From positions 1-64,000 of the forward strand of contig CAWHAE010000014.1 in assembly GCA_963827235.1 (NCBI GenBank): a stretch of DNA of 64,000 bases, in the 5' to 3' direction. Positions 1 through 64,000 of the stretch are shown piece by piece; within the stretch, counting starts at the first letter, position 1; the number at the start of each line of letters is the position of its first letter. The notes beneath the pieces were generated by a model. It saw only the letters and a list, made by a program, of their open reading frames with translations, had not been told where the DNA came from and searched no databases. The DNA comes from an uncultured bacterium (GTDB lineage: Bacteria; Chloroflexota; UBA5177; JANWHV01). A program made the position numbers and the translations under genes.

Positions 1-536
1 GATCGCTCGGCGTTGCCATGGGCGAAAAGGTGGCGCGAGCCGTCGAGGTAGCGGTCGCCGGCCGTCTGCCGTTGCTGATCGTGTCCGCGACCAGCGGCGC
101 GCGCCAGCACGAGGGCGTGTTCGGCTTGCTTCAGATGGCGAAGACGACCGCGGCGTTGGCCCGGCTCGCCCGAGTGGGCATGCCCTACATCTCGCTGCTC
201 ACCGACCCCACCGTCGGCGGTGTTCCGGCGAGCTATGGCATGCTTGGCGACGTGACGATTGCCGAGCCTGGGGCCTACATCGGCTTCGCCGGGCCGCGGG
301 TCATGGAGAAGACCATCCGTCAGAAACTGCCTCCTGGGCTGGCATCCTCTGAATCCATGCTGGCACACGGCATGATCGACATGGTGTGCACGCGCGCGGA
401 GCTACGCAGCACGATAGCACGGCTGCTGCGGCTGCTGAGCGGACCGTCGTACGCCCATTGGCGTCACACCATGGCGGGCATCGATGCCATCTCCGGGGCG
501 ATGACAAGAAGAGAGGGTACGCCGATTGACGATTGA
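1..536 (+). CDS. accD: Acetyl-CoA carboxylase carboxyltransferase beta subunit (5'-partial)
   Basis: Motifs SGARQHEG..LLQMAKT, LTDPTVGGV.AS, AEPGAYIGFAGPRV, HGMIDMV; overlaps accA. Confidence 0.95.
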   Translation, partial: SLGVAMGEKVARAVEVAVAGRLPLLIVSATSGARQHEGVFGLLQMAKTTAALARLARVGMPYISLLTDPTVGGVPASYGMLGDVTIAEPGAYIGFAGPRVMEKTIRQKLPPGLASSESMLAHGMIDMVCTRAELRSTIARLLRLLSGPSYAHWRHTMAGIDAISGAMTRREGTPIDD

Positions 537-1512
537 CCTCGAGTTCGAGGCGCCTCTGGCGGAGATCGACGCGAAGCTCGAAAAGGCAAGGGCGTCGAGC
601 AATGGTGCCGACTCGACCGAGTCGGTCGCCGAGCTTCAGCACCAGCTCGAGCAAGGCTTGTCGGAGCTCTACGCCAATCTGAGCGCCTGGCAGAAGGTGC
701 AGGTGGGGCGCCATCCCCAGCGCCCGCTCTCTCTCGACTATTTGCGGCTCACGTTCTCGGATTTCACGGAGCTGCACGGGGACCGGCGCTTCGGCGACGA
801 CCCAGCGATCGTCGGTGGGCCCGCCTTCCTTGACGGTACGTCCGTGATGGTGGTCGGCCAGCAGCGAGGCCACGACACGCGCGAGAACAGCAAGCGTAAC
901 TTCGGCATGGCCGGTCCCGAGGGCTTCCGCAAGGCTCAGCGGCTCTTCAAGCTTGCTGAGCGACTGGGAATGCCGGTGGTCACCTTGATCGACACGCCCG
1001 GTGCCAATGTCGGCATCGCCGACGAGGAGCGTGGCCAGGTCGAAGCCATAGCGAGCTGTATCGCGGAGATGTATGCGCTCCGAGTGCCGACAGTGGCGGT
1101 CGTGATTGGCCAGGGCAACAGCGGCGGAGCCCTCGCGCTCGGCGTGGCGGACAGGGTGCTGATGCTGGAGCACAGCACGTACTCTGTCGCTTCTCCCGAG
1201 GCGGCCGCTTCGATTATGTGGCGGAGCGCCCAGCGCGCTGCGGATGCTGCCGAGGCGATGCATATCACGGCCCAGGATATGTTGAGATTCGGTATTGCGG
1301 ATGCCGTCGTACCCGAGCCGATTGGCGGCGCCCATCGCGATCCGACAGTAATTGCCACGCGGCTTCGCGATGCGCTCGTGGTCGTGCTGCACGATCTGCT
1401 TGGCATAGGCATCGCGGACCTGCTCGAGGCCAGGTTCCGTCGCTACCGGAATATCGGCTCTGAGTTCGTAGCAGACACTCCCCCCGACGACGAGGATCTG
1501 CCGGATCGGTAA
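526..1512 (+). CDS. accA: Acetyl-CoA carboxylase carboxyltransferase alpha subunit
   Basis: LEFEAPL, RHPQRP, ELHGDRRFGDD, NFGM..PEGFRKA, LIDTPGA, GGAHRD; TTG start. Confidence 0.96.
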   Translation: MTIDLEFEAPLAEIDAKLEKARASSNGADSTESVAELQHQLEQGLSELYANLSAWQKVQVGRHPQRPLSLDYLRLTFSDFTELHGDRRFGDDPAIVGGPAFLDGTSVMVVGQQRGHDTRENSKRNFGMAGPEGFRKAQRLFKLAERLGMPVVTLIDTPGANVGIADEERGQVEAIASCIAEMYALRVPTVAVVIGQGNSGGALALGVADRVLMLEHSTYSVASPEAAASIMWRSAQRAADAAEAMHITAQDMLRFGIADAVVPEPIGGAHRDPTVIATRLRDALVVVLHDLLGIGIADLLEARFRRYRNIGSEFVADTPPDDEDLPDR

Positions 1513-1714
1513 TACCGCCCCAAGCGGCCGCGCCGCCGTGGCAGCAGTGGACGGCACCCAGCTGCCCCGGCTGGGCAATGCGAGCCTCTCCCGTACGTGG
1601 ATCGACCGGGTGCTCCGGCGCCCTCTCCGCCGCGAGACCGCGGCTGCGGCTCGTGTGCCGGCCTGCAGCGCAGAAGCGCTTCCAGCGGGCCAACTCGGCG
1701 CACCGTCGAGCGGC

Positions 1715-2643
1715 TCAGCCGCCGCCCGCTCCCGGCTGACTGTCCGGGTCCGCTACACGCGGCCCAACAGGCCCGCCGCGCAGTCGATCCAGGAACGCGC
1801 CGAGATCCTTGGGCAGCTCCGAGGCGAACTCCATTGACTCGCCTGTAGCAGGGTGGACAAACCGCAGCAGCGAGGCGTGCAGGAACTGCCGAGCCGGTGC
1901 ACCTCCCCTGGCCGGACGTCCGTAGACAGGGTCACCAACCACCGGGTGTCCGAGTGCACTGAAATGTACGCGGATTTGGTGCGTGCGACCCGTGTCCAGC
2001 CGCACCCGCACCAGTGAATAGTGGGCGAACGTTTCGAGCGTCCAGTATGCCGTCGATGCCTCTCGCCCGCCGCGCCCACCACGGCCATGCGCTGCCGATG
2101 GCGCGGATCGCGACCGATATCAGCCCTGATGGTGCCGGATGGCGGCACGAGTGCCCCCATGACCACCGCAGAGTATTCTTTGTATACCTCGCGATTCTTG
2201 AACGCCCGCGAAAGCGCTGCGACCGCGGCCGGAGTACGCGCCACCACAATCAGTCCGGACGTGTCTTTGTCCAGCCTGTGCACGATGCCCGGACGCTGCG
2301 GGTCGCCCGGCAGGCTGGCGTAGCGGCCGAGCAGCGCGTTGACCAGCGTGCCCGACATATTGCCGGGTGCCGGATGGACGACCATGCCGGCCGGCTTGTC
2401 GACTACCACGATGGTCTCGTCCTCGTACACGACAGCCACGTCGATCTGTTCGGCCAATGCCGTTGAGAGTTCCGCCGCCGGCGGCTCGACGTCGATGCGC
2501 GCGCCGGCTACCGGCCGGCTGGCCGCCTTGCAGGATCGGCCGTTAATCAGCACCCGGCCGCGCGCGATCAGGTCGGATGCCGTCGCGCGCGAAAGCTCGG
2601 TCATGAGCCGCGGCACGATGCGATCGAATCCGCTCTCCAGCAA
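1715..2643 (-). CDS. rluD: RluA/RluD-family pseudouridine synthase, apparent frameshift near 2065
   Basis: S4-like N-terminus, VDKPAGMVVHP and RPGIVHRLDKDTSG in one frame; TGRTHQIRVH..GHPVVGDPVYG and QFLHA in another. Confidence 0.9.
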
Positions 2644-2664
2644 GGTCGGGTGCTACGACGAACG

Positions 2665-3159
2665 TCAACCGACCGGCCACGCTCGATCCGGCGGCGAAGA
2701 TTCCTTGCCGAGCCACACCCAGGCCAGCAGGCAGGCGCTGCTGACGATTGCCAGGTCGGCGATGTTGAACACGGGCAGGGGTCGGATGTAGATGTAGTCC
2801 ACGACGTACCCGTTGCGCATGCGATCGGCCATATTGCCCGCCGCGCCGCCCATCTGAAGTCCCAAGCTGCAGAGCGTGACCGCGCGGCGGGCGGGATAAA
2901 GCAATGTGCTCATGGTGAGCACAAACAACACGATCGCGGCCACGACGACGAAGATGCCGTCGTTGCCCATCATGGCACCGAATGCGGCTCCTCGGTTCAC
3001 GGTGTAGAGCAGGCTGATCCAACCGCCAAGGACGGACGGGTTTGGCGGCGGCATACCGGCCAGACCCGAGGTCGCCCACTGCTTCGTAAGCTGATCGGCG
3101 ATGAATACGAGCACGGCAATGACCAGGGGCGTGGCGATTCTTGCCTCGGGACTCTTCAT
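2665..3159 (-). CDS. lspA: Lipoprotein signal peptidase II
   Basis: ADQLTK, NRGAAFG, GGAAGNMADR, VVDYI, VFNIAD; lspA-rluD synteny. Confidence 0.95.
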   Translation of the reverse strand: MKSPEARIATPLVIAVLVFIADQLTKQWATSGLAGMPPPNPSVLGGWISLLYTVNRGAAFGAMMGNDGIFVVVAAIVLFVLTMSTLLYPARRAVTLCSLGLQMGGAAGNMADRMRNGYVVDYIYIRPLPVFNIADLAIVSSACLLAWVWLGKESSPPDRAWPVG

Positions 3160-3258
3160 GAAGCCATGGTCTATCGTATGTGCCCCAAGCACTGCGGCGG
3201 CGCCGACGCGCCCGCGTTACCTGCCGCCCACCCCTCGAGCGGCCGGCGCTCCGCCCGC

Positions 3259-4368
3259 TTACGTGCCCTTCGCCAGTGTAGCAATTTGCAGAATATCCCC
3301 AAACACACCGCCGGCCGTGACCTCGCGCCCGGCGCCGGGCCCCATCACCACGAGAGGCCGCTCGGAATAGCGCACCGTGCGGAAACTGACCATATTGTCG
3401 GTGCCGCGCAGCCGCCCGAGCGGCGTGGCCTGCGGTACTGGCAACAAGCCCACGCGCGCCTTGCCGGGCTTGATCTCGGCCAGGTAACGCAGCACGAGCC
3501 CCTGCTCGTCCGCGGCCTGCTGGCGTTCACGCATGATGCCATCTATCGAGGATAGCCCATCCAGAAATTCCCCGATCTCGGCTCCCATGAGGTGGTCGGG
3601 AACCAGGCTCTCGCGGGCGATCTCACCCAGCTCTGCGCGCACCCCGATCATGCGGGTCAGAATCAGCGTCTTGCGGGCCACGTCAATGCCGCAGAGGTCG
3701 TCGCGCGGATCCGGCTCGGTGATCCCGAGTTCCTTGGCAGAACGCACCGACTCTGAAAACGGCAGCCCGTCCTCGAGCGCGGTGCAGAGGTAGTTCAGGG
3801 TACCGCTGAGGCAGGCGTCGATGGACAGGATCTCGTCGCCGGTGTCCACCATGTTCTGCAACGTGGCGATCACCGGCAGGCCTGCTCCTACCGTGGCCTC
3901 GAAACGTATCGAACGCCCCTGCTTTCTGGTCGACGTGAGACCGTACCAGATGCCCATGGCCGCCGAGAGCGGGCGCTTGTTGGCCATCACCACGTCGAGT
4001 CCGCACTTAGTCGCCTCCAGGAGCACCTCGGCCGTGTGATCCGAGGCGGTGAGGTCCACGACGATGCCGCCCGCATAGCCGCGCTCCTTGAAGCTGCCGA
4101 TTACGCCCATCTGGTCGTCCTCGGGCGCCCTGCGGTAGCGGGCCGTGCCGGACATGCCCTGCTCGCAGATGGCGCCGAGTGTCTCCGCGTCCAGGCATGG
4201 GTCGCCGACCAACATGGCCAGAGCATCGGCTACCGCGACGACGGGCAGCTCGAGCGCGTGGTGAAGCCGTAGATGGTTCCGCTGCTGCAGCAGTTGTCGC
4301 AGCAAGCTGCGCCCAATACCTCCTGCGCCTAGGATGAAAAGAGGGACGCGCCGTAACCCGTCCGCCAA
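3259..4368 (-). CDS. hom: Homoserine dehydrogenase (no ACT domain)
   Basis: GAGGIG, VVMANKRP, FEATVGAGLPVI, SGTLNY, TEPDPRDDL.G.DVARK, GPGAGREVTAGGV. Confidence 0.93.
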   Translation of the reverse strand: MADGLRRVPLFILGAGGIGRSLLRQLLQQRNHLRLHHALELPVVAVADALAMLVGDPCLDAETLGAICEQGMSGTARYRRAPEDDQMGVIGSFKERGYAGGIVVDLTASDHTAEVLLEATKCGLDVVMANKRPLSAAMGIWYGLTSTRKQGRSIRFEATVGAGLPVIATLQNMVDTGDEILSIDACLSGTLNYLCTALEDGLPFSESVRSAKELGITEPDPRDDLCGIDVARKTLILTRMIGVRAELGEIARESLVPDHLMGAEIGEFLDGLSSIDGIMRERQQAADEQGLVLRYLAEIKPGKARVGLLPVPQATPLGRLRGTDNMVSFRTVRYSERPLVVMGPGAGREVTAGGVFGDILQIATLAKGT

Positions 4369-4506
4369 GGTGCACCTCCCATATGCATCGAGCCTCGCTC
4401 AAGATCCGGCTCTGTCTTGCCTGCAGCGATGCGTTGGAGCTCGCGATGATTCCCGATCATCGCCGGGTTCCGGGCGCGCTCGGGCCGCCTCGTTGGACCC
4501 CCGGCT

Positions 4507-4556
4507 TTGACATGCAATGTACGGCGTTGTAAACTGCGGGCACTGGGTAGTATAAC
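4507..4556 (+). promoter_or_regulatory. Sigma70-type promoter(s) for the trp leader
   Basis: TTGACA(4507)-17bp-TAAACT(4530); alternative TTGTAA(4527)-18bp-TATAAC(4551). Confidence 0.6.
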
Positions 4557-4564
4557 GGCTAGTC

Positions 4565-4840
4565 GTGGGATGAGTACCGTTCGCGGGGGCCTGCAGAGAA
4601 TCGGCGCTGCTGTGAAGCCGGTGGCCCCGCAGATGGGAATGGACCTGCGAGCCGGTCGCTCAATGCTTCGGCAATAAGGCGGCCCGCTGCACCGGCGTTA
4701 TAGGGTGCTCGGACCACGAATTCGGCGCACGTTGCGTGCGACCGTCTCGGTCCGAGTCAAGGAGAACGCTAGTTCTCGAAGTCTGGGTGGCACCACGGGT
4801 AGGCCCCTCGTCCCGGCGGACGTTGGGCCTGTTGTATTTC
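4565..4840 (+). ncRNA. Trp-specific T-box riboswitch with terminator
   Basis: AGTA/GAA loop-E, AGAGA and GCTGTGAA apical motifs, specifier TGG at 4640-4642, T-box GGGTGGCACCACGG at 4785-4798, then an AGGCCC...GGGCCT hairpin with a T-rich tail; directly upstream of trpE. Confidence 0.93.
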
Positions 4841-4854
4841 TGGAGGTGCTGCCC

Positions 4855-6355
4855 ATGCGATGTACACCGTCGGTGGATGAAGTCCGAGACCGCCTTGCCG
4901 CCGAGGGGCGCGTGCCCGTCATGCGCGAGCTGCTGGCCGACTTCGATACCCCCGTTTCCGCCTACCTGAAGGTGGCGGGCACCGGTCGAGGCTTCCTGCT
5001 GGAGAGCGTGGAGAACGGCGAGCGCTCGTCCCGCTACAGCTTCCTCGGCGGGGAGCCGCGCACCACACTGACCTTCCAGGACGGCATCGCTCGCCTGGAC
5101 CGAGACGGACGCGTGAGCGCGCGAGTGGGCGTGCCCGGACCCGCTGGCCGCTCTGCGCCAGATGCTGGGCGCGCCGAGCCCTCGGGACGGCAGCTTGCCC
5201 CCGTTCTGCGGCGGGGCCGTGGGCTATCTGGGCTATGAGGTGGCAGCCTGCTTCGAGCGCCTGCCCGTGGGCGATAGAGTGCCGCCCGTGGTTCCCGACG
5301 CCCTTTTCATGCTGGCCGATCCGATCGTCGTGTTCGATCACGTGCTGCGCACCGTGCAGGTGATCACGACTGTCTCCCTCGACGAGGCGATCTCCGTCGA
5401 CGAGGCGTACGCGGCCGCGGAGAAGCGGATCGAGGACGTCTGCCTGCGGTTGGCTCGGCCCGTCGTGCCGCCTCCGCTCCTGCCGGCGCCCGCGGGCGAT
5501 CAGCCGGCGCCCGTGAGCAACGTGGGACAGGATCGACACGAGCAAGCGGTCCGGCGAGCGGTCGAGTACATCCATGCCGGGGACGCCATCCAGGTGGTCC
5601 TCTCCCAGCGGCTGGCTCGCCCCATGAGCGCCGGCGCGTTCACTCTCTACCGGGCCCTGCGTACCGTCAGCCCCTCGCCCTACATGGTGTATCTCAACTT
5701 CGGCAGCTTCTCCCTGGTCAGCGCCTCGGTGGAGACGTTGCTCCGGGTCGACGGCGGCAGTCTGTACTATCACCCGATCGCGGGCACGCGCCGCCGAGGC
5801 GCCACTCCCGATGAGGATGCGGCGTTGGAAGACGAGCTGCGACAAGACGTGAAGGAGAAGGCCGAGCATGTGATGCTGGTCGACCTGGGACGAAACGATC
5901 TCGGGCGCGTGGCCGAGACCGGCTCTGTCAACGTCACGGAGCTGATGGCAATCGAGCGCTTCTCGCACGTCATGCACATGGTGTCAACCATCGAAGCTCG
6001 CCTGGCCCCCGGTCTGGACGGTTTCGATGCCCTGCGCTCCGCCTTTCCGGCCGGCACGGTCTCGGGTGCGCCGAAGATCCGTGCCATGGAGATCATCGCG
6101 GAGCTCGAGCCCCACAGGCGCGGGCCCTACGCCGGCGCCGCCGGCTGGTTCGACTACTGCGGCGACCTGGACACGGCAATCACGATCAGGACGGCGCTGG
6201 TGCACGACGGCACGGTCTACATTCAGGCCGGCGGCGGCATCGTGGCCGATTCGAACCCCGCCGAGGAATGGAACGAGACCATGCACAAGGCCGGCGGCAT
6301 GCTGAGAGCCGTGGAGGCGGCCGAGCGCCTCGCCGATCGGCAGGCGTATGTATAG
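4855..6355 (+). CDS. trpE: Anthranilate synthase component I, apparent frameshift near 5115-5125
   Basis: GGAGGT RBS before ATG 4855; [24 protein letters not shown]; then [47 protein letters not shown]. Confidence 0.95.
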
Positions 6356-6413
6356 CCCTCTGCCCGCCACACGCTCCGTGCCGGACGAAGGCCAGAGTCG
6401 GAAGGTACCGTCA

Positions 6414-7052
6414 ATGCATCTCTTGATGATCGACAACTTCGACAGCTTTACGTACAACCTCGTGCAGTACCTGCGAGAGCTCGGCGCGACGGTGGACGTC
6501 GTGCGCAACGACGTCGATCGACCGCTACCTGAGTTGCTGGACGGGAAGGATGGCCTGGTTATCTCGCCGGGCCCGTGCGACCCCGCTCAGGCGGGCAACT
6601 CGATTGCCGCGTACCGCTACCTGGCGTCGAGCGATGTTCCCGCTATTCCAGTGCTGGGAGTCTGCCTGGGCCACCAGGCACTCGCCGCGGCCTTCGGCGG
6701 CAGCGTGGTGCGGGCCGCCGCGCCGATGCACGGCAAGACCTCGCTGGTCTGGCACGACGGATCGCCGCCGTTTGAAGGCACGCCGTCTCCTACCGAGGTC
6801 ATGCGCTACCACTCTTTGATCGTCTCGCCGGACAATCTGCCTGCTTGTCTCCGGGTCACCGCTCGAACCAGCGATGGCACGGTGATGGGCATCGCGCACC
6901 GCGCGTATCGCATGTTCGGCGTGCAGTTCCATCCCGAGTCCATCCTTACCGGAGACGGCAAAGCGATGCTTCGCTCGTTCCTCTCGGTCGTCGAACAAGC
7001 CGCCCAGGCACGACGGACGCCTGCCGGCAGACAGGTACAGGTGGCGCAGTGA
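6414..7052 (+). CDS. trpG: Anthranilate synthase component II (glutamine amidotransferase)
   Basis: IDNFDSFTYNL, SPGP, LGVCLGHQ, MHGKTS, RYHSL, QFHPES. Confidence 0.95.
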   Translation: MHLLMIDNFDSFTYNLVQYLRELGATVDVVRNDVDRPLPELLDGKDGLVISPGPCDPAQAGNSIAAYRYLASSDVPAIPVLGVCLGHQALAAAFGGSVVRAAAPMHGKTSLVWHDGSPPFEGTPSPTEVMRYHSLIVSPDNLPACLRVTARTSDGTVMGIAHRAYRMFGVQFHPESILTGDGKAMLRSFLSVVEQAAQARRTPAGRQVQVAQ

Positions 7053-8078
7053 TACGGGATCTCATTGCGCGCGTGGTTTCCGGGCACGACCTCAGCGAAG
7101 CGGAGGCGCGGCGGGCCATGCGGGCAATCATGGACGAAGAGGTCACGGCGGCCCAGCTGGCTGCCCTGATCACCGCGATGCGGATGAAAGGCGAATGCCT
7201 CGACGAAGTGGTGGGCTTTGCCTCCGTCATGCGTGACCGCGCGCTGGCGGTGAGGGCCGACGGCATCGGCATGGTAATCGATACCTGCGGCACCGGCGGA
7301 GACGGTCTGGGCTCTTTCAACGTCTCCACCGCCGCTGCCATCGTGGTCGCCGCTGCCGGCTGTGCCGTGGCGAAGCACGGTAACCGCGCGGCGAGCAGCA
7401 AGTGCGGCAGCGCCGACGTCCTGGAGGCGCTCGGCGTGCACCTGGCTATCAGCCCGGAGCAGGCCACAGCTGGGCTCGAGCGGATGGGCATAGCGTTCTT
7501 GCTGGCACCACTCTATCACCCGGCAACGCGCTTCGCCGTCGGTCCGCGGCGCGAGATCGGCATTCGCACGGTGTTCAACATCCTCGGTCCGCTCACAAAC
7601 CCGGCCCGTGTGAAATCGCAGGTCCTGGGGGTCGCCGATCCGTCCCTGGTGCCACTCATGGCGGCAGCCCTGCAGCGGTTGGGCTCGCGACGCGCCCTGG
7701 TCGTCTGCGGCATCCGACGGTCTGGACGAGCTGAGCATCAGCGGCCCGACGATCGTAAGCGAGCTTCACAACGGCAGGCTCGAGAGCTATGAGGTGTTGC
7801 CCGAGTCGGTCGGGCTCGCACGGGCCCCGCTCCAGGAAGTGCTGGGCGGAACCGCGCCGGAGAATGCCGTCATCTTGCGCGACGTGCTCGAGCGTCCTCG
7901 CCCCGGCGCTCGGAGGGACATCGTCGCACTGAACGCGGCGGCAGGATTGCTGGTCGGCGAGATGGTCGGCGATCTTGCCGAGGGCGTGCGCGTGGCAATC
8001 GACATTATGAGCTCGGGAAAGGCCCTGGACAAGCTGGAGAAATGGGTGAGGTACACGCAATGGCAGGCGGCTTCCTAG
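7049..8078 (+). CDS. trpD: Anthranilate phosphoribosyltransferase, apparent frameshift near 7713
   Basis: DTCGTGGDG, FNVST, AKHGNR, GSADVLEALG, RTVFNILGPLTNP; DGLDELS and LNAAAGL continue in another frame. Confidence 0.93.
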
Positions 8079-8845
8079 AGCGCATTCTGGCCGAGAAGGC
8101 GGTCGAGGTGGCTCGGCGCCGGCTCGATGTACCGGAAGCGTCCCTGCGCGCCCGCTGCGAGCACGCGCCGCCGGCACTCGCCGTGTTGCAGGCGTTGCGC
8201 GGCGACAGTCTGGCCGTGATCGCCGAGGTCAAACGCGGGTCACCGAGCAAGGGCGTCTTCGACGCCGGACTGGACGCGCCGTCATTTGCCGTGGCGTGCG
8301 CGGACGCGGGCGCCGCTATGATCTCCGTGCTTACCGACGGGCCGAGCTTTGGCGGCTCGCTCGAGGACCTGTGTGCTGCTCGCGCCCGGCTGGCAGTGCC
8401 GCTGCTGCGCAAAGACTTTGTCGTCGATCAATACCAGCTCCTGGAAGCGCGGGCGAACGGCGCGGACGCCGTGTTGCTGATCGTGGCGGCACTCGAGTAT
8501 CCCCTGCTGAAGACGTTGTTCGATGCGGCGCTCTCGCTCGGCCTCACGCCGCTGGTCGAGATCAACAATGCTGAGGAGGCTCTACTGGCACGCCGGCTGG
8601 AGGCGCCCCTGGTCGGCATTAACAACCGCGATCTGCGCACCTTCGACGTCGATCTCTCGACCACCCCGCGCCTCCGGCCGCTGCTCGACCGGGCCACGGT
8701 GGTGGCTGCACTCAGCGGCATCGCCTCGGCCGCCGAGGCTCGCCTGATGCGCGAGGCCGGCGCCGACGCTGTTCTGGTCGGGGAAGCGCTGGTGCGGGCG
8801 GGCGACCCGGGTGATCTGATCGACGCCATGCGGAGGATCGGGTGA
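8060..8845 (+). CDS. trpC: Indole-3-glycerol-phosphate synthase
   Basis: IAEVKRGSPSKG, ISVLTD, PLLRKDF, GADAVLLI, GINNRDL. Confidence 0.95.
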   Translation: MAGGFLERILAEKAVEVARRRLDVPEASLRARCEHAPPALAVLQALRGDSLAVIAEVKRGSPSKGVFDAGLDAPSFAVACADAGAAMISVLTDGPSFGGSLEDLCAARARLAVPLLRKDFVVDQYQLLEARANGADAVLLIVAALEYPLLKTLFDAALSLGLTPLVEINNAEEALLARRLEAPLVGINNRDLRTFDVDLSTTPRLRPLLDRATVVAALSGIASAAEARLMREAGADAVLVGEALVRAGDPGDLIDAMRRIG

Positions 8846-9540
8846 TCGCCGCCCTGCGGCCGCGCCGTGACGCGACGCCTCTGGTCAAGATCTGCGGCCT
8901 GCGCTCCCCGGAGGATGTCGAGTCCGCCATCGATCTGGGCGCCGACCTGATCGGCATGGTGTTCGCCGAGAGCAGGCGGAAGGTCGATCTGGAGACGGCG
9001 CGGAGACTCGTGGGGGCGGCGCGCGGGCGCTTGCCGGCGACAGGCGTCTTCGTCGACGACTTACCCGAGCACGTGCGGCAAGTGGTCGGAGCGACGGGCA
9101 TAGACCTCGTGCAGCTCAGCGGATCGGAGCAACCCGGAGAATGGTCGGCAAGCGGCCTGCCGCTGATCAAGGTGGTGCATACCGGCCGCCGGTCGATGGA
9201 GGAGCAGCAGGAAATGGTGCGTGCCTGGCAGGAGATAGCCATGGCGCTGATCGTCGATTCCTGGTCGCCTCAGGGCGGCGGCAGCGGGATGGTAGCGGAC
9301 TGGAGCGCGGCTCGAGCGCTCATCGCCGGCGCCACGTGCCCGGTGTTCCTCGCCGGGGGCCTGGCTCCGGGCAATGTGGGGGCGGCAATCGCGGCGACGC
9401 ACCCGTTCGGCGTCGACGTGAGCAGCGGAGTGGAGCGAGGCGGGCACAAGGACTGCCGCCTGATCGGCGAGTTCATCCTGGCGGCGCGCGCTGAGCCCGG
9501 ACGCGCATCCGTCGTGAGTGCGAACGACGTGGTGAGCTGA
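8842..9540 (+). CDS. trpF: Phosphoribosylanthranilate isomerase
   Basis: VKICGL, GADLIG, GVFVD, GGSG..DW, LAGGL.P.NV, GVDVSSGVE. Confidence 0.94.
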   Translation: MIAALRPRRDATPLVKICGLRSPEDVESAIDLGADLIGMVFAESRRKVDLETARRLVGAARGRLPATGVFVDDLPEHVRQVVGATGIDLVQLSGSEQPGEWSASGLPLIKVVHTGRRSMEEQQEMVRAWQEIAMALIVDSWSPQGGGSGMVADWSAARALIAGATCPVFLAGGLAPGNVGAAIAATHPFGVDVSSGVERGGHKDCRLIGEFILAARAEPGRASVVSANDVVS

Positions 9541-9543
9541 ACG

Positions 9544-9569
9544 GCCGGGCGGCGTCGCCGCCGCCCGGC
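9544..9569 (+). other. Intercistronic GC hairpin between trpF and trpB
   Basis: GCCGGGCGGCG-TCGC-CGCCGCCCGGC, perfect 11-bp stem, no T-tract. Confidence 0.6.
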
Positions 9570-9591
9570 GCGATAGTGCCGGTATTACCGG

Positions 9592-10866
9592 ATGCAGGTG
9601 AGGAAAGATATGCCAGTTGAGCAGGGCGTGACTCGAACCGAGCATGGAGCGGACGATCCGCTGGTAAGCGGGCACTTTGGACCCTACGGCGGGCAATATG
9701 TGCCCGAGACCTTGATGCCCGCTCTGGCCGAGCTCGTGCGCGCTTTCACCGAAGCGAAGGACGACCCGGCCTTCACCCAGCGGCTGGCTGAGTTGGGCCG
9801 CACGTACGTGGGCAGGCCCACGCCGCTCTATTATGCCCGCCACCTGACCGAGCGCATCGGCGGTGCGCGCATCTACCTCAAACGCGAGGACCTCGCCCAT
9901 ACCGGGGCGCACAAGGTCAACAATGCGCTCGGCCAGGGCCTGCTTGCCCAGCGTATGGGCAAGCAGCGAATCATCGCGGAAACGGGCGCCGGCCAGCACG
10001 GAGTAGCCGCGGCCACCGTCTGCGCCATGCTCGGCCTCGACTGCATCGTCTACATGGGTGAAGAGGACATCCGCCGCCAGGCTCTCAACGTCCTGCGCAT
10101 GAAGCTGCTGGGTGCGGAAGTCCGGCCGGTCACCTCGGGCACCGCCACGCTCAAGGATGCCGTCAACGAAGCCATACGCGACTGGGTGACTAATGTGCGC
10201 GACACCTACTACATGATCGGATCGGTGATCGGTCCGCACCCGTACCCGATCATGGTGCGGCATTTCCAGTGCGTGATCGGGCGCGAGGCGCGTGCCCAGA
10301 TGCTGGAAACGATCGGCAGCCTGCCCAACGTCGTGGTGGCCTGCGTCGGCGGTGGCAGCAACGCCATGGGCATCTTCCATCCGTTCCTCGGCGACCGCCT
10401 CGTGCAGCTGATCGGCGTGGAGGCGGCCGGCGAAGGGCTGGACAGCGGCAAGCACTGCGCCACTCTCGTCTCGGGCGCGCCCGGCATGCTGCACGGCACG
10501 CGGAGCTACCTGCTGCAGGATGAGGACGGCCAGGTCAGCACGACGCACAGCATCTCGGCCGGGCTCGATTATCCCGGCGTGGGGCCGGAGCATAGCTACC
10601 TGAAGGACACCGGACGGGCGACGTACGTGGCGGTGGACGACAAGGCGGCTCTGGCGGCACTGAAGCTGCTGAGCGAGACCGAAGGGATCATCCCCGCTCT
10701 GGAGAGCGCGCACGCCGTGGCCTACTCAGCACACCTGGCGCGCGGCCTGAGCGGCGCGGACACGCTGCTCGTGTGCGTGTCCGGGCGCGGCGACAAGGAC
10801 CTGGATACGGTAGCGCGGTACCTCGACATCACGCTCGGCATCGAAGCCGGGCAAGGAGCACGATGA
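9592..10866 (+). CDS. trpB: Tryptophan synthase beta chain
   Basis: [63 protein letters not shown]; start may be 9610. Confidence 0.97.
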
Positions 10867-11684
10867 TGGCCGCGCAGCCTCCCCTGGAGAACGATCTGGA
10901 TCGCGGTCTGCGGGCCTGCCGGTCCGCGAACAGCCTGGCCCTGGTGATGTATCTCACCGCGGGATATCCGGACGCGGAGAGCACCGCGCGCTGGGGATCG
11001 CTGCTGGCAGCGAACGGCGCCTCCATCGTCGAGCTCGGCGTGCCGTTCTCGGATCCGCTGGGCGACGGGCCGACCATCCAGCGATCGAGCCAGCGCGCGC
11101 TGGAAGGCGGCATGACCCTGCGCAGGAGCATGGAGCTTGCGGCGACGATTCACGCGAGCGCGAAGCTCCCGGTCGTCATGATGAGCTACTGCAACCCGCT
11201 GATGCGCATGGGCGTGCACGCATTCGCCGAGGCGGCGGCCGTCTCGGGCGTGTCCGGCGTGATCGTGCCCGATCTGCCGGTCGAGGAATCCGGCGATCTA
11301 CACGTGGCGCTGGCGGAGGCCGGCGCGCACCTGATCTACCTGCTCTCTCCCGAGTCCACGCCGGAGCGGATCGAATCCACCGCCTCGGTCGCCGGCGGAT
11401 TCATCTACTGTATGGCTCTGACCGGCGTGACCGGGGCGCGGTCCAGCTTGGCGTCCGGACTGCCGGACTTTCTCAACCGCGTGCGAGCGCTCACCGCGGT
11501 ACCATTGGTAGTCGGGTTCGGCATTTCGCGACCCGAGCATCTGGCCCGGCTCCGCGGATCGGCGGACGGCGCCGTCGTGGCCAGCGCGCTTGTCGACCTG
11601 ATCGACAACACGCCCGAGAATGAGAGAGATGCCGCCATAGCGGCCTACGTGAGGGAGTTGCACGCGTCATGCTCCGCTTCTTGA
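10863..11684 (+). CDS. trpA: Tryptophan synthase alpha chain
   Basis: [40 protein letters not shown]. Confidence 0.96.
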
Positions 11685-12925
11685 CGGCCGGGGAGTCCCA
11701 CGGTCCCCAGCTAACCGTGATCGTGGACGGCTACCCGGCGGGTGTGCCCGTCGACGCAGACTACGTGGATCGCCAGCTCGCACGCAGACAGCAGGGGCAC
11801 GGCCGGAGCGAGCGACAGAAGATGGAGCGCGACCACGCGGCAATCGTGGGTGGCGTGCGCGGGGGGCTAAGCCTCGGCGGCCCGGTCGCCATCACGATCA
11901 ACAACCTGGTGTGGAAAGACTGGCAGTCGCGCATGTCGGTCGAGCCCGGGGACCTGGGCGAGGAGGTGACTCGGCTGCGTCCGGGTCACGCGGACCTGGC
12001 CGGCGCGCTCAAGTACGGGCACACGGACGTGAGGAACGTGCTCGAGCGGGCAAGCGCGCGCGAGACCGCGTCGCGAGTAGCCGTGGGAGCGCTGGCCGGC
12101 CTGCTGCTGGAGCAGTTCGGCATTTGCGTGTGCTGCCACACTGTATCCATCGGATCCGTGTCGGCGTCGCCGCTGCCGCACCGCTATCTGGTGGGCAGAC
12201 CGGGCGCAGACCCGGGTGCCGACTGGCAGCAGCTCTGGCAGGACGTGGAATCCTCTCCCGTGCGTTGCGCCGACCCGGTGGCCGGGCAGGCCATGGTGGC
12301 GCTCGTCGACGAGGCCAAGGCGGGCGGGTACACGTGGGGCGGCGTGGCCCAGGTGATCGGATACAACGTGCCGGCCGGCCTGGGCAGCCACACACAGTGG
12401 GACCGGCGCCTGGACGCGGCACTCGCTGCGGCCCTGATGAGCATTCCCTCCGTCAAGGGGGTGGAGGTAGGTGCCGGCTTCGCCTCGGCAGGCAGTCCCG
12501 GGAACGCGGTGCACGACGTGATCGAATACGCGCCGTCGAGCGGATGGGCGCATCAGTCGAACCGTGCCGGGGGCGTGGAAGGCGGCATGAGCAACGGCGA
12601 GCCGGTGATCGTGCAGGTGGCATTCAAGCCGATCGCCACCATGCGCCACGCCCTGCCATCGGCCGATCTGCGCACCGGGGAGACGGTCTCGGCGCACTAC
12701 GAGCGCTCCGACACCTGCGTCGTGCCGGCCGGGGCCGTGGTTGCCGAGGCGATGGTGCGCTGGGTGCTGGCGAGCGCCCTGTTGGAGAAATGTGGAGGAG
12801 ATTCACTGAAAGAGATGCTGCGCAATTATGAGGGGTTTGTCGACGAGCAACGGGCGCGGGTGCCGGCCGCGACGGCCGGCGAGGATCTGAGCCAGGCGGG
12901 AGGCCACGGTGCAACGAGTCTTTAG
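11669..12925 (+). CDS. aroC: Chorismate synthase
   Basis: [37 protein letters not shown]. Confidence 0.96.
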   Translation: MLRFLTAGESHGPQLTVIVDGYPAGVPVDADYVDRQLARRQQGHGRSERQKMERDHAAIVGGVRGGLSLGGPVAITINNLVWKDWQSRMSVEPGDLGEEVTRLRPGHADLAGALKYGHTDVRNVLERASARETASRVAVGALAGLLLEQFGICVCCHTVSIGSVSASPLPHRYLVGRPGADPGADWQQLWQDVESSPVRCADPVAGQAMVALVDEAKAGGYTWGGVAQVIGYNVPAGLGSHTQWDRRLDAALAAALMSIPSVKGVEVGAGFASAGSPGNAVHDVIEYAPSSGWAHQSNRAGGVEGGMSNGEPVIVQVAFKPIATMRHALPSADLRTGETVSAHYERSDTCVVPAGAVVAEAMVRWVLASALLEKCGGDSLKEMLRNYEGFVDEQRARVPAATAGEDLSQAGGHGATSL

Positions 12926-13895
12926 CGGCATCCAGCCCACCGGCCAGTTCCACCTCGGCGTCTACTACGGTGCCATGAAGAACTGGGTGCAACTGCAGGA
13001 CAGTTACGACTGCGTGTACTGCATCGTCGATCAGCACGCACAGACGATTGAGTACGATCCGTCGCTGCTACAGCAGCGCATCCTGGACGGCGCCTGCCTG
13101 TACCTCGCCAGCGGCCTCGACCCCAAGAAGTGCATCCTGTTCGTGCAGTCGCACGTGAAGGCACACACGGAGCTGGCCTGGTACCTGGGCACGATCGCCT
13201 CGCTCGGACAGCTCGAGCGCATGACCCAGTTCAAGGACAAGGTGGAGCAGCACGGATCGCCGAACCTGGGACTGCTGGCCTATCCGGTGCTGATGGCGGC
13301 CGACATCATGCTCTACAAAGCGGCGGCGGTGCCGGTGGGCGAAGACCAGACGCAGCATCTCGAGCTGACGCGCGACCTGGCTCAACGCTTCAACTCCAGG
13401 TTCGGCGAGGTGCTGGTCGAGCCGCAGATACTTCTCACGCGGGGCAAGCGCATCATCGGGCTCGACAACCAGGGTAAGATGAGCAAGACCAAGCCCGAGC
13501 ACACCAGCATCTTCATGATCGATCCGCCGGACGTGGTGTGGCAGAAAGTGCGGCCGGCGGTGACGGACCCGGCGCGCGTGCGGCGCACGGATCCCGGCGA
13601 TCCGCGGAAGTGCCCGATCGGACTTCTGCACTTCGCGGCATCCAGCGCCGATGACATTGCCTGGGTGGAGCACGGCTGCACGACCGCGGAGATAGGCTGC
13701 ATCGACTGCAAGAAGCTGCTGGCGAAGAACATTGAAGCGGAGATGGGGCCGATCAGGCGGCGCTACGAAGAGCTGCAGGCGACGCCCAACCTGGTATGGG
13801 ATATCCTGCGGGACGGCGCCGATCGGGCGCGCCGCATCGCCACGGCCGTGATTGAGGAAGTGCGCGTCGCCATGGGCATTGAGCCGCCGAGGTAA
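12909..13895 (+). CDS. trpS: Tryptophanyl-tRNA synthetase
   Basis: FSGIQPTG..HLG, FVQSHV, YPVLMAADI, PVGEDQTQH, KMSK. Confidence 0.96.
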   Translation: MQRVFSGIQPTGQFHLGVYYGAMKNWVQLQDSYDCVYCIVDQHAQTIEYDPSLLQQRILDGACLYLASGLDPKKCILFVQSHVKAHTELAWYLGTIASLGQLERMTQFKDKVEQHGSPNLGLLAYPVLMAADIMLYKAAAVPVGEDQTQHLELTRDLAQRFNSRFGEVLVEPQILLTRGKRIIGLDNQGKMSKTKPEHTSIFMIDPPDVVWQKVRPAVTDPARVRRTDPGDPRKCPIGLLHFAASSADDIAWVEHGCTTAEIGCIDCKKLLAKNIEAEMGPIRRRYEELQATPNLVWDILRDGADRARRIATAVIEEVRVAMGIEPPR

Positions 13896-13930
13896 ACGCG
13901 ATCCATCCCCGAGCACGGAGCAGGCCACAA

Positions 13931-13959
13931 TTGCCTGCGGCCCTCTTCGGTGGTAGTAT
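13931..13959 (+). promoter_or_regulatory. Promoter of tRNA-Pro
   Basis: TTGCCT-17bp-TAGTAT with an extended -10 TG. Confidence 0.7.
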
Positions 13960-13968
13960 TAGCAGGCA

Positions 13969-14045
<77 letters not shown>

Positions 14046-14061
14046 CGGATTCAAGGGTAAG

Positions 14062-14106
14062 AATGGCTCCGGCTGAGGTCCCTATGGGGGACCTCCGGGG
14101 CCATTT
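14062..14106 (+). terminator. Hairpin/terminator after tRNA-Pro
   Basis: AATGGCTCCGG..GAGGTCCC-loop-GGGACCTC..CCGGGGCCATT. Confidence 0.65.
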
Positions 14107-14174
14107 GTGCGATATTTGTGCGATGGCGGTTTTGGCCCTGCGGCGACAGGGGGCGGATGATGCGGCTAAGCACT

Positions 14175-14579
14175 ATGGGGAAAATCATTGAGGGCCTATT
14201 CATACGCAAGCTGAGAGACCTGAATCAGCAGATCATGTCGGTGGCCGAAGAGTACGATGCGTTGCGAGTTTCTGCCCTGCTACGCCAGTTGCTGCTCGAC
14301 GGTAACCCCCTGATGCACCAAGCCAGGAACGTCTATAAGCAACGCCATCCCGGCACTCCCTTGGATATCCAGTTGCAAGTCAACCGCTACGGCGCGCCGG
14401 ACAAGAAGGACTGGCGCCTCGACTACTTGATCTCACCTGCGTGCGCGCCCTCATATGCGCTGCGCAGCAGACGCCGCGCGCTCTACCTGCGCCTGGGTGG
14501 CCGAGCCTACTCCACCCCTCCACGGCTGAGGGGGTCTGGGGGAGACTGGCCAGGATTCCGGCAAGATAACGGCCATTGA
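14175..14579 (+). CDS. Hypothetical protein or gene remnant
   Basis: Protein-like N-terminal half (SALLRQLLLDGNPL), low-complexity C-terminal half, lower GC than its neighbours. Confidence 0.35.
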   Translation: MGKIIEGLFIRKLRDLNQQIMSVAEEYDALRVSALLRQLLLDGNPLMHQARNVYKQRHPGTPLDIQLQVNRYGAPDKKDWRLDYLISPACAPSYALRSRRRALYLRLGGRAYSTPPRLRGSGGDWPGFRQDNGH

Positions 14580-14640
14580 GCCAAGGAGTTGGCGTGGCCG
14601 CTCTTTGTTATCAGGGTGAAATTGCGCCTAAGGACGGTAC

Positions 14641-15123
14641 TTACAGCTTCTTGAAGTATCGGGCGACCGGGACCACCCCGAAGCCCAACTTTTCATAGGT
14701 GCGCCGTGCGGGGGCATGGCCCGGATCACCACCTGTCTCGACCATCGCAACCGCCATCCCCGCCTCGCTCAGCCAGGTGAGTCCGACGCTCATCAGGGCA
14801 CTGCCGATGCCGCGCCCTTGATAGTCTGGATCGACCGCAATCATATAGACCTCGCCCAGTTTATCCTCCGCATGGAGCCTCACGGCGACGAAACCCACGG
14901 GTACCTTCGCGTCGAGAGCGACCCAGACGTGCATGTCCGCATTCGCGCAGACCGCTGCGACCGCTTGGCGCTGTGAGACACGCCAATCAGGCACGAGCGC
15001 CGCGTACACCTCGGGGTCCATGACCTGTGCGAGTGACGCGAACAACGGAGCCCAAGCCCGCAGCGATAGACGTTCGACGGCCTCAAGGTGCTGCGCCTGG
15101 TAGGGGTCAATATGCGGTGCCAT
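14641..15123 (-). CDS. GNAT N-acetyltransferase
   Basis: IAVDPDYQGRGIGSAL motif A; PARRTYEKLGF. Confidence 0.9.
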   Translation of the reverse strand: MAPHIDPYQAQHLEAVERLSLRAWAPLFASLAQVMDPEVYAALVPDWRVSQRQAVAAVCANADMHVWVALDAKVPVGFVAVRLHAEDKLGEVYMIAVDPDYQGRGIGSALMSVGLTWLSEAGMAVAMVETGGDPGHAPARRTYEKLGFGVVPVARYFKKL

Positions 15124-15342
15124 CCATCTTCCCGTCGATGGTCGTGCCGGAGGTCCGCAATTGAGGGCAGTACGCTAAGCGACCCACGCCCGACGGCTTC
15201 ATTGTACCGGTTGGAGCCGCCTTTCGAAGGCACCAGCCTTGACGGCTAGAGCGAGTCCAGAAGCGTTGTGGGAGACTGAAAGCACGTTGTTTCGCGCCAC
15301 CATCGCTGTCGTACTGGCACCTCAGAGAAAGGCAAAGGCACC

Positions 15343-16266
15343 TTGGGCTTGGATATCCGTCCTGAGACCATCGCCGACTACGCTGCGATCGCGGATCTCC
15401 AGTGGCGCGCCTTCGGTCATCGTGCGGCTGAGGCCCTCATCGTCGCGCTGCACCGCCAGCGAAGCGCATTCGACCCCGAGCTCTCGCTCGTGGCCCAGAT
15501 GGATGGTCGCATCGTTGGGCACGTGCTCTTCTCCCCTCACCAAATGCGCCTGCTTGACCAGACCGTGCCAGCGGTCAACCTCGCACCAATCGCTGTCGAT
15601 CCGTCTTATCAGCGACAGGGGATCGGCGGGCGCCTGATCGCCGAGGGGCACGGCATTGCGACGGCAAAGGGCTACGCCGTGAGCTTCCTGCTCGGGCATA
15701 CGGACTACTATCCGCGCTTCGGATACCGAATCCACGCTTACGGGTCCGCCCAGACGGCAGTAGCGGTCGGTGCGCCTGTAGGGGAGCTGTTGGAGCAGCG
15801 TACGCCGACGTCCAAGGACATCCCAGCTCTGCGCACCCTCTGGCGACACGACGAGGCAGCCGTTGATTTCGCGCTTGATCCCGGCTCCGACCTCCTCGAC
15901 TGGCTCAGCCCCAACCCGGCGGTGCGAGCGACGGCTTATGTGCGCAATGGCGAGGTTGTCGGCTACACGCGCATCCACGCGGCCGGGGCGGCAAAGGCAC
16001 GCGTATTCCTCGCGCGCGATGGTGCAACAGCCTGCTCCGTTGCCTGTCTGATCGCCCGAGACGCAAGCACACCCGCGATCGTCTTGCCGATCCATCCAGC
16101 TGCCGTGTCGGCCGCTGCCTTTGCTCGTCCGACTTGCGAGACCTGGCCAGCGGCCATGGCCTGCGACCTTGCACCGAGCCCGCTGGATGAGTACTTCGCT
16201 CAGGTGCAGGCGGGACGCCGACCACCAGGTCGCGTGACGTGGCCCGTGGCCTTCGACCTGGAGTAG
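15343..16266 (+). CDS. GNAT N-acetyltransferase (YhbS-like domain with C-terminal extension)
   Basis: ELSLVA..GRIVGHVLFS, LAPIAVDPSYQRQGIG, LGHTDYYPRFGY. Confidence 0.88.
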   Translation: MGLDIRPETIADYAAIADLQWRAFGHRAAEALIVALHRQRSAFDPELSLVAQMDGRIVGHVLFSPHQMRLLDQTVPAVNLAPIAVDPSYQRQGIGGRLIAEGHGIATAKGYAVSFLLGHTDYYPRFGYRIHAYGSAQTAVAVGAPVGELLEQRTPTSKDIPALRTLWRHDEAAVDFALDPGSDLLDWLSPNPAVRATAYVRNGEVVGYTRIHAAGAAKARVFLARDGATACSVACLIARDASTPAIVLPIHPAAVSAAAFARPTCETWPAAMACDLAPSPLDEYFAQVQAGRRPPGRVTWPVAFDLE

Positions 16267-16883
16267 TCGAGGAACGTGTGTTGACCAGGCCAGCACGGCC
16301 AGATCCACTGCTATGCGCCCCTGGTTGCAGTGCACCCCCAATGGGCCGTTGCGGCGGGCGGACATCCTCGATTTGAATGCGCTCTGATGACCCTTCAGAA
16401 GGTCAAGGGGTGAGATTCGCGCACCTCAACCCGGTTTTCAGGGGGAATATGGTGCCGGTGAGGCCTCACCATCCCCGCCTCCGCTGCCGCTTGTGCGACA
16501 GTTGTGCGCTTTCACGTGTGGTCGGGCTCCGTCGCGGGTACTGGATCAGTGATCGCGTCGGAGACGCGCTCTCTGTCTGCTCACTTTCGAATGCCCGGCC
16601 GTTGACGGTCGGTCGCGCCCGCTGCACTCGGAGGGTGCCGACGATCAAGCAGAAGCTGGGTTTGCTCTCAGACGTCGACCGCTACGTGCTCTAGGTCCTC
16701 GCCAGCTGATTTGGATGTGATTGCCCCGGCTGCATCCCCGGGCCCGCAGGAGGTCCTCACTAGCCGGCGATACCACCGTGGGCTGCGCAGCGCAGCGTGG
16801 CCAGACGCTTGTGCGCCCGCAGCGAACAACACGCAGAAAGGAGACTGCCAACCTCTCTCCACTTTCAGCGTACGGCGCACCGG

Positions 16884-16919
16884 GGGGCTTGCGGCACGGC
16901 CCGGGAGGTGCCGTATAAT
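16884..16919 (+). promoter_or_regulatory. Rifamycin-associated element (RAE) with overlapping promoter
   Basis: GGGGCTTGCGGCACGGCCC (16884-16902) matches 18/19 of the recalled RAE consensus GGGGCTTGCGGCAAGGCCC; TTGCGG-19bp-TATAAT. Confidence 0.8.
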
Positions 16920-16960
16920 CGCCGGACGAGGCCAGAACCGACGGAAAGGGGACTCACGAC

Positions 16961-17750
16961 GTGCGAGTGGTGTTGTCGACGTATGGGGGGCGCGGTGACG
17001 TCGAACCGCTGGTGGCACTCGCGGTGGCTCCGCGGGCACTCGGCGCGGAGACGGTGGTGTGCGCGCCGCCGGACCGCACGGAGCGGCTGGCCGAGGTCGG
17101 CGTGCTGGTGGTGCCGGTCGGCCCCCCGGTGCGCCCGTTGCTGCACGGGGCGACGAGGCCGTCCGCGGCGGACGTGCCCCGGATCGCGGCCGAGTCGACG
17201 TCCGCACAGCTCGACGCGCTCGCCGCGGCTGCCGAGGGATGGGATGCGCTGGTGACGACCGGCCTGCTGCCGCCCGCGGCGAGCGCGCGGTCGGTGGCCG
17301 AGAAGCTCGGCATCCGCTATGTCTACGCCGCCTACTGTCCGATCTCTGATTCCAGGACCGCACCACCCTCCGATGCCGTTTCCCGGTCGGCCGCTCCCAC
17401 CCGAAGTGGCCGACAACCGGGTGCTCTGGGACCTGAACTCCCGGGTCGCGAACGACTTGTTCGGCGAGGCACTCAACACCCGCAGGGCCGCAATCGGCCT
17501 GCCACCGGTGGACAACGTCTACGACTACGCCTTCACTCGCCACCCCTGGCTGGCGGCGGACTCGAACCTGGGCCCTTTGGATGAGCCGACCGATGCCAAC
17601 ATCATGCAAACGGGGGCGTGGATCCTGCCTGACGAACGCCTGCTCCCGGCCGAGCTGCTCGCGTTCCTGGACGCCGGCACCCTACCAGTGCACGTGGGCT
17701 TCGGCAGCATGCCCACCCCGAAGGACATCGCCCAGGTCACCATCGCGCGC
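16961..17750 (+). pseudogene. rgt: GT1 glycosyltransferase, rifampin glycosyltransferase (Rgt)/GtfB-like; frameshift near 17350 and 3'-truncated
   Basis: MRVVLSTYGGRGDVEPLVALA..CAPPD, ARSVAEKLGIRY, PWLAAD, QTGAWILPDER, PVHVGFGSM; the UDP-binding HHGGAGT region is absent. Confidence 0.75.
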
Positions 17751-17969
17751 CGCGTCGTCCTGCTCACGGACAGGCGGCACAATCTCGGCCCGGCCCCGAC
17801 GTGGCGCGCGGCCTCGTGCTGCCGGCAGCCGCCCCGTTCGGGCGAGTGCCTTCCGCAGCAGATACTCGATCTGAGCGTTGGTGCTTCGCAGCTCATCGCC
17901 GGCCCAACGGGCCAGCGCGTCGTATACGGCAGGGTCCAGCCGAAGCATGAGGCTCTTGCGTTCAGCCAT
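17682..17969 (-). CDS. Arc/ribbon-helix-helix DNA-binding protein (SPFH-associated); the C-terminus reads into the rgt remnant
   Basis: MAERKSLMLRLDPAVYDALARWAGDELRSTNAQIEYLLRKAL. Confidence 0.8.
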   Translation of the reverse strand: MAERKSLMLRLDPAVYDALARWAGDELRSTNAQIEYLLRKALARTGRLPAARGRAPRRGRAEIVPPVREQDDAARDGDLGDVLRGGHAAEAHVHW

Positions 17970-17975
17970 TGGCCA

Positions 17976-18356
17976 TCACGCCGATCCACGGCACTGATAG
18001 AGTGAACCGGCATTGATCACCGGTTGAGTCGCGTGATCGTAGTACGGTACCACGAGCAGTTTCGACACCTTCGCCGCCTTGCGTTCCTCATCCGGTGCCA
18101 CGGCGCCGTGCTCGGCCAGGCGCGCCGGGGCCCCTTTCACCATGTCCGCCGCACCCGCTACAAACCGCTGACCCGTGGCCGGCACGGCGCCGGACTGCTG
18201 GTCGAGCGAGCAGAGAGCAGCCCTACCTGCCACACTGAGTCGGATTGCACCGCGCAAGACTGTCAGGCCGATCGTGAGCATCGGCAACCCGGGCAGGGTG
18301 TGCGCGGAATGCTCCTGTACTTGTAATATGGGCTCACTCACTGCGATCTCGTCCAT
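17976..18356 (-). pseudogene. SPFH/band-7 protein remnant with the internal domain deleted
   Basis: N-terminal TM segment joined to the degenerate C-terminal signature QRFVAGAADMV...DEERKAAKVSKLLVV...QPVINAGSLY. Confidence 0.75.
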
Positions 18357-18406
18357 GGTTCGTGCGACCACTGCGGATGCTTCCTCTGCACTGTAGTTGT
18401 CACCAA

Positions 18407-18426
18407 GATATCATTGTGATATCATT
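18407..18426. promoter_or_regulatory. Tandem GATATCATT boxes, candidate RHH operator
   Basis: GATATCATT at 18407 and 18418 (11-bp period, GATATC core) between divergent genes. Confidence 0.55.
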
Positions 18427-18450
18427 CTGGCAAGGAAGAGGGCTCAGAAT

Positions 18451-19440
18451 GTGACGGAACGCATGCTGGCATCCGATCGGCCGACGAATGGACGGCGACA
18501 CGGTCCGGCGCTCTCAGCCCGAGGTCTGACGAAGTGCTTCGGCGACCGCGTTGCGTTCCAGGATGTCTCGTTCGAGATCGGCTACGGCGAAGTCTTCGGC
18601 TTCCTCGGGCCGAACGGCGCCGGGAAGACGACGACCGTCCGGGCGTTGGGTACGCTCATTGCTCCGACCTCGGGCACGGCGACGGTGGCAGGCCTCGCTC
18701 TCACGCCGGAGAACGGCGAGCAGATTCGCCAGCGGATCGCGATCATGCCGGAAGCGCCGGGCCTCTACCTCCGCTTGACTGTCGCCGAGAACCTGGCGTG
18801 CGTCGCGGGGCTGTACGAGCTTCCCAGGGCGGCAGAGCGCATCGAGCGCGCTCTGCAGGCCGTCAATCTCGCCGGGCGGGCCGACGACGTCTGCGGCAAA
18901 TTGTCCAAAGGGTTACGCCAGCGCGTGAGTCTGGCCAGGGCGCTGCTCAACGATGCGGCTGTGCTCTTCCTCGACGAGCCGACGTCCGGCCTCGACCCGG
19001 TCGCCGCGCGCGATGTCCACGACCTGATCGGCGGGCTGCGTGAAAGGGGCGTGACGATCTTTCTCACCACGCACCGCCTCGAGGAGGCGGAACGCCTCTG
19101 CGACCGTGTCGCGCTCTTGAACACGACCTTGCGCGCTGTCGGCCGGCCCGATGACCTGCGTCGGCAGCTCTTTGCCAGGACGCTCACAGTCAGGACGCTA
19201 GGACCGCTCCCCGAGCCGGCCAGTGTCTTCAGCGGCGTCCCGGGCGCCGCCGGATGGCGCCAGGACGGCCCTGCCACCTATGTCCTGACGGTGACCGACG
19301 CCACGGCCGCAGCGCCTGCGCTTACCAGGGCGTTGGTCGCGGCCGGAGCTGACGTACTCTCGCTCGCCGAGTCGCGGCACTCGCTCGAAGACGTCTACCT
19401 TGAGCTGATCGGCGAGGACGTGGAGGCAGGCATCCAATGA
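18451..19440 (+). CDS. ABC-2/DrrA-type exporter ATP-binding protein
   Basis: GPNGAGKTT, LSKGLRQR, FLDEPTSGLDP, LTTH, SLEDVYL. Confidence 0.92.
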   Translation: MTERMLASDRPTNGRRHGPALSARGLTKCFGDRVAFQDVSFEIGYGEVFGFLGPNGAGKTTTVRALGTLIAPTSGTATVAGLALTPENGEQIRQRIAIMPEAPGLYLRLTVAENLACVAGLYELPRAAERIERALQAVNLAGRADDVCGKLSKGLRQRVSLARALLNDAAVLFLDEPTSGLDPVAARDVHDLIGGLRERGVTIFLTTHRLEEAERLCDRVALLNTTLRAVGRPDDLRRQLFARTLTVRTLGPLPEPASVFSGVPGAAGWRQDGPATYVLTVTDATAAAPALTRALVAAGADVLSLAESRHSLEDVYLELIGEDVEAGIQ

Positions 19441-20156
19441 ATATACACATGACCCGCGTGCGGGCCCTCTACCGCAAGGAACTCTGCGAGTACCGGCGCA
19501 GCCGCTTCATTGTGGTCACTATGGCGGCTATTCCACTGGGCCTCGTCATCTTCCCGCTGATCTTGGTCATCGCGCTCCCTGCGTCGGATGCGAATACACT
19601 TGGTGGCGATCCGCTGGAGATCCTCCTGGGGATCCCGGCTCTCGTGCCGTCGGTTGTCGCTACCTACGCGGTGGTCGGGGAGCGGGAGCAGGGCACGCTC
19701 GAGCCCGTGCTCACGACACCCATTCGGCGCGACGAGCTGGTGCTGGCCAAGGCCCTGGCGGCCCTCGTGCCGACGCTGACGGTCGCCTATGCGGTGTTCG
19801 CCCTTTACGTCGCCTGTACCAAGCTCTTCGCCCAGCCGGCCGTGGCGTCGGCGGTGCTGCAAGGCCCGGACCTGCTCGCTCAGGTCGTCTTCACGCCGCT
19901 CCTCGCCACCTTGTCCATCTGGGTCGGCATCGCGATCTCCACGCGCTCGAGCGATGTCCGCGTCGCTCAGCAGCTCGGAGCGATCTCGGGTCTCCCCGTC
20001 ATCCTGGTGGTCTATCTCATGACCTTCAACGTAATTCACGCGACGCTTGGCCTGACCCTTGGCGCCGGGGCAGCGCTCCTTTTCCTCGACGGAATGGGCT
20101 GGCGGTTGGTGTCCGCCGCCTTCGACCGCGAACGACTTATCACAGGTAGCCGATGA
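19437..20156 (+). CDS. ABC-2 exporter permease
   Basis: Multiple TM segments, VGEREQGTLEPVLTTPI..LAK, FDRERL. Confidence 0.88.
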   Translation: MNIHMTRVRALYRKELCEYRRSRFIVVTMAAIPLGLVIFPLILVIALPASDANTLGGDPLEILLGIPALVPSVVATYAVVGEREQGTLEPVLTTPIRRDELVLAKALAALVPTLTVAYAVFALYVACTKLFAQPAVASAVLQGPDLLAQVVFTPLLATLSIWVGIAISTRSSDVRVAQQLGAISGLPVILVVYLMTFNVIHATLGLTLGAGAALLFLDGMGWRLVSAAFDRERLITGSR

Positions 20157-20199
20157 GGGTGGAAACACCACGTTCACTCTCACAAGGAAGGAGACAAAC

Positions 20200-20433
20200 A
20201 TGCGCCGGTGGAGAAAGTCGTACACGGGCTACAGTCTGGGTTGTGCGGTGGTGTGGGCGTTCATCTTGGTATTCACGACGCGACGCGGTGACGCAGACAG
20301 GGCGCCCACCTATCGCTCGGTATGCGCCGGCTGGTGGCTGGGGTGGCTATCCGCCACCATCGCGCGATCGGTCTATCCGCCGCCGGGGTCTGCTGTCGTT
20401 CCAGGTGCTCGCACCGCACCACCTCTCCCTTGA
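20200..20433 (+). CDS. Small two-TM membrane protein
   Basis: AAGGAG RBS; two hydrophobic segments, GWWLGWLSATIARSVYPPP. Confidence 0.65.
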   Translation: MRRWRKSYTGYSLGCAVVWAFILVFTTRRGDADRAPTYRSVCAGWWLGWLSATIARSVYPPPGSAVVPGARTAPPLP

Positions 20434-20519
20434 CACGCGGAAGGTGATCCGGACCTGCTCGGCCGTCGTACTACCTGCGTGGATGTTCGACATTGAGTAG
20501 TTCTGAGGGAGGTAAGCAC

Positions 20520-20969
20520 ATGCCCGCGCAAGACAACGCCACGCTCGCCCGCACGGTCTATGACGCCTTCAATCGGCACGAGTTCGATCGTGCGTTGGAG
20601 TACGTCGGCGACTCCGTGGAGATCGTAGTGCCCTATCTGGGCTTGACGCTCCATGGGCGCGACGGGTTCCGGACCATGCTCGAGGCCCACAAGGCACCGT
20701 GGCCGGACGGCACGGTGGAGGTGGTCGATCAGCTTGCCTCGGACGATGGTGTCACCAACGAGTGCCGGTTCCACGCCACCAACACGCGGCCCGTGCCCCT
20801 GCCCGATGGGAGCACCATCCCGGCGACCGGCAAACGCGTCGAGTTGCACTTCTGCGAGGTGTGGCGGATTGAGTCCGGTCGCGTGGTCAGCCTGCACAGC
20901 TACGCCGACAATATGGAATTCATGCAGCAGGCGGGGCTGATGCCCGCGGCTGCCCCGGCCGGTGCCTAG
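20520..20969 (+). CDS. SnoaL-like / NTF2-fold ester cyclase family protein
   Basis: GGAGGT RBS; YDAFN, GRDG, IPATGKRV, WRIESGRV. Confidence 0.85.
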   Translation: MPAQDNATLARTVYDAFNRHEFDRALEYVGDSVEIVVPYLGLTLHGRDGFRTMLEAHKAPWPDGTVEVVDQLASDDGVTNECRFHATNTRPVPLPDGSTIPATGKRVELHFCEVWRIESGRVVSLHSYADNMEFMQQAGLMPAAAPAGA

Positions 20970-21254
20970 CAGTCTGCTCACGGCAACTTGCCGTCCGTTG
21001 CAATCAGCTGCGCAGCGAAGGCGGCTCTGGCGTCCAGAAATGGCGCCGGAGCCGCCACCATCCGGCTTCGCCGCGCCGGACGCTCGCGGCTGACCAGCGC
21101 GTTGACCCTGGGCGACTAATCCAGATCGCCCTACAGCTCGGCGATCGGCTGCGTCTGTCCCTGCAGCTGACCAATTTTCCGAGGTACGGATTAGCCACGT
21201 CTCGTTGCGCGTCTGGGCACGACCTGCCATCGGCACGCCCAACGGGCAGCCGGA

Positions 21255-21460
21255 TCAACTGCAAATCGTGTACACGTACCCGGCCTGCAGCGTAACGCCG
21301 AGCAGTCTCAGCGCCTCGCAGTGCTCGCCGGCCGGCTCTACCACGAGATCGTACGTGCCCGCCTTCACGGCCAGATAGCTGCCCATTGCCGCGCTGCGTA
21401 GGCCACGGAAGAGTACCAGCCCGTTGGTCAATGTTACCTCGATTACCGACGGCTGCTGCA
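21255..21460 (-). pseudogene. Probable DUF4397-domain remnant
   Basis: SYLAVKAGTYDLVVEPAG...LLGVTLQAGYVYTI; no intact start or end. Confidence 0.45.
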
Positions 21461-21988
21461 CGCGCAACAGCGCTTTGCCGGCGGGAGGCTGTGGCTGCTC
21501 GCGAATCGCGATGCGGTCGGCCAGGCTGGAACCTTGCCGGGCGCTGCGGCTCGAGCCGCCCAGCAGCGGGCGCACCATTACCTCGCTCCGGGCGATCACG
21601 GAGCTGAAGCTGGGGATGCGTCGAAGCATTCCGCGTCCGTCACATGTTGGATGCATAGCCCGCTCTCCTCGCCACCACCGGGTCTGCTAGTAGGCCACTC
21701 AGGCCACCCATGCCTGCAGACTACGTGTGAGATGTAAGCAGGGCGTTATGCAGTAGTTAACGATCTGTACCGGAATGTAAACAATCTGCGTTCCCGCCGG
21801 CATGGTGTGCGCCCATCGACGAAGCGGGAGGCCCGATGTCGAATGACGAGCGTGACTACCCTACTGCACATAGCGAATTGCTCTCGCCATGCCACCCCCA
21901 CTTGAGCAGCACGTAGCAAACAGGACACCCGTCCGGGTACGGCCGTACACTGTATGCCGGATAGACGTGAACGCTCAGGAGGAAGACT

Positions 21989-22708
21989 TTGAATGTGGCA
22001 CCCGGCGTGGAAATGCTCGAGCTCCAGATCGACATGATGGTCAACCGCGGTCTCATTCATCCAACGGTGATTTGGGACTCCTCGGATGTCGTGCTGGTGG
22101 ACACTGGCGTTCCGGGTTCAGGCGCCGCCATTCGCCACGCCTGCCTGAGCGCCGGCGTCCCCTACGATAGGCTCAATCACATCATTCTGACGCATGACGA
22201 CATCGATCATATCGGCAGCCTTGGCGACATCATCGGCGGCGCCGCCGGCCCGATCGAGGTTCTGGCACATCAGGCGGAGATTGCCCAGATCGAAAGCGGC
22301 CGGCCGGGCAAGATGACGCCCGAGCGACTCGCCTCCATGCCCGAGAATATGCGGCAGGTCTTTGAGCGAGTGCTTGAACGCCTGCGGGAACAGCACGTGC
22401 GGGTCACCCGCCCGTTGGCAGGCGGCGAGAGGCTTACCTATTGCGGCGGCATCTCCGTCATCCACACGCCGGGCCACACGGTCGGGCACATCTGTCTCTA
22501 CCTCGAGCAAAGCCGCATCCTGATCGCCGGCGACGCCCTGGCTCTGGACGGCGGTGTTCTGCGGCCGTCATCGCCTGCACTCAGCTACGACGCCCATCAG
22601 GCCGTGGCCTCCACGAGGCAGCTCGCCGCGTTCGATATCGAATCCGTGATCTGCTATCACGGCGGTCTCTACCAGGATGCGCCAAATGAGCGCATCGCCG
22701 GCATGTAG
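21989..22708 (+). CDS. MBL-fold metallo-hydrolase
   Basis: LVDTG, THDDIDHIG, HTPGHTVGH, AGD, CYHG. Confidence 0.9.
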   Translation: MNVAPGVEMLELQIDMMVNRGLIHPTVIWDSSDVVLVDTGVPGSGAAIRHACLSAGVPYDRLNHIILTHDDIDHIGSLGDIIGGAAGPIEVLAHQAEIAQIESGRPGKMTPERLASMPENMRQVFERVLERLREQHVRVTRPLAGGERLTYCGGISVIHTPGHTVGHICLYLEQSRILIAGDALALDGGVLRPSSPALSYDAHQAVASTRQLAAFDIESVICYHGGLYQDAPNERIAGM

Positions 22709-22728
22709 CCCGTTCGGGTGCCCTAGCC

Positions 22729-23148
22729 CTACATCCCTTGCGATCGGTTCCAGCGCGGCGGCCGCCCTGCCGGCAGCTTCTGGAATCCGGGCAGATCCTC
22801 CAGCTCCTTCTCGGGACCGGCCGGATTGTAGACCGCCAGCAAACGCAGGGGCGCCCAGCCGGTGTTCACCGTGGAGTGGAATAGCGCGGCAGGCACGTAG
22901 ATCGTATCGCCCGCCTTGACCGGGAAAGGCTCCCCGTCGTTCAGGGTCTGCATCCCCTCCCCGGACAGCACGTAGAGGACCTCCTCGGATGCCGGGTGAT
23001 TGTGCCGGTCGTGACCCTGTCTCGGCAACAGGACCACCTCGCCGAACGACATCTGCGCTCCCGGTGTGGTCTCAGGGGCAACGTACCACTTGATCGCGCC
23101 CCACTCGAGGCTCTGGGTCGGGATGCTGCTGGGATCGATTTGCTTCAT
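22729..23148 (-). CDS. Cupin domain protein
   Basis: HDRHNHP..EEVLYVLSGEG, GDTIYVPAALFHS. Confidence 0.88.
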   Translation of the reverse strand: MKQIDPSSIPTQSLEWGAIKWYVAPETTPGAQMSFGEVVLLPRQGHDRHNHPASEEVLYVLSGEGMQTLNDGEPFPVKAGDTIYVPAALFHSTVNTGWAPLRLLAVYNPAGPEKELEDLPGFQKLPAGRPPRWNRSQGM

Positions 23149-23251
23149 CGTGCTTCCCTTTCGCAACGAGGATATCTCCACTCGCGGCGCCGGCTCCTGA
23201 CCGCACTGATCTCCGGCTCGGCCCGGCACGTCGAGGCTCGCCGTGCCCGGG

Positions 23252-24094
23252 CTACGTGCTCCGGATGGTGCCGCGCATGGGCAGCGCTTTGAATCGCCGC
23301 ATATTCGCGGTCATTGCTATCTCGGTGGGTAGCCGCTCCATGCTGGAGGCTCCGAAGAACCCGACCACGCCGTGAGTACGCTGCAGGACGTAGGCGGCGT
23401 CGTCCGGCTCCGCGATCGGCCCTCCGTGGCAAAGCACGAGAATGTCGGGGTTCACTGCCTTCGCGGCGTCGTGCAGCGCCTGCACGCGCGCCACCGCGTC
23501 ATCCAGGCTCAGCGCCGTCTTGGCTCCGATCAGGCCGGCCGTCGTCAAGCCCATGTGCGGTACCATCACGTCGGCACCCGCCTCGGCCATCTGCCTCGCT
23601 TCGTCTTCGTTGAACACGTAGGGGCAGGTGAGCAGATCCATGGCATGCGCCTGGCGGATCATCTCCACTTCCAGCCCGTATCCCATCCCTGTCTCCTCGA
23701 TGTTCTGCCTGAACACGCCGTCGAAGAGACCCACGGTGGGGAAGTTCTGCACACCGCTGAAGCCGGCTTCCTTCACCTGCTTGAGAAACACCGGCATCAG
23801 TCGGAAGGGATCGGTGCCGCACACCCCTGCCAGCACCGGGGTCTCCTTGACGATGGGCAGGACCTCGGATGCCATGTCCATCACGATGGCGTTGGCGTCC
23901 CCGTAGGGGAGCAAGCCGGCCAGGGAGCCGCGTCCTGCCATCCGGTAGCGACCGGAATTGTAAATGATGATCAGGTCGGCGCCACCGGCCTCCGCGCACT
24001 TGGCGGAGAGGCCGGTGCCGGCCCCCGCGCCGATTATCGGCTTTCCTGCCGCCACCTGCGCCCGAAGGCGCGCCAGAGCTTCCTGCCGTGTCAT
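23252..24094 (-). CDS. PEP-hydrolase-like TIM-barrel protein
   Basis: [51 protein letters not shown]. Confidence 0.92.
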
Positions 24095-25326
24095 GCCTTT
24101 GCCTCCTCCCGGCTACGAATCCACGCTTGGTAGTGGCCGTGCAATACGTCGGCCATGGCCACGGCAAACGCCGGATCGTTGATGTCGGTATCGATCGCAC
24201 GAACGTCCACGGTGTGATAGAGGGCAGCACGCAGCGCCTCGAAGAGCGCCGCGTCGGCATTCGCGTCGCGGAACGGCTGCCCCTCGGTATCGATCAGCGA
24301 GACGCCTTTGAGTGGGATGAACACCGTGAGCGGGCCGCGTGCCCCGTTCAGCTTGCGGGCCATGATCCTCCCCAGCTCGGCGCATTCTTCAGCAGTGGTG
24401 CGCATCAGGGTAACGGTCGGATTGTGCCGATAGAGCAGACGGCTCTCGAACCTCGCAGGTACCGACTCCATGGGGCCGAAGTTCACCATGTCCAGTGCGC
24501 CGAGCGAGACCACCTGGGGGATGCCGAGCGCACCCGCCGCCTCCAGCCGGTCGGGTCCGGCCGAGAGCACGCCGCCCACTAGCTCGTCGGCCAGCTCCGT
24601 CGTGGTGGCATCCAGCGAGGCCGTGATGAAGCCACCCTTGATCAGCGCTTCCATGGCGCGACCGCCGCTGCCCGTCGCATGGAAGACAAGGACCTCGTAG
24701 CCCAGCGACTCCAGTCTCTCGCGTGCGACCGTCGCGCAGGGCGTGGTCACCCCGAACATGGTCAGGCCGACCAGCGGCCGATCGCTGCCCGCGGGCACGG
24801 TCACGCGGGCCATGCCGGCCATGGCGCCGGCGGCGTTGGCCAGAATGCGCCGCGAGATCTGATTCAGTCCCGCGATGTCCACGACCGAGTACATCATGGC
24901 GATGTCCACCTCGCCGACGTACGGTCTGGTGTCGCCGGAAGCCATGGTGGAGACCATCAGCTTCGGCACGCCGATCGGGAGCCGGCGCATGGCGTGGGTC
25001 ACCAGCGAGGTGCCACCGGAGCCGCCCAATCCCAGGATGCCCTGCACTCTGCCCTCCGCGTGCAGCCTCGTAACGACGGCTGCCGCTCCCCGCCCCATGG
25101 CCTCAACTGCGGCGCCTCGGTCGCCCGCCGCCGCCAGCTCTTCGATGCTCGTGCCGGCCGCCCGAGCGACCTCCGAGCGGCCGATATCGGGAATGGCAAG
25201 TGGCGCGCCGCCGGTTCCGGCGTCGACCAGGATCACCTCCACGCCGTGCTCTCGCAGGCGATCGCGCAGAAAGTCGTACTCTTGTCCCTTGGTGTCCAGC
25301 GTGCCGACCAAGACTACGGTAGCCAC
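24091..25326 (-). CDS. Tm-1-like ATP-binding protein (UPF0261)
   Basis: [57 protein letters not shown]. Confidence 0.92.
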
Positions 25327-25420
25327 ACGAGCCTTCCTTCCGGCTGCACAGCCACGTGGCTTACGACTCTGACTATACGCCTTATCTCCGAGCGCGTCGC
25401 GTCACTGGCCCTTCAGACGC

Positions 25421-25603
25421 ATGAGCCCTCCTGTTTACATAATACGCCTGGCACGCGATCTGGACGAGGTCTTCCACGACGGGCCGGACGAGGTTACTCG
25501 CGGCTGGATTATCTGGCACGTCGTCGAGCATGACCTGCATCACGGGGGAGAGCTCTCCTACTCGCTCGGCGCCCTCGGTCTGCCCGGGCTCAGCCTTCCC
25601 TGA
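25421..25603 (+). pseudogene. DinB-family C-terminal remnant
   Basis: TRGWIIWHVVEHDLHHGGELS; N-terminal part missing. Confidence 0.6.
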
Positions 25604-26050
25604 GCGCTGCGGCCGCGCCGGCCCGTTTCCGTGCGACATTCGCTGATCTCGATCTGCCAGGATATGTGCGGGCACGGTCCTGTGGTGCGGCACTACGCAC
25701 AATCCGGTCGACGTGCACGGCCCTGTGTGCCGCTGCCGTGTCGCCGGCGCCCGGCCTGATAACCGTCGAGCCGGCGTGAAATCGGTGATACGGCGTTTCG
25801 GTGCACCGATTCTGGACCCGACCCTCTCGACCGCCTGCGGACTGGCCCACATGGCTTCCATCGTCGCCAGTCAAATAGCCGCTGCGTCACAATGCACACT
25901 TGCGTCCGCGACCTTCCCGATCGATGGACATCCCAGCGAGCGTCGCTATACTATGCCTGATCAGAACGATATGCACTCAAACGAGTTGCCGGGATCGAGC
26001 TGGTTAGCCAGCAGGCTGCCGCAATTGAGCCAGCGCGTTCGGAGGTCCCC

Positions 26051-26926
26051 GTGGCCCAGAAGCATCGCGACGCAAAAGTCGAGCCGTTGAACGATCTTAA
26101 GGGAAGTAGCGGGGTCGTTCCGACGGCTCCCCGGATCGGGGATGAGCGCCCCAGGATGGACACGAAAGAGTACGAGAAGCAGCTCGTCATGCTCCAGATC
26201 GAGTTGGTGAAGTTGCAAGAATGGGTCAAAGCCAAAGGCCTCAAGCTGGTGGTGATCTTCGAGGGCCGTGATGCAGCCGGTAAGGGCGGTGCCATCAAGA
26301 CGATCACCGCCTGTCTCAACCCGCGTATCTGCAGGATCGTGGCCCTCGGCACGCCCACGGAGCGCGAGAAGTCGCAGTGGTATTTCCAGCGCTACGTACC
26401 CTATCTCCCGGCTGCCGGCGAGATGGTCCTGTTCGACCGCAGCTGGTACAACCGGGCCGGAGTCGAGCACGTGATGGGCTTCTGCTCGGAATCGGAATAC
26501 CAGGAGTTCCTCCGCTCATGCCCGGAGTTCGAGCGCATGCTCATTCGATCCGGAGTCATCCTGGTCAAGTATTGGTTCTCGGTGAGCGACGACGAGCAGC
26601 AGCGCCGGTTCCAGGCGCGCATCGACGATCCTACCAAGCGCTGGAAGATCAGCCCGATGGATCTGGAATCCGTGGCGCGCTGGGCGGAGTACTCCAAGGC
26701 GAAGGACGCCATGTTCTCCTACACCGACACCAAGCAGTCTCCATGGTACGTGGTGAACGCTAACGACAAGAAGCGGGCGCGGCTCAACTGCATCAATCAT
26801 CTTCTGAGCCTTGTTCCCTATGAAGACCTGACTCCGGAGTCGATCGTCCTGCCGCGGCGCCAGGATGAACGGGGCTATGTCAGGCCGCCGATTACCGACC
26901 AGACATTCGTGCCTGAACGGTATTGA
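26051..26926 (+). CDS. ppk2: Polyphosphate kinase 2
   Basis: FEGRDAAGKGG, WYFQRY, FDRSWYNRAGVE, RWKISPMD, KKRARLN; GGAGG RBS. Confidence 0.96.
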   Translation: MAQKHRDAKVEPLNDLKGSSGVVPTAPRIGDERPRMDTKEYEKQLVMLQIELVKLQEWVKAKGLKLVVIFEGRDAAGKGGAIKTITACLNPRICRIVALGTPTEREKSQWYFQRYVPYLPAAGEMVLFDRSWYNRAGVEHVMGFCSESEYQEFLRSCPEFERMLIRSGVILVKYWFSVSDDEQQRRFQARIDDPTKRWKISPMDLESVARWAEYSKAKDAMFSYTDTKQSPWYVVNANDKKRARLNCINHLLSLVPYEDLTPESIVLPRRQDERGYVRPPITDQTFVPERY

Positions 26927-27019
26927 GATCACGGCGGCGCGCACACCTTTCACGCTCAGCGGCCCGCTCGATCGACTTGCCGAACAAAGGAGAGGGTGAT
27001 TCACCGGCGCTGCGCCAGG

Positions 27020-27060
27020 TTGACACCGCCGGCGAAGCGGCACATGATACCAGTTGGTAT
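27020..27060 (+). promoter_or_regulatory. Promoter with palindromic operator upstream of the dehydrogenase
   Basis: TTGACA-17bp-CATGAT; ATACCA-GT-TGGTAT at 27047-27060. Confidence 0.55.
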
Positions 27061-27135
27061 GAGGAGCGTCGGCGCCGGTCGGTCCGACGCTTCCGTTGAT
27101 TGGTGACTGCCCTGCAGTCAGAACGGGAGTTGCGC

Positions 27136-28170
27136 ATGCTCGCCGCCGTCCTACACGCCTTTGACGACCTGCGTCTCGAAGACGTTCCCAAGCCCGAGCC
27201 CACGGCGCACGGGACAGTGCTGGTCAATATCAAGTCGTGCGGCATCTGTGCTACTGACTACAAGGCGATCAGGGGCATCCGGCGCAACGTGACCTTCCCG
27301 TTTATTCCCGGCCACGAGCCCTCCGGCATCGTCGCCGAGGTCGGCCCGGGCGTCAGCCACTTCAAGGCCGGGGACGAGGTCATCTGCCAGCCCTCGGGCT
27401 CCTGTGGCTTCTGCGTGCATTGCCGCATGGGTAAGTCGCACTACTGCGCGCACGCCTTCACCACCGGCGGGGATGGTCCTGAGGACGTTTGGCCGGGTGC
27501 CTTCGCCGAGTACATGCTCACCAAGGACGCCTGCCTGTTCCACAAGCCGCCAAACCTGTCCTTCGACGTGGCCGCGGAGACCGAGCCGCTGTCCGGCGCC
27601 TGGAAGGGCGTGATCCAGCAGAGCGAGATGAAGGTGGGTGACGACGTCGTGGTGATCGGCGTCGGGGGCATCGGCCTGCTGTGCCTGATGGTGGCCAGGG
27701 CTGCCGGCGCCGGCCGTCTGATCGCCGTGGACGTCAGCCCGGTCGCCCTTGCCAACGCCCGAACGCTGGGTGCCACCCACGTCGTGGACGCCCGCGAAGC
27801 GGACGTGAAGAAGCGCGTCTACGACATCATCCCGCTTGGCCCTGACCTTGTGGTCGAGGCAGCCGGGCCTATAGAAGCGGTCAAGCAGATGGTCGACCTG
27901 CTGCGGCGCGGCACGCGCTGGAACGTGTTCGGCATCACCACGCACGAGACGTTTGAGCTGGACGGCGGCCGAGCCCACTTCCTGGAGGCGCGCATGGACG
28001 CCAGCTTTGGCACCACGCCGCTTGCCATGCAGAGTGCCATCCGCCTCATGGAAACCGGGCTGGTGGATGTCGGGAAGATCATCACGCACCGCTTCCCGCT
28101 GACGGACATACACAAGGCGATGGACGTGATGGCCAGTCCGGAGCGGAACAAGGTCATCATCAATCCCTAG
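27136..28170 (+). CDS. Zinc-dependent (MDR) alcohol/polyol dehydrogenase
   Basis: CGICATD, GHE.SG, CGFCVHC..C, GVGGIG, ITHRFPL. Confidence 0.92.
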   Translation: MLAAVLHAFDDLRLEDVPKPEPTAHGTVLVNIKSCGICATDYKAIRGIRRNVTFPFIPGHEPSGIVAEVGPGVSHFKAGDEVICQPSGSCGFCVHCRMGKSHYCAHAFTTGGDGPEDVWPGAFAEYMLTKDACLFHKPPNLSFDVAAETEPLSGAWKGVIQQSEMKVGDDVVVIGVGGIGLLCLMVARAAGAGRLIAVDVSPVALANARTLGATHVVDAREADVKKRVYDIIPLGPDLVVEAAGPIEAVKQMVDLLRRGTRWNVFGITTHETFELDGGRAHFLEARMDASFGTTPLAMQSAIRLMETGLVDVGKIITHRFPLTDIHKAMDVMASPERNKVIINP

Positions 28171-28336
28171 GCGGCCTTCGGGCGTGTCTCCACGTACCGG
28201 CTGCCGCGATCGCTCGCTGCGCGCCCGGGCATGCGAAGGGTGATTCGATGCCCGGGCCGTGCTATGATCGGCTCTGCCCGATGTGGGGCGGGTTCCCCGT
28301 TGGCTGCAATGCACCACGGGGGAAAGGAGTGGCAGC

Positions 28337-28693
28337 GTGGCTACGAGCGTACTCTTTGTCGGATGGGGTCAGCCGATACCGGGGCGCGAGCAGAAAGCGC
28401 TCCAGGTGTTCAACGAGGCGTTGCAGTACTGGACGCGTCTTCAGAAGCAAGGCGTGATCGACAGTTTCGAGCCGGTCAACCTCGAGCTCCACGGCGGCGA
28501 TCTCACAGGTTTCACGCTTCTACGCGGCGATGCGGCAAAGCTCGCGCAGTTGCGTCGGGATCCGGAATTCACAAACATGAGTGTGCGCGCCGAGCTAGTG
28601 GTTTCCCATTTCGGCGTCGTTGCCGGATCCACTGGGGAGCAGCTTGAAAAGGAGTTCAGAGACTTCGGCAAGAATGCGGCAGAACTGGCTTGA
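28337..28693 (+). CDS. Hypothetical protein
   Basis: AAGGAG RBS, GTG start, globular composition. Confidence 0.7.
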   Translation: MATSVLFVGWGQPIPGREQKALQVFNEALQYWTRLQKQGVIDSFEPVNLELHGGDLTGFTLLRGDAAKLAQLRRDPEFTNMSVRAELVVSHFGVVAGSTGEQLEKEFRDFGKNAAELA

Positions 28694-29074
28694 AATTGCG
28701 CCGGGCGTCCTGATTCTCCCGAAGTCCTGATGGGCAGGTCGAAGCCGAGCAGTCCCCACACTGCTCGGCAGCCATGCTGAGGCCACGACGGGACGTGCAC
28801 ACCGCGACGATGCCCCGGGATTCACCGCCATGTCGATGCTCCAGATGCCACGCGCTTCAGAGCGGGGAGCCTCACGGTGCGCCAAGTGCGGAAGTCATTC
28901 CTCCCGTGCGTGTTGCACCGACTCTTGAGTATGGGCGCGGAGGGCCTCCCTCAAGACAATTACAAAGGCGTGGCTGCGGCAAGCATGGCACGCACGAGGC
29001 TGGCCGCAGCTGGGCAGTACGGCCTCTGTTCCGTCCTCTCTGCGGCGTCTGTGTTTCAGCCGACCATGTTTTCC

Positions 29075-29125
29075 TTGACCTCGCCGGAATCCGTGCTACG
29101 ATAGTGATACTCGAACATATATTCC
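29075..29125 (+). promoter_or_regulatory. Promoter with LexA-like box
   Basis: TTGACC-16bp-TACGAT (extended -10 TG); CGAACATATATTCC at 29112-29125. Confidence 0.6.
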
Positions 29126-29148
29126 ATGCGCGAAAGCGAGGTCACCCC

Positions 29149-30369
29149 ATGCTCGACAGGCTGGCCGCTCCCACCACCGCTCGCCACCACACCGGTCCCC
29201 GCACCGCCCAGGGCAAAGCCGCCTCCAGCCGCAACGCCTGCACCCACGGCCTGCTCAGTCCCGACCCCGTCGCCACCCCCTACGAGCAGCCCGAAGCCTG
29301 GCACGCCTATCGCGACGCCATCGTGCACGACCTCGCACCGTACGGCGACCTGGAGACCATCCTGGCCGAGCGCATCGCCCTGCTGCACTGGCGGCAGGCG
29401 CGCATCGCCCGCCACGAGTGCGCCCTGATCACGCAGGACCAGGTGCGGCTCTCCCGGGAGCAGGCCGAGCGGCGCTTCGCCGTGTGCGAGGACCGCCCCT
29501 CCACCATGGCGGAGCTGGATGCCGAGCGGCGGTCCTGCAACGACCGCCTGGCGCTGCTGGAGCGCTGGGCGGTGCTGGAGCCGGAGGACGTGCTCACCGT
29601 GGCGGCGGTGCACAGTCTGCTGGAGGCGATGCTCGCCCCGCTGGGGCCGCAGGAGGCCACGGTACCGCTGCTGCTGGACGCGACGGCGACGGAGAGCCTG
29701 GAGCACTACTGTGGGCGGCAGCGCTGGACCCGGTTGCTGGTGGAGGCGGCGCTGGAACCGATCTGCGGGGTTGGCACCAGCGTGGCGACGATGCACGCCG
29801 TGGCGGTGCGGCGGGCGGGGGAGGCGGTGTCGGCGCTGGCCCGAGCCCGGTCCGACCAGGAGATCGGCGTGGTGGCGGCCACGCACGGGCTGGCCGAGCT
29901 GCGCGTGCTGGAGCGGCTGGCGCGCTACGAAGCGCACCTCTCGCGGGAGATGCAGCGCACCAGGCGCGAGTTGGCGGAGGTCCGTGCCGAGCGCCGTGCG
30001 GCAGAGCACAGCGGAAATTGCGAAACGAATTCGCGCCCTGAGGGCACTGCCGCACCCGCCGGCGCTGCCGTCATCCGCGCGGCAGAGCACCAGGAAAATT
30101 GCGAAACGAATTCGCCACTCGTCGGGCCCGCCGCTCCCGCACTACCACGTCGGCGACGCACTGCAGTGGGTACCTCGGCCGGCCCGTCCCCTGCCAGCCG
30201 ACCTGACTCCGCGGCACAATCCTCCGCTGCACCACCTCCGGCCGCAGCCGGCCCGTGCCCTGCCATGCTGCCGCAGCTGCAGGCTACCGTTCCCGCGCCC
30301 GCCTCATCACAACCGCGACCCACTGCGATGGGTTCCCCGACCGGCCCGTGCCCTGCCGTCCTGCCTTAG
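29149..30369 (+). CDS. Hypothetical protein of the TGPRTxxGKxxSSxNAxxHGL type
   Basis: GAGGT RBS; TGPRTAQGKAASSRNACTHGL, ETILAERIA..WR..R, LARYEAHLSR, repeated NCETNS. Confidence 0.75.
   Translation: MLDRLAAPTTARHHTGPRTAQGKAASSRNACTHGLLSPDPVATPYEQPEAWHAYRDAIVHDLAPYGDLETILAERIALLHWRQARIARHECALITQDQVRLSREQAERRFAVCEDRPSTMAELDAERRSCNDRLALLERWAVLEPEDVLTVAAVHSLLEAMLAPLGPQEATVPLLLDATATESLEHYCGRQRWTRLLVEAALEPICGVGTSVATMHAVAVRRAGEAVSALARARSDQEIGVVAATHGLAELRVLERLARYEAHLSREMQRTRRELAEVRAERRAAEHSGNCETNSRPEGTAAPAGAAVIRAAEHQENCETNSPLVGPAAPALPRRRRTAVGTSAGPSPASRPDSAAQSSAAPPPAAAGPCPAMLPQLQATVPAPASSQPRPTAMGSPTGPCPAVLP
29998..30115 (+). repeat. Two-copy direct repeat, 81-bp period
   Basis: GCGGCAGAGCAC at 29998 and 30079; identical AAATTGCGAAACGAATTCGC at 30015 and 30096. 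Confidence 0.85.
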
Positions 30370-30388
30370 CTGGAGGCTTCTGTTCCCG
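30159..30388 (+). repeat. Degenerate tandem repeats at the 3' end of the ORF
   Basis: Three copies of CCGGCCCGT(G/C)CCCTGCC with partly shared flanks. Confidence 0.7.
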
Positions 30389-30638
30389 TACACACCCGCA
30401 CCTATGGCACATGGAGCGGGCCGTCTTGGTGCCTCCGCTGCTCGATCCGTGGAATGTCCCTCCATTGCATCGCACTTCACCGGTGTGCCCGTTCACGGCT
30501 CGCCGTGCCTGCGATCGGTACGGAGGGCAGGTCATCACCCGTTCTCCCCAAACCGTTGGCACGAGAAGCACGTGCCTTCAGCTGCCACACACCCTGCCGC
30601 GCGCCTTGACTCACGCCTTATCCTGGAAGCACACGTAG

Positions 30639-31346
30639 GTGGCACACGAGAGCGCTGGAGGAAGGGCCTTGGCAATAGGTATCGAGACGCTGTGTTTTCG
30701 AGGTGTCAATTGCTACCTGGTCACGGTTGGACGCGCGGTCTTCGTGCTCGTCGATTCCGGTCTCGCCTCCCAGCGCACCAAGATCGACCGGGCGCTGCAG
30801 GCCGCCGGCTGTGAGCACGGCAACCTGAAGCTGATCGTGGCCACGCACGCGGACGCTGATCACATCGGGAATTGCGCCTTTCTGCGACAGAAGTACGGCG
30901 CTCGGATTGCCTTGCACGCCGATGAGCTCGAGGCCGCCCAAACCGGAGATCCCGTGCGCAACAAGAACATCCCGCGATCCGTGAAGGGACGCCTGACCAG
31001 GCTGATCCTGCGCCGCTTCCGGCTTGCAACGGCGGACTGCTTCGTCCCTGACCTCACCCTCGGCGATGGCGACGACTTTCGCGCCTACGGCTTCGAGGCT
31101 TCGACCCTGCATCTGCCCGGGCACTCCAATGGGTCAATAGGCATCTTGACTGAAGGCGGTGATCTGTTCTGCGGAGACCTGCTCAGGAACGAGAGGCAGC
31201 CCTCTCCCGGCCGCGGTATCTTCGACCAGGAGGAGTTCGAAGCCGGCTTGGCCAAGCTACGACAGCTGCAGGTTGCCACTATCTACCCCGGGCACGGTAA
31301 GCCGTTCACTATGCAAGCGCTGGCGAACAAGCTCGGTCAGCCATAG
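30639..31346 (+). CDS. MBL-fold metallo-hydrolase
   Basis: VNCYLV, LVDSG, THADADHIG, PGHSNGS, CGD, YPGHG. Confidence 0.88.
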   Translation: MAHESAGGRALAIGIETLCFRGVNCYLVTVGRAVFVLVDSGLASQRTKIDRALQAAGCEHGNLKLIVATHADADHIGNCAFLRQKYGARIALHADELEAAQTGDPVRNKNIPRSVKGRLTRLILRRFRLATADCFVPDLTLGDGDDFRAYGFEASTLHLPGHSNGSIGILTEGGDLFCGDLLRNERQPSPGRGIFDQEEFEAGLAKLRQLQVATIYPGHGKPFTMQALANKLGQP

Positions 31347-31365
31347 CGGCAGATCTCGCAGTGGC

Positions 31366-31407
31366 ACGAACGGTGTTCTTGACAAACGGTGTTCGTTGGC
31401 ATATGCT
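31366..31407 (+). promoter_or_regulatory. TetR promoter with a double operator
   Basis: AACGGTGTTC at 31369 and 31385 flanking TTGACA(31379)-17bp-TATGCT(31402). Confidence 0.75.
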
Positions 31408-31413
31408 TTGGGC

Positions 31414-32097
31414 ATGGAACGCAATGAGCCCCGTGAAGTCGTCAGTCGAAGGACCCGTCCGGCCAAGGCGCCGCTCGGCAGGGAGGTCATCGTGTCGGCC
31501 GCCCTGGATCTGCTTACCCGCGACGGCCTGGCCGGGTTGAGCCTGCGGAAGGTCGCCGCCGAGCTCGACACCGGCGCCGCCTCGCTCTATGTCTACGTGG
31601 CCAACCTGGGTGAGCTGCAGTCCCTGGTCCTCGACCATGCCCTGGCAGATGTCGCGTTGCCCGCTCGGCCTTCGGCCGGGTGGCGTGAGCGTCTGAAGGA
31701 CCTGCTCGGGACGTACTACGGCGTGCTCTGCGCGCGGCCCGGCCTCGCCCAGCTCGCCATGACGACGCTGCCGGTCGGGGCCAACGCGCTGCGCATGACC
31801 GATCTCCTTCTGGGCCTGCTGCTCGAGGGCGACATGCCGGGCTCCACGGCGGCCTGGGCAGTGGATCTGCTTACGCTGTACGTGACCGCTGTAGCCGCCG
31901 AGCATACCATGCGTGGCTCGCACGAGGAGGCTCTCAAACGGGCTGAGCGAACGATGAGCGCCGTCGCGGCGGCCGACTACCCGCACATCTACGCAGTGCG
32001 CGACAGCCTGTTCTCAGGCGACCGCGGGCGAATCGATTGGGCTCTGGACGTGCTGCTCACCGGCCTCATGGCACACGCCCCGCCGTCACCCGGCTGA
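31414..32097 (+). CDS. TetR/AcrR-family regulator (TetR_C type)
   Basis: GLAGLSLRKVAAELDTGAASLYVYV HTH; WRERL; YPHI. Confidence 0.92.
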   Translation: MERNEPREVVSRRTRPAKAPLGREVIVSAALDLLTRDGLAGLSLRKVAAELDTGAASLYVYVANLGELQSLVLDHALADVALPARPSAGWRERLKDLLGTYYGVLCARPGLAQLAMTTLPVGANALRMTDLLLGLLLEGDMPGSTAAWAVDLLTLYVTAVAAEHTMRGSHEEALKRAERTMSAVAAADYPHIYAVRDSLFSGDRGRIDWALDVLLTGLMAHAPPSPG

Positions 32098-32361
32098 TCC
32101 TACTCGATCTCTATCGTTTCACACACCCGAACCAAGGAGCGTCGACCATGTCGAGGCGATCCGTGCATCGCTGTTCCCTGCGAGGCGCCGAGCGCGCCGA
32201 TTCCGCTGCCGTCCTGACCGTCAGGGCGCCATCGCTCCCGGTCGGACCGCACCAAGAGATCCCGGCACCTCGAGGATCGGCAGGTCCCGCGCTCCGGCCG
32301 CCGCACAACGCGCCGGGCCATCCAGTTGGCCCGGCATCGCGCATCCCAAGGAGTTCTTGAC

Positions 32362-33795
32362 GTGTCTGCTGCAGTTGACGCACTCGACCAACCCTCGGAG
32401 TCCGGGACTCATCCAACGGCGCCGGTGCTGTGGGCCATCCTCATTGTGATCCTCATCGCCGACATGATGGATCTCCTCGACTCGACCCTGACGAACATCG
32501 CCGCGCCCAGCGTTGCGAGGGACCTGGGCGGCGGAGTCTCGCTCATCAAGTGGCTTGGATCCAGCTACGCGCTGTCTATGGGCGTTCTCCTGGTGGCAGG
32601 GGGACGGCTGGGCGACAGATACGGCCAGCGTCGGGTGTTTCTGATCGGCCAGATCGGCTTCACAATGGCGTCCGGTGTCTGCGGACTGGCCGTCGGTCCC
32701 GCCATGATGGTCGCGGCCAGGCTGTGCCAGGGCGCCTTCGGCGCGCTGCTCATTCCCCAGGGCATGGCGATCATGACCGCTACCTTCCCGCGCGAGTTCA
32801 TGACCAACGCATTCAGCGCCTATGGGCCTGCACTCGGCATCGGCATGATCGGCGGCCCTCCCCTTGGGGGCTTCATCATTACCGCGAATTTTGCCGGTCT
32901 CGGCTGGCGACCCATGTTCCTGATCAACATCGTGCTGGGCTGCATCGGCTGCGCGGCCGCCGTGCGATTCCTGCCCAAGCTCACCGGCGACCGCACGGCG
33001 ACCGTGGACGGCCTCGGTGCGGCGTTACTGGGCGGCTCCATGCTCGGTGCGATGTATGGGCTCATCGAGGGCTCCACTGGCGGCTGGACCATTGTGCCTG
33101 TCGCATGCATTGCCGGCGGCCTCGCCTGCTTCGCACTGTTCTGCCGCCGGCAACTCTCGTCCGAGCAACCACTGATCAAGCCGAGCCTGCTGAAGAACCG
33201 TGGCTTCACCGGCGGCCTCCTGCTTGGCCTGTTCTACTTCGCGGTCGTGAGCGGGCTCATGTACGTCATGTCTCTTTTCCTGCAGGGTGGACTCGGCCGC
33301 ACTGCCGGTGAGGCCGCGGTCGACCTCATCCCCGTGGCGGCCGGTATCGTGATTAGCTCGTTCGCTGGTGCCCGGCTCATTCCCATGCTGGGCCGCACGC
33401 TGATACTCGTCGGCCTGCTGCTGACCGTGGCCGGGGCCGGCGGCTTTCTGGCAGGCGTGCTCGCCGGCGGTCTGCAGGTGAGTGCGTGGGCAGTCGAGCC
33501 GGCCATGCTGGCGATCGGTCTGGGCATGGGTGCCTGTTTCGGCACGCTGTTCGATGCGGCGCTGAGTGCTGTCAGCCCGGACGAGGCCGGCAGCGCCAGT
33601 GGCTCTCTCAGCGCCGTGCAGCAGATCGCCGGCTGCCTCGGCTCGGCGCTCATCACGACCGTGTACTTCCAGGCGCTCCCGTCGAGCGGCTCTGCACACG
33701 CCGTCTCGGCCAGCCTCGCGGTGGTGATCGGCATCGCCGGCCCGTGCTGCTTCCTCGTGTGGCTGCTGCCCGCCAGGATTCGCGTTCAGCACTGA
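32362..33795 (+). CDS. DHA2/EmrB-type MFS efflux transporter
   Basis: MDLLDSTLTNIAAP, GGRLGDRYGQRR, GPPLGG, WRPMFLIN; about 14 TM segments. Confidence 0.92.
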   Translation: MSAAVDALDQPSESGTHPTAPVLWAILIVILIADMMDLLDSTLTNIAAPSVARDLGGGVSLIKWLGSSYALSMGVLLVAGGRLGDRYGQRRVFLIGQIGFTMASGVCGLAVGPAMMVAARLCQGAFGALLIPQGMAIMTATFPREFMTNAFSAYGPALGIGMIGGPPLGGFIITANFAGLGWRPMFLINIVLGCIGCAAAVRFLPKLTGDRTATVDGLGAALLGGSMLGAMYGLIEGSTGGWTIVPVACIAGGLACFALFCRRQLSSEQPLIKPSLLKNRGFTGGLLLGLFYFAVVSGLMYVMSLFLQGGLGRTAGEAAVDLIPVAAGIVISSFAGARLIPMLGRTLILVGLLLTVAGAGGFLAGVLAGGLQVSAWAVEPAMLAIGLGMGACFGTLFDAALSAVSPDEAGSASGSLSAVQQIAGCLGSALITTVYFQALPSSGSAHAVSASLAVVIGIAGPCCFLVWLLPARIRVQH

Positions 33796-34174
33796 GAGCG
33801 CCACACTGTTCGACGCCGAATGCGCGTCCGGTCAATGTGCCATTACAGCTTGGTGTCTGGCAGACATGGAAGCCATGGCAGGCACATCCAGGGGCGGTCG
33901 GGAGCACAGCAGGCCCGGCATCGCTCGACCGGAGCCGGGTATCGCAGTCTGGGTCCCGGCAGCACGATCCCGAAGGAATCAAGGCCAGGATCGCCAATAT
34001 CGCGTGCGCCCTCGTGTGTCAGGCGGACGGGACGATCGCGCCGCTCGCGGTCCTGGGTCGGGTTAGCTACCAGGAGAGCTCACGCGCAGAATCTGACCGC
34101 ACGGGCGCCGCACCAGCAGAGTCGTCGATACTGCCGTAACCACGAACGGTATACTGGCGACGAGGAATTCTGTC

Positions 34175-35317
34175 ATGACTCAGAGCAACGGTCCTGCGCA
34201 TGGCGTGCGCGCCCGCGTCCGTGAGCTGGGCATCGTGATCGGTAGCCTGCCGCCCGGCCCGCTCAACGCGATCACGGACGTGGCTGGCGTGCGGGTCGGC
34301 TACACCACGCTGATCCGGGGCGAAGGTGCTCTGGTGGTCGGGCAGGGACCGGTCCGAACTGGGGTCACGGTGATTCTGCCACGCCCAGGTGCGGCGGGAG
34401 CCGCGGCGGACCCGCTCTTTGCCGGCTATCACGTTCTGAACGGCAACGGCGAGATGACGGGCCTGGCCTGGATCGAGGAGTCGGGCCTGCTCAGTAGCAA
34501 CGTCGCGCTTACCAACACGCATAGCGTGGGTGTGGTGCGCGATGCGCTGATCGCCCACGAGGTGGCCCTCGGCCATACCGGGACCAGGCAGGATTGGAGC
34601 CTTCCCGTGGTGGCCGAGACGTTCGACGGCTTCCTAAACGATGTCAACGGCATGCACGTTCGCCCCGAGCATGTATTTGCCGCCATCGAGTCCGCGCGCG
34701 ACGGGCCGGTGGCCGAGGGCTGCGTGGGCGGCGGCACCGGAATGATCTGCCACGGCTTCAAGGGCGGTACCGGCACGGCCTCGCGGCGGCTCCCGCCGGC
34801 GGAGGGAGGATGGACGGTTGGCGTCCTGGTGCAGGCCAACTACGGCGTGCGCCGCCTGTTCAGGTTGGATGGTGTCCCTGTTGGACAGGTGATCGGTCCG
34901 GCCGAAGTGCCGGAGCCCTGGTCGCCTCCCTCGGATACCGGATCGATTATTGTGATCGCCGCCACTGACGCGCCACTGCTGCCTGCCGGATGCCGCCGGC
35001 TGGCACAGCGGGCGACCATCGGTCTGGCCCGCATGGGCGGCGTGGGGGCGAATTCGAGCGGCGACCTCTTCCTGGCATTTTCGACCGCCAATCAGGGCCT
35101 CGGGCCTGCCGCCGGCGACGTGCGGCCACTCACCGTGCGGACGCTGCCGAACAGCGCCATGACCGTGCTCTTCGAGGCGGTTGCGGAGGCCGTGGAAGAG
35201 GCCATTGCGAACGCGCTGTGCATGGCGGTCACTACCACTGGCGTCGACGGCCACACGGCCCACGCCCTGCCCTTGGGCCGCCTGCAAGAGGTCATGCGGG
35301 CGTGCCGGCGGCTCTAG
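34175..35317 (+). CDS. DmpA-like S58 (P1) aminopeptidase
   Basis: NAITDVAGVRVG, NGNGEMTG, VGGGTGM, GSIIV cleavage site, SGDLFLAFST. Confidence 0.92.
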   Translation: MTQSNGPAHGVRARVRELGIVIGSLPPGPLNAITDVAGVRVGYTTLIRGEGALVVGQGPVRTGVTVILPRPGAAGAAADPLFAGYHVLNGNGEMTGLAWIEESGLLSSNVALTNTHSVGVVRDALIAHEVALGHTGTRQDWSLPVVAETFDGFLNDVNGMHVRPEHVFAAIESARDGPVAEGCVGGGTGMICHGFKGGTGTASRRLPPAEGGWTVGVLVQANYGVRRLFRLDGVPVGQVIGPAEVPEPWSPPSDTGSIIVIAATDAPLLPAGCRRLAQRATIGLARMGGVGANSSGDLFLAFSTANQGLGPAAGDVRPLTVRTLPNSAMTVLFEAVAEAVEEAIANALCMAVTTTGVDGHTAHALPLGRLQEVMRACRRL

Positions 35318-35646
35318 GCAGGCCCACCACCTGCTGGCGGTGTTGCCGGGAGCGTCGGGATAAGACAGGCTCACGGTGTCCTGCCCGCTGGTGCGCCGCG
35401 TGATGCCTGCCAAGGAGCTTGAGCCGGCAACAGTCGCAAGGAATGTGGAACGCCTGCCTCGCCAGCTGGGCGGCAAACGGTCCGTGTGTATTGGCGATAT
35501 TGATCGTCCGCTGCGACACATTGATCATTATGCAACGACCATCCATAGTGGGATGAACAGAGCGACCCGCGCGGGCGGTGCTGCGTAGTGGGCCCGGGCC
35601 TCGACCTACCGGGGCACCGGAGCGGGAGTTCAGGGAGGGATCCGCG

Positions 35647-36816
35647 ATGCCCATCCGAGTATGTCTGGTCACCGTTCACGGCATAGGCTTCCAGCACGCC
35701 CCGCTCACTGACGGCACGCCCGGGTACGCCGACCCTCTGCACGACCACCTGAAGTCCGTCCTGGGCGACTTGCTCGGCGACGACCCCAATCGCCGCGATG
35801 GCGGGCCGGTCTACGTGCAGAGCAACTGGCCGCCCGGGTCGCTCAGCACCGAGCCGGCCCTTGCTCGCCTGGGCACGTGGGACCCGGCGAATCGCGACAG
35901 GATCCAGGATCCGAAGCCGCCTCTGATCGGCGGCAGCGGATCGATCGCCCACGTGGCCCTCGTCTACTCGCACCTGGAAGACGTTCGCTTCCTGCTTGGA
36001 TCGGCCGCCGAAAGCTTGGCCCGAGTGACGTTCTCGCACGGCGGATACTCTTCGATCGGGTCGGCTGTCAAGACCGGAGTGCAGGACGTCTGGGCCATCC
36101 TCACCCACCATAGCGATCAGTCGGCGATCACCACACCCAGTCTGCGGATACGTAGGCTGAGTGACGCGCCGGCGGAGCGCGACGATGCGCTGCCGGCTGC
36201 ACCCGCCGCTGAACCCGGATCCGGTGCGCCCAGCGTGATCGGTCGTCTCGACGACGACGTCGCGGCCTACGTGGCCCGCAACGACCTGCGAGAGCGCGTG
36301 CGCAGCTTCATCCGCGAGGCCATGCTCAGACTCTGCTGTCGCGACGACGTGCCGCTCGTGGTAGTCAACGCTCATAGTCAGGGCACCGTAGTCTGCTATG
36401 ACGTTCTTCGCCAGCTACCGCTCTCTGCGGCGGCCAAGCTCACATGGCTCGCCACGTCGGGCAGCCCCCTGCGCAAGTTTGCCGACTTCTTCCAGTGGGG
36501 CGCAGACGCCAGCTGTTTGGCGCAGACGCGGTGGACGAATTTCTACGACCAGCGCGATCCGGTCGCCGATCCGCTGCAACCCGGTCCGGGATGGCGGTTA
36601 GGAGACGCCCTGCCGCCCCAAGACGGCACGACCAGCATGTTCTACGCGGTGGACGCCGGCATGGGCTCCCGGCTTCCGGTGGCGATCACGGACGTACCGG
36701 TGGACAACATGCAATTCAGCAAAGGTGGCGGGCTTCAGGCGCACAACTACTGGGACAATGAGAAAGAGGTCGTGGGTGCGCTGGCAGCCGGCCTCAGGAG
36801 CATCCTGGGCGCTTGA
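35647..36816 (+). CDS. Uncharacterised alpha/beta-hydrolase-fold protein
   Basis: VHGIG oxyanion loop, AHSQG elbow, GSPL, NFYD..DPVA, AHNYW. Confidence 0.7.
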   Translation: MPIRVCLVTVHGIGFQHAPLTDGTPGYADPLHDHLKSVLGDLLGDDPNRRDGGPVYVQSNWPPGSLSTEPALARLGTWDPANRDRIQDPKPPLIGGSGSIAHVALVYSHLEDVRFLLGSAAESLARVTFSHGGYSSIGSAVKTGVQDVWAILTHHSDQSAITTPSLRIRRLSDAPAERDDALPAAPAAEPGSGAPSVIGRLDDDVAAYVARNDLRERVRSFIREAMLRLCCRDDVPLVVVNAHSQGTVVCYDVLRQLPLSAAAKLTWLATSGSPLRKFADFFQWGADASCLAQTRWTNFYDQRDPVADPLQPGPGWRLGDALPPQDGTTSMFYAVDAGMGSRLPVAITDVPVDNMQFSKGGGLQAHNYWDNEKEVVGALAAGLRSILGA

Positions 36817-37122
36817 AGCCGATCGCCCGTCGGGCTGCGGCGCCCTTCGGATCCGGTATAGCCTGAGTCCGGTACGCCCGGCGAACGCCTAACTACCGGC
36901 TTTGGCGACGCACGGAGGATCATCTGGGCCCGCGGGTCAAAGAGATGCATTGCCGCGGCAGGTCGCCGCGAGCGCTCCTGCGGCGGCATCCTGGGCCGTC
37001 CCAACGACCATTCGACGTGCTAAGCCTCCGCGTCTGACGTCACTCGCTTCTGCCGGCGGTGTGGCGAGGGTTCTGGGATGCAACCGTGCCTCGCGGCTCG
37101 GCCCAGAGTAGGCGCATGCTGC

Positions 37123-37151
37123 TTGACGTGGTAGAATATATGTACTAGAAA
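37123..37151 (+). promoter_or_regulatory. Promoter with a LexA-like box in the spacer
   Basis: TTGACG-17bp-TAGAAA; AGAATATATGTACT at 37133-37146. Confidence 0.55.
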
Positions 37152-37164
37152 CAGCGGTGGCAAG

Positions 37165-37455
37165 GTGATAGAGGACAACTCGCAAGCGTTCGAGCCTCGG
37201 TTCCGGCAGCTCGGCAAATACGTGTTCCAGGTACGCAGCCGGCGCGAGCGAGGGCCATACTACACGGTCGATGCTCTGCACCTGAGCTGCACCTGCAAAG
37301 CCGGGTTCTACGGTATCCGCTGCTGGCACTTGGCCTGGGCGATCCAGCAGCAGTATTGGCAGGCGGAAGCCGAAAGGCGCGCGCCGAAGCGCCGCCGCGG
37401 CCGCAAACGCGGCGCAGCCGGCACGCGCGGAGCGTCCGCGAGCCACGTCGCCTGA
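37165..37455 (+). CDS. Small SWIM zinc-finger protein
   Basis: YTVD..CTCKAG....CWH (CxCxnCxH) with a basic tail. Confidence 0.75.
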   Translation: MIEDNSQAFEPRFRQLGKYVFQVRSRRERGPYYTVDALHLSCTCKAGFYGIRCWHLAWAIQQQYWQAEAERRAPKRRRGRKRGAAGTRGASASHVA

Positions 37456-37632
37456 TCGCGGCAACTATCCCCTCCTGAAGGGTCATCGCCGCACACGCGG
37501 TCGGCAGCCGACTCAGTGCCCACACACATGACTAGTGCAGTGAGAGATGCTCCGGCTGTGCGCTCCGTTATGTCGGTGTTTGCCGCTGTGCCGAGACATG
37601 GGCTCCGGTAGCCGGGCGGCGCGCCCCTCTTG

Positions 37633-38646
37633 TCAGGGCACCGCGAAGGTCAGGCGGAAGGGTCCATGTACCCTCACCATCCTGCCAGCCTGGCTGAGGT
37701 CGATCTCCGGAATGTCCAGGGTGGCCGATCCACCATGGGCCAAGGGCGGCACGATCCAGACCACCGGGCATGTGTCGTTACCGCAGACTCCCGTCCAGGA
37801 GCCAGCGATTGCCCTGCCGTTTAGGTATGCGCGCGGCAGCAAGGGCAGCGAGCTCGCCGGAACTCCGATCGACCCATGCAGATATCCGCCCACCGGCCAC
37901 AGCATCAACCAGGTGATACTTATCAGTACACCGCCGGCGAAGGTCCGGCTGTGTAGCGGCACGTCTCGACTCTGGGCGAGCGCGCGGAGGTTCAGCGGCA
38001 CCTTGATGGCTGGGAGAAGACGCAGGGGTGGCAGGTGTTGTGGTCCCGCCGGAAGCCGCTCTACCCAAGGCTGTAGCAGCACCACTCTTGTCGCGCGCGG
38101 TACTGTGCCGTAGACTGCCAGGCAGTTTTCACTGGGGCGATCGAATGGCAGCCAATCCGGCAGCAATCCGGACGCCCGCTTGCACGTGCTCGTCGATCCG
38201 GTGTTGAGCCAGCCGCCCGGAACGGCAGTCAGCTTGAAGCCCATGACCTTGGTCGTCCTGGCACTCGATGCTTCGGTCAGATGGTAGGCGACGTAAGTAT
38301 GCTCGCCGTCCACAGCCACACGATCGACAGTTACCGGTCCGCGCGGTTGGCCCGGAGCCGGCCGCGCGACCAACCCGATGCTCTCGAGATAGTGCTCGAA
38401 CGGTATCGAGCCCTCGAGATCCGTGCCGCCTTGGTCGCGGCTGGCCACGAGCGCGATGAGCGTGCCCGAGGCGGCCACGAGCAGCAACAGAAGTCCCACC
38501 AACACCAGGACGCGCATGCCGGAGTGCCTCGACTCGCCGCCTCCTGCCGGCATGGATGCGAGCCTGCGGTCGCCGTATCTGCCGTAATCGCCGAGACTCG
38601 TGCCGGCTGGTTCCATGATCCACTGCTGCGGGCGGGCCGCTACCAC
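37633..38646 (-). CDS. Membrane-anchored hypothetical protein
   Basis: One TM segment followed by a beta-rich domain; GAGGGG RBS before GTG; overlaps the upstream stop. Confidence 0.6.
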   Translation of the reverse strand: MVAARPQQWIMEPAGTSLGDYGRYGDRRLASMPAGGGESRHSGMRVLVLVGLLLLLVAASGTLIALVASRDQGGTDLEGSIPFEHYLESIGLVARPAPGQPRGPVTVDRVAVDGEHTYVAYHLTEASSARTTKVMGFKLTAVPGGWLNTGSTSTCKRASGLLPDWLPFDRPSENCLAVYGTVPRATRVVLLQPWVERLPAGPQHLPPLRLLPAIKVPLNLRALAQSRDVPLHSRTFAGGVLISITWLMLWPVGGYLHGSIGVPASSLPLLPRAYLNGRAIAGSWTGVCGNDTCPVVWIVPPLAHGGSATLDIPEIDLSQAGRMVRVHGPFRLTFAVP

Positions 38647-39470
38647 GTGTTCCCCTCGAGCGGAGCTTGCTGCCGAGAACTGCGTGGCCCGCTGCTTTCG
38701 CCAGCCGTAAGCAGCTCGAGCACCGCATCGGCGAGGCTCAGTCTTTCCGTGAGGGTTCCACACTGACCGAGCTCGCCATCGTCAGTATCGAGTCGCCAAG
38801 CAAGCGCCTGTTCGATTAGCGCCCGCCATTCCGGCAGCTCGTCGGCCGCCCACGAAGCAGCGCGCTTCTTGGAAGTCTGTTCGCCGAAACGGCAGCTACA
38901 CATGCAGCGGCACTGGGTCAGCACGGCGAATGCTTGCCCTTTCGCGCCGCCGCCGTCTTCCAGCCACCGGCGCAGCTCTCGCGCTTTGGCGCGGATGGAG
39001 AGGATATGCTCCTGGCGCGTGATCGGCTCGATGAGGTCGCGCGCCGGCGGACCGTGGAGCGGGAGGCTCACTTCGCGGACCAGATACCAGCTCAGGATCC
39101 GCTCGGGACGACTAACCGTGCGATGGAACGGTTCACCTGGGCTAACGTTCACGACCTCGCTCCGCCTCGACCGCACTGCGGCCAAAGCGTCCACGGATAC
39201 ATAGCATACTTCGATCCGGTCGGACCACTCGACGTAGTCTTTGGCAAAGGAGGCGTGCATACGACCCAGTTCCCCGTACTCGCGCTCGTCGAGCTCGTCG
39301 GCCAGCACGGCGGTGAGGTCCACGTCGCTCACTCCCTCGTCGAAGTCGCCCGTCACAAGCGAGCCGTCCAGGTACAGTCCGACCAGCTTCGCGCCGAGCA
39401 CGGACAGCATACGCTCGTGTAGACGTTGGAGCAGAACGTTGACACGCGGAAAGCTGGTGGGTTGGCACAT
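38640..39470 (-). CDS. AadA/ANT-like nucleotidyltransferase (NTase + DUF4111)
   Basis: LVGLYLDGSLVTGDF...SDVD, LHGPPAR, VLTQCR, SKKRAA.WA. Confidence 0.85.
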   Translation of the reverse strand: MCQPTSFPRVNVLLQRLHERMLSVLGAKLVGLYLDGSLVTGDFDEGVSDVDLTAVLADELDEREYGELGRMHASFAKDYVEWSDRIEVCYVSVDALAAVRSRRSEVVNVSPGEPFHRTVSRPERILSWYLVREVSLPLHGPPARDLIEPITRQEHILSIRAKARELRRWLEDGGGAKGQAFAVLTQCRCMCSCRFGEQTSKKRAASWAADELPEWRALIEQALAWRLDTDDGELGQCGTLTERLSLADAVLELLTAGESSGPRSSRQQAPLEGNTW

Positions 39471-39590
39471 CGCACCTTCCACGGTACTCCTGTTCTGGCG
39501 TTCCGTCGACCGACGGCTTGCCGCGGCAGATGGGCGAAGTCCGGCGGGCAGCCGAATGGTGCCCGCCGGACGGTTGCACGCTCTGGCCGG

Positions 39591-40691
39591 TTACTGCGAA
39601 GCCGCCAGCTCGCCGAGCACAACCTTGATTTGCATTGTCGATCCGCTTCGGACGACCGTCAGATTCATGGTCGCGCCGGGCGAAGACTTGGCGAGAGCGG
39701 TGATAAGGGCGGACTCGCCGGTGATCGGCGTGCCGTTTGCCGCGGTGATCACGTCACCCTGCTGCAGGCCGGCCTGAGCAGCCGGGCTGCCGGAGGCCAC
39801 GGTCTCGATCACCGCGCCTGTGGTTGGCGCCGTGCTCGAGCCGTCGCCGAAGCCGCCGAATCCGAAGCCGGCACCGGCCTGCGATGCGTCTGTGGCTACG
39901 AGGCCAAGGTACGCCCGCCCCGTGTGCGCTACCTTGCCGGTAGTGATGATCTGATGCGCAATCGTCGTAACACGATCACTGGGGATGGCGAAACCGATGC
40001 CCTGAGCGGCGCCGCCGTTGTTGTTTTGCGGGTCGCTCGCCTCGAGCGTCGGAATGCCCACTACCTGGCCGTCCAGGTTCACGAGCGCGCCACCCGAGTT
40101 GCCGGGATTGATCGGCGCCGACGTTTGCACGGCGTTTGGCAGGTACGCGCCGTTCGACTCTTGCACGGTACGGTTGAGGGCGCTGATCAGTCCGGACGTC
40201 ACCGTCTGCTGCAGGCCGAGCGGGCTGCCGATGGCGAGCACCGTCTGGGCGACCGCGTCCCCGCTGATCGGTGTGAAGTGGGCGGCGGGCAGGCCGGTGG
40301 CGCCGATGTGGATGATCGCCAGGTCGTCGGCGGCGTCGGTACCCAGCAGCGAAGCGGTGTACGTCTTGCCGCTGCTCAGCGTGACGGTGATCTTCTGCGC
40401 CTGCTCGATCACGTGGTCGTTGGTGACGATGTCTCCGGTGCTGTCGTAGATGACGCCGGATCCGGAGCCTATGCCCACGTTTTCGACGTAAACGACGGAA
40501 GGGCTGGCCACGCTGTATGCGTGTTCTGTCACCGCATCCAGGCCGGCGGCTGCACTCGCGGCGTGCGACACGGCGAACTGCGCCGATGCAGCCACGCCTG
40601 GTGGCGGAGCGCTGGTGCTCATGGCGCGATCCGCAATGGCCCCCGTGGCCACAAGTGCTGCTGCAAAGAGCGGTCGTGCAAATGCTAACAT
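39591..40691 (-). CDS. HtrA-like S1C serine protease with PDZ domain
   Basis: GSGVI, TNDHV, DLAI, AIGSPLGL, INPGNSGG, GSPAAQAGL..GDVI. Confidence 0.93.
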   Translation of the reverse strand: MLAFARPLFAAALVATGAIADRAMSTSAPPPGVAASAQFAVSHAASAAAGLDAVTEHAYSVASPSVVYVENVGIGSGSGVIYDSTGDIVTNDHVIEQAQKITVTLSSGKTYTASLLGTDAADDLAIIHIGATGLPAAHFTPISGDAVAQTVLAIGSPLGLQQTVTSGLISALNRTVQESNGAYLPNAVQTSAPINPGNSGGALVNLDGQVVGIPTLEASDPQNNNGGAAQGIGFAIPSDRVTTIAHQIITTGKVAHTGRAYLGLVATDASQAGAGFGFGGFGDGSSTAPTTGAVIETVASGSPAAQAGLQQGDVITAANGTPITGESALITALAKSSPGATMNLTVVRSGSTMQIKVVLGELAASQ

Positions 40692-41020
40692 GCTGGTCCC
40701 CTCAGAAATGTTGGCCGTGGCGAAAGTCGGAGCGGCGCTAGTTGCCCTATCTCGGCGGTGTCCGCGGTGCTCCGCTGCGCCACGGAATGGAATGATTGGA
40801 GCTCCATCGGACTCGGGAGCCTGCTCCTCCCGGGCCATCACTCACTCTCAAAGTAAAGGACAACTATGACAGGAACGTGACCGCCGGATTAAGCGGATGT
40901 GATAGCGAGATTGCAAATACGCAACCTTGTCCGCCACGGCATATCCCAGCAAAGCTGCGTGGCGCACCCAGTAGGCGGCACATAGACAAGTGAGCACGTG
41001 CCCGTTGCATCCGCTCGTGA

Positions 41021-41329
41021 ATGATTCGCGCACGACTCGCCGACACAACGCAAGGCCGAAGGGGAAGAGTCGCTTGTCGTACGGCACTCGACCTCGACAG
41101 CCTGGAGCGACTGCTTCGCGAGGGCCACGAGATCGGAGAGCACGGCTATCTTCGTCCACACACGGCATCCCCACATCAGCGGGCGGGCCTGCCGCAGCCT
41201 GCTGCTCGAGCGCTTGCTGAGATTCGTGTCGGCCTTTCCGGACGTGGGGTGGGCAACCTGCGGCCAGATCGCCGATTAAGTGCCGGCCACGATGCGTGCA
41301 CCGTGCAGCCCTTCCTCGACCCGGGATAG
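41021..41329 (+). pseudogene. Possible polysaccharide deacetylase fragment
   Basis: Only the LERLLREGHEIGEHGY motif. Confidence 0.35.
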
Positions 41330-41506
41330 CCACGCTTCGCCGCCAGGCCACTCCCGATAGGGCTAAGCTGCCTGCCAAGTTAAGGTAGTTTAGACATGGT
41401 AAACCGGCCCAAATGACACTACGACTGCTGCTTGCCGTCACGTAGTCTTGAGTCATAGAGAACCGGGACTCGGAACCGGTACGCGGGACAAAGAAAGGAC
41501 ACGTCG

Positions 41507-42064
41507 GTGACGGCTGATCTACGCTGGCGAGTGATAGTGTTGCAAGTGGTCATGGTTGTGGTGCTTGCCTTCGGTACCGGCTTCTTGTATTGGGCGGCCA
41601 ACTTCACGCATTCGAACGTACGGGACCAGCTGGTGGCACAGGACATCACGTTCCCGGCCGCCAACAGCGCGTCCGTCAACGCACTGCCGCCTGCCGACGC
41701 GGCGGCCATGCGGCAGTACGCTGGGCAGGCCCTGACCAACGGCGACCAGGCGCTCGCCTGGGCCAATCACTATATGGCGGTCCATCTGCAGGAGATCGGC
41801 GGCGGCAAGACCTACTCGCAAGTGAGCGCGCTGTCCATGGCCGCACCCAAGAATCAGGCACTGGCGAACGAAGTGCAGACGATATTCCGTGGTGAGACGC
41901 TTCGCGGGCTGCTCCTCAATGCTTGGGGCTGGTGGAACGTAGGGACCTACGCCTTCTACGCCGCGGTCGGCCTCACGGTAGCCACGGTGGCCGTGTTCAT
42001 GGCACTCCTGTACGAGCTGTTCCTTGCACCGGGACTCCGACCTCGCGGGTCGTCGTCCGTCTGA
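41507..42064 (+). CDS. Conserved hypothetical membrane protein
   Basis: AAAGGA RBS; two TM segments; YAGQ, GGKTY, FRGETLRGLLLNAWGW. Confidence 0.75.
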   Translation: MTADLRWRVIVLQVVMVVVLAFGTGFLYWAANFTHSNVRDQLVAQDITFPAANSASVNALPPADAAAMRQYAGQALTNGDQALAWANHYMAVHLQEIGGGKTYSQVSALSMAAPKNQALANEVQTIFRGETLRGLLLNAWGWWNVGTYAFYAAVGLTVATVAVFMALLYELFLAPGLRPRGSSSV

Positions 42065-42097
42065 GCAGCGCCGGCCCACGATCTCGACATAACACCA

Positions 42098-42146
42098 AGC
42101 CCCCGGCTCACGACCTGCGCATGGGGCAGGTCGTGAGCCGGGGGCT
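42098..42146. terminator. 21-bp perfect-stem hairpin between convergent units
   Basis: AGCCCCCGGCTCACGACCTGC-7nt-GCAGGTCGTGAGCCGGGGGCT. Confidence 0.75.
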
Positions 42147-42567
42147 ATCTGCGCGTCTGCGCGATCGTACCTCTCCCCCGGCCGTTGGCGCCTGCACGCT
42201 CAGGCACCGCGCGACAGCACAGCAAGGCAGCCCCGAACGCCGGCCCGGTGGGCAGTAGCTAGTGCAACGGCAAGGAAAACGACATCTGCGGCATGGTCTC
42301 CGTCAGCCCGGAGTAGCACGCCACCATGCCTGGCAGCCCGAAAACGAAGACCCGCAACAGCCTCCCTGCTACATGCAGAAAGCGCTGCGTGTGAGCGAAC
42401 ACTGCCGGTGTACGGCCGCTGACCCGGCGTAGTGCGGATCAAGCCAAGCCGCCGTGCGTACTAGCCGGTGGCAGGCGTCCCGGCAAGTCGCGGATCCGGG
42501 GAGGGCGGCGGCGCCCGCGACTAGTTCCGGCCGAACGTTGCGGGCCGGATGGGCGACAACTCGGCGC

Positions 42568-43410
42568 CTAGCCTTTGACCGCGCCTGCGGTGAGACCTTC
42601 CACCAGCCAGCGCTGCACCAGCGCGAAGAGGATGACCACGGGGATGATGATGATCACCGTGCCAGCGGCAACCTGTCCCCACTGCAGTATGAGCGACGAG
42701 CTGATCTGGTAGATGTAAAGCGGCATCGTAGCCGTGGCACTGCTGCTCGAGATCACCGATGCAAACAGGTAGTCACCCCAGGACACGATGAAGGCAAAGA
42801 AGGCGGCCACTGCCAATCCGGGCAGCGAGGTGGGCAGCACCACGCGAGTCAACGCGTTCAGCTTGTTGCATCCGTCCACGAGCGCCGCCTCGATCAGCGC
42901 CTGCGGCACCGCGTCCATGTAGCTCTTCAGCATCCACACGCAGAACGGCAATGCCAGGATGGTTTGGGCCAGGATCATACCGAGGTAGGTGTTTGAAAGG
43001 TGCATGTCCAGTATGAGGGTGTAGAACGGCACCAGGATGAGCACACCGGGGAACATCTGCGAGGTCAATACGGCGATCAGCAGCACGTTTCGGCCTCTGA
43101 TGCGATATTTGCTCAGCCCGTATGCCGCGAGCGTGGAGACGACCAGCGACAGAGCAGTCACAGACAGGGCGATGATCGTAGAGTTCTTGAGGTAGTCCTC
43201 GATTGAACCGGACGCGGACTGCCAGATGTCCTGGTACGAGCTAAAAGTCAGATCGCTCCTCTGCGGGATCAGGTTTCCACCGAAAATAGACTGCGTGGTC
43301 TTGAACGACTGCAGCACCAGCCACAGGATCGGTATCAGGAAGAAGCCATAGTACAGGAAGAGCAATGCATAGATCAGTACCATCCTGTACCACGTCATCC
43401 GGTGTATCAC
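42568..43410 (-). CDS. Carbohydrate ABC permease (MalG-like)
   Basis: EAALVDG loop, SWGDYL, GLTAGAVKG. Confidence 0.93.
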   Translation of the reverse strand: MIHRMTWYRMVLIYALLFLYYGFFLIPILWLVLQSFKTTQSIFGGNLIPQRSDLTFSSYQDIWQSASGSIEDYLKNSTIIALSVTALSLVVSTLAAYGLSKYRIRGRNVLLIAVLTSQMFPGVLILVPFYTLILDMHLSNTYLGMILAQTILALPFCVWMLKSYMDAVPQALIEAALVDGCNKLNALTRVVLPTSLPGLAVAAFFAFIVSWGDYLFASVISSSSATATMPLYIYQISSSLILQWGQVAAGTVIIIIPVVILFALVQRWLVEGLTAGAVKG

Positions 43411-44399
43411 GTCTCCGTCTCCTTCACAGTCAGGATGTACGGGATCGTAACCACCAGGAGCATGAGCAGCATGATCACGCCGGCGGATGCGGCGTATCCC
43501 GCCGTGTAGTTGTCCCAGAACTGCTTGTAGACGTATACCGGCATGACCAGCGTGGCGTTGATGGGCCCTCCGCCGGTTGACAGATACACGAAGTCGAAGT
43601 TGTTGAACGTCCAGAGCACGTGGATGATCACCATGATCATGGCGATGTAGGAAATGCCCGGTACGGTGATATGCCGGAACCTGGAGACCGCCGAAGCACC
43701 GTCAATGGCGGCGGCCTCGTACCGTTCGATCGGGATGTTATTGATCCCGGCGAATAGCGCGATGCCGAAGAACGGAGTGTTCCGCCAGAGGTGCATGATC
43801 ACGATCGAAGGCATGGCGGTATTCAGATTGCCGAACCAGTATGTGTTGAACCGCTTCAGCCCGATATCCCGAAGGATAATATTGAACAGGCCGTAGCCGG
43901 GCAGCCACACCAGGTTGAACATCATCACCGTGGCCACTACCGGGATGGTCCAGCTTGCCATCGTGACGCTGCGGAAAATCTGAATCCCCGGCACCTTCTC
44001 ATGCAGCAGGAGTGCCAGCCCGGTGCCAAGCACCAGCTCCAGGATGACGACGGTGGCCGTCAGCTCCACCGAATTGACCAGTGCGGAGGAACCCGGAAAG
44101 CCACCCCAGAAGTCCGTATCGGCGAAAAGATTGCGGAAATTGTCGAAGCCTATCCAGCTCTGCTGTCCCGGGTTTAGGGTACCGGCGTTGGTGAAACTGA
44201 GGATCACGCCCTGTACGACGGGGTACAGCACGACAAGACCGATGAGCGCCAGAGCGGGCAATGCCAGCAGGTAGCCAAACCATTCACGATCCTGTACATG
44301 AAGCACAGAGGCAATGGCACGCGTGAGCGGACCGGGCTGGAGCCGAAGCCCCAGCCCGGTCTCTTCGGAGATACCGGTGCGGTCAGTCGGATCTCGCAT
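43407..44399 (-). CDS. Carbohydrate ABC permease (MalF-like)
   Basis: YEAAAIDGA, FRHITVP, TGGGP. Confidence 0.93.
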   Translation of the reverse strand: MRDPTDRTGISEETGLGLRLQPGPLTRAIASVLHVQDREWFGYLLALPALALIGLVVLYPVVQGVILSFTNAGTLNPGQQSWIGFDNFRNLFADTDFWGGFPGSSALVNSVELTATVVILELVLGTGLALLLHEKVPGIQIFRSVTMASWTIPVVATVMMFNLVWLPGYGLFNIILRDIGLKRFNTYWFGNLNTAMPSIVIMHLWRNTPFFGIALFAGINNIPIERYEAAAIDGASAVSRFRHITVPGISYIAMIMVIIHVLWTFNNFDFVYLSTGGGPINATLVMPVYVYKQFWDNYTAGYAASAGVIMLLMLLVVTIPYILTVKETET

Positions 44400-44410
44400 C
44401 AGCGATTCTG

Positions 44411-45754
44411 CTAGAGCACACCGCGTGCCAGCAAGGAGTTCAAGTCGTTGTACAAACCCGCGCCGGCCTTGGCCGCCGTGGTCTGGTTGTACACCACTGG
44501 CTGCAACTCCTTGAAGATAGCGTCGAAGACGGCCGTCCAGTTGAGCGGATCAAGCGCCACGCCGTTCGGCACGAGCGCGCCGAAGTCCTTGTGCCACCAG
44601 TCCGCGGCCTGGGCATCGGACCGCGTAGCAATGAAGCCGGAGTCCGCGGCCCACGTACCCAGGACGCTCTTCGAGGACAGGAACTGGATGGCTTCCCAGG
44701 CCGCAGCCTGGTTCGGGCTGTACTTGTTGAGCAACAGCGGTTTGACTTCCAGGTATGTGCCGTGGCTTCCGCCCGGCGCCACGGGAAGCGGCACGATCGC
44801 CGTATCCTCCTGGATAATCTGCTTCGGCAGGCCGCCACCGTACGCCTGGTACGCCAGCATCCAGGGGCCTTCAGGTACCATGGCGAACTTGCCGGTCACG
44901 TAGCCGATGTCTTCGGAGTTGTAGTCGATACCCAGATACGTGTTGTCGACTGCCGGCTGGCTCGTCTTCGAATTTCCGTAGAACAGGTCGTGGTACAGCT
45001 GGTAGACCTTGGCGAGCTCTGCCGGCGTCGAATTGACCGACCATTTCTTGGTGGTCGGATCCAGCTTGAAGAGGTGCTTGTTGAGCTGGAAGAACCAGGA
45101 GATCCACTCCTGCGGGCCACGTACCGAGGTCACCTTCGTGCACACCCCAAAGCCCGACATGCCGAGGACAGGGCCGTACGTTGTCTCGGTCTGGCCTTTG
45201 GTTGTGATGTACGAAGCCGTTTCCAGTAGCTCGGGCCAGGTGGTGGGAATCTTCAGCCCGTAGTGCTTCAGGATGCTCTTGCGAACGAGCATGCCGCGGG
45301 CATTGGTGTTGTAGGGCACGCCATACAGATCGCCGTTGTATGTCAGGGCATTGACGGTCGACGGGAAGAACTTGGTGTGGTCCGCCCACGCGGCAAAGTT
45401 CGTCGTCAAAGGCGAAAGGTCGCCTGCGCGAACGTACGCCACCATGTTCTCCCAGAGGCCTTCGAGAATATCCGGAGAGCCCGTCTTGGCCTGGGCGAGG
45501 AACTTATTCTGCTGGATTCCGTAGTCTCCTGGACCGTAATCGGTCGTGAACTGAATGTCCGGAAGCGTGTCATGTTTCAGGAACCAGGGTAGAAACACCT
45601 TGGTATCCTGGCCATTGATGAATGGAACAGACCAGAAGGTGACGGGCGTCTTGCTCGCTGCCAGAACACGCTGCAAGGCCCTCGGGTTACCCATCGCGGC
45701 CAGGGCCGCTGCCGCTCCAGCGCCTTTGAGGAACGTCCTCCGAGATGATGCCAT
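44411..45754 (-). CDS. Carbohydrate ABC substrate-binding protein with Tat signal
   Basis: SRRTFLK, YNGDLYGVP, GKFAM..EGPW. Confidence 0.9.
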   Translation of the reverse strand: MASSRRTFLKGAGAAAALAAMGNPRALQRVLAASKTPVTFWSVPFINGQDTKVFLPWFLKHDTLPDIQFTTDYGPGDYGIQQNKFLAQAKTGSPDILEGLWENMVAYVRAGDLSPLTTNFAAWADHTKFFPSTVNALTYNGDLYGVPYNTNARGMLVRKSILKHYGLKIPTTWPELLETASYITTKGQTETTYGPVLGMSGFGVCTKVTSVRGPQEWISWFFQLNKHLFKLDPTTKKWSVNSTPAELAKVYQLYHDLFYGNSKTSQPAVDNTYLGIDYNSEDIGYVTGKFAMVPEGPWMLAYQAYGGGLPKQIIQEDTAIVPLPVAPGGSHGTYLEVKPLLLNKYSPNQAAAWEAIQFLSSKSVLGTWAADSGFIATRSDAQAADWWHKDFGALVPNGVALDPLNWTAVFDAIFKELQPVVYNQTTAAKAGAGLYNDLNSLLARGVL

Positions 45755-46194
45755 AGCATTGTCTCCTGTCTAGTAAAGGCGATTACGACGACTATGCTCA
45801 TGGACTCGCGACCGGAGTGGCCCGTCGCGAGACGTACGCCTATCTCAGCGGAATCTACGTGCAACTCCACGGAGCGGACTCGACCTGGTCGAGCCGGCCC
45901 GTGTCGGGCGACCGCGGCATCAGGATCGCTACATCGCCGGGCAGGCGATGGTGCCCTGGACCCGCGTTTCCAGATCTGCACAGACGATTCGGGAGCTGGC
46001 AACGCTCTTACTGCCGGCCCATCCTCCTGCCGTAGGGATGCAGCCGCGACTGCTCTCGGCAGTCACAGAGTTCTGTTTCATCGCGAGAGTTACCGGAAAA
46101 CCGGGAAACAGAGATCGCTTTCGTACAGTCAAGGGAGCGGACACACAGCTTGATGTGCTCGATAACACCGATGCTACAAGATCTCGTAGTGGCG

Positions 46195-46285
46195 TGGACG
46201 TACAAGCGCGTTTCCAGTATAATACGCCTATTGCCGGGATGTCAAGGCGCTTGTTTCCCAGCATCACTCGTTTCACGTTTCCAGG
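46195..46285. promoter_or_regulatory. Overlapping divergent promoters with candidate LacI sites
   Basis: + strand TGGACG-17-TATAAT(46218); - strand TTGACA(46245)-18-TATACT; repeated GTTTCC half-sites. Confidence 0.6.
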
Positions 46286-46369
46286 ACTTGCGGCCGTTGT
46301 CGGACCACCGGGCAACATCTATTCACGCCGTTGCGGCGTGCAGGGGGTATTTGAGGACGGGAGGCAACC

Positions 46370-47407
46370 ATGCCTGCGTCGCTCCGTGATGTTGCCCGTG
46401 CAGCCGGTGTCTCCGTGGCAACTGCCTCGCGCGCGCTCAACGGTGCCGGCGGTCGCACGGTCTCCGCGGAGAAGCACGACCTGATCCTGCGCGCTGCATC
46501 GCAGCTGGATTACCGTCCGGCCCGGGCCGGACGGGCCGACGCCTCGCCGGTCGCGGCTCGACGCACCAACAATATCGGGCTGGTGTTGCGCGCTACCTAT
46601 CGATACACCGATCCCTTTTGGTCGCATGTTCTGGAAGGGCTGACGGCGGAGATTATGCGGCAAGGCTACCACCACCGCTTTGCCTACACCATGGACGATC
46701 TGCAGAATCAGCGTCGCCGGCGGTTGCTCAGCAGCCGCTTCATCGATGGTCTGATTCTGGTCGGAGACATGAGCATGGCGGCGGAGATCGCGGATACCAA
46801 TCCGCCGGGGAGCCTGGTCGTGATCGCCGGCTACGACTCCACGCGCTGGGAGTCGGACGTACGACTCAACGTGGTCACCATGGAAAAGCACACTGCCATG
46901 GACAGCCTGGTCCGACATCTGGCCGAGCTGGGTCGCCGCAGGCTCGCCTTCCTTGGGCCAACGCCCGACCGCGACCGGCGGGGCGAAGGGTTCGTGCACG
47001 CGCTGATCCGTCACGATCTGCCCGTGGTCTCCGATCTCTTCGTCGAGTGCGACTTCAGTTCCGAGGCCGGTTACGCCGCGACCTTGCGCCTGCTGAACCG
47101 TGGGCACGGCGTGGACGGTCTGGTTTGCGCTTGCGACACCATCGCCATCGGAGCGGTACGCGCGGCAAAGGAGGCCGGGCTGCATCTGCCTGACGATCTG
47201 GCGGTTGCCGGTTACGACAACATTCCGTTCTCACGCGACCTCGATCCGCCGCTGACCACCGTTCAAGTACCCAAAGAGCTCATGGGCGAGCTGGCTGCCC
47301 GTCGCGTCATCGAGTGCATTGCCCACCCGGACTGGCCGCCTATCATTCAGATGGTGCCGACCAGGCTCGTGATCCGCTCCTCATGCGGCGAGCCTGCGGG
47401 CGGCTGA
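46370..47407 (+). CDS. LacI-family regulator
   Basis: SLRDVARAAGVSVATASRALN, PDDLAVAGYDN, PPLTTV. Confidence 0.95.
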   Translation: MPASLRDVARAAGVSVATASRALNGAGGRTVSAEKHDLILRAASQLDYRPARAGRADASPVAARRTNNIGLVLRATYRYTDPFWSHVLEGLTAEIMRQGYHHRFAYTMDDLQNQRRRRLLSSRFIDGLILVGDMSMAAEIADTNPPGSLVVIAGYDSTRWESDVRLNVVTMEKHTAMDSLVRHLAELGRRRLAFLGPTPDRDRRGEGFVHALIRHDLPVVSDLFVECDFSSEAGYAATLRLLNRGHGVDGLVCACDTIAIGAVRAAKEAGLHLPDDLAVAGYDNIPFSRDLDPPLTTVQVPKELMGELAARRVIECIAHPDWPPIIQMVPTRLVIRSSCGEPAGG

Positions 47408-47444
47408 TTGCCTCTAGACACTGTTTGTTGAAAGGACAGCGCAC

Positions 47445-48773
47445 ATGGCCAAGATCGCCCTCATCGGCGCAGGGAGCGTCGTCTTCACGCGCAACTTGCT
47501 CAGCGACGTGCTCTCGTTCCCTGCCTTGCAGGACAGCACGATAAGCCTCATGGACATCGACACCGGCCGGCTAGAGCTGGCTCGGGACCTCGTGCAGGCG
47601 ATGATCGATCGCCGAGGTCTGGCAGCCACGGTAGAGGCCACCACGGACAGGGCAGAGGCCATACGTAACGCGCGCTACGTGATAGTGACCATCCAGGTGG
47701 GCGGGCTAGAGGCATACGCCCACGACATCGAGATTCCGGCCCGCTACGGTGTCGGACAGTGTGTTGGAGATACGCTCGGTCCTGGAGGAGTCTTCCGCGG
47801 GCTGCGCACGATGCCTGTATTGCTCGACCTGTGTCGCGAGATGGATCGGCTCTGCCTCCCGGACGCCCTGCTCATCAACTACTCGAACCCGATGGCCATT
47901 AACTGCTGGGCGATCGCCTCAACCGGCCGGCCGCACGTTGGCCTCTGCCACAGCGTGCAGGGCACGTCTCGCATGCTGGCCGGGTGGATCGGCGTGCCGT
48001 ATGAAGAGGTCAACTACCGCGTGGCGGGCATCAATCACCAGGCCTGGTTCCTGGACTTCAAGCATCGCGGGGCCGACGCCTATCCTCGCCTGCGAGAGCG
48101 CGTGAAGGACCCGGAGATCGTCGGTCAGGAGCCTGTGCGCGTCGAGCTCATGCGCCAGTTCGGCTATTTTGTTACGGAAAGCAGCGGGCACGCTTCTGAG
48201 TATGCTCCGTATTTCCGCCGGACTCCAGGCATGATCGCAGAATTGAGCACCCGTTTCCTGTCTCCCGAAGACGAGTGGATCGATTGGGGAAAGACGGGGG
48301 GCTATCTCAAGGAGTGCCGCCGGCGGCTGCCGACGTTCCTCAGCGACGTTCGGGCTCAGGTCAGCGGCCAAAAGGACCTTCCGATGGAAAGAAGCGACGA
48401 GTACGGTGCCGGGATCATCAACGCGGTGGAAACCGGGGCGGCCTTTGCTTTCAACGGCAACGTGCCCAATTCGGGCGCCATTACCAATCTGCCGCCTGGC
48501 TGCTGCGTTGAGGTTCCCTGCCTGTGCGATGGCTCCGGGGTGCAGCCTACCATCGTAGGATTGCTGCCACCGCAGCTTGCTGCGCTCAACCGGACAAACA
48601 TCAACGTGCAGGAGCTTGCCGTCTTGGGCGGTTTGCGAGGCGATCGCGAAGCCGTCGTCCATGCTGCCATGGTGGATCCGCTTACCGCGGCCTCGTGCGG
48701 CCTCCACCAGATTCGCAACATGGTCGACGAGCTGTTCGCGGCAGAGCGAACCTGGCTTCCCCAGTTTGCTTGA
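47445..48773 (+). CDS. melA: GH4 NAD-dependent alpha-galactosidase-like glycosidase
   Basis: KIALIGAGS, GDTLGPGG, NYSNP, GLCHSVQ, GINH, TESSGH. Confidence 0.88.
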   Translation: MAKIALIGAGSVVFTRNLLSDVLSFPALQDSTISLMDIDTGRLELARDLVQAMIDRRGLAATVEATTDRAEAIRNARYVIVTIQVGGLEAYAHDIEIPARYGVGQCVGDTLGPGGVFRGLRTMPVLLDLCREMDRLCLPDALLINYSNPMAINCWAIASTGRPHVGLCHSVQGTSRMLAGWIGVPYEEVNYRVAGINHQAWFLDFKHRGADAYPRLRERVKDPEIVGQEPVRVELMRQFGYFVTESSGHASEYAPYFRRTPGMIAELSTRFLSPEDEWIDWGKTGGYLKECRRRLPTFLSDVRAQVSGQKDLPMERSDEYGAGIINAVETGAAFAFNGNVPNSGAITNLPPGCCVEVPCLCDGSGVQPTIVGLLPPQLAALNRTNINVQELAVLGGLRGDREAVVHAAMVDPLTAASCGLHQIRNMVDELFAAERTWLPQFA

Positions 48774-48951
48774 CGACGCGGCAATCCTCCACCGAGAACG
48801 CGATCACTGATGCGCGGGACGAACAAGCGCGTCATCCGGCGTAGCTGCTTGCCGGGAGCCGAAACCGGGTATGCTACAGGAAGTGGATCGCGATATCGTG
48901 TCGGACACGAGCCGGCATTTCTGGCATGGGCCGGTGCCTGTCGCGAGGTGA

Positions 48952-50043
48952 GTGAAACACAGCGCTTACGTGAGTGTTGCATCGTATCCGCGCATCATCG
49001 ACGGGCACAACGATGTCCTGCTTCGGCTTTCCGAAGCGGGCGACCAGGCGGAGTCCATGTTCTTCCAGCGCGGATCGTCGGGTCACATGGACCTGCCGAG
49101 AGCGCGAGAAGGTGGCTTGGGAGCCGGTTTCTTTGCCGTTTACGTACCTGACCCGGCGGAGACCAAGGACAGTGTGACCTCTGCCGCCGCGACTTACCAG
49201 TCGCAGCCGGCAGCCCCGTTGCCGGTCGACTACGCAACACACGCCGCGATGGCGCAGATGGCCGTCCTGTTCAGGCTGGAGGAACGGTCCTGCGGTCAGC
49301 TCAAGGTAGTCCGCACGGCGGATGAGATGGAGCAGTGCCTGCGATCCGGCGTGCTGGGTGCGGTGCTGCACATGGAAGGCGCCGAGGCCATCGACGCGGA
49401 TCTCGCCGCCTTGCGAGTTTTCTTTGAGGCAGGTCTTCGCTCGCTGGGCATCGTGTGGAGCCGTCCCAATGCGTTTGGGCATGGTGTGCCGTTTCGCTAT
49501 CCGTCGTCGCCGGACACCGGCCCAGGCCTTACCGACACCGGTCGCGTGCTCGTACGCGAGTGCAACCGGCTTGGCGTGCTCGTCGACCTGTCTCACCTGA
49601 ACGAGCGAGGCTTCTGGGACGTCGCCGGCTTGTCCACGGCGCCGCTCGTGGCCACTCACTCCGGCGCGCACGGCGTGTGCGCCACCTCGCGCAACCTGAC
49701 GGACAGGCAGCTCGACGCGATCAGGGAATCAGGCGGCATCGTTGGCATGAATTTCGCGGTGTGCTTCCTGCGACCCGATGGACTGAACAGTCAGGATACT
49801 CCCCTGGACGTGATGGTGCGACACCTGGACTACCTGGTACAGCGGCTGGGTATCGACCACGTGGGGCTCGGCTCGGACTTCGACGGCGCTGTGGTCTCCG
49901 AGTCACTCGGCGATGTCGCCGGTCTGCCTCGGCTCCTGGACGCGTTGCGGGCTGCCGGTTTCGGCGAACGCGACCTGGCGAAGCTTGCACATGAGAACTG
50001 GCTACGCGTGTTGCGCGCTACCTGGTCTCGAGAGCAGGCATAG
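48952..50043 (+). CDS. Membrane dipeptidase (M19)
   Basis: DGHND, HMEGAE, DLSH, THS, RNLTD, GLGSDFDG. Confidence 0.92.
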   Translation: MKHSAYVSVASYPRIIDGHNDVLLRLSEAGDQAESMFFQRGSSGHMDLPRAREGGLGAGFFAVYVPDPAETKDSVTSAAATYQSQPAAPLPVDYATHAAMAQMAVLFRLEERSCGQLKVVRTADEMEQCLRSGVLGAVLHMEGAEAIDADLAALRVFFEAGLRSLGIVWSRPNAFGHGVPFRYPSSPDTGPGLTDTGRVLVRECNRLGVLVDLSHLNERGFWDVAGLSTAPLVATHSGAHGVCATSRNLTDRQLDAIRESGGIVGMNFAVCFLRPDGLNSQDTPLDVMVRHLDYLVQRLGIDHVGLGSDFDGAVVSESLGDVAGLPRLLDALRAAGFGERDLAKLAHENWLRVLRATWSREQA

Positions 50044-50368
50044 AGAAGCAGGCGACGGCGCAGAGTCGCGTCGTGGGGCATGATGGGGCCCGGGCTCACC
50101 GGAGAGCCCCCTACTGGCATAGAGGCCGGAGTGCGCTCCGCTGGAACGCACGAGGCAGCGACGCATGCCCTTACCCGGTTGGGCGTCGTTTGACACGATT
50201 GAGCTCGACCACCTACACTAAGGCACCGTTTAGAGGTATGCCTGGGGCTCGCGTGAGTGAGGGAGGTGTTGATAGGCCATCGCAACGGCGAGGTTCGCCG
50301 AGTAGCTGACGAACTTTCAAACCTGTTCGGCCGGACGGAGAGGTACTCATCTCTGGTTCATTGGGAGG

Positions 50369-51997
50369 ATGGAGAACATGACTCGTAGAAGGGCTGCCCG
50401 ATCTCTAGCCGTCGCACTCTTGCTGGGCGCTACGGTGGTGGCTCCTGTAGCGGGCCAGCGCGCCTTGGCGCATTCGCCGCAGGCGAAGATCACCACGCTC
50501 GTCGTGGGCTGGGACGTGTCGGATGCCAAGACGCTCGATCCCGGGCGCGAATACGAATTCACGGGCCAGACAGTCGATCACGCGCTCTATGATTCGCTCG
50601 TCACGCTGAAGGGTGGAGACGTGGCGAATGCGCAGCCGGACCTTGCCACGAGCTGGAAGATCACCGGCGGCGGCACGGTGTTCACGTTCAAGCTTCGCCA
50701 GGGCGTGAAGTTCGCCAGCGGCAACCCGGTCACGGCCGACGACGTGGTTTTCTCGTATAAGAGATTCCAGAATCTCCACGACAATCCCTCGACGCTGATT
50801 GCCGGTATGAAGGACATCACGGCGGTCGACCCGTCGACAGTGCAGATCACGCTCAGCGCCCCCGACGTGTCGTTCCTTGCTGCCATGGTCGGACCCCAGT
50901 TCGCCGTCCTTGACTCCAAGACGGTCATGGCTCACGGCGGTACCGATGCGGCGGACGCCGCAAAGACGGACACGGCGACCGCGTACCTGGATGCGAACTC
51001 CGCGGGCACTGGCCCCTACACCTTGAAAGAGTGGACTCGCAACACACGTATAGTGCTCGAGCGCAATTCAAGCTATTGGGGTCACGCTCCGTACTTCCAG
51101 GAAGTGATTCTTAACGGTGTGAAGGACTCCCAGACCCAGATGCTCCAACTGGAGAAGGGCGACGCCGACATGGCATTCAGCCTGTCGTCGGACCAGGTGG
51201 CAACGCTCAAGTCCAATTCGAGTGTGAAGGTTGCGCTCGGATCGACGCTTGACTACATCTACATGGCCATCAACGTTGGTCCCGCCATCTCCAAGCCGCA
51301 GTCCAGCCCGCTCGTGCGGCAGGCGATGAGGTACGCGATCGACTACAACGGGATCATCCAGAAGCTTCTGAACGGTACAGGACAGCAGGTCGCCGGCGTC
51401 ATCCCGATCGGTTATGTCGGCAACAGCGCTGCGCAGAACGCCGCGCAGCGCTTCCACACCGATCCGGCCAAGGCAAAGGCTCTGCTGACACAGGCCGGCT
51501 ATCCGAACGGCTTCACCACGTCGCTTGAGTATCCCACGAATTACTCGTTCGACGGCGTCAACTTCGACGTCCTGGCACCGAAGATCGTGGACGACCTCAA
51601 GACCGTGGGTATCGTTGCAACCCCGAAAGCCGTGCAGTTCTCCGTCTGGCTGGCCGACTTCCGGGCGCGTAAGCTGCAGATCAGCCTGGGTCCCTGGGGC
51701 GCCGACTATCCAGACGCCTTTGACAACCTGAGCTACTTCGGCCCCGGCGGAAACGTGGGGCTGCGCGCCAACTACGCGAAGGACGGGAACCTGGCGGCGC
51801 TGATCGCCAAGGGTGACACGATTGCCGACAATGCACAGCGAGGCGCGATCTACAACCAGGTGCAGCAGCAGATGCTGAAGACCGGGCCGTGGATCACCCT
51901 TGTCGAGCCGGCATTCCCGGTCGGTTTGCGTGCCAACATCAAGGGCTATGTGTACACGCCGATCTGGGAGGCGGACTTCTCCACGTTGAGCGAATAG
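50369..51997 (+). CDS. Peptide ABC substrate-binding protein (family 5)
   Basis: TLDP, PDLATSW, KLRQGVKF.SG, GTGPY, VRQAMRYAID. Confidence 0.93.
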   Translation: MENMTRRRAARSLAVALLLGATVVAPVAGQRALAHSPQAKITTLVVGWDVSDAKTLDPGREYEFTGQTVDHALYDSLVTLKGGDVANAQPDLATSWKITGGGTVFTFKLRQGVKFASGNPVTADDVVFSYKRFQNLHDNPSTLIAGMKDITAVDPSTVQITLSAPDVSFLAAMVGPQFAVLDSKTVMAHGGTDAADAAKTDTATAYLDANSAGTGPYTLKEWTRNTRIVLERNSSYWGHAPYFQEVILNGVKDSQTQMLQLEKGDADMAFSLSSDQVATLKSNSSVKVALGSTLDYIYMAINVGPAISKPQSSPLVRQAMRYAIDYNGIIQKLLNGTGQQVAGVIPIGYVGNSAAQNAAQRFHTDPAKAKALLTQAGYPNGFTTSLEYPTNYSFDGVNFDVLAPKIVDDLKTVGIVATPKAVQFSVWLADFRARKLQISLGPWGADYPDAFDNLSYFGPGGNVGLRANYAKDGNLAALIAKGDTIADNAQRGAIYNQVQQQMLKTGPWITLVEPAFPVGLRANIKGYVYTPIWEADFSTLSE

Positions 51998-52080
51998 GCT
52001 GAGCGCGAGTCTGCCGGCGCGCGTCGGGCAGGTGGCCACTGCGTAAGCAGACCTCTTTGACTGGCGCGCCGTCCGGCATC

Positions 52081-52118
52081 GGAAGCACGAGACCGGCAAT
52101 TGCCGGTCTCGTGCTTCC
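52081..52118. other. 38-bp perfect palindrome between the SBP and permease genes
   Basis: GGAAGCACGAGACCGGCAA|TTGCCGGTCTCGTGCTTCC. Confidence 0.85.
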
Positions 52119-52252
52119 CGTAGACGGTATGCTTTGTTGCAGGGGTTGCGTCTCTCCTAAACGCAGGCGAGGGACGAGTTGACCGCAGTGGTCTCGGGCG
52201 CGTTGACGGGCCGCCGAGAATCAGAGATCGGGCTGGGGGTTGCCGCAGTAGG

Positions 52253-53272
52253 ATGAGTCTGGGATCGTTCGTTCTTCGCCGCTTGCTGCTGATCATCCCC
52301 GTGTTGTTCGGCATCACCTGTGTGACGTTTCTGGTCTCGCATGCCGTGCCGGCTGACCCGATCGCGGCGAACCTGGGTCAACGTGCCCAGGATGACCCAG
52401 CGATCATTCAGGAGTATCGTCACGAATGGGGCCTGGACAAGTCGCTGCCGCAGCAATACGTGACCTACGTGTGGAACATCGTCCACGGTGACATGGGCAT
52501 CTCGATTTCCACTCGAAGGTCGGTGGCCGAGGACCTGAAACAATACTTTCCCGCCACCGTTGAGCTATCCGTGGCCGCGCTGTTGTTTGCCCTGCTGGTC
52601 GGCATCCCGCTCGGCGTGATCGCGTCGACGCATCGCGACAGGCCGATCGATCACCTGGCGAGAGGGCTATCCTTGATCGGCGTAGCCACGCCCACTTTCT
52701 GGCTGGGCCTGATGCTACTCGTGATCTTCTACTCGAAGCTGGGCTGGGCCCCGGGCCCGGGTCAGCTCGACTCGGACTACAGTCCGCCGCCGGTGCACAC
52801 CGGGATGATCGTGGTGGACAGCATTATCGTGGGAGACACCGACGACCTTCAGAACAGCCTCGAGCATCTCATACTGCCTGCGTTGACCCTGGGAAGCTAC
52901 ACCATGGGCATCATCACGCGCATGATCCGCAGTAGCATGGTCGAGGCGCTGGCCCAAGACTACATACGCACTGCTCGTGCCAAGGGTGTGTTTCGTCGCC
53001 GTATCATTTATCGCCACGCGCTACGCAACGCCTTCATCCCCACGCTCACACTCGTCGGTCTCGCATTCGGCAGCCTGCTCTCGGGCGCGGTGCTGACGGA
53101 GACGATTTTTTCCTGGCAGGGCATCGGTTCCTACGCCACGAAGACGGCCTCGCTGCTTGACTACCCGGCAATTATGGGTGTGGCGCTGGTCACAGCCGTG
53201 GTCTATGTGTTCGTCAATCTCGTCGTCGACATTCTCTACGGCGTGGTGAACCCCCAGATACGGTCGCGTTGA
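52253..53272 (+). CDS. Peptide ABC permease (DppB/OppB-like)
   Basis: GLDK, PATVEL, HLILPA, YIRTARAKG, HALRNA. Confidence 0.93.
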   Translation: MSLGSFVLRRLLLIIPVLFGITCVTFLVSHAVPADPIAANLGQRAQDDPAIIQEYRHEWGLDKSLPQQYVTYVWNIVHGDMGISISTRRSVAEDLKQYFPATVELSVAALLFALLVGIPLGVIASTHRDRPIDHLARGLSLIGVATPTFWLGLMLLVIFYSKLGWAPGPGQLDSDYSPPPVHTGMIVVDSIIVGDTDDLQNSLEHLILPALTLGSYTMGIITRMIRSSMVEALAQDYIRTARAKGVFRRRIIYRHALRNAFIPTLTLVGLAFGSLLSGAVLTETIFSWQGIGSYATKTASLLDYPAIMGVALVTAVVYVFVNLVVDILYGVVNPQIRSR

Positions 53273-54174
53273 TGAGGCTCTCCGAAGCTGCTCAACGCGA
53301 GACCGACGAATCGGCAAAGGATCAGGCCGGACCAGTGCAGATTAGCCGGCGCAGCAGGACCAGGCTGCTCCTGCAGAACCGGCTCGCCGTTTCAGGCCTG
53401 GTAATCGTGCTATTCTGGCTGGTCATTTCCTTGCTTTCGCCGCTCCTGCCGCTGCTCGATCCGTACTTTGAGGATCTCTCGCACCGGCTGCAGGGCCCAG
53501 GGATCGCAGGTCACCTGCTAGGGACCGACACGGTAGGGCAGGATGTGCTCAGCCGCCTATGCCACGGGGGTGCGACCTCGCTCGAGCTGGGCGCGATGGT
53601 GGTCATCCTGGGAGGAGTGATTGGCCTGACTATTGGCGTGACGGCCGGATACTACGGTGGCATCGTGGACGAGGTCCTGATGCGTATGACTGAGGTCGTC
53701 TTGGCCTTCCCAGTGATCGTGCTTGCGATCGCGGTAGCAGCCGGTCTTGGGTCCAGCGAGAGGAACGCGGTCATCTCGCTGATGGTCGTATGGTGGCCTG
53801 CCTACGCCCGGCTTGGCCGAGGCCTCGTGCTGGGCATCAAGGAGCACGAATACGTGACGGCTGCGCGGGCGCTTGGCCAGAGTACGAGGGGCATACTGTG
53901 GCGAACCGTCCTTCCCAACATGATCAGTCCGGTGGTCGTCTATGCCACCATCGACCTGGGCAACGCCATCACCACGCTCGCCGCTCTCAGCTTCATTGGC
54001 GTGGGCGTGCCGCCGAACACACCTGAGTGGGGCGTTATGATCAGCCAGGGCAGCAACAACTTCGATCAGTGGTGGATCTCCGTGTTTCCCGGCCTCGCCC
54101 TGTTCAGCGTCATTGTGGGCTGCAATTTCTTCGGCGACGGCCTGCGCGACGCACTCGACCCGAGAGCAGGCTGA
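53272..54174 (+). CDS. Peptide ABC permease (DppC/OppC-like)
   Basis: LLGTD, YVTAARALG, LPN, PEWG, GDGLRDALDP. Confidence 0.93.
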   Translation: MRLSEAAQRETDESAKDQAGPVQISRRSRTRLLLQNRLAVSGLVIVLFWLVISLLSPLLPLLDPYFEDLSHRLQGPGIAGHLLGTDTVGQDVLSRLCHGGATSLELGAMVVILGGVIGLTIGVTAGYYGGIVDEVLMRMTEVVLAFPVIVLAIAVAAGLGSSERNAVISLMVVWWPAYARLGRGLVLGIKEHEYVTAARALGQSTRGILWRTVLPNMISPVVVYATIDLGNAITTLAALSFIGVGVPPNTPEWGVMISQGSNNFDQWWISVFPGLALFSVIVGCNFFGDGLRDALDPRAG

Positions 54175-54639
54175 GATCGATTCGACCCATCCATCAGAGG
54201 CCATCACGCACGGCCCAAGATGATCGAAGGTGAGTGCTCTCGGCGCCCCCAGCTCAAGGCATCGGCGCGGCGTGGATGGCGCTCGTAGCTCAGGCAGTTG
54301 TGTCGACCGGGGGCTTCATGGTCGGCTCTCCGGACGCGGAGCCCCGTCTGGCCTCGCCACCACGGTATAAGGCCGCCCCACCGTCAACGATGGACGCATC
54401 ACCTCCGGGCGCCTGGCGCGGCATGGATGCGTGCGGATGGTCAGCCTCCGCTACTACCGTGCGGCATACGGCAGGCCCAGTCGATGCGGAGCGAAACACT
54501 CGCTCATGGTCGTGGGCCGTCGCGTCGCCCATCGCATTGGTGCTGTCTGATTGAAGGTGCCTCACCGCGTACTGGCGCGGCGCGCTACGCGGGTTGCTGG
54601 CTCGTATTCTGCGTCGTGAAGCGGTGCCGTCACGCGCTA

Positions 54640-55824
54640 TCAGGGTGGCCGAGCGACTGCCGCACCGCGACCGGGCGTGCAGCGCCATAGCTCTGCCAGG
54701 ACGATGAGAATGCCGGCCGGGTAGAGCCTGAAGGCGACGGAGACGGCGGATATTGCCATGAACGGGCTGAACAGGATGATAACTATTCCGATCCAGAGCG
54801 TGAGTCGTGCGGTGGCGTTTCCGGCGCCGGTCTTGAGATGACGCAGTAGCCGTGACGGCAAGACGCCTGCGGTATCGCGGCCAGCGAAAGCCAGCACCAG
54901 CGTCGGAAATAGAGCGATGCTGTCGTACTGGTGTGAATACGGGGAAAGCAGCGTGGCTAGCAACGAGAGTGCGGCGAGTGCGTCGTTCGACGGCTTCGTG
55001 CGCCAGCGCGCGAGCAGGGCAACGACACACAGTAGCAGCAGGACAATCATGCCCGTTCCGATCCATGTTGCGATAGGGCCGGTCAACCATCCACCGTATA
55101 GGGAGGAGATTCCCAATCCGTCGGCCTTGGCCTGTTCGTGCGCGTAGCCGGTGAACCGTCGCAGAGTCTGGAGGTACGCCCAGGCGCCGTGTACTCCCAG
55201 CAGCCCGAATGTGCCGGCTACCAACATCACCACAGATGTCGCGAACATCTTCCACGATTGGCGACGGGCTCCCCAAAGAAGCGGCAGCGCGGCGCAGACT
55301 CCTATCTGCGGCTTGACCAACGTTGCCGCGACACACACGCCAAGCAGCTGCCAACGGCCCGCCACGCGCGCGTAAACGGCTAGCGCTGCACAGAGAAATA
55401 CCACCGCGAGGGGCTGGCCATAGTAGCCCATCAGGAACGCAGCTGGGCTTGCCATTATGACCGCGACGAGCGCAACGCGATCAGAGCGAGGAAGAAGTAA
55501 GCTGAGCATGGCGGCACCGCTCAGCACCAACAGGTACTGTGCCGCGGAATAGAGTACGTATGCCGTGCGCGGAGAGTACAGCAGGAACGGCGAGGTCAGT
55601 ACGAGTATCGGCGGTGTTTCGTTGACCCCTTGCTCGAAGACATGTAACTGCGCGGCGTAGAGCGCGGGCGCGGTGCTGCAGCAAGGATTCGCGCCGTGCC
55701 AGAGCGCGAGGGCTCCCACGAAGTCTGTCGTGAAATCCTGGCCGATTCCTGCGCTGAAGGGCTGCACCAGCAAGACTGACCATGCGGCGATCAGCGCGGC
55801 AATACTGAATGCGGCGACAAGCAT
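54640..55824 (-). CDS. GT87/DUF2029-like membrane glycosyltransferase
   Basis: DFTTDF, TPP, YGQ, KPQ, PYSHQYD; many TM segments; start uncertain (up to 55923). Confidence 0.75.
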   Translation of the reverse strand: MLVAAFSIAALIAAWSVLLVQPFSAGIGQDFTTDFVGALALWHGANPCCSTAPALYAAQLHVFEQGVNETPPILVLTSPFLLYSPRTAYVLYSAAQYLLVLSGAAMLSLLLPRSDRVALVAVIMASPAAFLMGYYGQPLAVVFLCAALAVYARVAGRWQLLGVCVAATLVKPQIGVCAALPLLWGARRQSWKMFATSVVMLVAGTFGLLGVHGAWAYLQTLRRFTGYAHEQAKADGLGISSLYGGWLTGPIATWIGTGMIVLLLLCVVALLARWRTKPSNDALAALSLLATLLSPYSHQYDSIALFPTLVLAFAGRDTAGVLPSRLLRHLKTGAGNATARLTLWIGIVIILFSPFMAISAVSVAFRLYPAGILIVLAELWRCTPGRGAAVARPP

Positions 55825-56289
55825 TGTCGCGCGTGAGATGACCCGCCGTTGCTCGCTCGCAGCGCTCAAGCTCGTGTCTGTACTCCACAGCAAGGACTCC
55901 CGGCAATCGTAGGGTTTCACCAAGCCTTGTGCAACCGCCCGATCGTCATCTCGTGGGCGCTGACCCTCGCGATGCCGCGAATCGTGTGCAGTAAGGAGTC
56001 GCGATCGGAGTCAGGGTACGAGTTGCACCGGCGCGTGATGCAGGATGTGCGGGTCCGCCGTCCAGCGGGGCGAGCCACCGGCAAGACAAAGCACGAATGA
56101 GGAGCTCGACCCCAGCACGGCAAGCACTGGCGGTCGTATAGCCTATAATGCCGCATCCGCAGGCTGCAGGCACCGAACATGGGACCTCGCTCACTGCGCA
56201 AGGCTACGTGTAGCGGCAAGCGATCTGCAGCCAAGAACCAGCATCCACAGCGCCCATCCGCCTTGGGGGCACAGGTGGAATTGGGGAGT

Positions 56290-56377
56290 TGGTGCCGAGG
56301 AGGAGACTCGAACTCCTATGGGCGCAATGCCCGCTAGCCCCTCAAGCTAGTGCGTCTGCCAGTTCCGCCACCTCGGC
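56290..56377 (-). tRNA. tRNA-Leu(GAG)
   Basis: Reverse complement GCCGAGGTGGCGGAACTGGCAGACGCA, CTAGC-TTGAGGG-GCTAG, long variable arm, GTTCGAGTC, CCA. Confidence 0.96.
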
Positions 56378-56388
56378 TTACCTCCGGT

Positions 56389-56417
56389 AGTATAGGGGTC
56401 GCCGCAGCGAATGTCAA
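56389..56417 (-). promoter_or_regulatory. Promoter of tRNA-Leu
   Basis: TTGACA-17bp-TATACT on the minus strand. Confidence 0.8.
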
Positions 56418-56448
56418 ACACTGTCTAGGACGCGCTGATGCGTGCGAA

Positions 56449-56477
56449 TTGACACGTCCACGGCCACGGGTTAGACT
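56449..56477 (+). promoter_or_regulatory. Promoter of the nusA operon
   Basis: TTGACA-17bp-TAGACT. Confidence 0.75.
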
Positions 56478-56678
56478 CCCCAAGGGAGCCATAGCCGTTG
56501 GCTGCGTTTTTGCGTGCCCGGATTCCGCGCGAGCGGTTAGGCGAGGCCGGGGACCCTCGTGGACTGCTGCAGGATGCCGGACACGCATTCGACCGAGACT
56601 TGAAGGGAACCACAGCGTAGCAGCATTGGCGCAGTGAGCGGGTCCTCGAGGACCAGCGTGATGGCTGTCACGGCGTGG

Positions 56679-56706
56679 AGAAGTGGGCACGGTGCCCACT
56701 TCTTGC
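56679..56706 (+). terminator. nusA-operon leader attenuator hairpin (rimP-leader-like)
   Basis: AGAAGTGGGCA-CGG-TGCCCACTTCT with a weak T-tract. Confidence 0.65.
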
Positions 56707-56766
56707 TATCTGGGGAACGTTTTCGTGTGGGTCGGGATTGGCCATGGAGCAGTAAGGGCGGGTGAC

Positions 56767-57939
56767 ATGATGAAGAACGACTTTCTCACCGCAATCCTGC
56801 AGATCACGGACGAGAAACATTTGCCCAAAGACGTCGTGGTCCAAGCGATAGAATCGGCGCTCACGGCAACATACAAGCGGAACCTCGGTCAAGTGCCCGA
56901 GGTCCACGTCAGGCTCAACGAACATACCGGCGAGTTCAGGATATTCGCTGAAAAGCGGGTCGTGATTGACGTCAAGGACCCCAAGGTCGAGGTGTCGCTG
57001 AAAGACGCGCAGAGCCTGCCGGAAAGAGCCGGTCTCGACGACATCGTGGAGATTGAGATCGAGAAGCCAGCGGACTTTGGGCGTATCGCCGCCCAGACTG
57101 CTCGGCAGGTGATCATGCAGCGCATCAACGACGCCGAGCGGGATAAGCTCTACTCTGAGCTGGTCGGGCATGAAAACGACCTCCACAGCGGCATCGTGCA
57201 ACGCATAGAGCCCGGGCGAGGCGTAATCCTCGATCTCGGTAAAGTTGAGGCGGTGCTGCCACCGCAGGAACAGGCGCCGGGCGAGCACTATCGCGTGGGC
57301 CAACGACTGAAAGTCTATATGATGGAGATCGCCAAGACGCCTCGCGGGTTGCAGGTCACGGTGTCGCGCACGCACCGCAACCTGGTCAAGCGTCTTTTCG
57401 AGCTCGAGGTACCTGAGATCTACACGGGACTGGTTGAGATCAAGGCAATTGCCAGGGATCCTGGAGTGCGTACCAAGGTTGCGGTAGCAGCTCGTCAGGA
57501 CAATGTCGACCCGGTCGGTGCGTGTGTCGGCCAGCGAGGCGTGCGAATTCAAAACGTGGTGAATGAGCTGAACGGTGAGAAGATCGACGTTGCTCAGTGG
57601 CATAGCGATCCGGCAACGTTCGTGGCCAACGCGCTCAGGCCGGCCACCGTGTTGCGGGTGACGATTGAAGAAGGCACAAAGAGCGCACTCGTCGTCGTGC
57701 CTGAGCGAGAGCTCTCGCTGGCAATTGGTAAGGACGGGCAGAACGCCCGACTCGCGGCCCGCCTGACGGGCTGGAGAATCGACATCAAGCGGCCCTCCGA
57801 ACAGTCCGGCGGCGATCAGCCCGGCTCTCACGTTGCGAGCGAGGGACAGAGCTCGCATTCCGCGGGTGCCGGTCACAACGCGCATGCTTCAGGTGCCGGC
57901 CACAGCTCGCGCACGGCAAGCGCGGGACGCAAGCGATGA
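56767..57939 (+). CDS. nusA: Transcription factor NusA
   Basis: [50 protein letters not shown]. Confidence 0.97.
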
Positions 57940-58275
57940 CCACGACCGCGCCCGACGCGACCCCGGCACCGACTCGGGCGAAAAAGCGACCTGCGATCAA
58001 GCACGTGCCTGAGCGCACGTGCGTTGCCTGCCGCACATCGCGGCCGAAGCGGCATCTCGTGCGAGTCGTGCGTACCGCGGAAGGCAATATCGAAGTGGAT
58101 CGGACCGGCCGCAAGGCCGGCAGGGGCGCATACCTGTGCCCGGCTCAGGAATGCTGGCGACTTGCTAGGGCACGGAGATCGCTGGACCAAGCGCTGTCCG
58201 TCGTCGTAACCGCCGATGCCTGGGATCAGCTGGACGCATATGCAGAGCGACTACCGGAGACGCGCGATTTGACGC
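57936..58275 (+). CDS. ylxR: YlxR/RnpM family RNA-binding protein; 3' end uncertain
   Basis: [22 protein letters not shown]; the ORF runs on to 58484, probably through an indel. Confidence 0.85.
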
Positions 58276-58293
58276 GTCTTCACGGAGGGTACT

Positions 58294-60228
58294 ATGGCAG
58301 GACAAAGACCAGGCGGCGGCAATCGGGGCAACGGCAGACGTCCGGGTGGTGGCGGTCGTCCTCGGCCGTCCGGCAGGCGGGGGACATCGAGGTGGACCCG
58401 GTGCCGTCGGCTTACTGGAGAGCAGCGATGACTCCAGATCGTCGGTCGATAGACCGCATTCTATCGAGCTGCCTTCCGTCATGACGGTCAAGGAGCTGGC
58501 AGACTCGCTGGCCGTCGAGCCGGTGCAGGTCATGAAGCTCCTGATCAAGAACGGCATGATGGCCACGATCAACCAGGAGATTGACTACGATACCGGCGCA
58601 ATCGTGGCCTCGGAGCTGGGCGTGGAAGCCTCGGAGCAGAAGCGGGCCGAGGTCGAGGTGGACGCGCGAGCCGAGGCTTCGCATGGCTCGTCTGTCCTGG
58701 ACGAGGACCCGGCCAAGTTGAGGCCGCGTCCTCCGGTGGTCACGATCATGGGTCACGTCGACCACGGCAAGACGTCACTGCTCGACGCGATCCGCCAAAC
58801 CAACGTCGTCGCCGGAGAAGCTGGAGGAATCACCCAGCATATCGGAGCCTATCAGGTCGAGAAAGAGCGGGAGGAAGATCACCTTCCTCGACACGCCCGG
58901 TCACCAGGCATTCACCGCTATGCGGGCTCGTGGCGCGCAGGTGACCGACCTAGTGATCATCGTGGTGGCGGCGGACGACGGTGTCATGCCACAGACGAGA
59001 GAGGCGATCGCGCATGCGCGCGCCGCCCGAGTGCCCATCATCGTCGCAATCAACAAGATCGACACGCCCGGCGCCAACCCCGATCGGGTGAAGCAGGAGC
59101 TTGCGCAGGTTGGCGTCCAGGTCGAGGAGTACGGTGGAGACGTAGTCTGCGTCGAGGTATCGGCCAAGAAGAAAGTCGGGCTGCAGGAGCTGCTCGACAT
59201 GATTCTCCTGGTCACGGAGATCCAGGACCTGAAGGCCAATCCGGATCGGCCGGCGTTGGGCACCGTCGTAGAAGCACGTCTTGATCGCATGAAGGGCTCG
59301 ATGTGTACGGTACTGGTGCGCAGCGGCACGCTTCGACTCGGCGATACCGTCGTCGTGGGCAGCGTCTACGGCCGGATCAGGGCCATGTATAACGATCGTG
59401 GCAAAGCGATCAAGGTGGCCGGACCGTCCTTCCCAGTCGAGATCCTCGGGCTGCTCGACGTGCCCGCGGCAGGCGACACCCTCCAGGTGTTCGGCGACGA
59501 GAAGTATGCGCGAACGCTTGCCGCGGAGCGGGCGCGTGAAAAGCGCGCGGAGTCGCTACAGCCTACCAAGAAGCTTGGCCTGGCCGACCTGTCGTCGTTC
59601 ATACAGGCCGGTCAGATGAAAGAGCTCAATATCGTCCTCAAGGCAGACGTCAAGGGCTCCGTTGAAGCGGTGAAGAGCGAGTTGGAGAAGCTTTCCAACG
59701 AGACCGTGAAGCTAAGCGTGCTCCTGGCCGACACCGGACCGGTCACCGAGTCCGACATCCAACTGGCCGCGGCTTCGCAGGCAATCGTGGTCGGCTTCAA
59801 CGTGCGCCTGGACCCTGGGGCCAAAAACGCCGTGACGGCCACTGGCGTGGACGTTCGCTTCTACGACATCATCTACAAGCTGACGGAGGACATCGAGGCC
59901 GCTCTGCGAGGTATGCTCGATCCATCGTATCAGGATGTCGTGACTGGGCACGCCGAGGTGCTGCAGATCTTCCCGGCCTCCAAGACCGAGAAGGCAGCTG
60001 GATCGCGGATAGTCGGACGGCACTGTGCACCGGGGGGACAATGTCCGGGTGCTGCGAAACGACAAGGTGGTCGGCGAGACCAAGATCACGTCGCTTCGGC
60101 GCGGGCGCGATGACGCGCGTGAGGTGAACGCCGGCTTCGAGTGCGGCATCGTGCTGGATCAGTACAACGATTTCGAAGTCGGAGACGTTCTCGAGACCTG
60201 GACGCGGGAAAAGGTAATATCTGCATGA
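58294..60228 (+). CDS. infB: Translation initiation factor IF-2, apparent frameshifts near 58365, 58868 and 60017
   Basis: GGAGG RBS; [48 protein letters not shown] across three frames. Confidence 0.93.
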
Positions 60229-60578
60229 CCCAGTACCGATCCGAGCGCTTGAGCCACGCAATTCGCCGCTATGTGAGCGAGGCGCTGGAGTTTGAGCTTC
60301 GCGATCCTCGCCTGAACATGGCAAGCGTCACACGGGTCGAGGTCAGCCAGGACCGACAACACGCCAAGGTCTTTATCAGTGCTGTCACGGCGAGTGACCG
60401 CGACGAGGCAGCAAAGGTGCTTGAGCGGGCCCGCGGCTACCTGCGGAAAGGCCTTGCGTCCAGGCTGACCACACGAACGACTCCAGAGCTGCATTTCGTG
60501 GCCGACGCGGCGATCGCCGGAGGCGATCACGTGCTCGCCCTGATGCGCGAGATGGAAGATACGGAAGGAACGCAATAG
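60225..60578 (+). CDS. rbfA: Ribosome-binding factor A
   Basis: RDPRL, VTRVEVSQD, ARGYLR, RTTPELHF. Confidence 0.93.
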   Translation: MTQYRSERLSHAIRRYVSEALEFELRDPRLNMASVTRVEVSQDRQHAKVFISAVTASDRDEAAKVLERARGYLRKGLASRLTTRTTPELHFVADAAIAGGDHVLALMREMEDTEGTQ

Positions 60579-61596
60579 TGCAAGACGGTCCCGACTTTGC
60601 GGCCGGCGGCAACGTTCCTCTGAGCACGATAGCGGAGACGTTGCGCAGCAGTCACGACGTCATGATTGTCACTCACAGGAACCCGGATGGCGATGCCGTG
60701 GGATCGGCCGCGGCGCTCGCCGCCTCGCTACGCACTCTGGGCGCTCAAGTCACTCTGGTGTGCCCGGATCCCGTACCGGGCTACCTGCTCAAGCATGCCT
60801 GGTGCACGGGACTTCATTCAGGCTGTCGAACGAGATGATTATGACCTTGTCGTCGCGGTCGACGTATCCGACCCTGCGCTGCTCAAACCACTGCCCATCA
60901 CCGAGCCGCGCTTCTTTCTCGATCGGCGATCCGTCAATATCGACCATCATTTCAGTAACCTGTACTATGCGACGCTCAATCATGTCGACGTGGAGGCGGC
61001 GTCGGCAACTGAGATCGTCGGCCGGCTGTTCAGGGAGGAGCTATCGCTTGCCTACACCGCGGACATTGCCTCGGATCTGCTCTATGGTGTGGTGAACGAT
61101 ACGCATTCCTTCCAGAACACAAACACCACACCGAGGACCTTGCGCTTCTCCGCCGATCTGGTGGAGGCGGGCGCGGATCTCTCCGCCATTGTCTTCAACC
61201 TGTTGTTGGAGAAGCGCGTTTCGGCGGCGCGCCTGTGGGCGGAGACTCTACCGACACTGCGCTTTGCCGAGCAAGAACGGGTCGCCTTCCTTACCGTGTC
61301 GCTCGATGCGCTCAATCGCGCTGGAGGCACGCTGGAGGATGCCGATGGGCTTGTCGAGTTTCTGCGCAACATTCAGGGCGTTGACCTGGCGGTCCTGTTC
61401 AAACAAACGTCGCCGGACGAGTATCGGCTCAGCCTGCGCACCAAGCTTCGCGGTAGACGCGACCGTCGTCGCAGGTATATTCGGCGGTGGCGGACATCAA
61501 CGGGCGTCGGGAGGAGACGCCAGAGGGGACCTGAGTGCGATCGAACGCCGTATCGTGGACGTCTATCGCGCGACTCGTACGCCTGGCGGCGCGTAG
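60578..61596 (+). CDS. nrnA: DHH/DHHA1 phosphoesterase (NrnA-like), apparent frameshifts near 60790 and 61445
   Basis: HRNPDGDAVGS, IDHH, DTHSF, SLR, FGGGGH. Confidence 0.88.
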
Positions 61597-61763
61597 CCCA
61601 TCCCGGCTGACCTGCACGTTCAGGCGTGGGCCCGGCAGCGAGCAGCGACTCTCGAGTTGAGGGACGGCTGCGGCGACACATCGGCAGTATCTGTGGAGGG
61701 CCCGCAAGGTGCGCGCCGGGTGTGCCGGTGCCGGGGCGAGCCAATGTGATGCGCGCGAGTTCT

Positions 61764-62765
61764 ATGGATGGTATTCTGGCGATCGACAAACCATATGGCT
61801 GGACGTCTCACGACGTCGTGGCCAAGGTCCGCGTACTGGCGGGACAACGAAAGATCGGGCATGCAGGCACGCTCGATCCGATGGCCACCGGTGTGCTGCT
61901 GCTGTGTCTGGGCGACGCGACGCGAGTGAGCGAGGCACTGATGGCCGGGGTGAAATGGTATCTCGCCCGGGTCGCTTTTGGCGCTGCTACCACGACGGAC
62001 GACGCGTTGGGCGAGGTCACCCTGTCTCGCTCACCTGAGTTCACGCAACGTGAGCTGATAGCGGGTCTCGAGGAACAGGTCGGTGCCATTGAGCAGCGGC
62101 CGCCGGCGTATGCCGCGGTCAAGCGGGAAGGCGTTCCGGCGTACAAGATGGCGCGCACGGGCCAGGAGGTGGTGCTCGCCCCGAGAACGGTATACATCCA
62201 CTCCATCTGCCTGCTGGAATTCGCTTCAGGCGGTGGCGAGGCGGTGCACGAGGTGGCAGAGCGCTTGCCCGTTGATCATTTCGCTGGGCAAGACGGGCCT
62301 CGTGCCGCACCGGCAATGGAGCTGGCATACGCCACGCTGCTCGTCTCCTGCGGTAAAGGCACCTACATCCGGTCAATCGCGCGTGATCTGGGCGCCTCGC
62401 TTGGTTGCGGAGCGCACCTATGCGGTCTCCGCAGGCTTGGTAGCGGAAGCTTCACCACGCGCGACACCGTGACGGTGCCTGACCTGCAGAATCGTGTCGC
62501 CGCTCAAGGACCGGTGGGGCTGGCGAGGGCGCTGGTGCCGGCGGACCGAGCCCTCGAGGATTGGCCGGCCTTCGTGGTTGGCGCTGAGCAGGCCGGGCTT
62601 GTGGCAAACGGTGCTTCGCTGTCCGTGCCTTGCAGTCTGCCGGGGCCGCGCGCCAGGCTCTACGACACGCGTGGCGCGCTGATCGGCTTGGCGGCCCTGG
62701 AACAGCCGCGGCCGGATCACGTTACGGTTCGTCCATTCACAGTGTTTGCGGGAGCAGCGAGGTGA
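61764..62765 (+). CDS. truB: tRNA pseudouridine-55 synthase
   Basis: DKPYGWTSHDVV, GHAGTLDPMATG, PPAYAAVK, CGKGTYIRS. Confidence 0.95.
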   Translation: MDGILAIDKPYGWTSHDVVAKVRVLAGQRKIGHAGTLDPMATGVLLLCLGDATRVSEALMAGVKWYLARVAFGAATTTDDALGEVTLSRSPEFTQRELIAGLEEQVGAIEQRPPAYAAVKREGVPAYKMARTGQEVVLAPRTVYIHSICLLEFASGGGEAVHEVAERLPVDHFAGQDGPRAAPAMELAYATLLVSCGKGTYIRSIARDLGASLGCGAHLCGLRRLGSGSFTTRDTVTVPDLQNRVAAQGPVGLARALVPADRALEDWPAFVVGAEQAGLVANGASLSVPCSLPGPRARLYDTRGALIGLAALEQPRPDHVTVRPFTVFAGAAR

Positions 62766-63664
62766 CAGTGAGTGTGGCACGCTCGTTTCAGGAAGTGAAG
62801 CTCGACACGCCCGCCGTGGTTTCGATAGGAACGTTTGACGGGGTCCATAGGGGGCACCGTTACCTCCTGGAGCAAGCCCGCGATCGGGCCCACGAGCACG
62901 GACTGGCGCTTGTCGTGATCACCTTCGAGCCGTGCCCGGCCGTCGTGCTGCGATCCGATGTGGGTCGCTACCAGATCAGTACTTGGGAGCAGAAGCTGAG
63001 ACTGCTTGAGGACCTGAAGGCGAATCTCGTCGTGCTCCTTCCATTCACTACAGAGCTGTCCCGGCTTACTGCTGACGAATTCCTAGATAGAATCGAAGAG
63101 CGGCTCGACGTCACCGAGCTGTGGTTCGGCGAGGACTTCCGGTTTGGCCATGCCAGGGGCGGCGATCTGGCAATGCTGGTAGAGCGCAGCCGAACGTCGA
63201 AGTTCTCTCTCCATGTGGTTAGCCGGCGAATGGAGGGTAAGGAAAGCATTTCCAGTTCGCGCGTGCGGAGGGTGATTGCCGGCGGCGACGTCGAGGGGGC
63301 ACTTCCCTTGCTCGGATATCCCTTCAGACTGGCGTGCACAAGCGTAGCAGACTGCACAAGTCCCGGAAGCGGCAGCAGTGTGCCGTACTCCGTGTCTCCG
63401 TTCCAGCTTCTTCCCGCGGATGGCGCCTACGCGGTGCTCGCCTCTACAGGCGCTCGCACAACCGCGGTCGTGGTGGGCTCAGGTACGGACGCGCAGGTGG
63501 CCCTAAAGGGCGCAGCGGCGCAATCCTCGCTTGAGCTGGAATTCATAGCCGGGCTGGCGACGCCTGGAGACTATGCCGCCGATCCGGAGGTCTGGGACGC
63601 GAGGGGTCGGGGATTACTGGCAGAATGGCAGCGCCCAATATACGCGCCGATCAGCGACTACTGA
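62762..63664 (+). CDS. ribF: FAD synthetase (RibF N-terminal domain) with an atypical C-terminus
   Basis: IGTFDGVHRGH, TFEP, GEDFRFG, ISSSRVR; kinase PTAN motif not seen. Confidence 0.8.
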   Translation: MTVSVARSFQEVKLDTPAVVSIGTFDGVHRGHRYLLEQARDRAHEHGLALVVITFEPCPAVVLRSDVGRYQISTWEQKLRLLEDLKANLVVLLPFTTELSRLTADEFLDRIEERLDVTELWFGEDFRFGHARGGDLAMLVERSRTSKFSLHVVSRRMEGKESISSSRVRRVIAGGDVEGALPLLGYPFRLACTSVADCTSPGSGSSVPYSVSPFQLLPADGAYAVLASTGARTTAVVVGSGTDAQVALKGAAAQSSLELEFIAGLATPGDYAADPEVWDARGRGLLAEWQRPIYAPISDY

Positions 63665-63757
63665 GTAGTCCCATTGGCGCGATTCAGCTTGCCGGCCGCA
63701 CGGAGCTACTTGCCGGCGACAGAGCGCCTTCGCGCCCCCGATATCAGGAGATCCCAG

Positions 63758-63994
63758 TCAGTGGCAGCCGCACGAGCCGCACGAACCGCCGCTGCAACCG
63801 GCGCAGCCTCCGGACGTGCTTGCCGATTGGTCGCCTTCGTCGGCGCCGCCGACACTGGCAAATGTGGAAACCAGCTTTCGCACCTGCGGGCTGTGGCAGT
63901 GCCTGCAGACTACCGAGTCCGACATCGCGCGTTGCTGCACGAACAACTCGAATCGCCTGGAACAATCAGCGCACTTATACTCGTAGATAGGCAT
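63758..63994 (-). CDS. FmdB-family zinc-ribbon protein
   Basis: MPIYEYKCADC..FE..CRHC, Cys/Gly-rich tail. Confidence 0.9.
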   Translation of the reverse strand: MPIYEYKCADCSRRFELFVQQRAMSDSVVCRHCHSPQVRKLVSTFASVGGADEGDQSASTSGGCAGCSGGSCGSCGCH

Positions 63995-64000
63995 GAATTC

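Follow-up and report, generated by a model that had tools for sequence, protein, structure and literature searches.

The window analysed here, a 64,000-nt (64 kb) stretch of a 461,890-bp contig, carries a 19-bp inverted repeat of the rifamycin-associated element (RAE) type, GGGGCTTGCGGCACGGCCC, read directly from the sequence at 16884-16902 (no strand assigned). The repeat overlaps a forward -35-like hexamer, TTGCGG (16889-16894, +), which is followed after 19 bp by the -10 hexamer TATAAT (16914-16919, +), one of three occurrences of TATAAT in the window. Further downstream, a purine-rich stretch resembling a ribosome-binding site (16946-16952, +; read directly) lies 8 nt 5' of a GTG start codon at 16961 whose frame translates to MRVVLSTYGGRGDVEPL. 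The start codon is 41 nt downstream of the -10 and 58 nt from the end of the RAE. The original prediction had described this arrangement, an RAE overlapping TTGCGG, then TATAAT and a GT1 gene beginning about 40 bp on, and each element was found in its place. The promoter escaped our sigma-70 scan because the scan accepts only spacers of 16-18 bp.

The gene behind the promoter belongs to the Rgt/Gtf family of GT1 glycosyltransferases and is present in two pieces. The 5' piece (16961-17345, +) matches positions 1-125 of the Rgt profile NF000354 (E 4.5e-32) as well as PF03033 and GtfB (E 2.9e-35), while the second piece (17349-17745, +) lies in another frame and matches positions 131-263 (E 1.3e-36). 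Together they cover positions 1-263 of the 411 in the profile. Homology ends at about 17745, where the 3' end of a ribbon-helix-helix gene in convergent orientation is reached. The predicted truncation is therefore real, and to it must be added a frameshift near 17342-17349. A complete GT1 protein of this kind has two domains and about 410 aa; here the last ~150 residues are gone, including the conserved HHGGAGT block. In GT-B enzymes the missing C-terminal half is the one that binds the UDP-sugar, and its loss with these ~150 codons means that no active enzyme would be made.

The frameshift itself was not taken as proof of a pseudogene, since frame breaks also affect housekeeping genes of the window: infB is spread over three frames (58346-60225), and trpE (4678-6352), trpD (6776-8075) and rluA (1718-2652) over two each. 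These splits indicate a contig with frequent single-base indel errors in which frameshifts are unreliable, and the glycosyltransferase indel, perhaps along with some of the substitutions, may be such an assembly error. Decay appears better documented by the truncation, by departures at 13 of 98 conserved columns (the median over 94 rows is 3, and only five distant rows exceed the window gene) and by an excess of changes at first and second codon positions over intact pairs (e.g. 0.20/0.11 vs 0.14/0.07).

A tRNA-Pro(GGG) gene (13969-14045, +), the only hit of the Rfam search, stands at the border between the core trp/aroC/trpS block and an accessory region. From this tRNA to about 22700 we observed GNAT, ABC-2, SnoaL and metallo-hydrolase genes as well as several remnants, and the region looks like a landing zone for accessory genes; no integrase or attachment repeat was seen in it, and the 20 largest direct-repeat families listed held no attachment-site repeat or duplicated tRNA end. 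These genes, together with ribbon-helix-helix and SPFH genes, are the neighbours of the glycosyltransferase. The small ribbon-helix-helix gene running into its truncated end (17682-17969, -; PF07878 at E 0.0011, below cut-off) is 75% identical over 40 aa to a Nonomuraea sequence. Next to it lies a remnant of an SPFH-domain gene (17976-18407, -), identified by tblastn to annotated SPFH proteins, which is far shorter than its relatives and matches Nonomuraea best (62%, residues 70-138). Beyond, an ABC-2 transporter pair (18451-20156, +) shares 70% nucleotide identity over 1.66 kb with a pair of Planotetraspora that lies 1.9 kb downstream of an RAE-glycosyltransferase locus, the only such case among 92 loci compared, and possibly came from the same donor region as the cassette. 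A tblastx screen for shared flanks gave mostly GC noise, of which only this ABC pair and the upstream leader described below survived blastn.

Host markers point to Chloroflexota

The evidence on the host genome comes from the 64 kb window. For NusA, all 11 taxon-named matches (among 120 listed) were Chloroflexota, the closest at 90%, and for AroC the 12 named matches comprised 10 Chloroflexota, one Dormibacteraeota and one Sphingomonadaceae, with no Actinomycetota. The two genes flank the RAE site on opposite sides of one contig and point to a Chloroflexota host, in agreement with the non-actinobacterial, Chloroflexota-like lineage proposed before. GC content reaches 0.71 at 17001-18000, with about 0.65 in the surroundings, and third-position GC is 0.85-0.90 against 0.84-0.87 in trpB, aroC and trpS; no clear island signal or compositional break was found in GC composition. 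An assembly chimera, or an actinobacterial host, could draw support from the error-prone contig but is highly improbable given Chloroflexota markers on both sides, the absence of a compositional break, decay in two adjacent genes and a nearest protein, among 5107 matches, that is only 77% identical to the window gene.

The promoter is of the RAE type

The RAE of Actinomycetota was reportedly defined by Spanogiannopoulos et al. in 2014. Later papers describe a 19-bp inverted repeat that precedes arr, rox, rph, rgt and helR genes and is needed for induction (10.1101/2021.05.10.443488, 10.1101/2021.05.10.443476, PMC8655204, PMC13322982, PMC10719064), and its overlap with the -35 is already described in PMC10719064. 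The consensus used was derived here from the promoters of annotated helR, rph and these glycosyltransferase genes. The window RAE has one mismatch to the copies upstream of Streptomyces clavuligerus helR and of rph in Streptomyces sp. BHT-5-2, where the same promoter stands 5' of the rph gene. Over 131 nt around the RAE the alignment identity with DNA upstream of Streptomyces glycosyltransferase genes is ~80%, and the first 75-76 nt are 79-83% identical to helR upstream regions of S. clavuligerus and Nonomuraea gerenzanensis. That the same DNA precedes helR and rph in actinomycetes supports, at the level of sequence, an assignment to the RAE type.

Among 80 loci kept from at least 359 confirmed in a GTDB scan (at least 601 stretches), 56 had an RAE within two mismatches, four had one with three or four, and 20 had none. 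The spacer is 19 bp in all 56 RAE-bearing relatives, so that the spacing called unusual in the original prediction is in fact the norm and the anomaly lies in the perfect TATAAT: the -10 is CAGAAT in 52 of the 56, and its first base across 72 RAE promoters is C in 71 and T in none. The forward -35 is identical in 49 of 56, while position 14 of the repeat, C in the window, is A in every one. In 51 of the 56 the RAE lies 55-60 nt from the start codon, with a mode at the 58 nt seen in the window. On a 69-column profile built from these relatives the window site scored 63.9 bits, above 6 of the 56 profile members; the runner-up in the window reached -41.6 and the best site in 20 base shuffles -38.4, which means that the match is not due to chance and bears out the predicted RAE. 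The site thus resembles the actinomycete element in its position over the -35 of an rgt-like gene, in the DNA shared with helR and rph and in its distance to the gene, and differs from it in the Chloroflexota host, the A14 to C change, TATAAT in place of CAGAAT and the broken gene.

Origin of the segment

Of the 13 taxon-named homologues of the window gene, 11 were from Actinomycetota, one from Gemmatimonadales and one from Pantanalinema, and the 80 GTDB loci kept comprised 79 from Actinomycetota and one Candidatus Dormibacteria MAG. No Chloroflexota-labelled homologue was present among the 13 named matches or these 80 of at least 359 confirmed loci, a scope in which Chloroflexota carriers may have been overlooked. 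By blastn, a stretch of about 1 kb (16724-17745) that takes in the non-coding leader shares 72-82% identity with actinobacterial DNA in the best loci. In eight loci the matches start at 16724-16728, which marks the left edge of the transferred block: 16724-16824 (-) is a decayed upstream leader with the first codons of a divergent DUF47-like gene (blastn), 70% identical to the leader of one locus (L081, E 4e-7). The divergent ORF of another locus (L040) matches PF01865 weakly (E 3.5e-4, below cut-off). Since the identity extends into the non-coding leader, transfer is the best reading, and of the two origins that the original prediction had offered the horizontal one fits the DNA. No phage homologue was found among 50,697 phage records.

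A first quick tree of 94 rows combined the window gene, its break read as X, with 19 of 120 homologues and 74 of the 87 locus genes (12 that had no intact ORF and one fusion being left out); it placed the window gene inside a 31-row clade of mostly actinobacterial MAG genes. This clade (99% SH-aLRT) was not recovered with support in a 38-row bootstrap tree, where the window took no supported position. Approximately unbiased (AU) tests rejected a grouping of the four non-actinobacterial rows in one clade (p 0.0008) and were borderline for a grouping of the window gene with Dormibacteria (p 0.0375). The groups were named after the first tree had been seen and the trees have no outgroup or independent root, so the direction of transfer, which we infer to be out of Actinomycetota, is read from the distribution and from the non-coding DNA in common.

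Taken together, these data make it likely that the locus is a decaying cassette of the RAE-rgt type, horizontally acquired from an actinobacterium into a Chloroflexota chromosome. By analogy with the literature on the family, in the donors the RAE would overlap the -35 of a weak promoter, with a 19-bp spacer and a C-first -10, that is induced by rifamycin, and the GT1 enzyme, also in this subgroup, would inactivate rifamycin by glycosylation. The cassette would have moved into the Chloroflexota genome with its promoter, and a deletion in the new host would then have removed the last ~150 codons with the sugar-nucleotide-binding half. With a consensus -10 and a broken palindrome, the present promoter is most likely an unregulated or silent one of the sigma-70 type and not a rifamycin sensor. 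The relic would thus represent a complete actinobacterial resistance cassette, promoter included, that reached a Chloroflexota genome and then decayed, a finding of modest significance.

Promoter and gene have drifted alike

According to the original prediction the promoter had survived while the gene was truncated, a contrast that does not hold up. The 69-nt core of the window promoter is at most 83% identical to any relative, against at most about 82% for the whole transferred segment, and its 12 differences from the consensus are more than most members show. It departs at two of the 12 columns that are invariant in the 56 relatives, namely 14, in the palindrome, and 31, the first base of the -10, so that it has neither the intact palindrome core nor the C-first -10. 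From this comparison the promoter is preserved no better than the gene, with comparable drift in both. Two or more changes in the 12 invariant columns have a probability of 0.05-0.25 at 3-8% drift, and drift is therefore enough to explain the promoter changes.

Both changes in the -10, however, end at TATAAT, a joint outcome that is unlikely under pure drift and hints at adaptation to the new host. Selection after the transfer could have made the promoter constitutive because the actinobacterial activator was missing, the gene being expressed for a while and broken later. We hold this to be a realistic possibility, though short of probable. Both -10 changes go toward the sigma-70 consensus, to a T at -12 that none of the 72 RAE promoters has, and the palindrome has lost an invariant base. 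Against this, the pattern was noticed post hoc in a single sequence from an error-prone contig, the drift estimate above does not call for selection, and CATAAT occurs naturally in one relative (L058), from which one transition could suffice. Such a history is compatible with the decaying transfer and differs from it only on why the bases changed.

In two Streptomyces loci (L011 and L012, 3025-3130) the RAE promoter and the first rgt-like codons were observed directly 5' of rph or helR. Here too an RAE promoter appears to have outlasted an rgt-like gene, as would follow from loss of the glycosyltransferase and re-use of its promoter.

Rgt and the glycopeptide enzymes

NF000354 is the best NCBIfam match for both pieces of the gene, at 112 and 127 bits against a cut-off of 800. 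As none of the 22 full-length relatives reaches this cut-off (298-609 bits), it must be narrow, and the RAE-bearing Streptomyces genes tested also fall below it. The gene is therefore like Rgt in its profile match and in the RAE upstream, and differs in lacking the last third and in belonging to a subgroup of low profile scores for which rifamycin activity is putative. The only solved relatives found are the glycopeptide enzymes GtfA, GtfB and GtfD (PDB 1pn3, 1iir, 1rrv), which belong to the same GT1 family and are inseparable from it in trees.

A glycopeptide-type or other natural-product glycosyltransferase that does not inactivate rifamycin appears unlikely, although besides the structures and the shortfall from the Rgt cut-off some evidence favours it. 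JGI labels many of the matches 'vancomycin aglycone glucosyltransferase'. In the quick tree the 31-row clade of the window also held L005 (3001-4224), a Nonomuraea gerenzanensis gene next to P450, halogenase and vanY genes, and the AU test did not reject the pairing of the two (p 0.23; the placement tree is unrooted and no characterised Rgt was sampled), so that the grouping with glycopeptide enzymes, which the original prediction had named as refuting, is neither shown nor rejected. However, L005, the one cluster-encoded example inspected, which sits among biosynthetic genes, has no RAE and is sister (support 99/99) to a stand-alone gene that bears one, L021 (5560-6786). This sister relation suggests that the glycopeptide enzyme, on a long branch, arose among RAE-associated genes. 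In addition, 56 of the 80 relatives kept have an RAE, two of them directly followed by helR, and no biosynthetic cluster genes were seen among the window ORFs examined, where the glycosyltransferase has non-biosynthetic neighbours and an RAE. The Rgt cut-off carries little against a rifamycin enzyme here, as it also excludes the RAE-bearing Streptomyces genes.

RAE copies outside Actinomycetota

10.1101/2021.05.10.443488, PMC12802891 and PMC8655204 place the RAE in Actinobacteria only, and the full-text literature searched, which omits most subscription papers and theses, yielded no published RAE outside Actinobacteria. Four of five non-actinobacterial plasmid homologues were inspected (Gemmatirosa, Microvirga, Devosia and Methylocalor). 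The Gemmatirosa kalamazoonensis plasmid 2 (Gemmatimonadota; L006, 2870-2940) and a Microvirga lotononidis plasmid (Alphaproteobacteria; L007, 2930-2970) each have an intact Rgt/Gtf-family gene preceded by a three-mismatch RAE core and, at a 19-bp spacing, a C-first -10, and the Dormibacteria MAG has a four-mismatch core with CACAAT 5' of an intact gene. The window copy is hence not the sole RAE outside Actinomycetota, and as the Gemmatirosa and Microvirga copies are in named isolates they can be tested. Several other candidates were discarded: the homologues of Devosia and Methylocalor are without an RAE (5 and 8 mismatches), an RAE-like match on an Ensifer plasmid is due to chance (it lies at the end of a coding region and has no -10), and on inspection no RAE-like site was found at the Tistrella plasmid match or at a Streptomyces match (L098).

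Four copies from Acidimicrobiia and Dormibacteria (L013, L015, L016 and L046) read GTC in place of GGG in the left arm and have CACAAT as the -10. Standing 5' of mostly intact genes, they would form a distinct RAE variant. Their close relatives L014, L017, L018 and L050 are without an RAE.

A possible mirror promoter at the RAE

On the opposite strand the palindrome provides a second -35-like hexamer, GTGCCG in the window (16892-16897, -), TTGCCG in 49 of the 56 relatives and beginning with TTG in all of them. Exactly 19 bp from this reverse -35 a TAnnnT hexamer is present in 51 of the 56, against 0, 0, 0 and 1 at spacers of 16, 17, 18 and 20 bp. The window has the mirror-image hexamer TACGCT (16867-16872, -) at this distance, a putative reverse -10 that retains the key T, A and T. 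Over all 72 RAE promoters (L001-L097) the mirror TAnnnT occurs in 61, 11-16 nt upstream of the RAE, against a background of 0.4% per position, and it holds 5' of helR in Rhodococcus and Tsukamurella. In Gemmatirosa it reads TATAGT, differing at the three variable positions and keeping the three key ones. Microvirga, the Dormibacteria MAG and nine others lack it, in some cases because it is shifted by one base. As close relatives have inherited the block as a whole, the weight rests on the distant cases, which are few in number.

This recurrence suggests that the RAE consists of two back-to-back promoters. In its full form our model, which is tentative and on balance rather doubtful, treats the RAE as a palindromic -35 used in common by two sigma-70 promoters that stand back to back, each having a 19-bp spacer, the forward one weak through the invariant C at -12 and the reverse one with the TAnnnT -10; rifamycin-trapped RNA polymerase would be the sensor and no activator would be missing. 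A dimeric activator, with a divergent gene beyond the element, would be a possible alternative. The mechanism was called unknown as late as 2026 in PMC12802891, which also describes a factor-free rifampicin sensor made of two convergent promoters at Bacillus subtilis helD/pps. That system has in common with our model the opposed promoters of unequal strength and RNA polymerase as the sensor. It differs in that its promoters are convergent and need spacing, whereas the RAE pair, as read from the DNA, would be divergent with overlapping -35 hexamers; since steric overlap abolished induction in Bacillus, a simple copy of that mechanism at the RAE is argued against. No description of a reverse promoter at the RAE was found in the full-text literature searched, from which most subscription papers and theses are omitted.

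Thesis research by the group behind the RAE reportedly deals with an extended motif, and we therefore regard the novelty of the mirror architecture as provisional. Were the model true, the switch would be portable across phyla (Gemmatimonadota, Alphaproteobacteria, Dormibacteria, Chloroflexota) and the window copy would be a naturally occurring variant, mutated at two bases on which the promoter balance depends.

Such a mechanism bears on the second origin offered by the original prediction, that RAE-type sensing worked or still works in this lineage. Needing RNA polymerase alone, through back-to-back sigma-70 promoters, the element would be inducible in any phylum and the gene would be a recently lost member of a resident system. 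Besides the mirror hexamer, including its key bases in the window, and the factor-free Bacillus sensor of PMC12802891, this reading gains from Gemmatirosa, which keeps 16 of 19 core positions, CAGAAT and the mirror TATAGT despite a diverged outer flank (4/13) and right spacer (4/11), and from Microvirga and the Dormibacteria MAG, which keep the core and C-first -10 before intact genes. The last two, however, are without the mirror hexamer, and in the 56 close relatives the columns around the hexamer show equal conservation, so that shared descent can explain much; the convergent layout and steric constraint of the Bacillus pair also count against it. In the window itself A14 and the C at -12, both otherwise invariant, are lost and the gene is dead. 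With the gene decaying and no Chloroflexota homologue found in the named matches and loci kept, we regard sensing in this lineage as improbable and retain the decaying transfer as the preferred reading.

The leads on the RAE mechanism, through the mirror -10, and on its phylum range outweigh the relic itself. Through the natural Gemmatirosa and Microvirga copies, the mirror -10 and the invariant C at -12, the way in which rifamycin resistance is induced can be tested directly and at low cost.

Elsewhere in the window, coding-like ORFs without a Pfam match were observed at 14118-14579 (+), 35578-36816 (+), 37633-38763 (-) and 41507-42064 (+), and short direct repeats with 69-93 nt spacings (families D1, D2, D5 and D6) at 29985-30388. 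A nucleotidyltransferase gene at 38643-39482 (-), with an AadA C-terminal domain (PF13427, E 1.6e-13), resembles aminoglycoside adenylyltransferases.
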